Below, piece after piece: positions 1-35,275 of a DNA stretch of 35,275 bases (position 1 is the first letter of the stretch; the number at the start of each line of letters is the position of its first letter). This stretch comes from Bacteroidales bacterium. Lineage in GTDB: Bacteria; Bacteroidota; Bacteroidia; Bacteroidales; UBA12077. The notes under the pieces are model-generated. The model had not been told where the DNA came from. It saw nothing but the letters and a program-made list of their open reading frames with translations, and made no database searches. Location of the stretch: NCBI GenBank assembly GCA_028282585.1, contig JANQHR010000013.1:1-35275 (forward strand). Reading direction: 5' to 3'. Made by a program: the position numbers and the translations under genes.

Positions 1-95
1 GTATAAATCCAAAAGATTTTTATAAAAAAGTAGCTGTAAAACTTAATCTACAGCTTCTCAATTTTTATAGTTTACTTACTTCTGAAATTGCCTAA
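1..95 (+). CDS. 3' end of a gene entering the window (probable preceding cassette ORF)
   Basis: Frame open from position 3 (INPKDFYKKVAVKLNLQLLNFYSLLTSEIA) to TAA 93-95, immediately followed by an attC-like site. Confidence 0.5.
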   Translation, partial: INPKDFYKKVAVKLNLQLLNFYSLLTSEIA

Positions 96-100
96 ATAAA

Positions 101-162
101 CCGTCTGACAGCAAAAGTGCTGTAACTCCCAAAAGATAGGGTAAACAAGGGCCGTTAGGCAT
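101..162 (+). repeat. attC-like site 0 (short form)
   Basis: Degenerate left core GTCTGAC 103-109; right arm GTAAACAAGGGCC-GTTAGGC (core 154-160) resembles GTAAACAAAGACC-GTTATAA of site 4. Confidence 0.65.
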
Positions 163-196
163 AGTAAGCTCGCTGGCGCAACATTTAGACAATTTT

Positions 197-228
197 ATTG
201 CTAATATTTTAGGTTTACTTTATCTTTG
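197..228 (+). promoter_or_regulatory. Bacteroidota sigma-A promoter of the TA cassette
   Basis: ATTG 197-200, 20-nt spacer, TATCTTTG 221-228 (consensus TTTG-N19-21-TAnnTTTG). Confidence 0.6.
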
Positions 229-246
229 AAAAAAATAGGTTGAATT

Positions 247-492
247 ATGAATATAGCAGAATTGAAATTGAAATTTTTTAGGCAAATAGACGGTCTTGAC
301 AAAGACAAATTAGAAGAAGCTTATGGAGTTTTATTAAACTATATTAATAGCAAGGACGATTTAGATGAATGGAGCAACTTGACTGCTGAACAACAAAAAG
401 GAATTATTGATAGCATTGAGCAACTTGAGAATAATCAAGGAACTTCTCATAATGATGTAATAAAGAAATACAAGAATAAATACAATGCGTAG
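247..492 (+). CDS. Antitoxin (addiction module component-like)
   Basis: 81 aa, acidic, W..LT.EQ..GI..S..Q....G..H..V pattern; overlaps the downstream RelE/ParE gene by 8 bp. Confidence 0.8.
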   Translation: MNIAELKLKFFRQIDGLDKDKLEEAYGVLLNYINSKDDLDEWSNLTAEQQKGIIDSIEQLENNQGTSHNDVIKKYKNKYNA

Positions 493-784
493 AGAAATAA
501 TTTGGTCTCCTTTAGCTGAAGAAGACTTAGGAAATATTCTTGAATATCTTGCTGAAAATTGGAATCAAAAAGTAATAATTCGCTTACTCAATAAGATTGA
601 CCTTGTAACTAACCAGATAGCTAAAGTTCCAAATCAATATCCAACTATTAACAAAAAACTACAAGTGAGAAAGTGTGTAGTGACAAAACAGAATACTCTT
701 TTCTATCGTGAAATTGAAAAACAAATTGAAATATTAAGATTGTACGACACGAGACAAGATCCTAAAAAATTAAAATTTCTATAA
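485..784 (+). CDS. RelE/ParE family toxin
   Basis: 99 aa with IIWSPLAEEDL..I.EYL start and LFYR....IEILRLYDTRQDP end, typical of the RelE/ParE fold. Confidence 0.9.
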   Translation: MRREIIWSPLAEEDLGNILEYLAENWNQKVIIRLLNKIDLVTNQIAKVPNQYPTINKKLQVRKCVVTKQNTLFYREIEKQIEILRLYDTRQDPKKLKFL

Positions 785-791
785 GCTTACA

Positions 792-962
792 ATGCCTAAC
801 ATTGGGTGCTAATTCCATGCGGGGTTTTGTGGTTTGCTGGCTAAGTTTTATCTTAGTGTAGTTGTTCAGTGGTGGATAACAAAACAAGGCGGAACTAAGC
901 GCAGCGACCTCATGAGCCGCAGGTGATTAAGCTCGCACGAAACTTAACGCGGGTTATAAGGT
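792..962 (+). repeat. attC-like site 1 (long form)
   Basis: ATGCCTAAC 792-800 to GTTATAA 953-959; shares CATGCGGGG, TATCTTAGT, CAAGG..GGAACTAAGCG, CTC.TGAGC with sites 4 and/or 5. Confidence 0.85.
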
Positions 963-986
963 AATCAAACTTTTTAGAAAAACTTA

Positions 987-1415
987 ATGGACAAAATTAT
1001 TTATCAAAGTAAAAGATCATGGATAGGAATTTCTGTTTTAATTTCCTTCCTTTTTTTGACAGTTATTATATTACTTGTTGGGCATAATGAGAAAGCAAAA
1101 CTTTTTTTGATAGTTTATCCTTTTCTGACAGTTTTTTTATTAATACTTTATTTATTTCATCATAAATTACTATCAAGAGTTAAAATTTATAAAGATAGGA
1201 TAGAGTTTAAATTTATTCGATTACTCTTTTGGATAAAGACAGACAGTTTCGAATTAAATAAAATTCATCAAATTAATGTCACTGGGAAATTCTTCTGGAA
1301 AATTAGAGTAATAATAAAAGGGACTGGTGAAATGCAAATTAATCAGTATATCGAAATGTATGGTTTTAGACTGGTAGACTTAATAAAAAGCTTAAGGAAA
1401 TTAATGTTTTTGTAA
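987..1415 (+). CDS. Hypothetical membrane protein (2 TM plus small beta-rich domain), cassette
   Basis: 142-aa ORF with two N-terminal hydrophobic helices, bounded by attC-like sites. Confidence 0.7.
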   Translation: MDKIIYQSKRSWIGISVLISFLFLTVIILLVGHNEKAKLFLIVYPFLTVFLLILYLFHHKLLSRVKIYKDRIEFKFIRLLFWIKTDSFELNKIHQINVTGKFFWKIRVIIKGTGEMQINQYIEMYGFRLVDLIKSLRKLMFL

Positions 1416-1470
1416 GTTATCCAAGGAAAGGGAAAATAATTAATAGACTAGTAAAATAAAAAGTTTGACA

Positions 1471-1604
1471 ACCTATAACAGCGGTTCAGAAAAAATGCGA
1501 GGTGCAGTAGTATTCTGACAATTATTGTTATCTTTAGCTTTTGTTAACGGGGGATAATGAAACAAGGCGGCAAACCCGCACTTTTACTAACCGCGGTTGT
1601 GCGT
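1471..1604 (+). repeat. attC-like site 2
   Basis: ACCTATAAC-A-GCGGTT..AAAA.TGCG pairs with CGCA.TTTT..AACCGC-G-GTTGTGC (core 1596-1602). Confidence 0.85.
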
Positions 1605-1629
1605 AATTTTATTTTTACAATATTATTCT

Positions 1630-2145
1630 ATGAGAAAAATTGCAACAATAACTTTTTTATTTTTTTATTCCCTTATAGCTTTTGGACAGTCTGACAATTC
1701 AGAAGAATCAATTTTACAAGCTGAATTCTATGTTTCAACATCGCAAATCAAAGAGCTTGCTGATAGTTATGGAATTGGGATTGGTATAGATTATAAAATG
1801 AATTTATTTTTAGTTGGGACAGAAGTATTTGCTTTCACCAAAGCAATTGGTGGTGGTTACGAATCTGACCATTATTTAAATATTGACTTCTTAGGTGGAA
1901 TTCATAAAAAAATAAAAAAGTTCGACATTAGTGTAGCTACTGGTATTGGTTTGAGCTTTAGAGACGAAGGAGAATATCATCTTTTTTTACAAGAAGAAAG
2001 CTATACCAAATTAGCATTACCTGTGAGACTGAAAGCTAATTATTTACTAAGTGAAAAGTTTTTAATTGGCTTTGGGGCTTATTCAAGTTTGACATCAAAA
2101 GTTGATATTTATAGCTTTTTCGGTTCGATAGGTTATCAATTTTGA
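1630..2145 (+). CDS. Small outer-membrane beta-barrel protein, cassette
   Basis: Signal peptide from ATG 1630 (MRKIATITFLFFYSLIAFG), alternating beta strands, C-terminal SIGYQF; the TTG at 1597 lies within the attC-like core. Confidence 0.75.
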   Translation: MRKIATITFLFFYSLIAFGQSDNSEESILQAEFYVSTSQIKELADSYGIGIGIDYKMNLFLVGTEVFAFTKAIGGGYESDHYLNIDFLGGIHKKIKKFDISVATGIGLSFRDEGEYHLFLQEESYTKLALPVRLKANYLLSEKFLIGFGAYSSLTSKVDIYSFFGSIGYQF

Positions 2146-2154
2146 AATAAAACA

Positions 2155-2265
2155 ACGCACAACATCGGGTCAAACTAAATGCGGGTGTATGTTGTTTTGC
2201 TGACATAATAGTATATTCGCGTTGGTTCGGTTTCGGTTGACAATGAATCACGGGAATCCCACGCA
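2155..2265 (+). repeat. attC-like site 3, right arm interrupted
   Basis: ACGCACAAC 2155-2163, ATGCGGG, TATATTCGCGTTGGTTC (shared with site 7); homology stops after CCCACGCA at ~2265. Confidence 0.75.
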
Positions 2266-2690
2266 AGTCTCATAAATGTAAGCCTTTATGCCTAATGCTT
2301 TCAGGACATTTTTAACAGAGTTAACCAGAAAACATTTAGCAAAGTACTTATAAAAGCTGACAAGGCTGGAAATTTATTTTTAAAGGCTTGGAAAGCTTTT
2401 ATAAGTTAGTGAATTTTACGAGTTTATTCAAGCCTTTCTAGAAAGCGTTAAGGGACATCAGCGGATTGGCGTAAAAATCAAGGGAAGCGAGCGTGAAGAA
2501 AATTTTGGTGCCATCGGCACGATCAAAGTTTTTAGGGAGCAACCCGTAGATTTTCTTGCCAGGTCGGTGCAGTCCTAGCATTTTCTTTACTGCTTTCTTT
2601 TTGGCGATGCAAAAGAAAGCAGGCTTATTTAGTTGTCCAGCATTTCGGGATTAAGATTTATAATACAAATCTTTGTAATAGATATTGAAG
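2266..2690. mobile_element. Non-coding, highly structured insertion (MITE-like) within the attC-like site
   Basis: No credible ORF; long nested hairpin ~2451-2577 and 12-bp stem CTGCTTTCTTTT/AAAAGAAAGCAG 2590-2622; boundaries approximate. Confidence 0.4.
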
Positions 2691-2760
2691 GTAAACAAAA
2701 CGCTTGGGGCTCTCTTACCCTTGATTAAAGCAGTAGGTAAACTACCCCTAATCAACAGAA

Positions 2761-2937
2761 TGCCCAATACATAACGTTCACACGCCATACGGGTGCTTGG
2801 TGGTTTTGTAGCTTTATCATATCTTAGTAAAAGTTTAAACGATAGATAATTCAGCAAGGTGGGAACTAAGCGAAGCGTTCTCTTGAGCGTTAGCGAAAAA
2901 ATTCCGTACACTCAAGTAAACAAAGACCGTTATAAAC
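2761..2937 (+). repeat. attC-like site 4
   Basis: Colinear homology to site 1 (CCATACGGG, TATCTTAGT, CAAGGTGGGAACTAAGCGAAGCG, CTCTTGAGC); right core GTTATAA 2929-2935; left core degenerate (GCCCAAT). Confidence 0.8.
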
Positions 2938-2993
2938 AATTGCTGGAAATATAAGTACAAATATTAATTAATCAATAAATAATATATTTTAAA

Positions 2994-4055
2994 ATGAAAA
3001 AAGGAGTATTAATCTTTTTATTATTAGTCTCAACTTATGGATTAAAAGCACAAACACAAATTAATTCTTTGGGTTCATATGTTTGGAATTCTAACGATGA
3101 GCCCAAAACATTCAATTATAAGTTGCAATTATCTTTTGTGAATAGCAATAAAGGATTCCCTTCCTACGGAACTGTGCTTGCAGGCGGTGGTTATTCTACT
3201 AATCAAGATGGTGGAGCATTTCAATTATATTTTCCATATAATGATGAATATGGTGGAATTGCTCCAAAAATTAGATTAGGAAAATTCAATAATCAAGGTT
3301 GGAGTAACTGGGAAACATTTTATACATCAGCTAATGCAAATAAATCATCAATTGATTGGAATGTAAAAAAATTACATGTTTCTGATAGAATTGGAATTGG
3401 AACTAGTAATCCATTCTCTAAATTACATGTTATTAACGATAATTTTACAGTAACCAGTCAAAATGGTATCTTGGTTCAAGGGACTACAATTGGAAATGGT
3501 AATTACACGGCGGCAATTGGTTTTGGGTATGCAGGAAGTATGGATGCTGCTATTACAGGTATTCAAGAAGGATCAGATAATAATTCAATGGGTTTAGCTT
3601 TTTTCACTCATCCTTCCGCAGTATCAACCGATCCAAAGATTGAAGCAATGAGAATAACAAAAAATGGCAATGTTGGCATAGGAACTACTTCAACAGGAAC
3701 TCATAAACTTGCTGTTGACGGTACAATTGGAGCAAGAGAAATTATTGTTGAAACAGGAACATGGTCAGACTTTGTATTTGATGACAATTATAAATTGAAA
3801 GATTTAGAAGAAGTTGAAAATTTCATTGAAGAGAATAATCACTTACCTGATATTCCATCCGAAAAAGAAGTTTTAGAGAATGGAATTCAAGTTGGTGAAA
3901 TGAATGCAAAACTATTACAGAAGATTGAAGAATTGACTCTTTATATGATTGAGCAGAATAAGAAAACTGAAAAGCTAATCGAGAAAGTTGAAACACTTGA
4001 ATCTAAGAATAAAGAATTAGAAGAAAAAATTCTAAAATTGGAAACAACCAAATAA
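2994..4055 (+). CDS. Secreted tail-fibre-like protein with a C-terminal S74/intramolecular-chaperone-like coiled-coil region, cassette
   Basis: Signal peptide; IGIGT/GNVGIGT repeats; KLAVDGTIGAREI..WSDFVF..Y.L..LEEVENFI..N.HLPDIPS..LLQKIEELTLY module common in Bacteroidota. Confidence 0.75.
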   Translation: MKKGVLIFLLLVSTYGLKAQTQINSLGSYVWNSNDEPKTFNYKLQLSFVNSNKGFPSYGTVLAGGGYSTNQDGGAFQLYFPYNDEYGGIAPKIRLGKFNNQGWSNWETFYTSANANKSSIDWNVKKLHVSDRIGIGTSNPFSKLHVINDNFTVTSQNGILVQGTTIGNGNYTAAIGFGYAGSMDAAITGIQEGSDNNSMGLAFFTHPSAVSTDPKIEAMRITKNGNVGIGTTSTGTHKLAVDGTIGAREIIVETGTWSDFVFDDNYKLKDLEEVENFIEENNHLPDIPSEKEVLENGIQVGEMNAKLLQKIEELTLYMIEQNKKTEKLIEKVETLESKNKELEEKILKLETTK

Positions 4056-4061
4056 GTAACG

Positions 4062-4203
4062 GCTTACAACACTCGATCAAACTACATGCGGGGTTTTGCT
4101 AGCTTACAGACTAAATATTATCTTAGTAAAATTAAATAGCAGGCGACTGATAAGTAAGGCGTGGGAAGCCTTCAGGTAGCTTACCTGCGGGGAGTTAGTA
4201 AGC
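4062..4203 (+). repeat. attC-like site 5
   Basis: GCTTACAAC 4062-4070, CATGCGGGGTTTTG, TATCTTAGT, right core GTTAGTA 4194-4200. Confidence 0.8.
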
Positions 4204-4245
4204 ATTTTTATACTTGAACAAACTAAGAACCTTAATTTGATAAAT

Positions 4246-4755
4246 ATGAATAAAAAATTATTTTTAACTCTAGTTATCTTAATAATAATTAAACTAACAT
4301 ACTCCTTAAGCATTAAAGAAAGGAATGTTCTGAATGTCTTTATCAACTCTAATGATGAACTTTTGGTGAAAGGTGAACCTTTACATATTGACAGTCTTTG
4401 TGATCGTGTTAAAGTATTTATTTTAAATCCGGAAAATGACTATGTATATTCTGAAAAAAGAGAAAGTGAAATAAAACACCTGGGAATAGTTATGGTTTCT
4501 AAAGGGATAGTTTCTGTGCAATGTGAAAGAAATACTACATACGAGTTTTACATTAAAGTCCAGAATGAAATTGAGAAAGCTTATAACGAACTGAGAAATG
4601 AGTATTCTATTGAAAAATTTGGAAAAGAATATAAATTAATTGCAAAAAAATATAAAAAAGCTATTAACGAATACTTTCCTAAAATAATTTCTGAAGCTGA
4701 ACCAAATTATGCGTGGAAAAATGGAAAACTAGTTAAAAATTATTATACTTATTAA
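4246..4755 (+). CDS. Bacteroidota ExbD-like periplasmic domain protein, cassette
   Basis: ERNVLNVFINSNDELLV, IVSVQCERNTTYEFYIKVQNEI..AYNELRN and PKIISEAEP match Bacteroidota ExbD periplasmic domains; ATG 4246 preferred to TTG 4237. Confidence 0.75.
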   Translation: MNKKLFLTLVILIIIKLTYSLSIKERNVLNVFINSNDELLVKGEPLHIDSLCDRVKVFILNPENDYVYSEKRESEIKHLGIVMVSKGIVSVQCERNTTYEFYIKVQNEIEKAYNELRNEYSIEKFGKEYKLIAKKYKKAINEYFPKIISEAEPNYAWKNGKLVKNYYTY

Positions 4756-4761
4756 AAACGT

Positions 4762-4818
4762 GCACTAACAGCAAGTCATAAAGCAAGCCTTTAGATTAGT
4801 AATCTAAAGGTTATGCGT
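4762..4818 (+). repeat. attC-like site 6 (short form)
   Basis: GCACTAAC 4762-4769; perfect 11-bp inverted repeat 4788-4810; right core GTTATGC 4810-4816. Confidence 0.75.
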
Positions 4819-4908
4819 AATCGTGTTTTTAGGGCTACATTGTAAATGTTTATCCGAAATTTATAAAACAAATCTTATAAAAAAATTGTAATTTTATAGA
4901 TACAATAA

Positions 4909-4926
4909 ACAAATTTATAAATTTGT
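4909..4926. promoter_or_regulatory. 18-bp palindrome, candidate autoregulatory operator
   Basis: ACAAATTTA|TAAATTTGT 3 bp before the ATG of an HTH protein; contains TAAATTTG (-7-like). Confidence 0.4.
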
Positions 4927-4929
4927 GAC

Positions 4930-6057
4930 ATGAGTACTGAAGTAAATATAAATGCAAACATCTTAACTTGGGCAATAGCGCGAGCAGGGTATAAATTGCA
5001 TGAATTTACGACGAAAGTCCCTAAGGTACAGGACTGGATAGATGGTAAAAAGAAGCCAACTGTTAAGCAATTAGAAGCATTTTCTAGAAAAGTTTATTTA
5101 CCTTTTGGATACTTATTTCTTTCTGAACCACCAAAAGAAGATTTACCAATTCCTTTTTTCCGAACAATACAATCTGATGATGAAAAAGTTAGTATTAATG
5201 TTTATGATACTGTCTTAATCATGCAACAAAGACAAGAATGGTTACGAGAATATCTTCGTGATAATGGCTTTGAACCATTATCTTTCGTGGGGAAATTTAG
5301 CAACAGTCAAAATGTTAATGAAATAGTTGAAGATATAAGGAATACTTTGGGGTTAAAAGAAAATTGGGCAAGTAATTTTAAAACTTGGCGTGAAGCTTTA
5401 GAACATCTTACTGTTAAGATTGAAGATTCTGGAATTGTAATGGTTTTTAATGGTATAGTTGAAAACAACACTCATAGACCCATTAGTGTCGAAGAATGTC
5501 GTGGCTTTGTTATGACTGATGAATTGGCTCCGCTTATGTTTATAAATAATGCTGATGGAAAAGCAGCTCAAATGTTTACAATAGTTCATGAGTTAGCGCA
5601 TATTTGGACTGGAAATAGTGCAGGCTTTGATTTTAGGAAACTTGAACCGGCTAATGACCCTACTGAAATACTTTGTGATAAGGTTGCAGCTGAATTCTTA
5701 GTTCCAAAAACTGAATTTAGCAAAGTTTGGGATAGAAATCCACAAATTAGTTATGTAGCAAAATATTTTAAGGCCAGTGAGATAGTTATTGCAAGAAGAG
5801 CATTAGATACTAATAAAATAAGTAAAAGTGATTTTTATACTTTTTATGAAGATTATATAAGTCGTATTAATAAACAAAAAGCCAAGAAAAAACCAGGTGG
5901 AGACTTTTATGCAACTACAAAAAAAAGGCTAAGCATGACATTTGCAGCACACGTATATAATGCTGTAAAATCTGAAAAATTACTATATAGAGACGCATAT
6001 AAATTAACCAGTTTGAAAGGTGATACTTTTCAAACATTTTTCACTAAACACTTTTAA
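4930..6057 (+). CDS. XRE-HTH plus ImmA/IrrE family metallopeptidase (putative antitoxin)
   Basis: N-terminal HTH (VQDWIDGKKKPTVKQLEAFS), RGF, FTIVHELAHIW (HEXXH), E..CD.VAAEFLVP. Confidence 0.9.
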   Translation: MSTEVNINANILTWAIARAGYKLHEFTTKVPKVQDWIDGKKKPTVKQLEAFSRKVYLPFGYLFLSEPPKEDLPIPFFRTIQSDDEKVSINVYDTVLIMQQRQEWLREYLRDNGFEPLSFVGKFSNSQNVNEIVEDIRNTLGLKENWASNFKTWREALEHLTVKIEDSGIVMVFNGIVENNTHRPISVEECRGFVMTDELAPLMFINNADGKAAQMFTIVHELAHIWTGNSAGFDFRKLEPANDPTEILCDKVAAEFLVPKTEFSKVWDRNPQISYVAKYFKASEIVIARRALDTNKISKSDFYTFYEDYISRINKQKAKKKPGGDFYATTKKRLSMTFAAHVYNAVKSEKLLYRDAYKLTSLKGDTFQTFFTKHF

Positions 6058-6062
6058 TTTGT

Positions 6063-6563
6063 ATGAGTGTTTACGTTGTTGATACTAACTTTTTTATCCA
6101 AGCTCATAGAGCTCACTATCCTTTAGATGTAGTGTCTAGCTTTTGGAACAAGGTTAAAGAATTAGCTGAAAACAAATCTATCATCAGTATTGACAAGGTT
6201 AAACATGAAATATACAGAAATAATGACGCATTAAAGCAGTGGTGTGAAGAAAATCTACCAGATGATTTTTTCAAAGACACTTCAAACATAACAGATGCGT
6301 ATAGTCAAGTTGTTTCTTGGGCGACAGCAAGAAGTAATCATTTTTTACCTAATGCTATTAATGAATTCTTGGATTCTGAAGAAGCAGATGCATTCATTGT
6401 AGCTTATGTGTTATCTGAAAATCATGATAGAGTTGTGGTAACTCAAGAATTAAGTGAGCCAAAGAGTAAGAAGAAAATTAAAATTCCAGATGTTTGCATT
6501 GGCTTGAATGTAAATTATGTCAATGTAATGACTATGTTTAGAGAACTTAGTGAAACATTTTAA
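6063..6563 (+). CDS. DUF4411 family PIN-like nuclease (putative toxin)
   Basis: YVVDTNFFIQA, ADAFIVAY, VVTQE, KIKIPDVC motifs; 5 bp after the IrrE gene. Confidence 0.85.
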   Translation: MSVYVVDTNFFIQAHRAHYPLDVVSSFWNKVKELAENKSIISIDKVKHEIYRNNDALKQWCEENLPDDFFKDTSNITDAYSQVVSWATARSNHFLPNAINEFLDSEEADAFIVAYVLSENHDRVVVTQELSEPKSKKKIKIPDVCIGLNVNYVNVMTMFRELSETF

Positions 6564-6574
6564 AAAACACGTCA

Positions 6575-6704
6575 ACGCATAACACGCGTTGCTCAAACAC
6601 CATTTAGGTTTGCAGTCAAAGTATTATATTCGCGTTGGTTCTGTCCGAGTTATTATTAACCGGATCGAAACTCCCGCACACTAACTAATGCAGGACCGTT
6701 ACTA
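6575..6704 (+). repeat. attC-like site 7
   Basis: ACGCATAAC 6575-6583, TATATTCGCGTTGGTTC, CCCGCAC, GACC-GTTACTA (core 6698-6704). Confidence 0.8.
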
Positions 6705-6722
6705 ACTATAAAACAATAAACA

Positions 6723-7409
6723 ATGATTAAATTTAGGATTTTTTTCCTGGCATTAGGAATATTCACCTCATGTTCAATCCGGTTTACTTCAGGTGAAAGT
6801 GTTTTAAATGGCAAAGTCAAATCTTGTTTATTGTTAAAATACGAGGTCAATAAAATTTCCGGTAAAGTTGAAAAAGGAAAATTGCTGGATTATGGACACC
6901 AAAAATGGAGCTTTGACAAAAAAGGAAACTATACTATCTATGAATACCTCGATTCTGAACAGAATATATTGGAAAAAACAATCCCTAAATACATTAACGG
7001 AAAAATATTAGAAGAAATAGTTTACAATAGGCAAAGTGAGATTGAATCTCGATCGAAATATACATATATTTCCAAAAGTGAAATTGAATTTGAAAGGTTA
7101 AATAAACATGGATTAATCCTTTTTAAGGGAACAATATTTAAAAACAAAAATAAGGTTATTCATCAAGAATTTACAGCATATCGAAATAACGAAATCAAAG
7201 AAAGAATGAATTGCTTTTACAATTACGACCATAATGATAATCTAATTATGTTTAAGCAAACAGAGAGTAATGGTGAAATAATCTCATTAAAAAAGTATCT
7301 GTACCTTGAATTTGATGATAAAAAGAATTGGACCAAAAGACTAGTCACTTATCCTGAATACTCTGATAAACCTAGACATATAGAAATTCGTAAAATTGAA
7401 TATTACTAG
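6723..7409 (+). CDS. Lipoprotein with YD-repeat-like beta hairpins, cassette
   Basis: Lipobox FTSC; FDKKGN, YNYDHNDN, EFDDKKNWTKR and terminal RKIEYY. Confidence 0.75.
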   Translation: MIKFRIFFLALGIFTSCSIRFTSGESVLNGKVKSCLLLKYEVNKISGKVEKGKLLDYGHQKWSFDKKGNYTIYEYLDSEQNILEKTIPKYINGKILEEIVYNRQSEIESRSKYTYISKSEIEFERLNKHGLILFKGTIFKNKNKVIHQEFTAYRNNEIKERMNCFYNYDHNDNLIMFKQTESNGEIISLKKYLYLEFDDKKNWTKRLVTYPEYSDKPRHIEIRKIEYY

Positions 7410-7414
7410 TGTAC

Positions 7415-7457
7415 TGCTGCTAACACGTGGTGTCCCGCTAGTGCCGGCATGTTGTCA
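7415..7457 (+). repeat. Degenerate terminal attC-like site 8
   Basis: TGCTGCTAAC 7415-7424 just after the stop codon; possible right core GTTGTCA 7451-7457. Confidence 0.45.
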
Positions 7458-7496
7458 GAGCTTTCCCAATCTGTTCTGAAAATATACTAAAAGTAT

Positions 7497-7522
7497 TGCC
7501 TGTCATAAAAACAGGCATTTTT
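7497..7522 (+). terminator. Intrinsic terminator at the end of the array
   Basis: TGCCTGT-cataaaa-ACAGGCA followed by a T run. Confidence 0.6.
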
Positions 7523-7681
7523 TATAATATATCTGCTAAACATTCGTTAATTTCAATTATAGGATTTTAACACTAATTCTATTTTACCTGTCCGCCGGTT
7601 TATCTGCCAAAGGCATGACAAGCGGGTTAACCTAACTATCTTAAGGAACATAATATTTTTTGAAAAGGCTTGTTTGTTTAA

Positions 7682-7855
7682 GAAGCAGACATGCAATGAT
7701 ACGAAGCAGAGGAAAATGTTTTGGAAGCAGAACAACATAAGCTTGAAGCAGCCCATGAACAGTGAGAAGCAATAGAAGAAGAACGAGAAGCAACGCATCA
7801 GGAACAGGAAGCAGTAAAAAATGAATGAGAAGCAAAACAAAATAAATGAGAAGCA
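7682..7855. repeat. Phased array of 9 GAAGCA cores at an exact 21-bp period with variable 15-bp spacers
   Basis: GAAGCA starts at 7682, 7703, 7724, 7745, 7766, 7787, 7808, 7829, 7850; all three + frames contain stops. Confidence 0.9.
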
Positions 7856-7903
7856 ATAAAAAAATTACTTTACAATTAAATAAATGTTTAACTAAAATTA
7901 AAA

Positions 7904-8569
7904 ATGATTATGGCAACACGCCCAAAGATCTCAGATGTAGCAACTTTAGAAAAGTATAGAGTTGCTTTAGAAAATGTAGAAGCGCAAAGTGAAATCGCAA
8001 CTATTATGGCAGAGTTCGGATACGATGCTGCTTTAATAGAAGAAGGCAAAAATTTACTCATCAAAACTCGTCAAGCTTACGACCTGAATGTGAAAGAAGA
8101 TGATGAAACCTCCCAGGCATATAGTAATTTCTCAGAGAAACGCGATTCACTGTCTGATACATATACACTTCATAGGAAGAAAGCAAAAGTAGTATTCAGA
8201 AAAGATCAACAAATAATGGAGCGTTTAGCCCTCATAGGTTCACTTCCAACGGCATATATAAACTGGCTCGAAACAGTTAAGAAATTTTATACTGAAGTGC
8301 TTGTTGACACTGAACTGCAAAATAAACTAAGTCGTTTGAAAATTTCGGTAGAAGATTTAAATGCAACCAATACCTTGATCAGCGAATTAGAATCTGCAAG
8401 ATCCGGGTATTTGAGAGAAAAGGGTGAATCTCAGGATGCAACAATCGCAAAAAATTCTGCATTCGCCCTGCTGGATGACTGGATGAGTGAATTTTATGCA
8501 GTCGCTCGCATTGCACTTGAAGATAATATCCAATTACTTGAAGCTTTAGGAGTAATTGTACGAAACTAA
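7904..8569 (+). CDS. Hypothetical all-helical protein with an apparent internal duplication
   Basis: 221 aa, no signal peptide; the halves share patterns (KEDDETSQA / REKGESQDA); ends QLLEALGVIVRN. Confidence 0.8.
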   Translation: MIMATRPKISDVATLEKYRVALENVEAQSEIATIMAEFGYDAALIEEGKNLLIKTRQAYDLNVKEDDETSQAYSNFSEKRDSLSDTYTLHRKKAKVVFRKDQQIMERLALIGSLPTAYINWLETVKKFYTEVLVDTELQNKLSRLKISVEDLNATNTLISELESARSGYLREKGESQDATIAKNSAFALLDDWMSEFYAVARIALEDNIQLLEALGVIVRN

Positions 8570-8852
8570 ATCCAACACTATTATAAACTTATTATGGGGA
8601 TCATTTAGAAACAGACACATTACATTTTGGAATCAGGTTTAAAGTAGAATAATTATTAGAGTCCATCAGTTTCCCAAACAGACAGAAATACAGCAACTAC
8701 TTTTTAGTCTTCATAAGTTTTACCAATAAATATAAAATAACAAAACAGTCTGTTTTTACTTTTACGAGCAATTTAAATAATCGGAGGATATTATTTAACG
8801 CTGTTCTAAAGAGATTTAATTACCGTTCGTAATCGGTAAGACTAATTTAAAT

Positions 8853-10415
8853 CTAAGTATTATTTACTTTAAAGAAGGACACCAAATCTTTTAGTTGATT
8901 TGCTTGACTAGTCATTTCTTCAGCACTAGTTGCTAACTCTTCGCTTGCAGCAGCATTTTGTTGCGTAACTCCATTCAATTGCTGTATGGAGTTATTAATA
9001 GCATCAACCCCATTATTTTGCTCTTGACTTGATGAAGAAATTTCTTGAATTAGTTTTGCTGTTTTTACAACTTCAGGTAATATATTGTCCATGTTTGTTC
9101 CTGCCGTCACTGCCAATTTATGGCTATTTTTAGTAAGTCCTATAATCTCTTCTGCCGCCAATTTACTTCTCTCTGCAAGTTTGCGCACTTCGGCAGCTAC
9201 AACTGCAAAACCTTTACCATACTCTCCTGCCCTCGCAGATTCAACAGCAGCGTTAAGCGCCAATATATTAGTTTGAAAAGAAATATCATTGATAATACTA
9301 ATTTTATCGGATATTTGTTTATTTGCATTTACAGATTCTTGCGACTGATTGCTAACTTCTTGAATACCTTCTCTAGCAACCAAAGCAATTTTCTCAGTTT
9401 CTGACGAGTTTTCAGCATTTTTCTGGATATTTAAGGCCATTTCTTCCATAGTTGAAGAAACTTCTTCTACCGATGACGCTTGTTCATTAGCACTTTGTGA
9501 GATATTTTGAGATGTATTACTAACTTGTTGGCTAGCTGAAGCAATACTGCTTATTCCAATATGTATACTTTCAATAATATTAGTCAATTTAGCACTCATA
9601 TTTATTAAAGATTTCGCAAGACGACCAACATCATCTCTAGATTCTACAAATAATTTAAATGTTAAATCTCCCTTAGTTATTTTTCTTGCTAATTGTTGTA
9701 TCGTTGTTAAATCCTTTGTAGTTCTTCCAACAATAATTATTACAGGTACAATAATTGTAATAAAACCCATTACCCCTATTGTTATTCCCTTATTTATAAA
9801 ATTATTTGCCAACTCCTCCTGAATAGTACTGCCACTATAAACATATAATAAAGATTTAAATGATAATAAAAATAGAATAATTACACCTACACTTGCTATT
9901 GTTGTACACATAAAAAGTTTTGTTTTAAGTGTAAACACTTTTGCTGTATCTGTTAAAGGAACTGATGACGTCCAAGCTTCAAGGAAGAAAATCATTTTTA
10001 AGAAAAAGGGAAGAGTAAAAATAAAAATTATCGGAATTCCAAATGACCAACTTAATAAGTATGTACTACGATTAATATCTAAGCCAATAAGCCCAGTGTT
10101 CGGTCCTACTAAACAGTATATTGTTATTCCAATAATATATAAAGAAATAATATTTAAAACCAATCTTTGAACTTCTGCATAATCCTTATTAAGTGATGCT
10201 TTTTTAATTGCTTGAAGCTTTTTACTTAATAGCATTACCATTAGAGTTATATATAATGGAACATAAATAAGTAAACCCGGATTAGAAAGTATTTTTAGAA
10301 TTTGCTCAGAATTAAATAATTCATTAAACCAAATAATAATAATCCAAAATACTGGTGGTAAAACAAAACCTCCAATAAACCACAATATAATTTTTTGTCT
10401 AACCTCCTTTTTCAT
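8853..10415 (-). CDS. Methyl-accepting chemotaxis protein (multi-TM sensor, HAMP, signalling domain)
   Basis: [37 protein letters not shown] signature; HAMP segment GDLT...SRDDVGRLA. Confidence 0.95.
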
Positions 10416-10618
10416 AATCTCCTTGTTTTTTTTGTAAATAACTAGTATATCGTCAAAAGATTACGAATGTTTCATGAAAATGTTTCAGATAAGCAAACAA
10501 GTTATTTAAATCCGATTATAAAACAATAATCAATCTTTATTACCCCAATATTATTGAATTATTACTATACAAAGCTGTAATTTACCTATAGTATTATCTA
10601 ATTAATAGTGCGACTAAA

Positions 10619-10805
10619 ACAAAAGTAATAGCTAAAGAAAGGGAAATTAGTCTTTCAAAAATGATTGAATCTTATCTTAAGTCTATTACAAAAGAATAGC
10701 GAAGAAAAGGTTGAAATTACACCTTTCGTTGAAAGCTTATCTGCAGTAATAAATCTTACTGACAAAGATTACAAAAAAGACTACGCCGACTATTTAAATG
10801 AATAA
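10619..10805 (+). pseudogene. Frameshifted, 5'-truncated DUF6364-like antitoxin remnant
   Basis: AKEREISLSKMIESYLKSITK, then in a shifted frame EEKVEITPFVESLSAVINLTDKDYKKDYADYLNE*; no start codon. Confidence 0.65.
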
Positions 10806-10978
10806 AAGGCAAGCCGAAAGTTAACATGTCTTGCTATGTAAAGACATAAACCATGCCTGTTGGCAGATAAACTTTATGCCACATTATAACATGGCCATTT
10901 TTTAAGTATAACACCTGCACAACTTAGCACAGCACACATTTCTCAACAAATGTAAATGAAATGCTCATGCATTGCTTT

Positions 10979-10986
10979 TAGCTTTG
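10979..10986 (+). promoter_or_regulatory. -7 promoter element
   Basis: TAGCTTTG 32 bp upstream of ATG 11019. Confidence 0.45.
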
Positions 10987-11018
10987 TAACTGTATTTACT
11001 AATCTTAAATTTAAGAAC

Positions 11019-11618
11019 ATGAAAAACTTAATTTTAATTCTTACACTTCTATCAACTTTAAGTGCATGTGGGCAACACGGGAATAGACACAGCCATGCTC
11101 ATAATAATGAATCTAAACAACTAAACGTTGCAAATGAAAATTCAGGTACTTTGGAAAACATTCCGGCAGTAGCATTCAAAAAAGTTCATGAAGCAACGAT
11201 ACCATTTCCTGTAGAAAAAGTATTCCCATTATTTGAGCCACAAGGAAGATATCTTCTTTATTCAAAATGGAACCCAACTATTTTACGTAAAGGCGAAAAA
11301 GGTTCTTTAAAAGGTCAAATTGAATTTTCCAAATACAGTGACTTGGATGTAATTCTTACAGTAAGAGATTATAATCCGGAAGAAGGCTATATTCAATATC
11401 TGGTAATTTGGGATGATTTTGAAATCCAACGCATTGATATTATTTGTAAGCCAGGAGAAAAGGAGAATACAACTAATATGACATGGATTGAACATAATGC
11501 AGGACTTTATGAAAAAGGTGAATATTTGGTAAGTAAATTTGTTAAGGAAGGATATCTTGATAATGCAGTTGAGCGTTATGTAAATAATATAAAAAAGAAG
11601 TTATCCAGTGATAAGTAA
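11019..11618 (+). CDS. Lipoprotein with a His-rich N-terminus and an SRPBCC/START-like domain
   Basis: ATG 11019 gives the signal MKNLILILTLLSTLSAC; QHGNRHSHAH; ATIPFPVEKVFPLF..W is typical of an SRPBCC start. Confidence 0.65.
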   Translation: MKNLILILTLLSTLSACGQHGNRHSHAHNNESKQLNVANENSGTLENIPAVAFKKVHEATIPFPVEKVFPLFEPQGRYLLYSKWNPTILRKGEKGSLKGQIEFSKYSDLDVILTVRDYNPEEGYIQYLVIWDDFEIQRIDIICKPGEKENTTNMTWIEHNAGLYEKGEYLVSKFVKEGYLDNAVERYVNNIKKKLSSDK

Positions 11619-11670
11619 TCATTTAGTTAAGTTACAAAAGATATTATTTACCTAATTCTTAAAATTTTAG

Positions 11671-11710
11671 ATGAAGCTGTTTAGTTGGACAGCTTCATTT
11701 ATTATTTTGT
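11671..11710 (+). terminator. Intrinsic terminator
   Basis: ATGAAGCTGT/ACAGCTTCAT 10-bp stem with a T-rich tail. Confidence 0.65.
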
Positions 11711-11849
11711 AATATGAACTCTTCACTTTTACAAACATTTTGGTAAGACAAGCTTACTAAAAAGCTTGTAATCTTCTTGTCCCGTTAAACATCAGGAGCT
11801 TTTGGGAAGGATGAGCACTGACCTGTGCCTTTGTCATATTGACTCACAA

Positions 11850-11968
11850 AACATGCGGAGTTTTTGACGTTTGATCATAAAATACTATATTCGTATTGGT
11901 TCTATTCGGGTGATGATGAAACAGTGCGTGCCTCCCAATAGCTATCCGACTTGCACTAAAGTTAAAGT
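11850..11968 (+). repeat. Isolated degenerate copy of the attC-like repeat
   Basis: CATGCGGAGTTTTTG...TATATTCGTATTGGTTCT...GGTGATGATGAAACA aligns with sites 3 and 7. Confidence 0.65.
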
Positions 11969-12005
11969 AGTACCGATATCTGAAAATAAATCAATTAAAC
12001 TTCAT

Positions 12006-12881
12006 ATGACTAGCAACTGGAATAATACAGCACAAAGATCTTTTTTTTCAAGATTTAAAAAAGTTCCTACATCGGTAAATTGGTTCGAAATCTATGAGAT
12101 CACAGACAATAATTTTATATTCTACGAACCAAGACACCGTGAGGAAACCATTTCAAACCTGGTGATTGGTGATGATAAAGCAGTTTTAATTGATACTGGT
12201 TGTGGAATTGGGAATTTATATCAGGCAGTAAGAGAAATAACTAACAAACCTGTAAGTGTAGTTAATACACATACTCATGCGGACCATATAGGCAGTAATT
12301 GGCAATTTAATAATGTAGCCATGTTTGAACACTTATTAACTCGTAAGATTTCTAAAGAAGGTTTATCCCATGACATATTGTTTGCTGAAATTCTTGATGA
12401 AAAATTGATCATCAAACCATGGCCTAAAGACTTTGATCCGGATGGGTACTCCTTGCCACCTTTTAAGGTTAATAATTGGTTGAAAGAAGGTGATATAATT
12501 GCCCTTGGTAATCGTGATTTGGAAGTAATCCATACACCAGGGGAAGCTCCTGACCATATTTGCCTTTTGGACAAAAAAAATCGAATTTTATTTAGTGGCG
12601 ATGTTCTGCTAGAAGGTCCAATTTGGACACATTTAGAAGGAGGTAGTCTACAAGAATTAAGGCATAGTTATAATAAACTATTAAAGTTTAAAGATTATTT
12701 TGATTACATTATGCCAAGTCATAATAACACATGGATAGGTAAAGATCTTCTGATTGAGTCTTTATCCGGAGTAGAAGCAGTTTTGTCGGGTTATGCCAAA
12801 TACCAAGTAATAACGGATGCATGGGATAGACAATTAAAAAAGTATACCTTTAATAGATTTAGTATATTAACTTCGTACTAA
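12006..12881 (+). CDS. MBL-fold metallo-hydrolase
   Basis: LIDTG, THTHADHIG, HTPGEAPDH, LFSGD, PSH; ATG 12006 preferred because the upstream extension reads through the repeat. Confidence 0.9.
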   Translation: MTSNWNNTAQRSFFSRFKKVPTSVNWFEIYEITDNNFIFYEPRHREETISNLVIGDDKAVLIDTGCGIGNLYQAVREITNKPVSVVNTHTHADHIGSNWQFNNVAMFEHLLTRKISKEGLSHDILFAEILDEKLIIKPWPKDFDPDGYSLPPFKVNNWLKEGDIIALGNRDLEVIHTPGEAPDHICLLDKKNRILFSGDVLLEGPIWTHLEGGSLQELRHSYNKLLKFKDYFDYIMPSHNNTWIGKDLLIESLSGVEAVLSGYAKYQVITDAWDRQLKKYTFNRFSILTSY

Positions 12882-13136
12882 TTTGATCTTGAATTCATAA
12901 ACCAACTTAACATGACCTATTGTTTTGCGCCCAATTCGTAACAAACATTGCTTGTAAAGGCATAAACCTTGCCATCGGGAAGTAAACTGTAAATAGTTCA
13001 AATTTAATACGTTTCTTTCATATATGTTGCTGTTTTATACTATTTTGTTTAAAGCAGAATTATTTTAATTAAACATTATTTGCAAAAAAAGGTTTAATTT
13101 TAGTAAGTCTATGTAAATTAAATTAAAACAGATGCT

Positions 13137-14144
13137 ATGGATATAGTTACACAAACCGTTGTAGGAGCTGCTGTAGGAGAATTGGTTCTTGGGAAAAAAG
13201 CAGGAAACAAAGCCATTATTTGGGGTGCTGCAGGCGGATTAATTCCCGATTTGGATGTATTAATTGCACCTTTGTTTAGTGAAGTAGACGGACTTTTTGT
13301 TCATCGGGGCTTTAGTCATAGTTTAATATTTGCTTTTCTACTGGCTCCTTTATTGGGTTGGTTAATTCACCGTATTTATCGGAAAAAAATGGATGTCACA
13401 AGGCGGGAATGGACTATTCTTATTTTTTGGGCAGCTTTTACGCATCCCATATTGGATTATCTTACAACTTACGGAACCGGTGCTTTTCTTCCTTTTTCCG
13501 GATATAGGGTTGAGTTTAGCACCATTGGTATAGTGGATATTTTCTATACACTACCGTTTTTTATTGTTTTATTAATTATACCGTTTTTAAAAAGAACTGC
13601 TTTACTAAGACGGGGACTAATAGTAAGCACCATTATAATCACCTCGTTTTATTTATTGGGAACCATAGGAAATAAACTACATATAAATGCTGTTTTTAAA
13701 GAAGCCTTTTCAAAACAACAAATTTCTTATGAACGATTTAAAACTTCTCCCCTGCCACTTACCAATTTTTTGTGGATGGGAATTGCTGAGACAAATTCAG
13801 GATACCACATGGCATTATATTCTAACTTTGATTCTCAGATACCTGACGATTTTATTTTTATTCCCCGAAACGAATCCAAACTTGGTGCCATTTCAGATAA
13901 TGAAGATATAAACAAATTAATCCGATTTACTAAAGGCTATTACCACGTAAATGAAGATAAAAACGGACTTTATTTGGCCGATCTTCGTTTTGGTAAAATG
14001 GGTATAGAAGAAAATGCCGAATTTATCTTTAAATTCTACCTAAAAAACGAGAAAGGCAATGTGTTTATTCGACAATCAACAGAATCCAGAACGATAGAAG
14101 AAACTGCATTTTCAGACTTTATAGATAGAATTAAAGGCATTTAA
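13137..14144 (+). CDS. YdjM-family membrane metal-dependent hydrolase
   Basis: MDIVTQ, PDLD, HRGFSHS, THPILDYLTTYGT motifs. Confidence 0.9.
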   Translation: MDIVTQTVVGAAVGELVLGKKAGNKAIIWGAAGGLIPDLDVLIAPLFSEVDGLFVHRGFSHSLIFAFLLAPLLGWLIHRIYRKKMDVTRREWTILIFWAAFTHPILDYLTTYGTGAFLPFSGYRVEFSTIGIVDIFYTLPFFIVLLIIPFLKRTALLRRGLIVSTIIITSFYLLGTIGNKLHINAVFKEAFSKQQISYERFKTSPLPLTNFLWMGIAETNSGYHMALYSNFDSQIPDDFIFIPRNESKLGAISDNEDINKLIRFTKGYYHVNEDKNGLYLADLRFGKMGIEENAEFIFKFYLKNEKGNVFIRQSTESRTIEETAFSDFIDRIKGI

Positions 14145-14145
14145 T

Positions 14146-15090
14146 ATGACAGCACTCATGAATAATATTATTAAAAATATGGTTACATTGTTATTCATTC
14201 TTATTGGAATGGGTTGTAATTTTCAAGAAAGAGAAAATAAGTTATTAGAATATTATTTTACTAAACCTCTACCGGATACGGTTCCTATTCTATTCTTTCC
14301 TGAATATTTAGATATTGAGAAAAATATTAGAGACATTACTTTTTCAACAGATTATAAGGAGTTTTACTTTACTCAAATTACAAATGATACTTTTATAATG
14401 ACATCAAAATATAAATCAGGGAAATGGACTAAACCATCTATCGCTTCATTTTCAGGCTTTTCAGCAGACTTTGAACCATTTATATCGCCGGATAACAATA
14501 GTTTATATTTTGCTTCAATGCGACCTTCAAGAAACAAACCTTCAATGAAATTAGATATAGATATCTGGAAAGTACAACGCACAAATTCCGGGTGGAGTAA
14601 ACCTATATTATTAGATAATACTATTAATACTAATTGTATGGAATATTATCCTTCCATTTCAAAAAAAGGAAATTTATATTTTGGTCGTAATGATTCTGCA
14701 CTTACTCGTGGAGATATTTATTTTTCATCCTTAAAAAATAATAACTATACAACACCTGAAAAACTTCCGGAAACAATCAATTTACAGACAACATCATTTA
14801 ATGCGTTTATATCACCTGATGAAAACTATATGATATTCTCAAACTATATTCAGGAAAATGAACATTGGCACAGTGATCTTTTTATTAGTTATCTGGACGA
14901 GAATGGTAACTGGAAAATGCCAATAAATTTAGGAAATAACGTTAATTCTAAAGGAAATGAACTTTCTCCCTGGATTAGTTATGATAGAAAATATCTTTTC
15001 TTTGCATCAACCAGAATGGATACTTCCGGATTAAATATGAAATATAACATTTTTTGGGTAAGTACATCAGCGATTGAAAACTTTGATTAA
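14146..15090 (+). CDS. PD40/TolB-like beta-propeller lipoprotein
   Basis: Repeated PFISPD..LYFAS, AFISPDE.YMIFS, SPWISYD.KYLFFAS; lipobox-like GMGC. Confidence 0.85.
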   Translation: MTALMNNIIKNMVTLLFILIGMGCNFQERENKLLEYYFTKPLPDTVPILFFPEYLDIEKNIRDITFSTDYKEFYFTQITNDTFIMTSKYKSGKWTKPSIASFSGFSADFEPFISPDNNSLYFASMRPSRNKPSMKLDIDIWKVQRTNSGWSKPILLDNTINTNCMEYYPSISKKGNLYFGRNDSALTRGDIYFSSLKNNNYTTPEKLPETINLQTTSFNAFISPDENYMIFSNYIQENEHWHSDLFISYLDENGNWKMPINLGNNVNSKGNELSPWISYDRKYLFFASTRMDTSGLNMKYNIFWVSTSAIENFD

Positions 15091-15525
15091 TATTAAACGG
15101 CCTATAACAGCATTTCAGACTATATAAGAGTCTATTCTCCTCTGGTTCATGAGAACGCTTTGCCTAGTTTGTCGGTTTGCCGGAAATAAAATTATTTTAT
15201 TGAATGTCCGCATGAGCTCATAATTAAAAATATATTACTATCAAACCAGTTGATAATTTCTACTTTTAATTGTATTTCAGGAAATTAATTGCCAAAATTT
15301 AATTACAAACACGTTGGTAAGCCTTTCCCAAACCCAACAAATGATCAAAGCCTTACCAGAAAGTTTATAATACTGGTTGGTTTTGTTGCTAACAGCTATA
15401 ATTTTTATCCTTTTTGAACAAATTTGTCTTCATATTTCTCAGTTTGTTTATACCTAAATCAACAATATTGGTAGCTTATGTGCCCAATTTATAACAGCAC
15501 GCGGGTAATCGTGTTGATTTGACAA

Positions 15526-15582
15526 CCTGCCTTGCTGGCAGGCAGGGTTTTTACTATATTTGTTTTTCCCGATAGCTATCGG
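15526..15582. repeat. Two short REP-like palindromes flanking a -7 promoter element
   Basis: CCTGCCT-tgctggc-AGGCAGG 15526-15546; TATATTTG 15555-15562; CCGATAGCTATCGG 15569-15582. Confidence 0.55.
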
Positions 15583-15751
15583 TTGTCAACACTGAAACGG
15601 GTTGGTCTCCCACCTCGCTTCATAACCGAAGACCTTTGAAATAGCGGACATTAGGTCGTACAAAAATAGGCTGAATGTTTTGAGATCAATTAGTTGTATG
15701 TGGGGAAAAATTATAACGTAAACGGTTTGTTTAATTTTAAAGACTTTTTTT

Positions 15752-17359
15752 ATGGATCCAATTTGGTTAACTATAGCTTTCACTCTGGGTTTTTTAGTTC
15801 GTCTAATTGGCTTGCCTCCATTTATTGGCTATTTAATAGCCGGTTTTATTCTTAGCTATTTCGGCGCAGAATCAGGTGAATTCATTAAAATTGTATCAGA
15901 CCTGGGTGTCATATTACTCTTATTCACTATTGGGTTAAAATTAAAAATAAAAACTCTTTTACGTAAGGAAATCTGGGCAGGTTCTATGATCCATATGATA
16001 CTTACAACATTGGTTTTTGCGCTTATTCTTCTTTTTTTAAATTACACCGCATTTAATACTTTTAAAGATTTTAATATTAAACTAGCTTTTATAGTTGCAT
16101 TTGCCTTGAGTTTTTCAAGTACTATTTATGCAGTCAAAACATTGGAAAATAAAGGTGAGGTTAATTCTCCGCATGGTATAATATCAATTGGTATTTTAAT
16201 AATGCAAGATGTTTTTGCTGTTTTATTTATTGTATTTGCTACGGGAAAAATACCTAATGGTTGGGCTTTGGTTTTACCTGTTGCATTATTCATTATTCGC
16301 CCAATATTGTTTTTTGTTTTAAACAAAATCGGTCATGGCGAATTGTTGGTCTTATTCGGTTTCTTTTTGGCATTAATTGTTGGTGCTGAACTTTTCAAAT
16401 TTGTTGGCTTAAAAGCAGATTTAGGTGCACTGGCAATAGGTATGCTTATTGCAAATCATAAGAAATCCAAAGAGTTAGCTAATACCTTATTACATTTTAA
16501 AGATTTTTTTCTTATAGGATTTTTCCTTTCAATAGGCTTTTTGGGTATTCCCACAAAAGAAATCTTAATTATAGCATTCATTTTAGCTTTAGGCCTGAAT
16601 TTCAAGTTAGTTTTGTACTTTTTGGTCCTTACGCGATTTAAATTAAGAGTAAGAACCTCAGTATTTACTTCATTAACTTTGGCAAATTTTAGTGAATTTG
16701 GATTAATCGTCGCTTCTTTTGCAGCTACGGCAAATTTCATTTCAACTGAATGGATAGTTATAATTGCTGTTGCTCTGGCTATAACTTTCATAATTTCTTC
16801 ACCCTTGAACATACATGCCCATTCTATCTATCATAGAATAAAAGACAAATTGCAGTTTCTTGAAACATCAGATCGGTTAGAATACGATAAAACATTTGAT
16901 ATTGGCAACGCACAAATCTTGATTTTTGGTTTAGGAAAATTAGGCTCAGCAGTATATGATCAATTAAACCTTAAATATGGTCAATCAGTAATTGGATTGG
17001 ATTACAACCTGGAAGTTGTTGAAAAACTGCAGGCAGAAGGGAAAAACGTGATTCTGGATGATGCTACGGATAGTGAATTTTGGGAAAGGATCGCCAATAG
17101 CCCTATTCGTAGTAAACAAGTAAGAGCAGTAATGCTATGCATGAACGATCATAAATCGAATTTGTTTGCTGTAGAAAGATTAAAAGCCATTAATTATGGA
17201 GGGTTGATCGCTGCTACCGCAATTTATGATGATGAAATAAAAGAACTGGAAAAACTAAATATTCAGTCAGTTTATAACCTGTATTCTGAGGCTGGATTTG
17301 GTTTTGCCGATCACACTTGCCAAAGGTTAGATGAAATTAAAATCCAGGAAAACAGTTAA
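15752..17359 (+). CDS. CPA2 cation:proton antiporter (Kef-like) with a C-terminal TrkA-N domain
   Basis: GLPPFIGYLIAG, LLLFTIGL, SFSST, ILIMQD, SEFGLIV; IFGLGKLG Rossmann motif. Confidence 0.92.
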   Translation: MDPIWLTIAFTLGFLVRLIGLPPFIGYLIAGFILSYFGAESGEFIKIVSDLGVILLLFTIGLKLKIKTLLRKEIWAGSMIHMILTTLVFALILLFLNYTAFNTFKDFNIKLAFIVAFALSFSSTIYAVKTLENKGEVNSPHGIISIGILIMQDVFAVLFIVFATGKIPNGWALVLPVALFIIRPILFFVLNKIGHGELLVLFGFFLALIVGAELFKFVGLKADLGALAIGMLIANHKKSKELANTLLHFKDFFLIGFFLSIGFLGIPTKEILIIAFILALGLNFKLVLYFLVLTRFKLRVRTSVFTSLTLANFSEFGLIVASFAATANFISTEWIVIIAVALAITFIISSPLNIHAHSIYHRIKDKLQFLETSDRLEYDKTFDIGNAQILIFGLGKLGSAVYDQLNLKYGQSVIGLDYNLEVVEKLQAEGKNVILDDATDSEFWERIANSPIRSKQVRAVMLCMNDHKSNLFAVERLKAINYGGLIAATAIYDDEIKELEKLNIQSVYNLYSEAGFGFADHTCQRLDEIKIQENS

Positions 17360-17783
17360 TATAGTTTAAGTTTGATTTGTCTCAAAATAAGGGTGTTTGA
17401 GGTGCATCATGGTAAAATAGCTTGTAAAAATTCGCCAATAATATCATTTCGCAGGAAAGCAAAACCCCAAAGATAATTCTTGAACTCAATTCTATTGCTA
17501 TGACGGCAGATATCTGGTATTTCTGAAAATGAACTCTGTTAACTGCTTTAAGCCTGATTCTGTTAAGCTTATTGTACAATTTCTTTTCACCAATACTTCT
17601 GATTTATAAAGAAACGATAGCGTGAAATGGGCCATTACATAAGTGTTGCTGCCTATTTTCTTAGGACTTATGTAACTTTTTACAACACGCTTTGGTTTAT
17701 TCTGTCGTAACAGCGGGAACTGTAAATAGTGATTGATAATTAGTAATAGAAAAAAACAATCGTCAATCACTATTTACAAAAAA

Positions 17784-18065
17784 CTATTTTTCTTTGCTGT
17801 CCTTTTGCTCTTTACTATCTTTTTGTTCTTCTTTTAGCTTTTGCTCCATTTCAGCAATCAGGTCTTCAATGTGTTCTTTAGTGCTCACAAGCTCTTCCAG
17901 GTCCATGCGTTCAAAATCCTTGTCGTTTGATTCAGGAATGTGAATTCCCTGACTGCGTAAAAAATCGTTGATTTTCGATTTGTTTTTACTGTAAAGATAA
18001 TAGGCACCAATAGAAACACCAACGCCTATCAAAATCCCGGTAGTTAAATTTCCTTTATTGTTCAT
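17784..18065 (-). CDS. Small GxxxG single-TM coiled-coil protein (FezA-like)
   Basis: TGILIGVGVSIG helix; acidic amphipathic KEHIEDLIAE; last gene of the ATPase operon. Confidence 0.65.
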   Translation of the reverse strand: MNNKGNLTTGILIGVGVSIGAYYLYSKNKSKINDFLRSQGIHIPESNDKDFERMDLEELVSTKEHIEDLIAEMEQKLKEEQKDSKEQKDSKEK

Positions 18066-18075
18066 AACTATCTAT

Positions 18076-18903
18076 TTATTGATTAAAATGTAAAACCATT
18101 CCGTCGTTTTTTTCTCCCATACCTTCAATAAACTCATCGTGAGAGTGCATCAGGTCTTTTACCCCTTCAAATATTGAATTGTTAAATCCTCGTTCAGTAC
18201 TAAAGAAATTTTCTGACAAAACATACAACAAATCAGCCAAGTTTCCTTTGTTTTTTAGTTTGGAAATATTCAGATGATAATATGCTTTTTTACTATCCTC
18301 TCTCTTTTTGGTCACATCGAGTATAATTCCTTCGCTATCATAACTGGAAAAGTGTCGTCCAAATGTACTAATCCAGGTAAGGGCAGATGGTATTAAAATC
18401 TTTTTATTATTTACAATGGAATTTACCATTAAGCCAAGTGATAAAACTTCGGGATCTACACTACCTTTTTTCTTGTAATCAAATACGGCGTGTTCTAAAA
18501 CTGCAGCAGCAGTTGTGGCAGCACTTATCCAATTTACCGACTTTTTAAGCATCTCGTTTCTTGGGATAGCGCTTAACGCCATCGCAGTTAAAATAAATAA
18601 TCCCGAAAGCAATCCTTTTTTAGTGATAAATTCTTCTTTCTGTATCTGAAAAATCTTTACCGGAGATAAACTATTTTCTAATGAATAAGCCACAGCAGTT
18701 CGAATCAACAATTCCTGGGCACGTATAATTTGATTGTCGAAATAAATTAACAAATTTTGAGTAACCGGGTTATATTCGAATGTTTCAATCCCGTTATGCT
18801 CCATTACTTGTGCCTTTAATTTTTCGAAATTTTTTATAGATTTCGAAAAATTTATTCGCAAGCGATTATCCAAGCGATGCTTTATGGCTATAATCAATTC
18901 CAT
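18076..18903 (-). CDS. HMA2-like domain membrane protein
   Basis: N-terminal KHRLDNRLRI motif, NPVTQNLLIYFD, followed by TM helices; 1-bp overlap with the ATPase gene. Confidence 0.7.
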   Translation of the reverse strand: MELIIAIKHRLDNRLRINFSKSIKNFEKLKAQVMEHNGIETFEYNPVTQNLLIYFDNQIIRAQELLIRTAVAYSLENSLSPVKIFQIQKEEFITKKGLLSGLFILTAMALSAIPRNEMLKKSVNWISAATTAAAVLEHAVFDYKKKGSVDPEVLSLGLMVNSIVNNKKILIPSALTWISTFGRHFSSYDSEGIILDVTKKREDSKKAYYHLNISKLKNKGNLADLLYVLSENFFSTERGFNNSIFEGVKDLMHSHDEFIEGMGEKNDGMVLHFNQ

Positions 18904-21101
18904 TATTTGTCCATTTTAAAGAAAAACAACCTTAGCGAATTTGATACAACGGCTACGGTTGTCATGTTATGTAAAAAGGCTCCCCAAAACACGGGTAAAA
19001 CACCCATGGCGCCTAATACTAAACCTAAGCTATTAACTCCTACCGAAGCAATAAAATTTTGCTGAATAATATTCATTGTATTGCGCGAAAGTCTGATAGC
19101 AGATGGAATGGTTAATGGATTGTCACTTTGAATAGCAATATCGGCTGCCTCCATTGCAATATCGGTGCGTTTACTACCCAGGGCTATTCCTACATCGGCA
19201 TAAGCCAATGCAGGTGCATCGTTTATACCATCGCCAATCATAACCACAGGCGAGCCGGATGACTGTATGTTTAATGCAAAGCGCGCTTTGTCTTCCGGAA
19301 GAAGTTCCGACTTGTAGCGATCAAAAGTCATTTTATTTGCGACAATTTCTGCTTGTTGCTCTACATCACCTGTTAACAAAATGATATCATCTATTTCGAG
19401 GTTACGAAGTCGGTTGATCGTTTTTTTCATATTTTCACGTAACGGGTCGTTTATGCCGATGAGTCCGCACACAGCATTCGATTTGGCCACGTATACAATG
19501 TTTTCACCTCGTATCATTAACCTGGAAAAGAGCTCTTTGACTGGTTCCAGCGAAATCCCGTTTTCTTTCATGAATTTTGCATTTCCTACCCTGACAATAT
19601 TCCTGCCTACTTTGGTTTTAACACCGCGTCCTATAACTACTTCAATTTCGCCGTGTTTAGGTATTGGTATTCCACTTAACCTTACTTTTTGCATAATAGC
19701 ATGAGAAACAGGGTGAGTTGAGGTTTCCTCAGCGGCCGCTGCGAGTGCTAAAAGGTCTTCTTTACTCATGTTTTCATTTACGGGTATGATTGACCTAACT
19801 TCAGGATTACCTTCTGTGAGTGTGCCTGTTTTATCAAATATGACCGTATCAGCTTCAGCCAAAGTTTCCAGGTAATTACTGCCTTTTATAAGTACTTTGT
19901 TTTTTGCTCCTGTCGATATAGCAGCCGTTAATGCAGTTGCTGTTGATAACCGTATGCCACAAGAGTAATCTATTACCAGCATATTAAGAGCCCTTACAGG
20001 ACTTCGGGTAATTGCAAACACAATGGCTCCCAGAACAAAGTTTAGTGGAATTAGCCTGGCAGAAAATCGATCGGCTTTATTTTGCACTTGCGCTTTGTGT
20101 TGCGATGCTTCTTCAACCATTTGAATAATCTTGGCTGCTGCAGTATCTTCTTGTATTTTTTCCGCTACAACTGATATGGTCCCTGTTTTTACCGTACTTC
20201 CTGCAAATACTTGCTGTTTTTTTGTTTTCTCCCTTGGCATATATTCACCCGTAATAGATGATTCATCAACAACAGCTGAACCGTTGACAACTTTACCATC
20301 CACGCTGATGATTTCTCCGGCATGTACTACAATGGTATCACCCTTTTTTATATTCTCCTGAGGTATCTTCAACAAGGTGCCGTCTTTTTGCAACATCCAT
20401 ACATATTTTTCTCCGGTAGCCAACATTTCGCGAATAGCCTTACGTGTTCGGCTCATACTATAAGCTGTAAGTAGTTCGGCAATATCGGCAAGTAAAATAA
20501 TGGTAATTGCAGAGATCCCATTTCCTGAAAGAAGGCTGGCGATGATGGCTGTTGCACTTAGTGTATCGGCATTCGGACGTTTATTGTACCGTAACGATTC
20601 ATAACCACTTTTAAAAATCGGACGCGATAAACTAAAGCTTGTTAAGGCAGGAAAACTGGTAAGCCGTCCAAATAATGACAAATGTGAATAACGTTTCCTT
20701 CTGAAAAATGTCCATGCCAGTGCTGCCGATCCAAATATTACATTACGTAACAATTCACCTACCGGTTCCTCTTGTAAACGTCTTTCATTTACTGTTAGTC
20801 TCGATTTTTCTTTACGTTCACCTTTGTATGCAGCAATTGAAAACTGAGCGATTATATCTTCCGTTTTTTTAAGTATCGTTTCCGGAGCAATTTCACTCGC
20901 ATACTCAACCAATACGTTACTGGTTATTGTTGTGATTTTTACAGAAGTAATAAAAATAACACCAGATAATTGACAATCGATTTCATTGGTGTAACCAGAA
21001 AGATATTTTAAGGCCCTGCAGTAGATACGCATCCTTCCTTTGAGTTGGTGAACGACTTTACATTTTAACAGAGGTTCGTTGCTATATCTTTTCAAATACA
21101 T
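18903..21101 (-). CDS. Heavy-metal P1B-type ATPase, P1B-6/FezB-like
   Basis: DKTGT, SITGE, STHP, GDGIND; membrane motifs DYSCG and HNMTT instead of CPC; N-terminal HQLKGRMRI HMA2-like domain. Confidence 0.9.
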   Translation of the reverse strand: MYLKRYSNEPLLKCKVVHQLKGRMRIYCRALKYLSGYTNEIDCQLSGVIFITSVKITTITSNVLVEYASEIAPETILKKTEDIIAQFSIAAYKGERKEKSRLTVNERRLQEEPVGELLRNVIFGSAALAWTFFRRKRYSHLSLFGRLTSFPALTSFSLSRPIFKSGYESLRYNKRPNADTLSATAIIASLLSGNGISAITIILLADIAELLTAYSMSRTRKAIREMLATGEKYVWMLQKDGTLLKIPQENIKKGDTIVVHAGEIISVDGKVVNGSAVVDESSITGEYMPREKTKKQQVFAGSTVKTGTISVVAEKIQEDTAAAKIIQMVEEASQHKAQVQNKADRFSARLIPLNFVLGAIVFAITRSPVRALNMLVIDYSCGIRLSTATALTAAISTGAKNKVLIKGSNYLETLAEADTVIFDKTGTLTEGNPEVRSIIPVNENMSKEDLLALAAAAEETSTHPVSHAIMQKVRLSGIPIPKHGEIEVVIGRGVKTKVGRNIVRVGNAKFMKENGISLEPVKELFSRLMIRGENIVYVAKSNAVCGLIGINDPLRENMKKTINRLRNLEIDDIILLTGDVEQQAEIVANKMTFDRYKSELLPEDKARFALNIQSSGSPVVMIGDGINDAPALAYADVGIALGSKRTDIAMEAADIAIQSDNPLTIPSAIRLSRNTMNIIQQNFIASVGVNSLGLVLGAMGVLPVFWGAFLHNMTTVAVVSNSLRLFFFKMDK

Positions 21102-21462
21102 ATCCTTCCTCCTTTAAAGCATTAAATATTTTGGTAATGCTTTCGTTATTTAATTTACCCTGATTTTTTAACAATTCGAATGCGTTCACCCTTAGATCGT
21201 TCAAAAACTTAAGAATTTGTTCTTTACTTGTTACGTTTTCGTTATATGTGATTAAAGCATTTGATGTTAAGAAGTTTACCTCCAGGGTATCCACACCCTT
21301 TAAACGGTACTGCTGAAAAAGATTTTGTGCCTCCTCGTTAGTTACAATGCCTTTTGCATACTCCAACCCGGGTATTTTTACCCTCAATCTTCCCGGAATA
21401 CTGTGCACTGCGTATACTTTTGACAGTTTTAGAAATGTTTTACTTAATAAATTTAGATTCAT
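21082..21462 (-). CDS. HMA2-like domain protein
   Basis: VHSIPGRLRVKIP, GVDTLEVNFLTSNALITY. Confidence 0.8.
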   Translation of the reverse strand: MNLNLLSKTFLKLSKVYAVHSIPGRLRVKIPGLEYAKGIVTNEEAQNLFQQYRLKGVDTLEVNFLTSNALITYNENVTSKEQILKFLNDLRVNAFELLKNQGKLNNESITKIFNALKEEGYVFEKI

Positions 21463-21520
21463 GCCAAATTTAAATTCTTATGGTTAAACAGCTATGCGTT
21501 AATTTCGCTTATTAAACAAT

Positions 21521-22057
21521 TCAATCGCCTTGCATGTTCATGTATGTCCAATAGAGCAAGCTTAACCCCGAAGGCATAAAGTTCCGTTTACTTATCAGGG
21601 CATAAATACCTAAACTTAAAAATGAAGTGGTGATCACACTGTTTAGATCCATCATACCTTTTGTGTATTCATAAATACCGGTATTCATCGATTTAAAAAT
21701 ACTCTTTAATTCTTTCGTAACCAATGATTTAGGCGTTTTACTTATAGTTTCTTCCAGTCCGAGAATTTTTACAACAACGCCTGTAATGGTTTCTATATCA
21801 ATTTTTTCATTGTCAAATTCTATTAACAAACTCCCTGTAATAGGGTTAGCAACTACAGATTTTAATTGACTTGCTTTCTCCAAATGATTTTTTATTTGTT
21901 GGCATTTTTCTGGCTCATTTTTTAGAACTGGCACAAAAAAACGTACACGGCCTGATAAAAAATGCCTTATCTCTATAACGCCTATAAAACCCTTAAAACC
22001 CTTGTTATTATTTCCACTTAACAACCTTGTCAATATAATACCTGCTAAAATATGCAT
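21521..22057 (-). CDS. HMA2-like domain protein with C-terminal TM region (FezC-like)
   Basis: RHFLSGRVRF, ANPITGSLLIEFD, C-terminal hydrophobic segment ending PSGLSLLYW. Confidence 0.75.
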   Translation of the reverse strand: MHILAGIILTRLLSGNNNKGFKGFIGVIEIRHFLSGRVRFFVPVLKNEPEKCQQIKNHLEKASQLKSVVANPITGSLLIEFDNEKIDIETITGVVVKILGLEETISKTPKSLVTKELKSIFKSMNTGIYEYTKGMMDLNSVITTSFLSLGIYALISKRNFMPSGLSLLYWTYMNMQGD

Positions 22058-22365
22058 AGTTTAATCAAATTTGTAAACTATAAAGATAGTGTATTATGCT
22101 TCTTAGAGAAATCTTTTAGGAGGTTTTTATATGAGGTTTTGGCTGGAAAATGTAAATTTAGATTGTTCCCAATGCCACAACAATATAAATATGATAAATT
22201 AATTTCAAGCAACCTTCCTGATGATTAATAGAAAGGTTTATATATTTGAAAGAGTATTTTGGAAAGATCAAAAAATTTCAACCAATTTTGTTGAAACAAG
22301 AGAAATAAAATATTATCAATGCCTTGCAGCTACCGGGGCTTCATGCTTGATAACCGCATAAAACA

Positions 22366-23382
22366 ATGAAAACAAACAACTTAGACACACTATCAATACC
22401 AAAGGTAGAATTACATGTGCATATTGAAGGAGCTGTATCTCCTGAAACGTACTACACTTTGGCTGAAAAAAATAAAATTAAACTTCCATTTGATACCCTG
22501 GCAAAATGGAAAGAATCTTTTATGTTTAAAGATTTTTCTCATTTTATAAATGTATATGAAACTGCTATTTCTTGTATTAAAACAGTAGAAGATATTTCAC
22601 GCATTATTGAAAACTTTTATTATCATCAAAGCAAACAAAATATAGTATACTCAGAAGCTTTTATTAGTGGATCTTTTCTAATTGAAAATTTTAAGTCAGA
22701 TGAAATTATAGAAGCAGTTCAAAATGGAATGAAAACAGGCGAAAAAAAACATCATGTTAAAGTAAATATTATACCTGATATTGCCAGGCACTTACCCGAA
22801 AGTCAAGAGAAAGTTTTCAAATTTGTTAAGGCCGGATTACATAGGGGAGTATTTATAGGGCTCGGTTTAGGAGGTATGGAAAAAGGTTATCCGCCACATT
22901 TATTTAAAGAAACTTTTATAGCAGCGAAAAAATCAGGACTCAGATTGGTTGCTCATGCAGGAGAAACTGTTGGAGCGGAAAGTATAAAAAAAACAATTAA
23001 CGAACTGGAAGTTGAAAGAATAGGTCATGGTATTCACTGTGTTGAAGATGAGTATTTGATGGATTATCTGCTGGAAAAGCAAATTCCTCTTGAAATTTCG
23101 CCAACCAGTAATTATCATTTAGGTGTTATTAATAAAAAGGAAAAACATCCAATAAGAAAAATGTTTGACAAAGGTTTGTTTTGTACAGTCAATACGGATG
23201 ACCCGGTTATGTTTTCAACCAATCTTGCAAAAGAGTATGAGTTGTTATCAAATCAAGGATTTACGAATCGCGAAATACTTCAACTTAATAAAAACTCCAT
23301 TCAAGCTTCTTTTTTAAGTAAAGAAGAAAAAAACAAACTTAATAACTTACTAAATAATTTTATTAAGAGTGAGAATGTATAA
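22366..23382 (+). CDS. add: Adenosine/adenine deaminase
   Basis: PKVELHVHIEG, AHAGE, RIGHG, PTSN, NTDDP motifs; TATATTTG at 22241-22248 upstream. Confidence 0.9.
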   Translation: MKTNNLDTLSIPKVELHVHIEGAVSPETYYTLAEKNKIKLPFDTLAKWKESFMFKDFSHFINVYETAISCIKTVEDISRIIENFYYHQSKQNIVYSEAFISGSFLIENFKSDEIIEAVQNGMKTGEKKHHVKVNIIPDIARHLPESQEKVFKFVKAGLHRGVFIGLGLGGMEKGYPPHLFKETFIAAKKSGLRLVAHAGETVGAESIKKTINELEVERIGHGIHCVEDEYLMDYLLEKQIPLEISPTSNYHLGVINKKEKHPIRKMFDKGLFCTVNTDDPVMFSTNLAKEYELLSNQGFTNREILQLNKNSIQASFLSKEEKNKLNNLLNNFIKSENV

Positions 23383-23802
23383 TGTTATTGAGTTTTACTT
23401 TTACTGGCAATAAGAATTTCCTCCTCCAAAGAATATTTTTAGTTTTTCCATCGCGCTTTTGTTCTTCATACAAATAAAATCTCTATTTAAACATAAACCG
23501 TTGCATAAATATACATTTCAAATGTGCTCAAGAATTAATGGATAATGCTCATATTTTGGCTAAATTTGTTTTATGTCCATATTTTTTTTGAATTTATTAT
23601 GAAAGAAAGGTTAGATGGAGATTATAACATTTTAGCTGAATATTTAAATAATCTGTCTTATTCAAATCAATTTTCCACAGATTATATTATTGAAAATGCC
23701 GAAAAACTGGTTATAACCTAAAAGAATAACATTATTAGGTTATTACTCAATATATTTTATAGTAAAACTAGGATGATCTAAATAATTCAAAATAAAAATT
23801 TA

Positions 23803-23818
23803 TTTGACCTAGGTCAAA
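23803..23818. promoter_or_regulatory. 16-bp perfect palindrome, Crp/Fnr-like operator
   Basis: TTTGAC-CTAG-GTCAAA, similar to TTGAT-N4-ATCAA, 59 bp upstream of the M28 gene. Confidence 0.5.
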
Positions 23819-23877
23819 GTTAAAAGTAAGGATATATAACTATTTTTAAACCCAATTGTTTCATTAAAATTTCAGAC

Positions 23878-26181
23878 ATGAGTCAAAAAAAACTATCGAG
23901 TTATATTTTTACAATATTTATTATTATGACGATTGTACTATCCCTTCTTCTTTTTAGAGCTCCTCGACCTCAATCAAAAGATTTATCCTTAACGGAATTT
24001 TCTGCGGAAAAAGCTTTTGTTCATACAAATGCAATATTCAGTAAACCGCATATGACCGGGAGCGTAGAACATGAAAGAGTTAAAGATTATATAATTAAAG
24101 AGCTTGAAAATCTTGGATTAGAAACAAGTGTTCAAAAAACTACAGCTATAACAAGCAGAAAAGGAAGATCAACATCTGCTTATATTCAGAATGTTATTGG
24201 AGTATTAAAAGGAACAGATAAGACCGGAAAGTCAATTTTAATTATTGGGCATTATGATACACAACCTAATACTCCTGGTGCAGCAGATGATGGTTCTGCA
24301 GTAGCAGCTATGCTTGAGTCTGCAAGGGCTTTGAAAGAATATCGCAAGCTAAAAAATGATATTATTTTCGTTTTTACAGATGCAGAAGAAATCGGACTAC
24401 TAGGCGCAAAAGCATTTGTCGAGGATCATGAATTAACAGGTAATGCAGGATTGGTGCTAAACATAGAAGCACGTGGAAATGCAGGGCCAAGCATCATTTT
24501 TGAGCTTAGTGCTGAAAATGGATGGATTGTAAAAGAGCTAAAAAAAGCAATGCCACATACAATTGCTCATTCACTAGCCTATGAAGTGTATAAAGTTCTT
24601 CCTAACGCAACTGATTTTACAGAGTTCAAAAAAGCAAGCCTATCCGGATTAAATGCTGCAATTGTTGATGGGTTTGTTAATTATCATAGTATGACCGATT
24701 CTCCTGAAAATCTATCTATGAGAAGTTTACAACATCATGGAGAGTATGCTCTCAACATAGCAAAACATTTTGGTAATTTGGATCTAACCCAAACAAAAGC
24801 AGACGATGTAGTATTTTTTAATATTGTTGGTTATGTTATGATTATTTATCCTATGGGATTAAATATTATACTTATTATAGCAATTACAATATTGTTTATT
24901 CTTTATTGGATAATTGGTATAAGAAAAAATCAAATCAACATATTAAAAACCATAGTAAGCGTAGTTGTTTTTATTGTAGCGATCTCATTATCATTTGGAA
25001 TAGTTTGGTTATTACGAAAAGCCGTTTTAAACATCTATCCTCATTATTCGATATATTATTATTCCAACTTTTACAATATCAAATATTACTTTATTGCCTT
25101 TGCCGCAATAGCATTGGCAGTATTTTCTTTTATTTATACCTTGGTAGACAAAAAGCTTGGTTTTGAAAATTTAAATGCAGGAATATTATGCGTATTAACC
25201 GGAATGATGTTTCCGCTTTACATCTATTTCCCATCAGCAGCATATATAATTATTGTTCCATTATTATTAATATTAATGACAAAAGTTATAGGCTTATTTC
25301 TTAACTATAGTTTGGAAAACAGCCATATAAAATATCTCTCACTTAATTTATTGTTATTGATACCTGTAATTACATTATACATTCCCCTTATAAAAATATT
25401 TTTTATCACATTCGGATTAGAGCTAATCTTTGTTGGCGTAATATTAACTTTATTGTTGGCCGGTATGGCACTAATACAAATGAAAATATTGCATAAGATG
25501 AAAAGAGGCTTGCTTCCAGGCATTACACTATCAATCGGAGTAATTTATCTTATAATTGGACATTATACTTCGGACTATTCAAAATACCAGCCCTTACAAA
25601 GCAATGTAAGATATTGTTTAAATACGGATACAAACAAAGCTTACTGGGTTTCTGATTTTATTCAAACAGACGAATGGAATGTTCAGTTTTTTGATAATCC
25701 TGATACCGGATTATTAAAGGAAATATATCCAAATACACGCAGAGAAGTATTAAAAAATGAAACAGCAGTTATCGATTTAGCAAAGCCTGAATTTAAAATT
25801 CTATCCGATACGATTGAAGGTAATCTCAGAGTTATAAAATTATGGTTAGAGTCAAACCGAAAAGCTGAATTCTTTGAAATTTATATAGAAGATATTGCCA
25901 ACTTAACAAAACTGAAGATAAACGATAAAGCTGTTAACGAAGATTTATTTTATAAACTCGAAAACATACCATATTATCAAATCAAATACTTTGGCTTATA
26001 CAATTCGGGCTGTAAACTAACATTATATTGTGAAACTAAGGAACAATTCAGGTTAATCGTAAATGAAATAAAACTGGGATTAGATTCTGTAAAAAATATT
26101 AAAGAAATGCCTGATTATATTATTCCTGATAAAGGTTATACCAGTAATCAAACACTAGCCAGGTACAGTTGGAAACTATAG
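23878..26181 (+). CDS. Membrane-bound M28 family metallopeptidase
   Basis: GHYDT, GAADDG, DAEEIGLLG, NIEARG, TDF, YH motifs followed by multiple TM helices. Confidence 0.92.
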   Translation: MSQKKLSSYIFTIFIIMTIVLSLLLFRAPRPQSKDLSLTEFSAEKAFVHTNAIFSKPHMTGSVEHERVKDYIIKELENLGLETSVQKTTAITSRKGRSTSAYIQNVIGVLKGTDKTGKSILIIGHYDTQPNTPGAADDGSAVAAMLESARALKEYRKLKNDIIFVFTDAEEIGLLGAKAFVEDHELTGNAGLVLNIEARGNAGPSIIFELSAENGWIVKELKKAMPHTIAHSLAYEVYKVLPNATDFTEFKKASLSGLNAAIVDGFVNYHSMTDSPENLSMRSLQHHGEYALNIAKHFGNLDLTQTKADDVVFFNIVGYVMIIYPMGLNIILIIAITILFILYWIIGIRKNQINILKTIVSVVVFIVAISLSFGIVWLLRKAVLNIYPHYSIYYYSNFYNIKYYFIAFAAIALAVFSFIYTLVDKKLGFENLNAGILCVLTGMMFPLYIYFPSAAYIIIVPLLLILMTKVIGLFLNYSLENSHIKYLSLNLLLLIPVITLYIPLIKIFFITFGLELIFVGVILTLLLAGMALIQMKILHKMKRGLLPGITLSIGVIYLIIGHYTSDYSKYQPLQSNVRYCLNTDTNKAYWVSDFIQTDEWNVQFFDNPDTGLLKEIYPNTRREVLKNETAVIDLAKPEFKILSDTIEGNLRVIKLWLESNRKAEFFEIYIEDIANLTKLKINDKAVNEDLFYKLENIPYYQIKYFGLYNSGCKLTLYCETKEQFRLIVNEIKLGLDSVKNIKEMPDYIIPDKGYTSNQTLARYSWKL

Positions 26182-26337
26182 AAATATAGATAACCCGGTG
26201 GCAATTTGCTATTTAAAATTATAAGCCGCACCTATGGATAACTATAAAAGCACAAGTATTTTATTAGCAATACTATCCCATGACTTTAGCAAATTCTTTG
26301 GTACATTAACAACTATGATTACATAAACTTATACGCT

Positions 26338-26883
26338 ATGAAAGCATTATTGATCATCGACATGCAAAAAATATCTTTTACACCGGAAACTCCAAGGTTT
26401 GATACCGAAGGTGTTGTTAAAAGAATTAACATGTTGTCTGCCCATTTTAGAAAACAAAATCATATGGTAATTTATATCCAGCATGATGGAAGTAAAGACG
26501 GTTTTTGCAAACCCAATTCCCAAGAATGGGAAATTCTGAATACGCTGAATATCGAAGAAAGTGATATCATAGTAAGCAAAATTGCGAATGATTCATTTTA
26601 TAAATCAAATTTAAACAGCATTTTAAAGAATAATGGAATTGAAGAGCTTGTAATTACCGGTTGTGCAACCGATTTTTGTGTAGATGCTACTATAAAATCG
26701 GCATTAACAAACGGATATAAGGTCACGGTAATAGCAGATGGACATACAACGGGTAATCGTCCTCACCTTAAAGCAGAAAAAGTAATAGAACATTATAACT
26801 GGATGTGGGATGAAATGATTCCGGTTAATGAGAAAATAAAGGTTATTAATTTTAATGATTATATAGTTCCTCAAAAAAAATAA
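26338..26883 (+). CDS. Isochorismatase-family cysteine hydrolase
   Basis: ALLIIDMQ, K...DSF, GCATDFCVDAT. Confidence 0.92.
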   Translation: MKALLIIDMQKISFTPETPRFDTEGVVKRINMLSAHFRKQNHMVIYIQHDGSKDGFCKPNSQEWEILNTLNIEESDIIVSKIANDSFYKSNLNSILKNNGIEELVITGCATDFCVDATIKSALTNGYKVTVIADGHTTGNRPHLKAEKVIEHYNWMWDEMIPVNEKIKVINFNDYIVPQKK

Positions 26884-27071
26884 AATCATATTGAATTTAA
26901 AAACCCTCTAAAACCCATACAAAAAGCCGGTTTATCGCATAATGCAAATTAATACATTACTTTAAGTAATAACCTTATGATATTATTATTCCAATAAAAC
27001 AACTCCCGAAACTACAAGGTGCACAATACTTATCTGGTTTTGTTGAATCACTATAAATGGTAATTAAGGTA

Positions 27072-27533
27072 TTATTCGTTCAAATTGCTTGTATGCCCCA
27101 CCAAATAAATCCATTTGTCATCTTCATTTTTAAATACTTGAGTAGATTTAAAATTGACATCAAACTGGTAATCCTCATAATCAAATACATCATGGATTAT
27201 GCATTTTATTATAAAAAAATTTCCATGTACCATGATTTTCTTATCCTGCATTTCCTGGTTCTTCCAATTAAACTTTTTTGACAAAAGATAATTATTAATG
27301 TATTCCTGCTTATTTAAAGTATTACCTGATGAATTGGTATACAAGAAATTATCGTGTAGTGTTTCATTAAAAAAATCAACATTTTTATTTATTAAAGCAT
27401 CTGCTCTTAATTCTAAATATTGATTTAATTCGATCATAAGCACTTCATGATCTTTTTTGATTTCCTGTTCTATTTTACAAGATAAAACTAGCAGTATTAT
27501 AAGCGTATAAACCCAGATAAGATTTTTTCTCAT
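27072..27533 (-). CDS. NTF2-like (DUF4440) lipoprotein
   Basis: Lipobox VLSC; LHDNFLYTNSSG..LNKQEYI; TQVFK....W....GHTS. Confidence 0.8.
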   Translation of the reverse strand: MRKNLIWVYTLIILLVLSCKIEQEIKKDHEVLMIELNQYLELRADALINKNVDFFNETLHDNFLYTNSSGNTLNKQEYINNYLLSKKFNWKNQEMQDKKIMVHGNFFIIKCIIHDVFDYEDYQFDVNFKSTQVFKNEDDKWIYLVGHTSNLNE

Positions 27534-27901
27534 TTAAATATATAGTTTTCTTTAATAGCATAAAATTAACTCTTTTAGCGGTACAGCCAAATTTTTCAAC
27601 TAAATCTTAATAATGTTGTATTCCGGAAATCTCTTAATTCAATTAACAATTCAAGGCATTGATAAAGGAATTTTAATAGGCTTATTAGTTTCAGGTACAA
27701 AAAACCAGATAGCAGAAATTATGAAATTAATTACCTTTTGCGTTGATTCCACAATAAAACTAGCGATAATAAACGAATAAAGGGCTAACGAAATAGCCTT
27801 CGGACATACAGCTGGTAATCGCCTTTACTCTAAGGCAGAAAAAATTAATATTGTAACTTGTAACTTAATAAGTGCGTCCAAGCAATAAAAACATTATTGC
27901 T

Positions 27902-28690
27902 ATGAATCGAGTTTATAAATTATCGATTTTACTGTTATCTATTTCAACAATTAGTATTAATTCATTATCACAGGAATGGAACCATAAAAAGCTGGAAAAA
28001 TGCAGTATTTATTATACAGATCAGGACACTATCCATTTAAATGAATACAGCGAATTCATCATAAAAGGAATTCTTAGAACCGAAAGTTACTTCAAGAATC
28101 CCTTCAATCATAAATTTGAAGTTTACATTCACCCAAACCGTGAATTATTAGATAAGCAGTGGCAAACCGATTGGCAAATGCCTGATTTTAAATCAGAATG
28201 TTGGATGGTTGCAAGTGGTGTTAGTACCAGAATGGATATCCTCTCACCCGCTGTTTGGGAAGAACAGGCCTGTGAACACAAATTTCAAGACAAGGAAAAA
28301 ACTCAAAACTTAATAACGCACGAATTAATTCATATTTACCATGGACAAAGGAATATTAGCCCGGACTTTTTTGAAACTTACGGTATTAACTGGTTTATTG
28401 AAGGGCTTGCTACTTTTGTATCCGGACAATGTGATAGTGCAAGAGTCTCTGAAGTAAAAAATGCCGTTCGCAAAGGAAATATACCCGAATCTTTGAGCAG
28501 TTTTTGGAGAGGAAACCTTAGGTATGGGTTATCAGGCACAATGATCATGTACATTGAACATAAATACAGTAAAGATAAAATAATAGAATCTTTAAGGTAT
28601 AACAAACTTGAAGATATACTTAGTTTATTATCCACTTCAGAAACTAGCTTGATTGAAAATTGGAAAGCTTACATTTTAAATTATCAATAA
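27902..28690 (+). CDS. Secreted gluzincin-type metallopeptidase
   Basis: Signal peptide from ATG 27902; THELIH plus downstream WFIEGLA. Confidence 0.8.
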   Translation: MNRVYKLSILLLSISTISINSLSQEWNHKKLEKCSIYYTDQDTIHLNEYSEFIIKGILRTESYFKNPFNHKFEVYIHPNRELLDKQWQTDWQMPDFKSECWMVASGVSTRMDILSPAVWEEQACEHKFQDKEKTQNLITHELIHIYHGQRNISPDFFETYGINWFIEGLATFVSGQCDSARVSEVKNAVRKGNIPESLSSFWRGNLRYGLSGTMIMYIEHKYSKDKIIESLRYNKLEDILSLLSTSETSLIENWKAYILNYQ

Positions 28691-28880
28691 ATCGATAGAT
28701 ACGAATGAATGCCAGTTCTATTATTTCCGGGATAAAGCTATACCTTTTTCATACCTAACCAATTATTATTACATTCGTTTCACAATAAAATTGGCTATAA
28801 TAGCCAACGAACGTACAACTGGCAAAGATCTTCACCTTAAAACCAATAAAGTATTTGTTTTTAAAAATTTTATCAAGAAT

Positions 28881-29501
28881 TTATATATTACTTAATATTG
28901 AATTTACCGTAGCTCTATTCTTATAATTAGGATCAAACTGGACATATTCAATTTTACCATCTTTCCCAATAACAAAAGTGGCAGGAACAGGTAAAAAAGC
29001 TTCGTCCATTCCGTTATTCCTGGGAATATTTACAAGCAGCTTATTCTCTATCATAAGAGTATAGTTTTCTGTAACTTTAAAAAGCACATCATATTTTTTT
29101 TGAATTTTATTGTTTTTATCTGATATAATATCAAATCCAGGCTTGATTTTATCAATTGTTATTTTTAAACCTTCTTCCTGTTCAGGAGTAACAGCAATAA
29201 TTTGAGCTCCTTTTGAAACAATTAAGTCCAAAGAATCCTGATATTGATTTAAATACCTGTTACAAATCGGACACCAATAACCTCTGTAAAATATCAAAAC
29301 AACCTTCCCTTTCCTTAAACTTTCCGAAAGTGAAATAATCTCCCCATTTTGATTAGTTCCGGTAAAATCAGGAGCGATATCACCTATACTTAAACCTTTT
29401 GGTATATCTAGTTTGTTATCAATTCCATATTTAATATAGTCTTGCGAAAAAGAAAACAAACTGATAAAAACGAATGCTGTACATATAATAATTAATTTCA
29501 T
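28881..29501 (-). CDS. Secreted AhpC/TSA peroxiredoxin-like protein
   Basis: GDIAPDF, FYRGYWCPIC, PVPATFVI; signal peptide from ATG 29501. Confidence 0.9.
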   Translation of the reverse strand: MKLIIICTAFVFISLFSFSQDYIKYGIDNKLDIPKGLSIGDIAPDFTGTNQNGEIISLSESLRKGKVVLIFYRGYWCPICNRYLNQYQDSLDLIVSKGAQIIAVTPEQEEGLKITIDKIKPGFDIISDKNNKIQKKYDVLFKVTENYTLMIENKLLVNIPRNNGMDEAFLPVPATFVIGKDGKIEYVQFDPNYKNRATVNSILSNI

Positions 29502-29612
29502 ACTTTTCTTTTTCCTTTGGTCGTATAACATGAAGAATCATTACAATGTTTAAACTATAATTAAAAAGTTTCTAATTTATTCTTAAATTAGTGAACTCAT
29601 ATCCCTTAAAAC

Positions 29613-30347
29613 ATGAAAAAACTAATTAAAAGAATAGCCCTTATATTTGTTTCGATTATTTTATTAATCATAATTTTTATGCTTGGCTATATGTTTAAAG
29701 CCAAATCAGAGATCAAGAAGTTTACGGTTTTAGATACTAAACAAATAACGGAAGATCTTATATCGGTAAAAGATGATTTCGTTAACATATATTTAATGAA
29801 AATAAATAATGGATATGTTATTTTCGATGCAGGAAACAGTATGGAAAATGTAAAAAATGAATTAGCAAAACTGAATATTCATCCTGATGAAATAAAAGCT
29901 GTTTTCTTAACGCACACGGATGGTGATCATGTTGCCTCCGTTCCATTATTTGAGAAAGCTGAAATTTACTTATCTAAAGAAGAACAACGATTAATTAATG
30001 GCGAAGCTTCACGCTTTCTGTTTTTTAGGAACAAAATTGAATGCACTGATTACAACTTAGTCACAGACAATCAAATTATTGCCATTGAAGACCTTTCTGT
30101 ACAATGTATTTTAACACCAGGACATACGCCAGGTTCAACATGCTATTTGGTTAATGACAAATACCTTTTCGTAGGAGATGCATTAAGTATTGTTGATGGA
30201 AAGGTAAAAGAGTTTAACCGTTTTTTTAACATGGATACCGAAACCCAGCTTAAATCAATTAAGAAGTTAAGCCAGTTGGATTCTGTCGAATATATATTTA
30301 CTGGCCATTACGGAATAACAGGCAAAGTTGAACCAGCTTTTAAATAA
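29613..30347 (+). CDS. MBL-fold metallo-hydrolase with an N-terminal membrane anchor
   Basis: FDAG, THTDGDH, TPGHTPG, LFVGD, TGH. Confidence 0.9.
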   Translation: MKKLIKRIALIFVSIILLIIIFMLGYMFKAKSEIKKFTVLDTKQITEDLISVKDDFVNIYLMKINNGYVIFDAGNSMENVKNELAKLNIHPDEIKAVFLTHTDGDHVASVPLFEKAEIYLSKEEQRLINGEASRFLFFRNKIECTDYNLVTDNQIIAIEDLSVQCILTPGHTPGSTCYLVNDKYLFVGDALSIVDGKVKEFNRFFNMDTETQLKSIKKLSQLDSVEYIFTGHYGITGKVEPAFK

Positions 30348-30360
30348 AAGTACATCATGA

Positions 30361-31176
30361 TTGGAAAAATTACTTTTGAAAAATAATCAAATGTTACTTT
30401 CATACATTTTTTATATTGTTTTAATAATACCTCTTTTTCCATTCCTTTCGTTTGAAGGGTTAAAAGTTCAGAAGAAAGTTAAAAAACTACCCGAAGCAGA
30501 AGGAAAATCAGGAATTACAGAACTTAGCACAGATAAACAAAAAAGTATCTTATTCATTGGTGAAAGTGCAATGGCAGGGGTCGGTATTTCTAACCATAAA
30601 AATGGATTTGCCGGTTCACTTTCTAAAGAATTGGCAGATATATTAAAAGTAAATATAAAGTGGAATGTTTATGCCAAAAGAGGTTATACCGTAAAAGAAT
30701 TAACCAGAGAAATAATTTCTGAAATCAAACCGGAAAAATATGATTTAGTTATTATTGGAATTGGCGCTAATGATACTTTTGCTTTAAGAAATCCGTTGAA
30801 ATGGGAAGTACATATCTTTAAAATGATTGATTTAATAAGATTTAGAATTGGTAATGTTCCAATTGCATTTATAAATATTCCCCCAGTCAATGAATTTCCT
30901 GCTTTTTCAAAACTAATGAGATTTACATTGGGAAGAATCTCTTCTATATTAAGAATCGCATTAGCCAGATGTATAAAAAATAAACCGCATATTTATTTTA
31001 ACAGCCAGGAAATAAAGATATCTAACTGGCTTAAAAAAAATAAAAAAGTAAAAAATATGGATGAACTATTCAGTGATGGTGTACATCCGTCAAAAATTAC
31101 TTATCAACTGTGGGCTAAAGATTTTTCAGAATACTTACTTTCTAAAAGAGATATTAAAATTATTTTGAGTAACTGA
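30361..31176 (+). CDS. SGNH/GDSL hydrolase
   Basis: IGESAMAG, GIGAND, DGVHPS; start uncertain (TTG 30361 or ATG 30391). Confidence 0.88.
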   Translation: MEKLLLKNNQMLLSYIFYIVLIIPLFPFLSFEGLKVQKKVKKLPEAEGKSGITELSTDKQKSILFIGESAMAGVGISNHKNGFAGSLSKELADILKVNIKWNVYAKRGYTVKELTREIISEIKPEKYDLVIIGIGANDTFALRNPLKWEVHIFKMIDLIRFRIGNVPIAFINIPPVNEFPAFSKLMRFTLGRISSILRIALARCIKNKPHIYFNSQEIKISNWLKKNKKVKNMDELFSDGVHPSKITYQLWAKDFSEYLLSKRDIKIILSN

Positions 31177-31181
31177 ACCTA

Positions 31182-31604
31182 CTATGTGTAAATTCTAAAA
31201 CTATTTAGCAATCGTATTATCTCTCTTGTACTGTCCTTTATTAGTTCTTCAGAATTTGAACTTGTCATAAATTCTGAATAACCAGGGATTTGCGCTGCTT
31301 GTTTATTATTAATTATACGAAATCCCATTGACCAATCAGGAAACGCTCTCTTTTTAATAGGTTCCTCAAGAAGGGTTACAATATTTTCATGTCTGGGATC
31401 TTTATTAATTTGATTATATAGTTTTATTAGAGCTTCTTGTTCTCCCTCAATTACCTGAATAAATGATCTATCGTTATAAAGAAGTAAACCGGTTACACCA
31501 TTTTTTTCATTTTTTCTTCTAATAACCTTAAGTAACTCCTCTAACTCATGCTCTGATAGCTCTTTAGTTGAGAAACTCACGTATGCAATATGATAAAGCT
31601 CCAT
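31182..31604 (-). CDS. Stand-alone BLUF-domain blue-light sensor
   Basis: Conserved Y.S, N...VTGLLL, FIQVIEG, DPRH, F.DWSM. Confidence 0.92.
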   Translation of the reverse strand: MELYHIAYVSFSTKELSEHELEELLKVIRRKNEKNGVTGLLLYNDRSFIQVIEGEQEALIKLYNQINKDPRHENIVTLLEEPIKKRAFPDWSMGFRIINNKQAAQIPGYSEFMTSSNSEELIKDSTREIIRLLNSFRIYT

Positions 31605-31749
31605 AAAATCGAAAATACTAACCCAATATAGAAACAGGTACTCTCTAATTTAGTTTAAAAACCTAACAAATTAATTTAAAATTAATTAATGCTTTAATTC
31701 AATATTCTTAGCTAATGCTATTTTTACTATATTTGAGAAAAACCGAACA

Positions 31750-33498
31750 ATGATCCATAATTATTTCAATTACAAAATAAAAATTACCGATAAACCTTTT
31801 ATTTCTGAATCCGGAAATCAGTTCAAAAACACGGCAGCAATATCATTTCTTGATGAAAATAAAAAGGAAATTGCTTATACCGAACTCGGTTTTATTGACA
31901 AAGAAGAGGTTTATCAAATGGTTGACGAAGAAAAACCATTAAATTTGGATCAGTGCTATATTGAGAATTTTTCTTTAACGGATTATCGCGAAAGCCGGAA
32001 TATTGAAAAAAAGACATATATTACAATTCATGGTTTCTCTGCTTATAATACTTTTTTTGATTCGCGCATAATTACAGATTTTTCTTTTGCAGAATTTAAT
32101 GATGAATATGAAAATTTTGAAAATGCACATTTTTTAAATGGTGCAGTATCATTTCAATCCGCAAAATTTCGCCGGGGAGGCATAAATTTTACATATGCCT
32201 ATTTTAATGATGGAAATGTTGATTTTTCTGCTGTTGATTTTGGTTCGGGCGAAGTGAATTTTAAGAATTCATGGTTCGGAACAGGGCATAAGAATTTTCA
32301 GGATGCTCATTTCGGTGAAGGGAACGTACTATTTGTAAATACCGAATTTAATGATGGCGATATAACCTTTGTGAATACTATATTTAAGTCAAATCGGGTT
32401 TCATTTAAAGTGGCTCGTTTTGGTAAAGGTAAAATCAGTTTTCATTTTGCCAGATTCCACTGTAAAGAACTACTTTTTGAACGTACTGAATTTGGTGACG
32501 GTAAAGTAGATTTTCGTACGACAGAATTTGCCGATGCCAAAGTAAGTTTTAACCGTTCCGTATTTGGAGATGGAGAAAAATCTTTTGAGGCTGCTCAACA
32601 TAAATTTGGAAAAGTTACTTTTAGAAAATCTACTTGGGGTGATGGAAATGTTTCTTTTGAACAGATTGAATTTGATAATTCTACTCTTTATCTCGATAAT
32701 GCAGATTTTGGAAAAGGAAATTTAAGCTTTAACAATTCAAGAATAAATAAACTTTCCCTTAAGTCTTGTCATTTGGATTATTATGTTGATTTAAGGTTGT
32801 CTAAATGCAAATTTATTGATCTCTCGGATACCATTGCACGTGATATTATTGATCTAAAACCACATGATTTCCAACTCGAAATTGGAACAATTAATTTTTC
32901 CGGTATGCGGTTAATCGGACGTATTTATATTGATTGGAGTATTAACAATATAAAGGAGCTTATATATTCGCAGAAGGATACATCGCATCGCGCATTTGCA
33001 GAACAATTTCGTATTTTAAAAGAAAATTTCAGTACCACCGGTCAGTATGCCGATGAAGATAAAGCATATGTTGAATTTAAAAGAAATGAACTTATAGCTG
33101 ACCTGAAAGATGGTAAAAATAAAAAGTTATTTATTAGAATTTGGAGATACCCATCTTATGCTTTTCAATGGCTGATATTTGATAAAGTTGGTTTATATGC
33201 AACCAATCCATTGCGCGTTTTAGCCAGTATGTTATTTGGATATATTTTCTTTTCATTACTTTATTTAATTTTCCCTTTTTTTGTCAATACGCAAATAGTA
33301 TCATCACTTGGTGATCCGGATAAATTGGGCCCCGTAGCCGTTGCGTTTTACCATAGTGCCATTACCTTTTTAACCATTGGTTACGGTGATTATTACCCTT
33401 CGGGTACTTTCAGGTGGCTTTCTGGCATAGAAGGTTTCGTAGGCTTGTTCTTAATGTCTTATTTTACTGTTGCATTTGTTCGTAAAATTTTAAGATAA
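31750..33498 (+). CDS. Pentapeptide-like repeat protein fused to a 2-TM K+ channel pore
   Basis: Tandem ~12-aa F...F..G.V.F repeats; C-terminal TM-pore-TM with TFLTIGYGD; TATATTTG 31728-31735 upstream. Confidence 0.85.
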   Translation: MIHNYFNYKIKITDKPFISESGNQFKNTAAISFLDENKKEIAYTELGFIDKEEVYQMVDEEKPLNLDQCYIENFSLTDYRESRNIEKKTYITIHGFSAYNTFFDSRIITDFSFAEFNDEYENFENAHFLNGAVSFQSAKFRRGGINFTYAYFNDGNVDFSAVDFGSGEVNFKNSWFGTGHKNFQDAHFGEGNVLFVNTEFNDGDITFVNTIFKSNRVSFKVARFGKGKISFHFARFHCKELLFERTEFGDGKVDFRTTEFADAKVSFNRSVFGDGEKSFEAAQHKFGKVTFRKSTWGDGNVSFEQIEFDNSTLYLDNADFGKGNLSFNNSRINKLSLKSCHLDYYVDLRLSKCKFIDLSDTIARDIIDLKPHDFQLEIGTINFSGMRLIGRIYIDWSINNIKELIYSQKDTSHRAFAEQFRILKENFSTTGQYADEDKAYVEFKRNELIADLKDGKNKKLFIRIWRYPSYAFQWLIFDKVGLYATNPLRVLASMLFGYIFFSLLYLIFPFFVNTQIVSSLGDPDKLGPVAVAFYHSAITFLTIGYGDYYPSGTFRWLSGIEGFVGLFLMSYFTVAFVRKILR

Positions 33499-33503
33499 TA
33501 TTC

Positions 33504-33815
33504 ATGGGCTCAGGTTTTGCTTTTGATGAAATAAGAAAACTGCAATATACTCTTGCATTAAAAAAGATATACCGAAATAGGTATAAGGATATGCGAGAAG
33601 CAGTTTCAAAGATTAATTCAAAATATAGCTCTTTTAAGGATAAAAGCAACCTAACCTCTGAAGAACTTGCTATGTACAAGAAAAAAATCAGGGCTAGAAT
33701 TATTTACAACAGGCAAAAAACGTTTATAAAATCTTTTTTAATTACAATTTTGTTAACGGGTGCTATAGGGTTTATTTCAGTTATTCTTTTTAATTATTTC
33801 TTAAGTTCTTTCTAA
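33504..33815 (+). CDS. Small basic hypothetical protein with a C-terminal TM helix
   Basis: 103-aa ORF 5 bp downstream of the channel gene. Confidence 0.6.
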   Translation: MGSGFAFDEIRKLQYTLALKKIYRNRYKDMREAVSKINSKYSSFKDKSNLTSEELAMYKKKIRARIIYNRQKTFIKSFLITILLTGAIGFISVILFNYFLSSF

Positions 33816-33878
33816 CTACTTTACTTTATTTCCTTTTTTTCGTAATTTTCCTTCGATCCATATCAAAAATGTATTAGT

Positions 33879-35081
33879 ATGTCTAAAAGGGTAAATAAAA
33901 AGGGTAAAATCGCTATTCTTACAGGTGGTGGCGACGTTCCAGGCTTAAATCCTGCAATCAGAGCAGTAACAATTAGAGCATTACGTGAAGGTTTCGAAGT
34001 TATCGGAATCCGTAGAGGTTGGCTTGGCTTAGTGGATATGATTCGAGATAAAAAAGCTGATAATTCGCAATGCTATGAAGTATTAACCGAGCTTCGGGTA
34101 AACAAATCCGGACGTTCCGGTGGAACTTTTTTGCACTCATCACGAACAAACCCCAGTCGAGTTGCAGACTGTAATATTCCTGATCACTTAAAAGAAACAT
34201 ATAATGATCCAAGAAATGATTTGACCTCCGAAGTTTTAAAAAACCTGGAATTTCTTGGAATAGAATATTTAATTCCCATCGGTGGAGATGATACGCTTAG
34301 CTATGCAGTAAGATTATATCAGGAAGGAGTTAAAGTTGTTGCCATACCGAAAACTATGGATAATGATGTCCCCGGCACTGATTATTGTATTGGTTTTAGT
34401 ACCTGTGTAACAAGGACAATACAAATTACAAATAATCTAAGAACCAGCGCCGGTTCTCATGAGCGATTTATGGTACTTGAAGTTTTTGGCCGTTATGCCG
34501 GATTCACAGCTATGCTTCCAACCATGGCAGGGTCAGCAAATAGATGCGTTATTCCCGAATATAAGTTTAAAATCGAAAATCTTACTGAACTTCTATTGGA
34601 GGATAGAATGAAAAACCCAAGCAATTACTCCGTTGTTTTGGTTTCTGAAGGAGCCATGTTTGAAGGAGGCGAAATGGTTTTTGAAAGTGATGTGAAAGAT
34701 GCTTATGGTCATGCAAAACTAGGCGGAATTGGCGATTTGGTATCTGCAAGGCTTAAAGAATATTCTGCTGATTGTACCAAAGGGCGTCCAATTGGTGTAA
34801 TCAATCAAAAACTTGGATATATAGTTCGCGGTGGCGACCCGGACGCTATAGATTCAATTGTGCCGATGGCTTATGGAAATTTAGCATTAGATCTGATTTT
34901 AAAGGGAATTCATGGCAGATTAGTTGCTCTTAAAAATGGAAGGTATGATAACTTACCTATTGATGTTGTTGTTGGTACAAAAAAACTGGTTAATATCAAA
35001 AAATATTATAATACAGAAAGATTAAGGCCATTTTACAAAAGTTTTGAATTACAACCATTGTTTATTATGACAAGTGAATAA
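33879..35081 (+). CDS. pfkA: PfkA-family 6-phosphofructokinase, probably PPi-dependent
   Basis: TGGGDVPGLN, GGDDT and PKTMDND (Asp/Lys at the phosphoryl-donor positions), EVFGR, LGYIVRGG. Confidence 0.9.
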   Translation: MSKRVNKKGKIAILTGGGDVPGLNPAIRAVTIRALREGFEVIGIRRGWLGLVDMIRDKKADNSQCYEVLTELRVNKSGRSGGTFLHSSRTNPSRVADCNIPDHLKETYNDPRNDLTSEVLKNLEFLGIEYLIPIGGDDTLSYAVRLYQEGVKVVAIPKTMDNDVPGTDYCIGFSTCVTRTIQITNNLRTSAGSHERFMVLEVFGRYAGFTAMLPTMAGSANRCVIPEYKFKIENLTELLLEDRMKNPSNYSVVLVSEGAMFEGGEMVFESDVKDAYGHAKLGGIGDLVSARLKEYSADCTKGRPIGVINQKLGYIVRGGDPDAIDSIVPMAYGNLALDLILKGIHGRLVALKNGRYDNLPIDVVVGTKKLVNIKKYYNTERLRPFYKSFELQPLFIMTSE

Positions 35082-35150
35082 AATTCTTTTCTAAAGTAAA
35101 CGTATCACGAACAGGTTCTAATTATCACTTAAAAACATTATGGAAAATAG

Positions 35151-35173
35151 ATTCCTGCTTTCGCAGGAATGAC
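35151..35173. repeat. REP-like hairpin ATTCCTGC-TTTC-GCAGGAAT-GAC
   Basis: 8-bp stem with a 4-nt loop and GAC foot, resembling widespread ATTCCCGC..GCGGGAATGAC repeats. Confidence 0.6.
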
Positions 35174-35228
35174 AGAACGGCAAAGCCAAGCATACATTGG
35201 GGGTGTCCAAAAAGTACAATAGTTAAAT

Positions 35229-35260
35229 TTTGTTCGTATTTTTTACTTTGAGTAACTTTG
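35229..35260 (+). promoter_or_regulatory. Consensus Bacteroidota sigma-A promoter for a gene beyond the window
   Basis: TTTG 35229-35232, 20-nt spacer, TAACTTTG 35253-35260. Confidence 0.65.
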
Positions 35261-35275
35261 TGTCTTCTTTGTGGT

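Follow-up and report, generated by a model that had tools for sequence, protein, structure and literature searches.

A probable integron-type gene-capture array in a Bacteroidales bacterium, apparently of the rAID kind

Positions 1-7457 of the window, the 35,275-nucleotide stretch that we analysed and that makes up the entire contig C170 of a Bacteroidales bacterium, read most probably (we would say at about 78%), judging from sequence comparison, as the recombinase-distal end of an integron-type array for gene capture on the chromosome. The integron-like array that the initial annotation had pointed to is confirmed as a real feature, of a kind of system already known (rAID-1), and appears to belong to the "rAID" arrays described from gut Bacteroidales. 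Counted against this reading are the spread of the arrays of this genome over at least 12 contigs, with the recombinase on C169, outside the window, and the degenerate state of several window sites (TTT at 2285, spacer lost at 1596, the atypical 4764-4818, no terminal site). The assembly is 98% complete, comprises 173 contigs and has arrays at contig ends.

Layout of the array

All 12 of the motifs that the annotation had quoted lie where it placed them, and its view that homologous sites separate the cassettes is borne out by a covariance model for attC-like sites (R1), which fits six sites of the array at 68.5-101 bits. Its count of seven complete cassettes has to be raised to eight, because its 'site 3' (2146-2937) is in fact two sites around an ORF-less cassette. 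The features are as follows.

1-92, no strand: terminal part of a dispersed repeat (an IS, probably) abutting the contig edge; interrupts the first site
93-153, + strand: 3' half of an attC-like site cut by the repeat; nhmmer match 99-160
154-800, + strand: cassette 1, from G|TT at 154|155 to AAC at 798-800; 9/9 end complementarity
790-962, + strand: attC-like site 1; R1 87.9 bits
954-1479, + strand: cassette 2; 5/9 end matches, one indel
1469-1605, + strand: attC-like site 2; R1 96.7 bits; without the 5-nt 3' spacer (at 1596)
1597-2163, + strand: cassette 3; 9/9 ends
2153-2294, + strand: attC-like site 3a; R1 87 bits; R' core degenerate, TTT for GTT at 2285-2287
2286-2775, + strand: cassette 4 ('X'), ORF-less, 490 bp; 92-94% identity among copies
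2765-2938, + strand: attC-like site 3b, long variant with an insertion of ~35 nt; R1 101 bits
2930-4070, + strand: cassette 5; ORF 2994-4055, 353 aa, no family
4060-4203, + strand: attC-like site 4; R1 82.9 bits
4195-4769, + strand: cassette 6; ORF 4246-4755, 169 aa, no family; 6/6 ends
4764-4818, + strand: short atypical site; R'' and 5' arm, unrelated perfect 10-bp hairpin, G|TT
4811-6583, + strand: cassette 7, two genes; 9/9 ends
6573-6707, + strand: attC-like site 6; R1 68.5 bits
6699-7424, + strand: cassette 8, the last; no terminal site
7497-7523, + strand: terminator-like hairpin (7497-7517) and T-run, array end
11827-11984, + strand: solitary degenerate attC-like site outside the array; R1 41.1 bits, E 5.7e-6

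The repeat at the contig edge (bases 1-92/99) has 12 further matches of at least 98% identity, nearly all of them lying no more than 250 nt from the end of a contig, and the flanks of these copies diverge past ...GAAATTGCC. For bases 93-157, full sites on C169 and C55 have 3' halves that are 95-97% identical. A cassette holds one or two co-oriented genes, or none, starting at the TT of GTTR and ending at the YAAC core. Cassette 1 is a toxin-antitoxin pair, with ORF 247-492 (no family) and ORF 485-784 (ParE toxin, PF05016, 36 bits), and cassette 2 encodes a predicted membrane protein of 142 aa without a family (ORF 987-1415). ORF 1630-2145 of cassette 3 bears a weak likeness to outer-membrane beta-barrels (PF13568, E 0.002, below cut-off), while cassette 7 carries an IrrE/ImmA-type M78 peptidase (ORF 4930-6057, PF06114, 49.6 bits) and a DUF4411 gene (ORF 6063-6563, PF14367, 164 bits). 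Besides its window copy, the X cassette is present in the genome in four full and two partial copies; it matched no Rfam family, was absent from the five relatives searched and gave RNA fold z-scores of -3.9 and -4.5. The 3' third of cassette 5 (~3660-3970) matches many places in the genus and many other cassettes. Cassette 8, with an ORF of 228 aa (6723-7409) that has no family above cut-off, is 92% identical to G046:C59 from ~6706 to ~7413. The poor ends remarked upon for this last cassette stand in so far as only an R''-like remnant (7416-7424) closes it ahead of the terminator-like hairpin, beyond which lie ordinary chromosomal genes.

Site family and cassette boundaries

Read along the top strand, a site opens with YAAC and a single unpaired A; a 6-bp helix and a bulged C follow, then a further pair of 6-bp helices on either side of a small internal loop, and the tip is variable. 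Behind the tip come the return arm, the 5-nt spacer (GGACC) and finally GTTR. Of 131 anchored sites, 128 have the unpaired A, 124 the bulged C and 72 the GGACC; with the 1 x 5 spacing, 86% of pairs in these sites are Watson-Crick, the median for other spacings being 25%. In an alignment of 23 sites, 80.3% of cells pair in this structure; shuffling lowers the figure to 66.4%, none of 500 shuffles reaching the observed value, and sliding the partner lowers it to 33-46%. The covariation score of the structure is 0.343 versus 0.05-0.12. The three 6-bp helices stay paired through compensatory changes, five of the six pairs of helix 2 varying on both sides. The sites had been described as atypical for their length: they are indeed 119-182 nt long in the genus (median 142), but those of Flavobacterium measure ~124 nt and those of G065 67 nt, so that it is the 1 x 5-nt spacer, and not a length spanning 67-182 nt across genomes, that is the atypical feature. 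As for folding of single-stranded DNA, ten folds of five R1-matching sites (four in the window, one on C64) gave z-scores from +0.5 to -2.2, and typical R1-matching sites do not clearly surpass shuffles. The DNA fold of site 2 (1469-1605) recovers the expected stem; that of site 3a (2153-2294) is no better than shuffles. The short site 4764-4818, which gave no match in the covariance-model scan with R1, is the only one whose DNA fold is much better than shuffles, with z-scores of -4.8 and -4.0.

The claim that the 5' end of each cassette is complementary to its own 3' core holds well beyond the window. Scored against the reverse-complemented stretch that precedes the AAC of the same cassette, the nine variable bases past GTT match at 6.41 positions on average in 123 adjacent-site pairs of five genomes, and at seven or more in 85 of them, versus a mean of 3.40 for all other pairings (247 of 15006 with seven or more); R'' and R' within one site share 3.33 matches on average. 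Seven or more matches are likewise reached by 14 of 16 cassettes of the distant genome L108, against 3 of 273 other pairings, and by 9 of 22 cassettes of L113, against 1 of 507. A cruder test confined to the window, which paired any GTT 9-mer with a complementary copy no more than 3 kb away, did not set the array apart (7 there versus 3-7 per 7.5 kb elsewhere). The dominant ORF lies on the site strand in 75 of 127 inter-site segments and on the opposite strand in one.

Recombination at G|TT, which had been proposed for these cassettes, is supported by the points where homology begins. (G)|TTAT is precisely where it starts in the five full-length X copies, which are 93% identical and have unrelated sequence upstream of that point, and cassette 1 matches a cassette of G046:C53 at 94% identity from G|TTAGGCAT to AAC. 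Homology of cassette copies also stops at R'' (AAC), a break that the classical model of exchange at G|TT alone does not foresee, and the breakpoints claimed for G|TT are to that extent only part of the picture. Body identity is thus 93% for X versus 56-58% for the downstream site, 94% versus ~50% for cassette 1 and 90% versus 50% for G008|62-C85, these downstream sites being no more alike than unrelated sites (baseline 61-72%). Paralogous cassettes of G008 keep the downstream and not the upstream site, one example having 99% identity in the body, 96% downstream and 64% upstream.

Recombinase and relatives

A distinct tyrosine recombinase had been foreseen outside the window, and a matching protein of 376 aa, the single copy of its family in the genome, is encoded on C169. 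The gene is co-oriented with a cassette array and is followed, as the annotation had suggested checking, by an attI-like site and then by cassettes; the attI-like stretch is conserved in G000, G008 and G024, where it ends in ...AACTAG|TTA. The protein combines an IntI-like sequence and a C-terminal SPxD tail with an extra N-terminal domain of ~95 aa, and it is devoid of the IntI-specific insertion (22 residues versus 65 in VchIntIA). Alignment with 12 canonical IntI places gaps of 27 and 14 aa at the insertion, and the catalytic-domain match is uninterrupted. Its family clusters with IntI, apart from the Xer proteins of the same genome, with a support of 100/100.

G008, a complete single-contig relative, encodes a 73% identical homologue with an array of ~130 kb directly after it, in which 68 of 68 full-length sites are co-oriented and downstream of the recombinase. 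The same layout occurs in G003:C34, G023:C72 and G015:C5. The recombinase accompanies the repeat family in every recombinase-bearing stretch that we fetched, sites lying downstream of the gene and nearly all in its orientation: all 14 R1 matches point the same way, a first scanner counted 21 forward and 1 reverse (1.8 in shuffles) and a looser one 41 forward and 8 reverse. This architecture is found throughout the class Bacteroidia, Flavobacterium included.

Mechanism, rival explanations and known systems

An integron-type mechanism is the most likely one for the array. A tyrosine recombinase, presumably of the C169 type, would bind the R and L boxes of the folded single strand and exchange strands at G|TT; cassettes would leave as circles and re-enter at the attI-like site just downstream of the recombinase gene. 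Folded single-stranded DNA as substrate and the choice of the recombining strand are likewise what we infer from sequence, and the distal, partly degenerate part of the array may still be active. Recombination in integrons reportedly requires the insertion that is missing here (Messier and Roy 2001, via PMC9668308), which counts against an integron mechanism.

The same cassette system might instead recombine double-stranded DNA between paired cores in the manner of Xer/dif, with both AAC and GTT as crossover points and the palindrome merely two inverted binding sites. Unremarkable fold energies and homology blocks that stop at both R' and R'' would agree with this, as would the recombinase, which can be aligned with XerA over its whole length, scores narrowly above the cut-off of the XerA/integron-integrase model (221 versus 220 bits) and has no insertion; it is the IntI insertion that contacts the extrahelical bases of folded attC. 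We nevertheless regard duplex exchange as unlikely, since compensatory changes keep the three helices paired, the strict 1 x 5 asymmetry of the spacer and a bulged C suit a folded strand and not a duplex, and the G008 paralogues retain the downstream site as the folded-strand model predicts.

It is much harder to argue for an array that duplication and homologous recombination built up without any site-specific system of its own, its palindromes being static repeats between genes, such as REP-like elements, RNA processing signals or terminators. RNA-level structure would also produce covariation, some hairpins are terminator-like, and plain duplication is seen in X as well as in a cassette family of 366 bp; but cassette-specific end complementarity has no RNA or terminator rationale, homology begins exactly at G|TT beside unrelated flanks, the attI-like junction is conserved, and sites follow the recombinase in its orientation wherever it was fetched. 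Least probable of all is a classical integron remnant (CALIN) whose canonical IntI was lost or unassembled, the C169 recombinase being unrelated to the array. The fragmented assembly with arrays at contig ends leaves room for it, and canonical IntI is no rarity in the phylum at large, with 113 of 401 genomes over cut-off; yet only one of these genomes belongs to the same class, the genome has no TIGR02249 match over cut-off, its best being the C169 recombinase itself (214 versus 265 bits), the single-contig G008 array begins right after an insertion-less recombinase, and R1 matched nothing in five genomes with canonical IntI.

The closest published system to this integron-type array is rAID-1 (Ross 2019, 10.1101/471110), recombinase-associated arrays with integron-like intergenic repeats that were called "reminiscent of integrons" and whose mechanism was still open in a 2025 follow-up (PMC12247911). 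Membership is defined there by >44% identity to BF9343_RS08045. The two share the order and a presence in more than half of genomes (226 of 423 Bacteroidales genomes in that paper; 170 of 301 genomes of the class matched by the recombinase profile here); G038, a genome of that order, encodes a protein recorded under the name Balneicella halophila. They differ in habitat, rAID-1 being known from the gut whereas the sequencing runs found to hold the present stretch carry a coral metagenome label only, and in composition, with no GC skew here (31.6% in the array, 31.9% in the genome). The cargo, among the commonest 25 of 94 families, is toxin-antitoxin pairs, TPR proteins, acetyltransferases and unknowns, and not recognised immunity genes as in rAID-1, and the array of G008 spans ~130 kb, as against the 'up to 31 genes' reported. 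The passages of the rAID-1 papers considered here describe intergenic motifs but not folded sites, G|TT boundaries or attI, and we did not find the anatomy given here in print.

With classical sedentary chromosomal integrons (Cury et al. 2016, PMC4889954) the array shares RYYYAAC / GTTRRRY-type cores with crossover at G|TT, a cassette start complementary to its own 3' core, imperfect-palindrome sites with an extra base on the L'' side, co-oriented genes in large arrays, toxin-antitoxin cassettes and an attI adjoining the recombinase gene. Unlike classical IntI, the recombinase falls below the TIGR02249 cut-off, lacks the insertion, bears the ~95-aa N-terminal extension and is co-oriented with the cassettes. 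The central spacer is uneven, with arms of 1 and 5 nt, whereas those of canonical attC are roughly equal, at 5-6 nt. Treponema denticola and the 'inverted integrase' group also have an integrase upstream of and co-oriented with the cassettes, as here, but their integrases keep the IntI additional domain that is absent from this family. Archaeal integrons (Ghaly et al. 2022, PMC9668308) resemble it as integron-type arrays outside the usual hosts with attI directly downstream of the integrase; their IntI, too, are reported to keep the domain. The rarity of integrons in the phylum, as the annotation had it, is true of canonical ones, reported as nearly absent from Bacteroidetes (PMC9024848), but does not extend to rAID-1.

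It is worth mentioning that the solitary site at 11827-11984 lies directly upstream of a metallo-beta-lactamase-fold gene, and that matches to the array contig in a second sample start or stop at 153, 810, 6590 and 6705.

The array and its chromosomal setting

The window is the whole of contig C170 in a genome of 4.89 Mb (173 contigs, 98% complete, 32% GC), and its positions 1-7457 carry eight co-oriented cassettes with related imperfect palindromes between them. All of the 12 motifs quoted in the initial annotation lie where it had placed them, and its overall reading was that of a real feature, correctly interpreted. The cassette array it described stands, but its seven complete cassettes and one partial one become eight, and the long palindrome taken for a single third site is in fact two sites flanking an ORF-less cassette of 490 bp, hereafter X. 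The array terminus has no full site and shows instead a terminator-like hairpin, after which ordinary chromosomal genes resume. With 31.6% GC against 31.9% for the genome, the array is not skewed in composition, and the value lies under the threshold (41% or less) of the recombinase-associated arrays of Bacteroidales named rAID-1 (Ross et al. 2019, bioRxiv 10.1101/471110).

Features of the window, with the copies of X on other contigs of the same genome
1-92: end of a multi-copy dispersed repeat, probably an insertion sequence, found at 12 other places in the genome, nearly all of them contig ends
2286-2775: cassette X; other copies at C85:454-937, C169:1365-1857 and 1-118, C36:41837-42326, C55:7931-8423 and C138:1-250
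4764-4818: short atypical site
8853-10415, minus strand: gene of a methyl-accepting chemotaxis protein (MCPsignal, HAMP), right after the array
11827-11984: solitary degenerate attC-like site, 4 kb past the array and just upstream of a gene of the metallo-beta-lactamase fold
15533-15639: weak nhmmer match

The repeat at 1-92 is inserted in the variable tip of one attC-like site, which it bisects, and it breaks the assembly at this point. The flanks of its copies are AT-rich and diverge after ...GAAATTGCC; the body of the element ending at 1-92 was not located. We considered the repeat as an element targeting attC sites and rejected this idea, since its other copies stand in unrelated AT-rich flanks. 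Beyond the array, the solitary site at 11827-11984 may be a trace of older, now fixed cassettes. Within the array, several sites of the window are degenerate, so this distal part of it may be decaying. Genes of methyl-accepting chemotaxis proteins are, to our knowledge, uncommon in this phylum. SusD-type genes are present in the genome, and among 14 control genomes they found matches in Bacteroides only.

Cassette ends and the proposed point of exchange

Each site is bounded by an AAC core, which closes one cassette, and a GTT core, which opens the next. For 123 pairs of adjacent sites from five genomes, the nine variable bases after GTT were compared with the reverse complement of the bases preceding the AAC of the same cassette. 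Own pairings reached a mean of 6.41 matches out of nine, with at least seven in 85 of the 123, against a mean of 3.40 and at least seven in 247 of 15006 for other pairings, and the two cores of one site gave a mean of 3.33. The complementarity of cassette ends proposed in the initial annotation is therefore well borne out over five genomes; a chance test on 9-mers from the window alone was uninformative on this matter. Pairing of this kind is what one classically expects where cassettes circularise by a crossover at G|TT.

The homology breakpoints lie at G|TT, as had also been proposed. Among five copies of X the identity is 92-94% and starts exactly at (G)|TTAT with unrelated DNA upstream, and cassette 1 is 94% identical to a cassette of the compared genome G046, the match starting at G|TTAGGCAT. 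Two more pairs of cassettes from different genomes are alike over their entire body, from first to last base, and in a second sample of the study whose assembled contigs served for the run comparison, matches to the window begin or end at 153, 810, 6590 and 6705. Orientation is equally uniform: out of 127 inter-site segments (median 883 bp), the dominant ORF lies on the site strand in 75 and on the other strand in one, the other 51 having no ORF that covers half of the segment.

The downstream ends of cassettes add a complication. For X, cassette 1 and one other pair, the bodies are 90-94% alike and the downstream sites 50-58%, that is, at or below the baseline of 61-72% for unrelated sites, a misfit with the classical model. 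On longer time scales, exchange thus appears to occur at the AAC core too, which could be accounted for by occasional events on the opposite strand or by recombination of duplex DNA. Among the paralogous cassettes of G008, a compared genome that is a single contig, the downstream site is by contrast kept and the upstream site is not. In the run comparison, the short sides of contig joints (20-31 nt at 90% likeness) match other repeat copies and therefore say nothing on circles or excision; the joint 2769>4077 is the arrangement found on contig C85, and gaps in the cover of the window in sequencing runs X2 and X3 do not show that the sequence is absent there.

The genome has seven copies of cassette X, five full and two partial, at 92-95% identity, and its contig depth in sequencing run X1 is 83-129 compared with about 14 for its neighbours. 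Its RNA folds beat shuffles on both strands (z of -3.9 and -4.5); it has no Rfam family, and no copy was found in five relatives. That X might be an ORF-less group II intron, of the attC-targeting kind, was dropped after a search that gave no group II match on either strand.

The site family and a candidate recombinase

An iterated nhmmer search (E up to 0.1) returned 36 places over 14 contigs of the genome, of which 23 were aligned and a structure of four helices proposed on the alignment. Under this structure 80.3% of the cells are paired, against 66.4% in shuffles (0 of 500 as high) and 33-46% with slid partners; covariation scores 0.343, and sliding the partners lowers this to 0.05-0.12. 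Both sides have changed in five of the six pairs of helix 2. A covariance model built from the sites (R1), the approach put forward in the initial annotation, recovers the family both in the genome (35 sites) and in relatives (151 sites in 27 fetched stretches, 149 of them kept after removal of a partial match and of a weak one on the opposite strand). AAC stands at the expected place in 145 of the 149 sites and GTT in 133. Among the 131 sites with both anchors, AAC is followed by one unpaired A (128/131), a 6-bp helix (86% Watson-Crick), a bulged C (124/131) and a second 6-bp helix (75% Watson-Crick), while a 5-nt spacer, GGACC in 72 sites, precedes GTT on the return arm; out of 63 spacings tried on these sites, the 1 x 5 spacing is far ahead of the 62 others. 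In canonical attC sites the two arms have central spacers of about equal length, and with spacers of 1 nt and 5 nt the present family departs from the R-box/L-box geometry of integrons.

The structural support for typical sites comes from covariation, not from fold energy. Folded as DNA on either strand, five typical R1-matching sites mostly came out within 1-2 standard deviations of shuffles, and among the sites folded only the atypical short one at 4764-4818 does clearly better than shuffles as DNA. Rfam gave no match at gathering thresholds over the whole window and chance-level matches only at E up to 10 over 2100-3000. No R1 site was found in the five genomes that carry a canonical IntI (0/5).

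The initial annotation had also supposed a distinct tyrosine recombinase encoded outside the window, and a good candidate is the 376-aa protein of contig C169, the sole copy of its family in the genome. No protein of the genome matched the integron-integrase model TIGR02249 above its cut-off; the C169 protein is the best match, with 214 bits for a cut-off of 265 (split matches of 117 and 101 bits), and for the XerA/integron integrase model of NCBIfam it scores 221 bits for a cut-off of 220. In Pfam it consists of SAM_4 and an uninterrupted catalytic domain. When set against the Vibrio IntI structure (PDB 2a3v), 22 of its residues (271-292) face 65 residues of the chain (177-241), and in an alignment with 12 canonical IntI, taken from other classes of the same phylum, their insertion of 27 + 14 aa is absent from all 22 family members (22/22). 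The IntI-specific additional domain near patch III that characterises integron integrases, whose presence the initial annotation had left to be checked, is accordingly lacking. A C-terminal SPxD tail is common to the family and IntI and absent from the Xer proteins of the genome itself. Our tree joins the family and IntI against four Xer-like proteins of the genome (support 100/100) and puts IntI beside three family members (93/92), with an outgroup that is small and from one genome only, long-branch warnings and a branching order that is not settled. As a query against the genome contig collection, the recombinase returned distant proteins only and no close relative.

Past the stop codon of this gene, the same strand of C169 holds about 130 nt, X as first cassette (starting GTTATGCAT and ending ATGCATAAC), a full site, a 343-aa gene and X again at the contig end. 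Downstream of the stop codon, a stretch of about 60 nt is conserved up to ...AACTAG|TTA, followed by divergence, in three of four genomes aligned (the present one, G008 and G024), whereas the post-stop stretch of G023 does not align; we read the conserved stretch as a putative attI-like junction. That the C169 recombinase and the window contig belong to one system is a link that we infer.

Arrays in relatives, known systems and cargo

In G008, 68 full-length sites span about 130 kb downstream of a recombinase 73% identical to that of C169, and every one of them is on the strand of that gene; the same layout recurs in G003:C34, G023:C72 and G015:C5. Within the genus, 36 of 37 genomes have R1 sites; across the order, with few candidates scored per genome, at least 27 of 121 do. 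Homologues within the order are 36-47% identical to the C169 protein, and at E 1e-70 the recombinase profile has matches in 170 of the 301 high-quality genomes searched in the class. This count includes the unpublished G622 and is an upper limit for the family, given that some matches have no N-terminal part. In many draft genomes the gene is 100-250 nt away from a contig end that its 3' end faces, a pattern that repeats starting there would produce; apparently draft assemblies break at array starts, and arrays are probably under-represented in them. Canonical integron integrases (full-length TIGR02249, 300-497 bits) were found in 113 of 401 genomes of the phylum, only one of them in the class of the window.

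The same organisation reaches distant genomes. In 13 stretches downstream of their recombinases, 14 of 14 R1 matches are co-oriented with the recombinase, and a simple, strict hairpin scanner gave 21 sites forward and one reverse against 1.8 in shuffles. This scanner misses the partly degenerate sites of the window itself, and a looser version took its place in the scans that followed. Arrays of sites of about 124 nt with the same grammar are present in three genomes for whose recombinases the source gives the name Flavobacterium, and in the distant stretch L108 at least seven own-end matches are found in 14 of 16 cassettes as against 3 of 273 other pairings. The complete genome G065, from the order of the window, shows some 20 sites of 67 nt (G065:C1:526000-545200, minus strand; stretch L113), again with the core and spacer grammar; the recombinase ORF upstream of them is a longer one (up to 518 codons from stop to stop). 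It follows from the sites of about 124 nt and of 67 nt that site length varies between lineages and that the spacer asymmetry is kept. Stretch L113 also contains a repeated small cassette with the ends GTTGTGCCC and GGGCACAAC.

Two published systems come close to this organisation. With integrons the window shares cassettes set between imperfect palindromes with AAC/GTT cores, as well as a G|TT crossover at which the 5' end of a cassette pairs with its own 3' core. With rAID-1 arrays it shares repetitive conserved intergenic sequences and at least two co-directional genes downstream of a recombinase, C169 having X and the 343-aa gene and the window its eight cassettes. The rAID-1 definition of Ross et al. 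[quoted passage not shown] That study reports rAID-1 in 226 of 423 Bacteroidales genomes, with low or skewed GC (41% or less) and cargo dominated by orphan immunity genes (Ross et al. 2019), and in 2025 the biogenesis of rAID arrays was for the same group still "an area of active research" (PMC12247911). On the integron side, the IntegronFinder 2.0 report gives Bacteroidetes In0 elements only, plus one complete integron in Salinibacter (PMC9024848), and a 2024 preprint places Bacteroidota among the clades earlier found without integrons (bioRxiv 10.1101/2024.07.02.601686); standard surveys need the IntI-specific domain and see Bacteroidetes as almost integron-free. Smyshlyaev et al. (PMC8138268) distinguish a subgroup of "integron-like" recombinases and call the insertion "not fully conserved" there. 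In the open-access literature searched, we found no publication on the site structure or folded attC-like sites, on G|TT boundaries, on an attI or on an insertion-less integron integrase in Bacteroidia.

Our best reading of these sequences is an integron-type recombination of folded sites, in which the insertion-less, IntI-related C169 recombinase would act in the style of integrons. Somewhat below even odds (about 0.45) is what we would give to the wider proposal that rAID-type arrays, that of the window included, are a second, and ancient, lineage of true integrons spanning the class Bacteroidia, in which arrays were confirmed for Bacteroidales and for Flavobacterium. Its integrase would do without the "indispensable" IntI insertion when it recombines folded attC at G|TT, relying instead on the 1 x 5-nt spacer geometry and an additional N-terminal domain; canonical IntI may be an offshoot of this family that acquired the insertion, and an occasional AAC-core exchange, perhaps of the top strand, would uncouple genes from sites. 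The anatomy described here joins the integron and rAID fields through the pairing of cassette ends, the G|TT breakpoints, the covarying hairpin with its 1 x 5 spacer and bulged base, the attI-like junction and a recombinase that groups with IntI and yet has no insertion. The acquisition of genes by rAID arrays, a mechanism still open, is thereby tied to integrons and leads to testable predictions, and the need for the IntI insertion in attC-type recombination may be put in question. By implication, marine and soil Bacteroidia would harbour large pools of mobile cassettes that current integron finders do not see, with as much as about 130 kb in a single genome.

The rAID literature treats the arrays as stores of immunity genes. 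Cassettes of the window encode a ParE toxin and its small partner, an IrrE/ImmA-type peptidase together with a DUF4411 protein, and several secreted or membrane proteins of no family. For 98 cassette ORFs (30 from the present genome and 68 from G008), the leading entries among the 25 commonest of 94 families are IS3 transposase parts, TPR, toxin-antitoxin, GNAT, acyltransferases, SIR2_2 and RidA, with no immunity family among these 25; on the same 25 families the cargo resembles that of chromosomal integrons more than an immunity-gene store. The 3' third of the ORF at 2994-4055 of the window (about 3660-3970), for which no family was found, recurs at 70-90% identity in many other cassettes (contigs C138, C44, C166, C169 and C36 and other genomes of the genus) and appears to be a C-terminal module common to proteins that otherwise differ.

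The array of G008 (contig C1) also holds a 1358-bp element with IS3-type transposase parts (HTH, rve), whose 99-100% identical copies each sit 20 nt past G|TT in four different cassettes (segments 18, 44, 47 and 56), which suggests an insertion targeted to the cassette start. Ten cassettes of about 366 bp form a family, 70-100% alike, that includes identical copies at separate positions of this array and one tandem pair of identical 722-bp cassettes; these copies suggest that cassettes were recently duplicated or re-inserted inside one array.

Follow-up and report, generated by a model that had tools for sequence, protein, structure and literature searches.

A putative promoter module within the long attC sites of a Bacteroidales cassette array

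In classical integrons (e.g. class 1 and Vibrio cholerae), a platform promoter, Pc, is described as expressing promoterless, co-oriented cassette genes (PMC8876359, PMC11014356). The Bacteroidales array reported here resembles Pc, as described there, in that a promoter would be supplied from outside the expressed cassette and the genes all run one way. Pc is, however, single, lies at or in intI/attI and gives expression that falls with distance, whereas here every long attC has its own copy of a promoter-like module; reading by eye, the shared sequence immediately before the attI-like core showed no exact TAnnTTTG. Cassette-borne internal promoters (e.g. of cmlA, qac, qnrVC and toxin-antitoxin cassettes) are described as freeing their cassettes from the position effect (PMC8876359), and two cassettes here likewise have their own boxes (221–228 and 4918–4925). 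Such promoters belong to the 5′ untranslated part of the very cassette that they drive, whereas the box described below lies, family-wide, in the 3′ attC of the preceding cassette.

In Vibrio sp. DAT722, a sigma-70-type promoter bridges the attC between cassettes 20 and 21 and drives the next cassette (PMC2945992); that account concerns one junction and does not report it as a conserved part of an attC family, whereas the module here is family-wide. Gene-less promoter cassettes in Vibrionaceae superintegrons (PMC11014356) and outward promoters of group IIC-attC introns (PMC3001079) are described as switching on downstream cassettes. As described, these are separate elements, the introns being inserted in attC, whereas here the module is part of the site itself. 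Sedentary chromosomal integrons (e.g. with Vibrio repeats) offer a further likeness, i.e. lineage-uniform sites of 120–170 nt in large co-oriented arrays. The centre of a Vibrio repeat is a long imperfect stem, whereas the sites here have a one-sided unpaired bulge with conserved words and a terminal hairpin. Unlike sedentary chromosomal integrons, this array is accompanied by a XerA-like recombinase without the IntI domain.

The window, i.e. the whole stretch of DNA analysed, was 35,275 nt (contig JANQHR010000013.1), and the features described here lay on its + strand. Long attC site 1 (794–959) comprised a left core GCCTAAC (794–800), TTTG (826–829), a box TATCTTAG (849–856) and a right core GTTATAA (953–959), with the next ATG at 987. 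As the Bacteroidota box is described as spanning −12 to −5 of the transcription start (PMC9723704), a start near 861 was predicted. Site 2 (1474–1602) had left core TATAAC (1474–1479), box TATCTTTA (1529–1536) and right core GTTGTGC (1596–1602), followed by an ATG at 1630. In site 3 (2157–2290), with left core GCACAAC (2157–2163) and box TATATTCG (2212–2219), the right core was decayed (CTTTATG, 2284–2290), and the box would transcribe a gene-less cassette-like element of 475 nt (2296–2770). This element was multi-copy in the genome: blastn detected copies of 93–95% identity, complete or truncated at contig ends, on C85, C36, C169 (two), C55 and C138, and a 79% identical partial copy on C155. 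Its folding z-scores were −2.9 (+ strand) and −4.0 (− strand), and it gave no match to Rfam.

Site 4 (2769–2935) contained left core ACATAAC (2769–2775), CTTG (2796–2799), box TATCTTAG (2820–2827) and right core GTTATAA (2929–2935), the next ATG being at 2994. Site 5 (4064–4200) contained left core TTACAAC (4064–4070), TTTG (4095–4098), box TATCTTAG (4119–4126) and right core GTTAGTA (4194–4200), with an ATG at 4246; site 7 (6577–6704) had left core GCATAAC (6577–6583), box TATATTCG (6625–6632) and right core GTTACTA (6698–6704), with an ATG at 6723. The array was closed by a short attC-like site 8 (7419–7458; left core ..GCTAAC, right core GTTGTCA), recognised by reading the sequence, and ended at a terminator-like hairpin with a T-run (7497–7527). 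An outlying long site (11830–11985), previously called a remnant, carried TTTG (11863–11866) and box TATATTCG (11886–11893); both its cores were of a variant type common to three other copies (C77, C34 and C64), and the ATG of a metallo-beta-lactamase-fold gene followed at 12006.

The seven octamers and the four YTTG words (at 19–20 nt from the box in sites 1, 4, 5 and the outlying site) were all found where the preliminary description had placed them. Measured from the C that ends the left ..AAC core, the octamers began at 49 nt (sites 1, 3 and 5), 50 nt (site 2), 45 nt (site 4) and 42 nt (site 7), in agreement with the distances given earlier to within 1 nt. Sites 2, 3 and 7 had no YTTG at a spacing of 19–20 nt (nor site 2 at 21 nt); sites 3 and 7 had one at spacer 12 (TTTG in site 7). 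The loose octamer TANNTTHR occurred 328 times in the window versus 378 ± 20 in shuffles and so, taken alone, carries little weight, and none of the seven copies was an exact TAnnTTTG. A fixed octamer register is to be expected of sites that are paralogues. The evidential weight lies in family-wide conservation and not in the window octamers themselves.

Two sites, 0 and 6, had been described as short sites lacking the loop. Neither has a bulge or box, but both had been misread, and site 0 is not a short site at all. Site 0 (93–160; right core GTTAGGC, 154–160) is the 3′ half only of a long attC: by local alignment, positions 93–157 alone were a nearly exact copy of the 3′ half of a long-site subfamily (full copies C55 and C169), its 5′ half having been replaced or having decayed. 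Site 6 (4763–4816) is a hybrid short site, in which a long-family 5′ arm is joined to an unrelated 9-bp hairpin (4788–4810) abutting the right core GTTATGC (4810–4816). The suggestion that the two TA-like cassettes have their own promoters agrees with exact consensus boxes, predicted to be promoters, close to both start codons. TATCTTTG (221–228) lay 19 nt before the ATG at 247 of an antitoxin-like/ParE pair (247–784; ParE_toxin match, E 9e-09), and TAAATTTG (4918–4925) lay 5 nt before the ATG at 4930 of a Peptidase_M78/DUF4411 pair (4930–6563).

The site family was represented by 32 copies in this genome and by 62 co-oriented long sites over ~100 kb in a complete genome of the same genus. It was present in 35 of the 36 genus genomes searched, and sampling elsewhere in the order found it in 11 further families. 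A covariation test of the proposed structure gave 80.6% of cells paired, versus 68.6% in shuffles and 30–42% with partners slid. The L helix was 97.8% paired, with double changes in five of its six pairs. Of 53 adjacent pairs in the complete relative, 24 showed complementarity (at least 5 of 6) between the 6 nt that follow the right core and the 6 nt that precede the next left core; among non-adjacent pairs the proportion was 1.7%. Covariation thus supports the predicted outer stem and terminal hairpin, and the long sites are, on sequence grounds, real attC-type recombination sites of about 130–170 nt.

In the modelled structure, the box and its upstream TTTG sit in a one-sided bulge of ~36 nt, on the coding strand and facing the next cassette. 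RNAalifold gave no consensus pairs in the bulge region, and the single candidate pairing of the bulge with the 3′ side had no support (58.7% paired versus 56.3% in shuffles). Folded alone, sampled bulges (60 of 162 copies) had a mean of −1.1 kcal/mol, 35% of them with z below −1.64.

A conservation profile of the loop over many copies, as proposed in the preliminary description, showed that the box was kept. TAnnTT lay within 3 nt of the aligned place in 157 of 162 unique copies, TAnnTTnG in 116 and exact TAnnTTTG in 44 (27%); TTG was found 18–21 nt upstream in 108 of 162. On a tree of copies, the six specified box positions had 5, 7, 4, 5, 12 and 7 parsimony changes (mean 6.7), position 7 being the least conserved, versus a mean of 17.2 for the other bulge columns (Mann-Whitney p 9e-4). 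When the central region was divided into 66 gapped 8-column windows, this one changed the least. The second “n” position was free (15 changes), and the first kept its T (7 changes), a feature not demanded by the promoter model. TTTG at spacer 20 was moderately conserved (17, 11, 8 and 29 changes). The specified positions of the box are thus more strongly constrained than other parts of the bulge.

This constraint could be of another kind. Very uniform attC sites are typical of chromosomal arrays, and the family here consisted of few subfamilies with near-identical copies. The box might then have no sequence-specific function, being kept by site copying and by folding or strand-choice constraints of the single-stranded site, with any transcription a by-product. 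Consistent with this, a small hairpin can form in the TATCTTAG subfamily between an upstream CTAAG and the 3′ half of the box, the consensus is exact in so few copies, and there was no sign of compensation or relaxation tied to the downstream neighbour. Box quality did not differ with the downstream ORF (exact in 21 of 94 sites with a forward ORF versus 16 of 54 others, p 0.33), and cassettes behind weaker boxes did not more often have their own boxes (4/24, 9/60 and 6/24). We consider this explanation unlikely, since the box positions changed 2.6-fold less often than the remainder of the unpaired bulge on a tree that takes relatedness into account, the bulge had no supported pairing partner, and TATnTT was kept across subfamilies with differing flanks and elsewhere in the order, the 11 further families contributing 19 unique copies of which at least 13 had TATCTT or TATTTT in the corresponding position.

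A second element (CGG..GA, AA, GG), partly within the terminal hairpin and partly beyond it, had 0–9 changes and was as conserved as the box or more so, so that constraint on particular sequences in this region does not by itself imply a promoter. The bulge words and the CGG..GA element might instead be binding sites of the recombination machinery, with an incidental likeness to a promoter. The candidate binder would be a host factor or the N-terminal domain of the recombinase, whose gene lies beside the array and is co-oriented with it. The enzyme has an extra N-terminal part of ~95 residues without a Pfam match and, given this unusual make-up, may recognise its sites otherwise than classical IntI. 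In gene-less cassettes of a relative the CGG..GA element recurs with a decayed box, and the core kept across distant families is TATCTT and not the full consensus. However, a look-alike search with the N-terminal part gave nothing informative; the constraint tracks a promoter box (positions 1, 2, 5, 6 and 8 low, one “n” free); and orientation, strand and TTG spacing agree with host promoters. Machinery binding therefore seems to us improbable.

Promoters of the primary sigma factor of Bacteroidota follow a −33/−7 grammar, TTTG-N19–21-TAnnTTTG. The genome encodes four RpoD-like genes with short frames (287–308 aa). Upstream of 2701 long ORFs, sense TAnnTTTG peaked 21–50 nt from the ATG, with 103, 138 and 134 matches per 10-nt bin between −50 and −21 against a background of ~20–35, and the antisense strand was flat. 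Host TTG peaked at spacers 19–21. Judged by motif position, the genome itself demonstrably uses TAnnTTTG upstream of genes. Enrichment at promoter positions genome-wide was 4.8-fold for ..TTTG, 2.5 for ..TTTA, 2.1 for ..TTAG, 2.0 for ..TTCG and 1.0 for ..TTCA, and 0.85–1.65 for other endings. Box position 7 thus matters across the genome, although among the specified positions it is the least conserved in the sites.

Of 148 sites, 79 had a forward ORF (50 aa or longer) beginning no more than 80 nt downstream, and 77 of these 79 closely following genes had no exact box of their own (2 had one). The median distance from the box to the next ATG was ~105 nt. Predicted leaders were about 86–162 nt, 3–5 times the usual length in this genome; median leaders are given as 24–32 nt for two Bacteroidota with mapped starts. 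Such long leaders, and a predicted start at the foot of the terminal hairpin, would also suit a promoter that does not serve the cassettes, but yields a small RNA or a short leader out of the site's 3′ half, or else aids folding of the site for recombination, by transcription or by sigma binding to the unpaired box, which lies on the non-template strand and is single-stranded in the folded site. This is pure inference, however, and we think it very unlikely. The + strand terminator-like sites in 1–8000 were the one at the array end and one inside a gene (6011–6035), with none between cassettes; as none follows within the sites, transcripts should run on into the next gene.

The best reading of the box, which we hold with about as much confidence as doubt, is a promoter built into each long attC, as the preliminary description had proposed. 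Its proposal gains from the attC-type sites, the unpaired coding-strand bulge, the host grammar, the constraint and the box-less downstream genes, and loses from inexact boxes, endings (..TTAG and ..TTCG) only ~2-fold enriched, and long leaders. A long attC would be a recombination hairpin with a promoter module set in. When single-stranded, the site forms an outer stem, made up of the two cores, the L boxes and a GC-rich inner helix, as well as a terminal hairpin, and between them, on the coding-strand side only, the unpaired bulge carries TTTG, 19–20 nt and TAnnTT(T/A/C)(G/A), i.e. the −33/−7 grammar, directed toward the next cassette. In the double-stranded array, transcription would start ~5 nt past the box, within the terminal hairpin's 5′ arm, and would give an mRNA that has the 3′ half of the site as leader and then the next, otherwise promoterless, cassette gene. 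As nearly the whole site would belong to the upstream cassette, each inserted cassette would bring a promoter for the cassette behind it, whose strength would depend on the box variant of the upstream neighbour. Expression would then depend on which cassette lies upstream and, if this is true, the neighbour upstream may be what turns each cassette on.

From position 1 to ~7460, the window, one entire contig of a 4.89-Mb genome (31.9% G+C), carried small genes in one direction with repeats in between, each repeat starting with ..YAAC and ending with GTTR... Few of the array genes were named by Pfam (a ParE-like toxin, a Peptidase_M78/DUF4411 pair and weak matches elsewhere). A terminator-like site (7497–7527, + strand) closed the array, and no terminator-like site was found on the + strand between cassettes in window 1–8000. 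Just past the array lay a gene for a methyl-accepting chemotaxis protein with MCPsignal and HAMP domains (8853–10415, − strand); chemotaxis genes are unusual in Bacteroidota. The sequencing runs found to contain window 1–8000 were three DNA runs labeled coral metagenome, all of a single study, and no RNA run.

A nhmmer profile built from the seven long repeats of the window detected 32 copies in the genome, spread over 12 contigs. With a covariance model made from 25 copies and used on genus and order genomes, the family was found in 35 of the 36 other genomes of the genus and, at order level, in 13 of 151 genomes, which included the window genome and one relative from its genus and represented eleven other families. 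The array of G008, a complete genome from this genus, comprised 62 long sites on a single strand over ~100 kb (C1:1,401,730–1,504,044, loci L066–L071), very large for a phylum where integron surveys report almost none. Almost no integrons are listed for Bacteroidetes in integron surveys (PMC9024848), and PMC8618304 and PMC9668308 mention the phylum by name only.

Inverted cores, ..YAAC on the left and GTTR.. on the right, were present at both ends of all window sites. For the family as a whole, 162 unique full-length copies were collected from the window genome and from sequence stretches of relatives, and parsimony changes per column were counted on their maximum-likelihood tree. TAAC and GTTA were near-invariant, with 0–1 changes at AAC and 0–4 at GTT. 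A secondary structure was sketched manually on a single copy, and its fit was tested on an alignment of the family: 80.6% of the cells were paired, versus 68.6% in shuffles and 30–42% when the partners were slid. The L-box helix was 97.8% paired with double changes in five of its six pairs, indicating covariation, and both the outer stem and the terminal hairpin were supported. RNAalifold on 25 copies recovered no more than 6 pairs because of indels in the stems; bulged bases were present in the stems of the long sites.

In the G008 array, 24 of 53 adjacent pairs had complementarity (at least 5 of 6) between the 6 nt past a right core and the 6 nt preceding the following left core, versus 1.7% of non-adjacent pairs, and matching first bases could be read at window junctions 0/1, 2/3 and 6/7. 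Complementarity of this kind between neighbors is what circular cassettes opened at G|TT leave behind. By their cores, their covarying hairpin and this junction pattern, the repeats are attC-type recombination sites. A variant core was seen in 4 of the 32 aligned genome copies: the outlying site of the window (11830–11985) had ..TCATA.. on the left and ..GATATC.. on the right, as did copies on contigs C77, C34 and C64. In these copies the base after the right core again agreed with the next left core, and together they suggest a putative second crossover specificity within the family.

A recombinase gene adjoined the array on contig C169 of the window genome (2004–3134, − strand; locus L001:1198–2328), co-oriented with the cassettes. 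Its product of 376 residues was XerA-like: it scored 221 bits on NF040815, the XerA model, against a cut-off of 220, and its closest relative of solved structure was XerA 5hxy. The integron integrase model TIGR02249 scored 214 bits, below its cut-off of 265, and matched in two pieces, ~17 residues standing where the model has 60 positions. The protein is not a classical integron integrase, and the IntI-specific domain, a criterion for a complete integron, is absent from it. No Pfam family and no informative look-alike (scores 0.83–0.84) were found for its N-terminal part (~95 residues). The G008 ortholog (72.7% identity) had the same orientation relative to its array and lay ~2 kb ahead of the first site; the relatives in named genomes amounted to 8 distant matches in mixed metagenome bins, with no usable context. 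An AACTA|GTTA word, which may be an attI-like core, followed the recombinase gene in both genomes.

The preliminary description had reported that the long sites hold octamers (boxes) resembling the Bacteroidota −7 promoter element TAnnTTTG at a nearly fixed distance from the left core, with YTTG upstream in some, and had proposed that each long site promotes the cassette downstream. All coordinates given there were correct, those of the seven octamers being 849, 1529, 2212, 2820, 4119, 6625 and 11886. The octamer began 49–50 nt past the left-core C in sites 1, 2, 3 and 5, and somewhat closer to it in site 4 (45 nt) and site 7 (42 nt), and YTTG lay 19–20 nt upstream in four of the seven copies. 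None of the window boxes was an exact consensus; all seven had a single mismatch at position 7 or 8, ending in ..TTAG (three), ..TTCG (three) or ..TTTA (one). The loose octamer was common in the AT-rich window (328 matches versus 378 ± 20 expected). A fixed register is expected of paralogous repeats anyway, so the question became whether the box was kept more than its surroundings.

In the folded long site, TTTG and box lay in a bulge, a one-sided unpaired stretch of ~36 nt on the coding-strand side between outer stem and terminal hairpin, facing ~10 nt on the opposite side; the last G of the box was the first base of the hairpin. RNAalifold found no consensus pairs within the bulge (25 copies), and pairing of the bulge with the 3′ side was rejected as a candidate (58.7% paired versus 56.3% in shuffles). 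In a sample of 60 of the 162 copies, the bulge alone had a mean fold of −1.1 kcal/mol, and in about one third of the bulges an upstream CTAAG was able to pair with the box CTTAG. The box is left of the crossover point and thus belongs to the preceding cassette.

At the aligned place, TAnnTT was present in 157 of the 162 copies, TAnnTTnG in 116, TAnnTTTA in 31 and exact TAnnTTTG in 44; TTG stood 18–21 nt upstream of the box in 108. A conservation profile across the copies showed fewer changes in the box than in the rest of the bulge: the six specified positions had 5, 7, 4, 5, 12 and 7 changes, compared with a mean of 17.2 for the remaining bulge, and the box pattern was the slowest among 66 windows of the central region. 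One of the two “n” positions was free (15 changes), and T was retained at the other (7 changes). In other families of the order, TATCTT or TATTTT was in place in at least 13 of 19 unique copies, these boxes ending mostly in ..TTTA, ..TTAG or ..TTCA, and part of the bulge was lost in two copies. These results indicated that the long attC-type sites hold a real, widely conserved promoter-like module. That the box is inherited or structural sequence is a rather improbable account of it; position-specific constraint is explained if the box is a promoter.

Spread over the terminal hairpin (loop and 3′ arm) and the bases directly following it, a second conserved element (CGG..GA, AA, GG) was present in all long sites (e.g. 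window 868–895 in site 1). With 0–9 changes on the tree its constraint equaled or exceeded that of the box, and its conservation went beyond what pairing alone explains. The recombination machinery might bind the box, a reading that we likewise consider improbable; a promoter would explain the strand of the box and its TTG spacing. A role of CGG..GA..AAAC as an operator throughout the genome was rejected: 9 of its 22 matches were in attC sites, and the other 13 looked unrelated.

Two gene-less cassettes were also found. A cassette-like element of 475 nt (window 2296–2770) had copies on contigs C85, C36, C169 (two), C55, C138 and C155, at least seven being 93–95% identical, some cut by contig ends, and the C155 copy being partial (79%); on C169 it was the first unit after the putative attI-like core. 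Folding was strong for the + strand (z −2.9) and for the − strand (z −4.0). The other, of ~337 nt, was present in 11 copies (73–100% identity) in the G008 array (e.g. L068:4960–5297), was absent from the window genome and contained copies of the long sites' own central element (AACGG..GA..AAAC..GGC) with a decayed box. Rfam had no family for the long sites or for either gene-less element.

The Bacteroidota primary-sigma promoter has TTTG at −33, some 19–21 nt upstream of a −7 box. The −7 consensus is given as TAnnTTTG (PMC7366714), the box spanning −12 to −5 with median leaders of 24–32 nt (PMC7366714, PMC9723704). In the window genome, sense-strand TAnnTTTG gave 103, 138 and 134 matches per 10-nt bin from −50 to −21 of 2701 long ORFs, compared with ~20–35 per bin elsewhere, and the antisense strand was flat. 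TTG peaked weakly 19–21 nt upstream of these host boxes (4–6% per spacer). Such positional enrichment indicates that the host genome reads TAnnTTTG-type boxes. By ending, the enrichment at promoter position was 4.8 for ..TTTG, 2.5 for ..TTTA, 2.1 for ..TTAG, 2.0 for ..TTCG, 1.0 for ..TTCA and 0.85–1.65 for other endings, so by the genome's own statistics the window box endings (..TTAG, ..TTCG and ..TTTA) are at best weak. Four RpoD-like genes with short frames (287–308 aa; contigs C135, C124, C1 and C172) scored 242–257 bits each on the RpoD C-terminal model, and with several primary-like sigma paralogues of this kind, box variants could be read in different ways. A scan for sigma-70-type promoters, which is not applicable to Bacteroidota, showed no enrichment (43 found versus 36 ± 6.8 expected).

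At 108 of 148 sites, a forward ORF (≥50 aa) started within 400 nt past the right core, with a median gap of 38 nt. In 79 of the 108 the start was within 80 nt, and an exact box of the ORF's own was present in only 2 of these; among the 29 ORFs with longer gaps, 17 had one (18 matches versus 5.3 expected). The two toxin–antitoxin-like cassettes of the window, for which promoters of their own had been proposed, did have an exact TAnnTTTG box just before each start codon. The sites 0 and 6 had been taken for short ones; by alignment, site 0 is really the 3′ half of a long site, and site 6 is a hybrid of a long-site 5′ arm, an unrelated hairpin and a right core.

From box end to ATG, the predicted leader had a median of ~105 nt in the family and was ~86–162 nt in the window, so the long-site boxes lay outside the usual motif-to-start distance of this genome (21–50 nt). 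In B. thetaiotaomicron, 13.5% of leaders exceed 100 nt (PMC7366714). Box quality was not associated with the presence of a downstream forward ORF (p 0.33; low power), in a comparison that took the first TAnnTT in a 30-nt span, sometimes a neighboring word. Own-box frequency gave no signal against upstream box class (4/24, 9/60 and 6/24; low power), and both tests are limited also because the site belongs to the upstream cassette. The module might be a promoter with another purpose, which we regard as very unlikely; the scarcity of other promoters is explained if the box serves the next cassette.

A built-in promoter for the next cassette, the reading we prefer on sequence grounds, may be right or wrong in about equal measure. 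It would also explain the orientation of the box and its unpaired location. It is weakened because consensus boxes are a minority and the leaders are long for this genome, and by the second conserved element and the two null tests. Only tentatively, the attC here would be a combined recombination and expression module, with a host-type promoter held in the bulge, transcription starting from the base of the terminal hairpin and no terminators between cassettes. With such a start, the terminal hairpin would cap the mRNA as a 5′ stem-loop, and arrays of at least 60 cassettes could be transcribed throughout without a Pc gradient. A newly captured cassette would bring a promoter for the cassette displaced by its capture. 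The box variant of the upstream neighbor (..TTTG, ..TTTA, ..TTAG, ..TTCG or ..TTCA) would set the level, so that shuffling would retune expression by neighborhood, not distance. More boldly, as the box would be exposed as single-stranded non-template DNA on folding, the binding of sigma could affect how the site folds, and the folding could affect sigma in turn.

In the standard integron picture, cassettes are promoterless, one platform promoter serves the array, and large chromosomal arrays are mostly silent reserves (PMC11014356, PMC8876359). Promoters inside arrays are known from the 5′ parts of some cassettes and from gene-less Vibrionaceae cassettes (PMC8876359, PMC11014356), they are known too from group IIC-attC introns (PMC3001079), and one sigma-70-type promoter bridges one attC in Vibrio sp. 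DAT722 (PMC2945992). Internal promoters borne by a cassette sit in the untranslated 5′ region of the very cassette that they express; the long-site box lies instead in the preceding cassette. In the literature open without subscription, no report was found of an attC family whose sites share a conserved promoter.

If the promoter reading is true, a site with a host promoter would make the array a series of expressed genes, and cassette order would matter in a different way. Such a site would also show a gene-capture system adapting to a phylum with unusual promoters. Very few integrons appear in surveys of the phylum, yet within one genus 35 of 36 genomes have the family.
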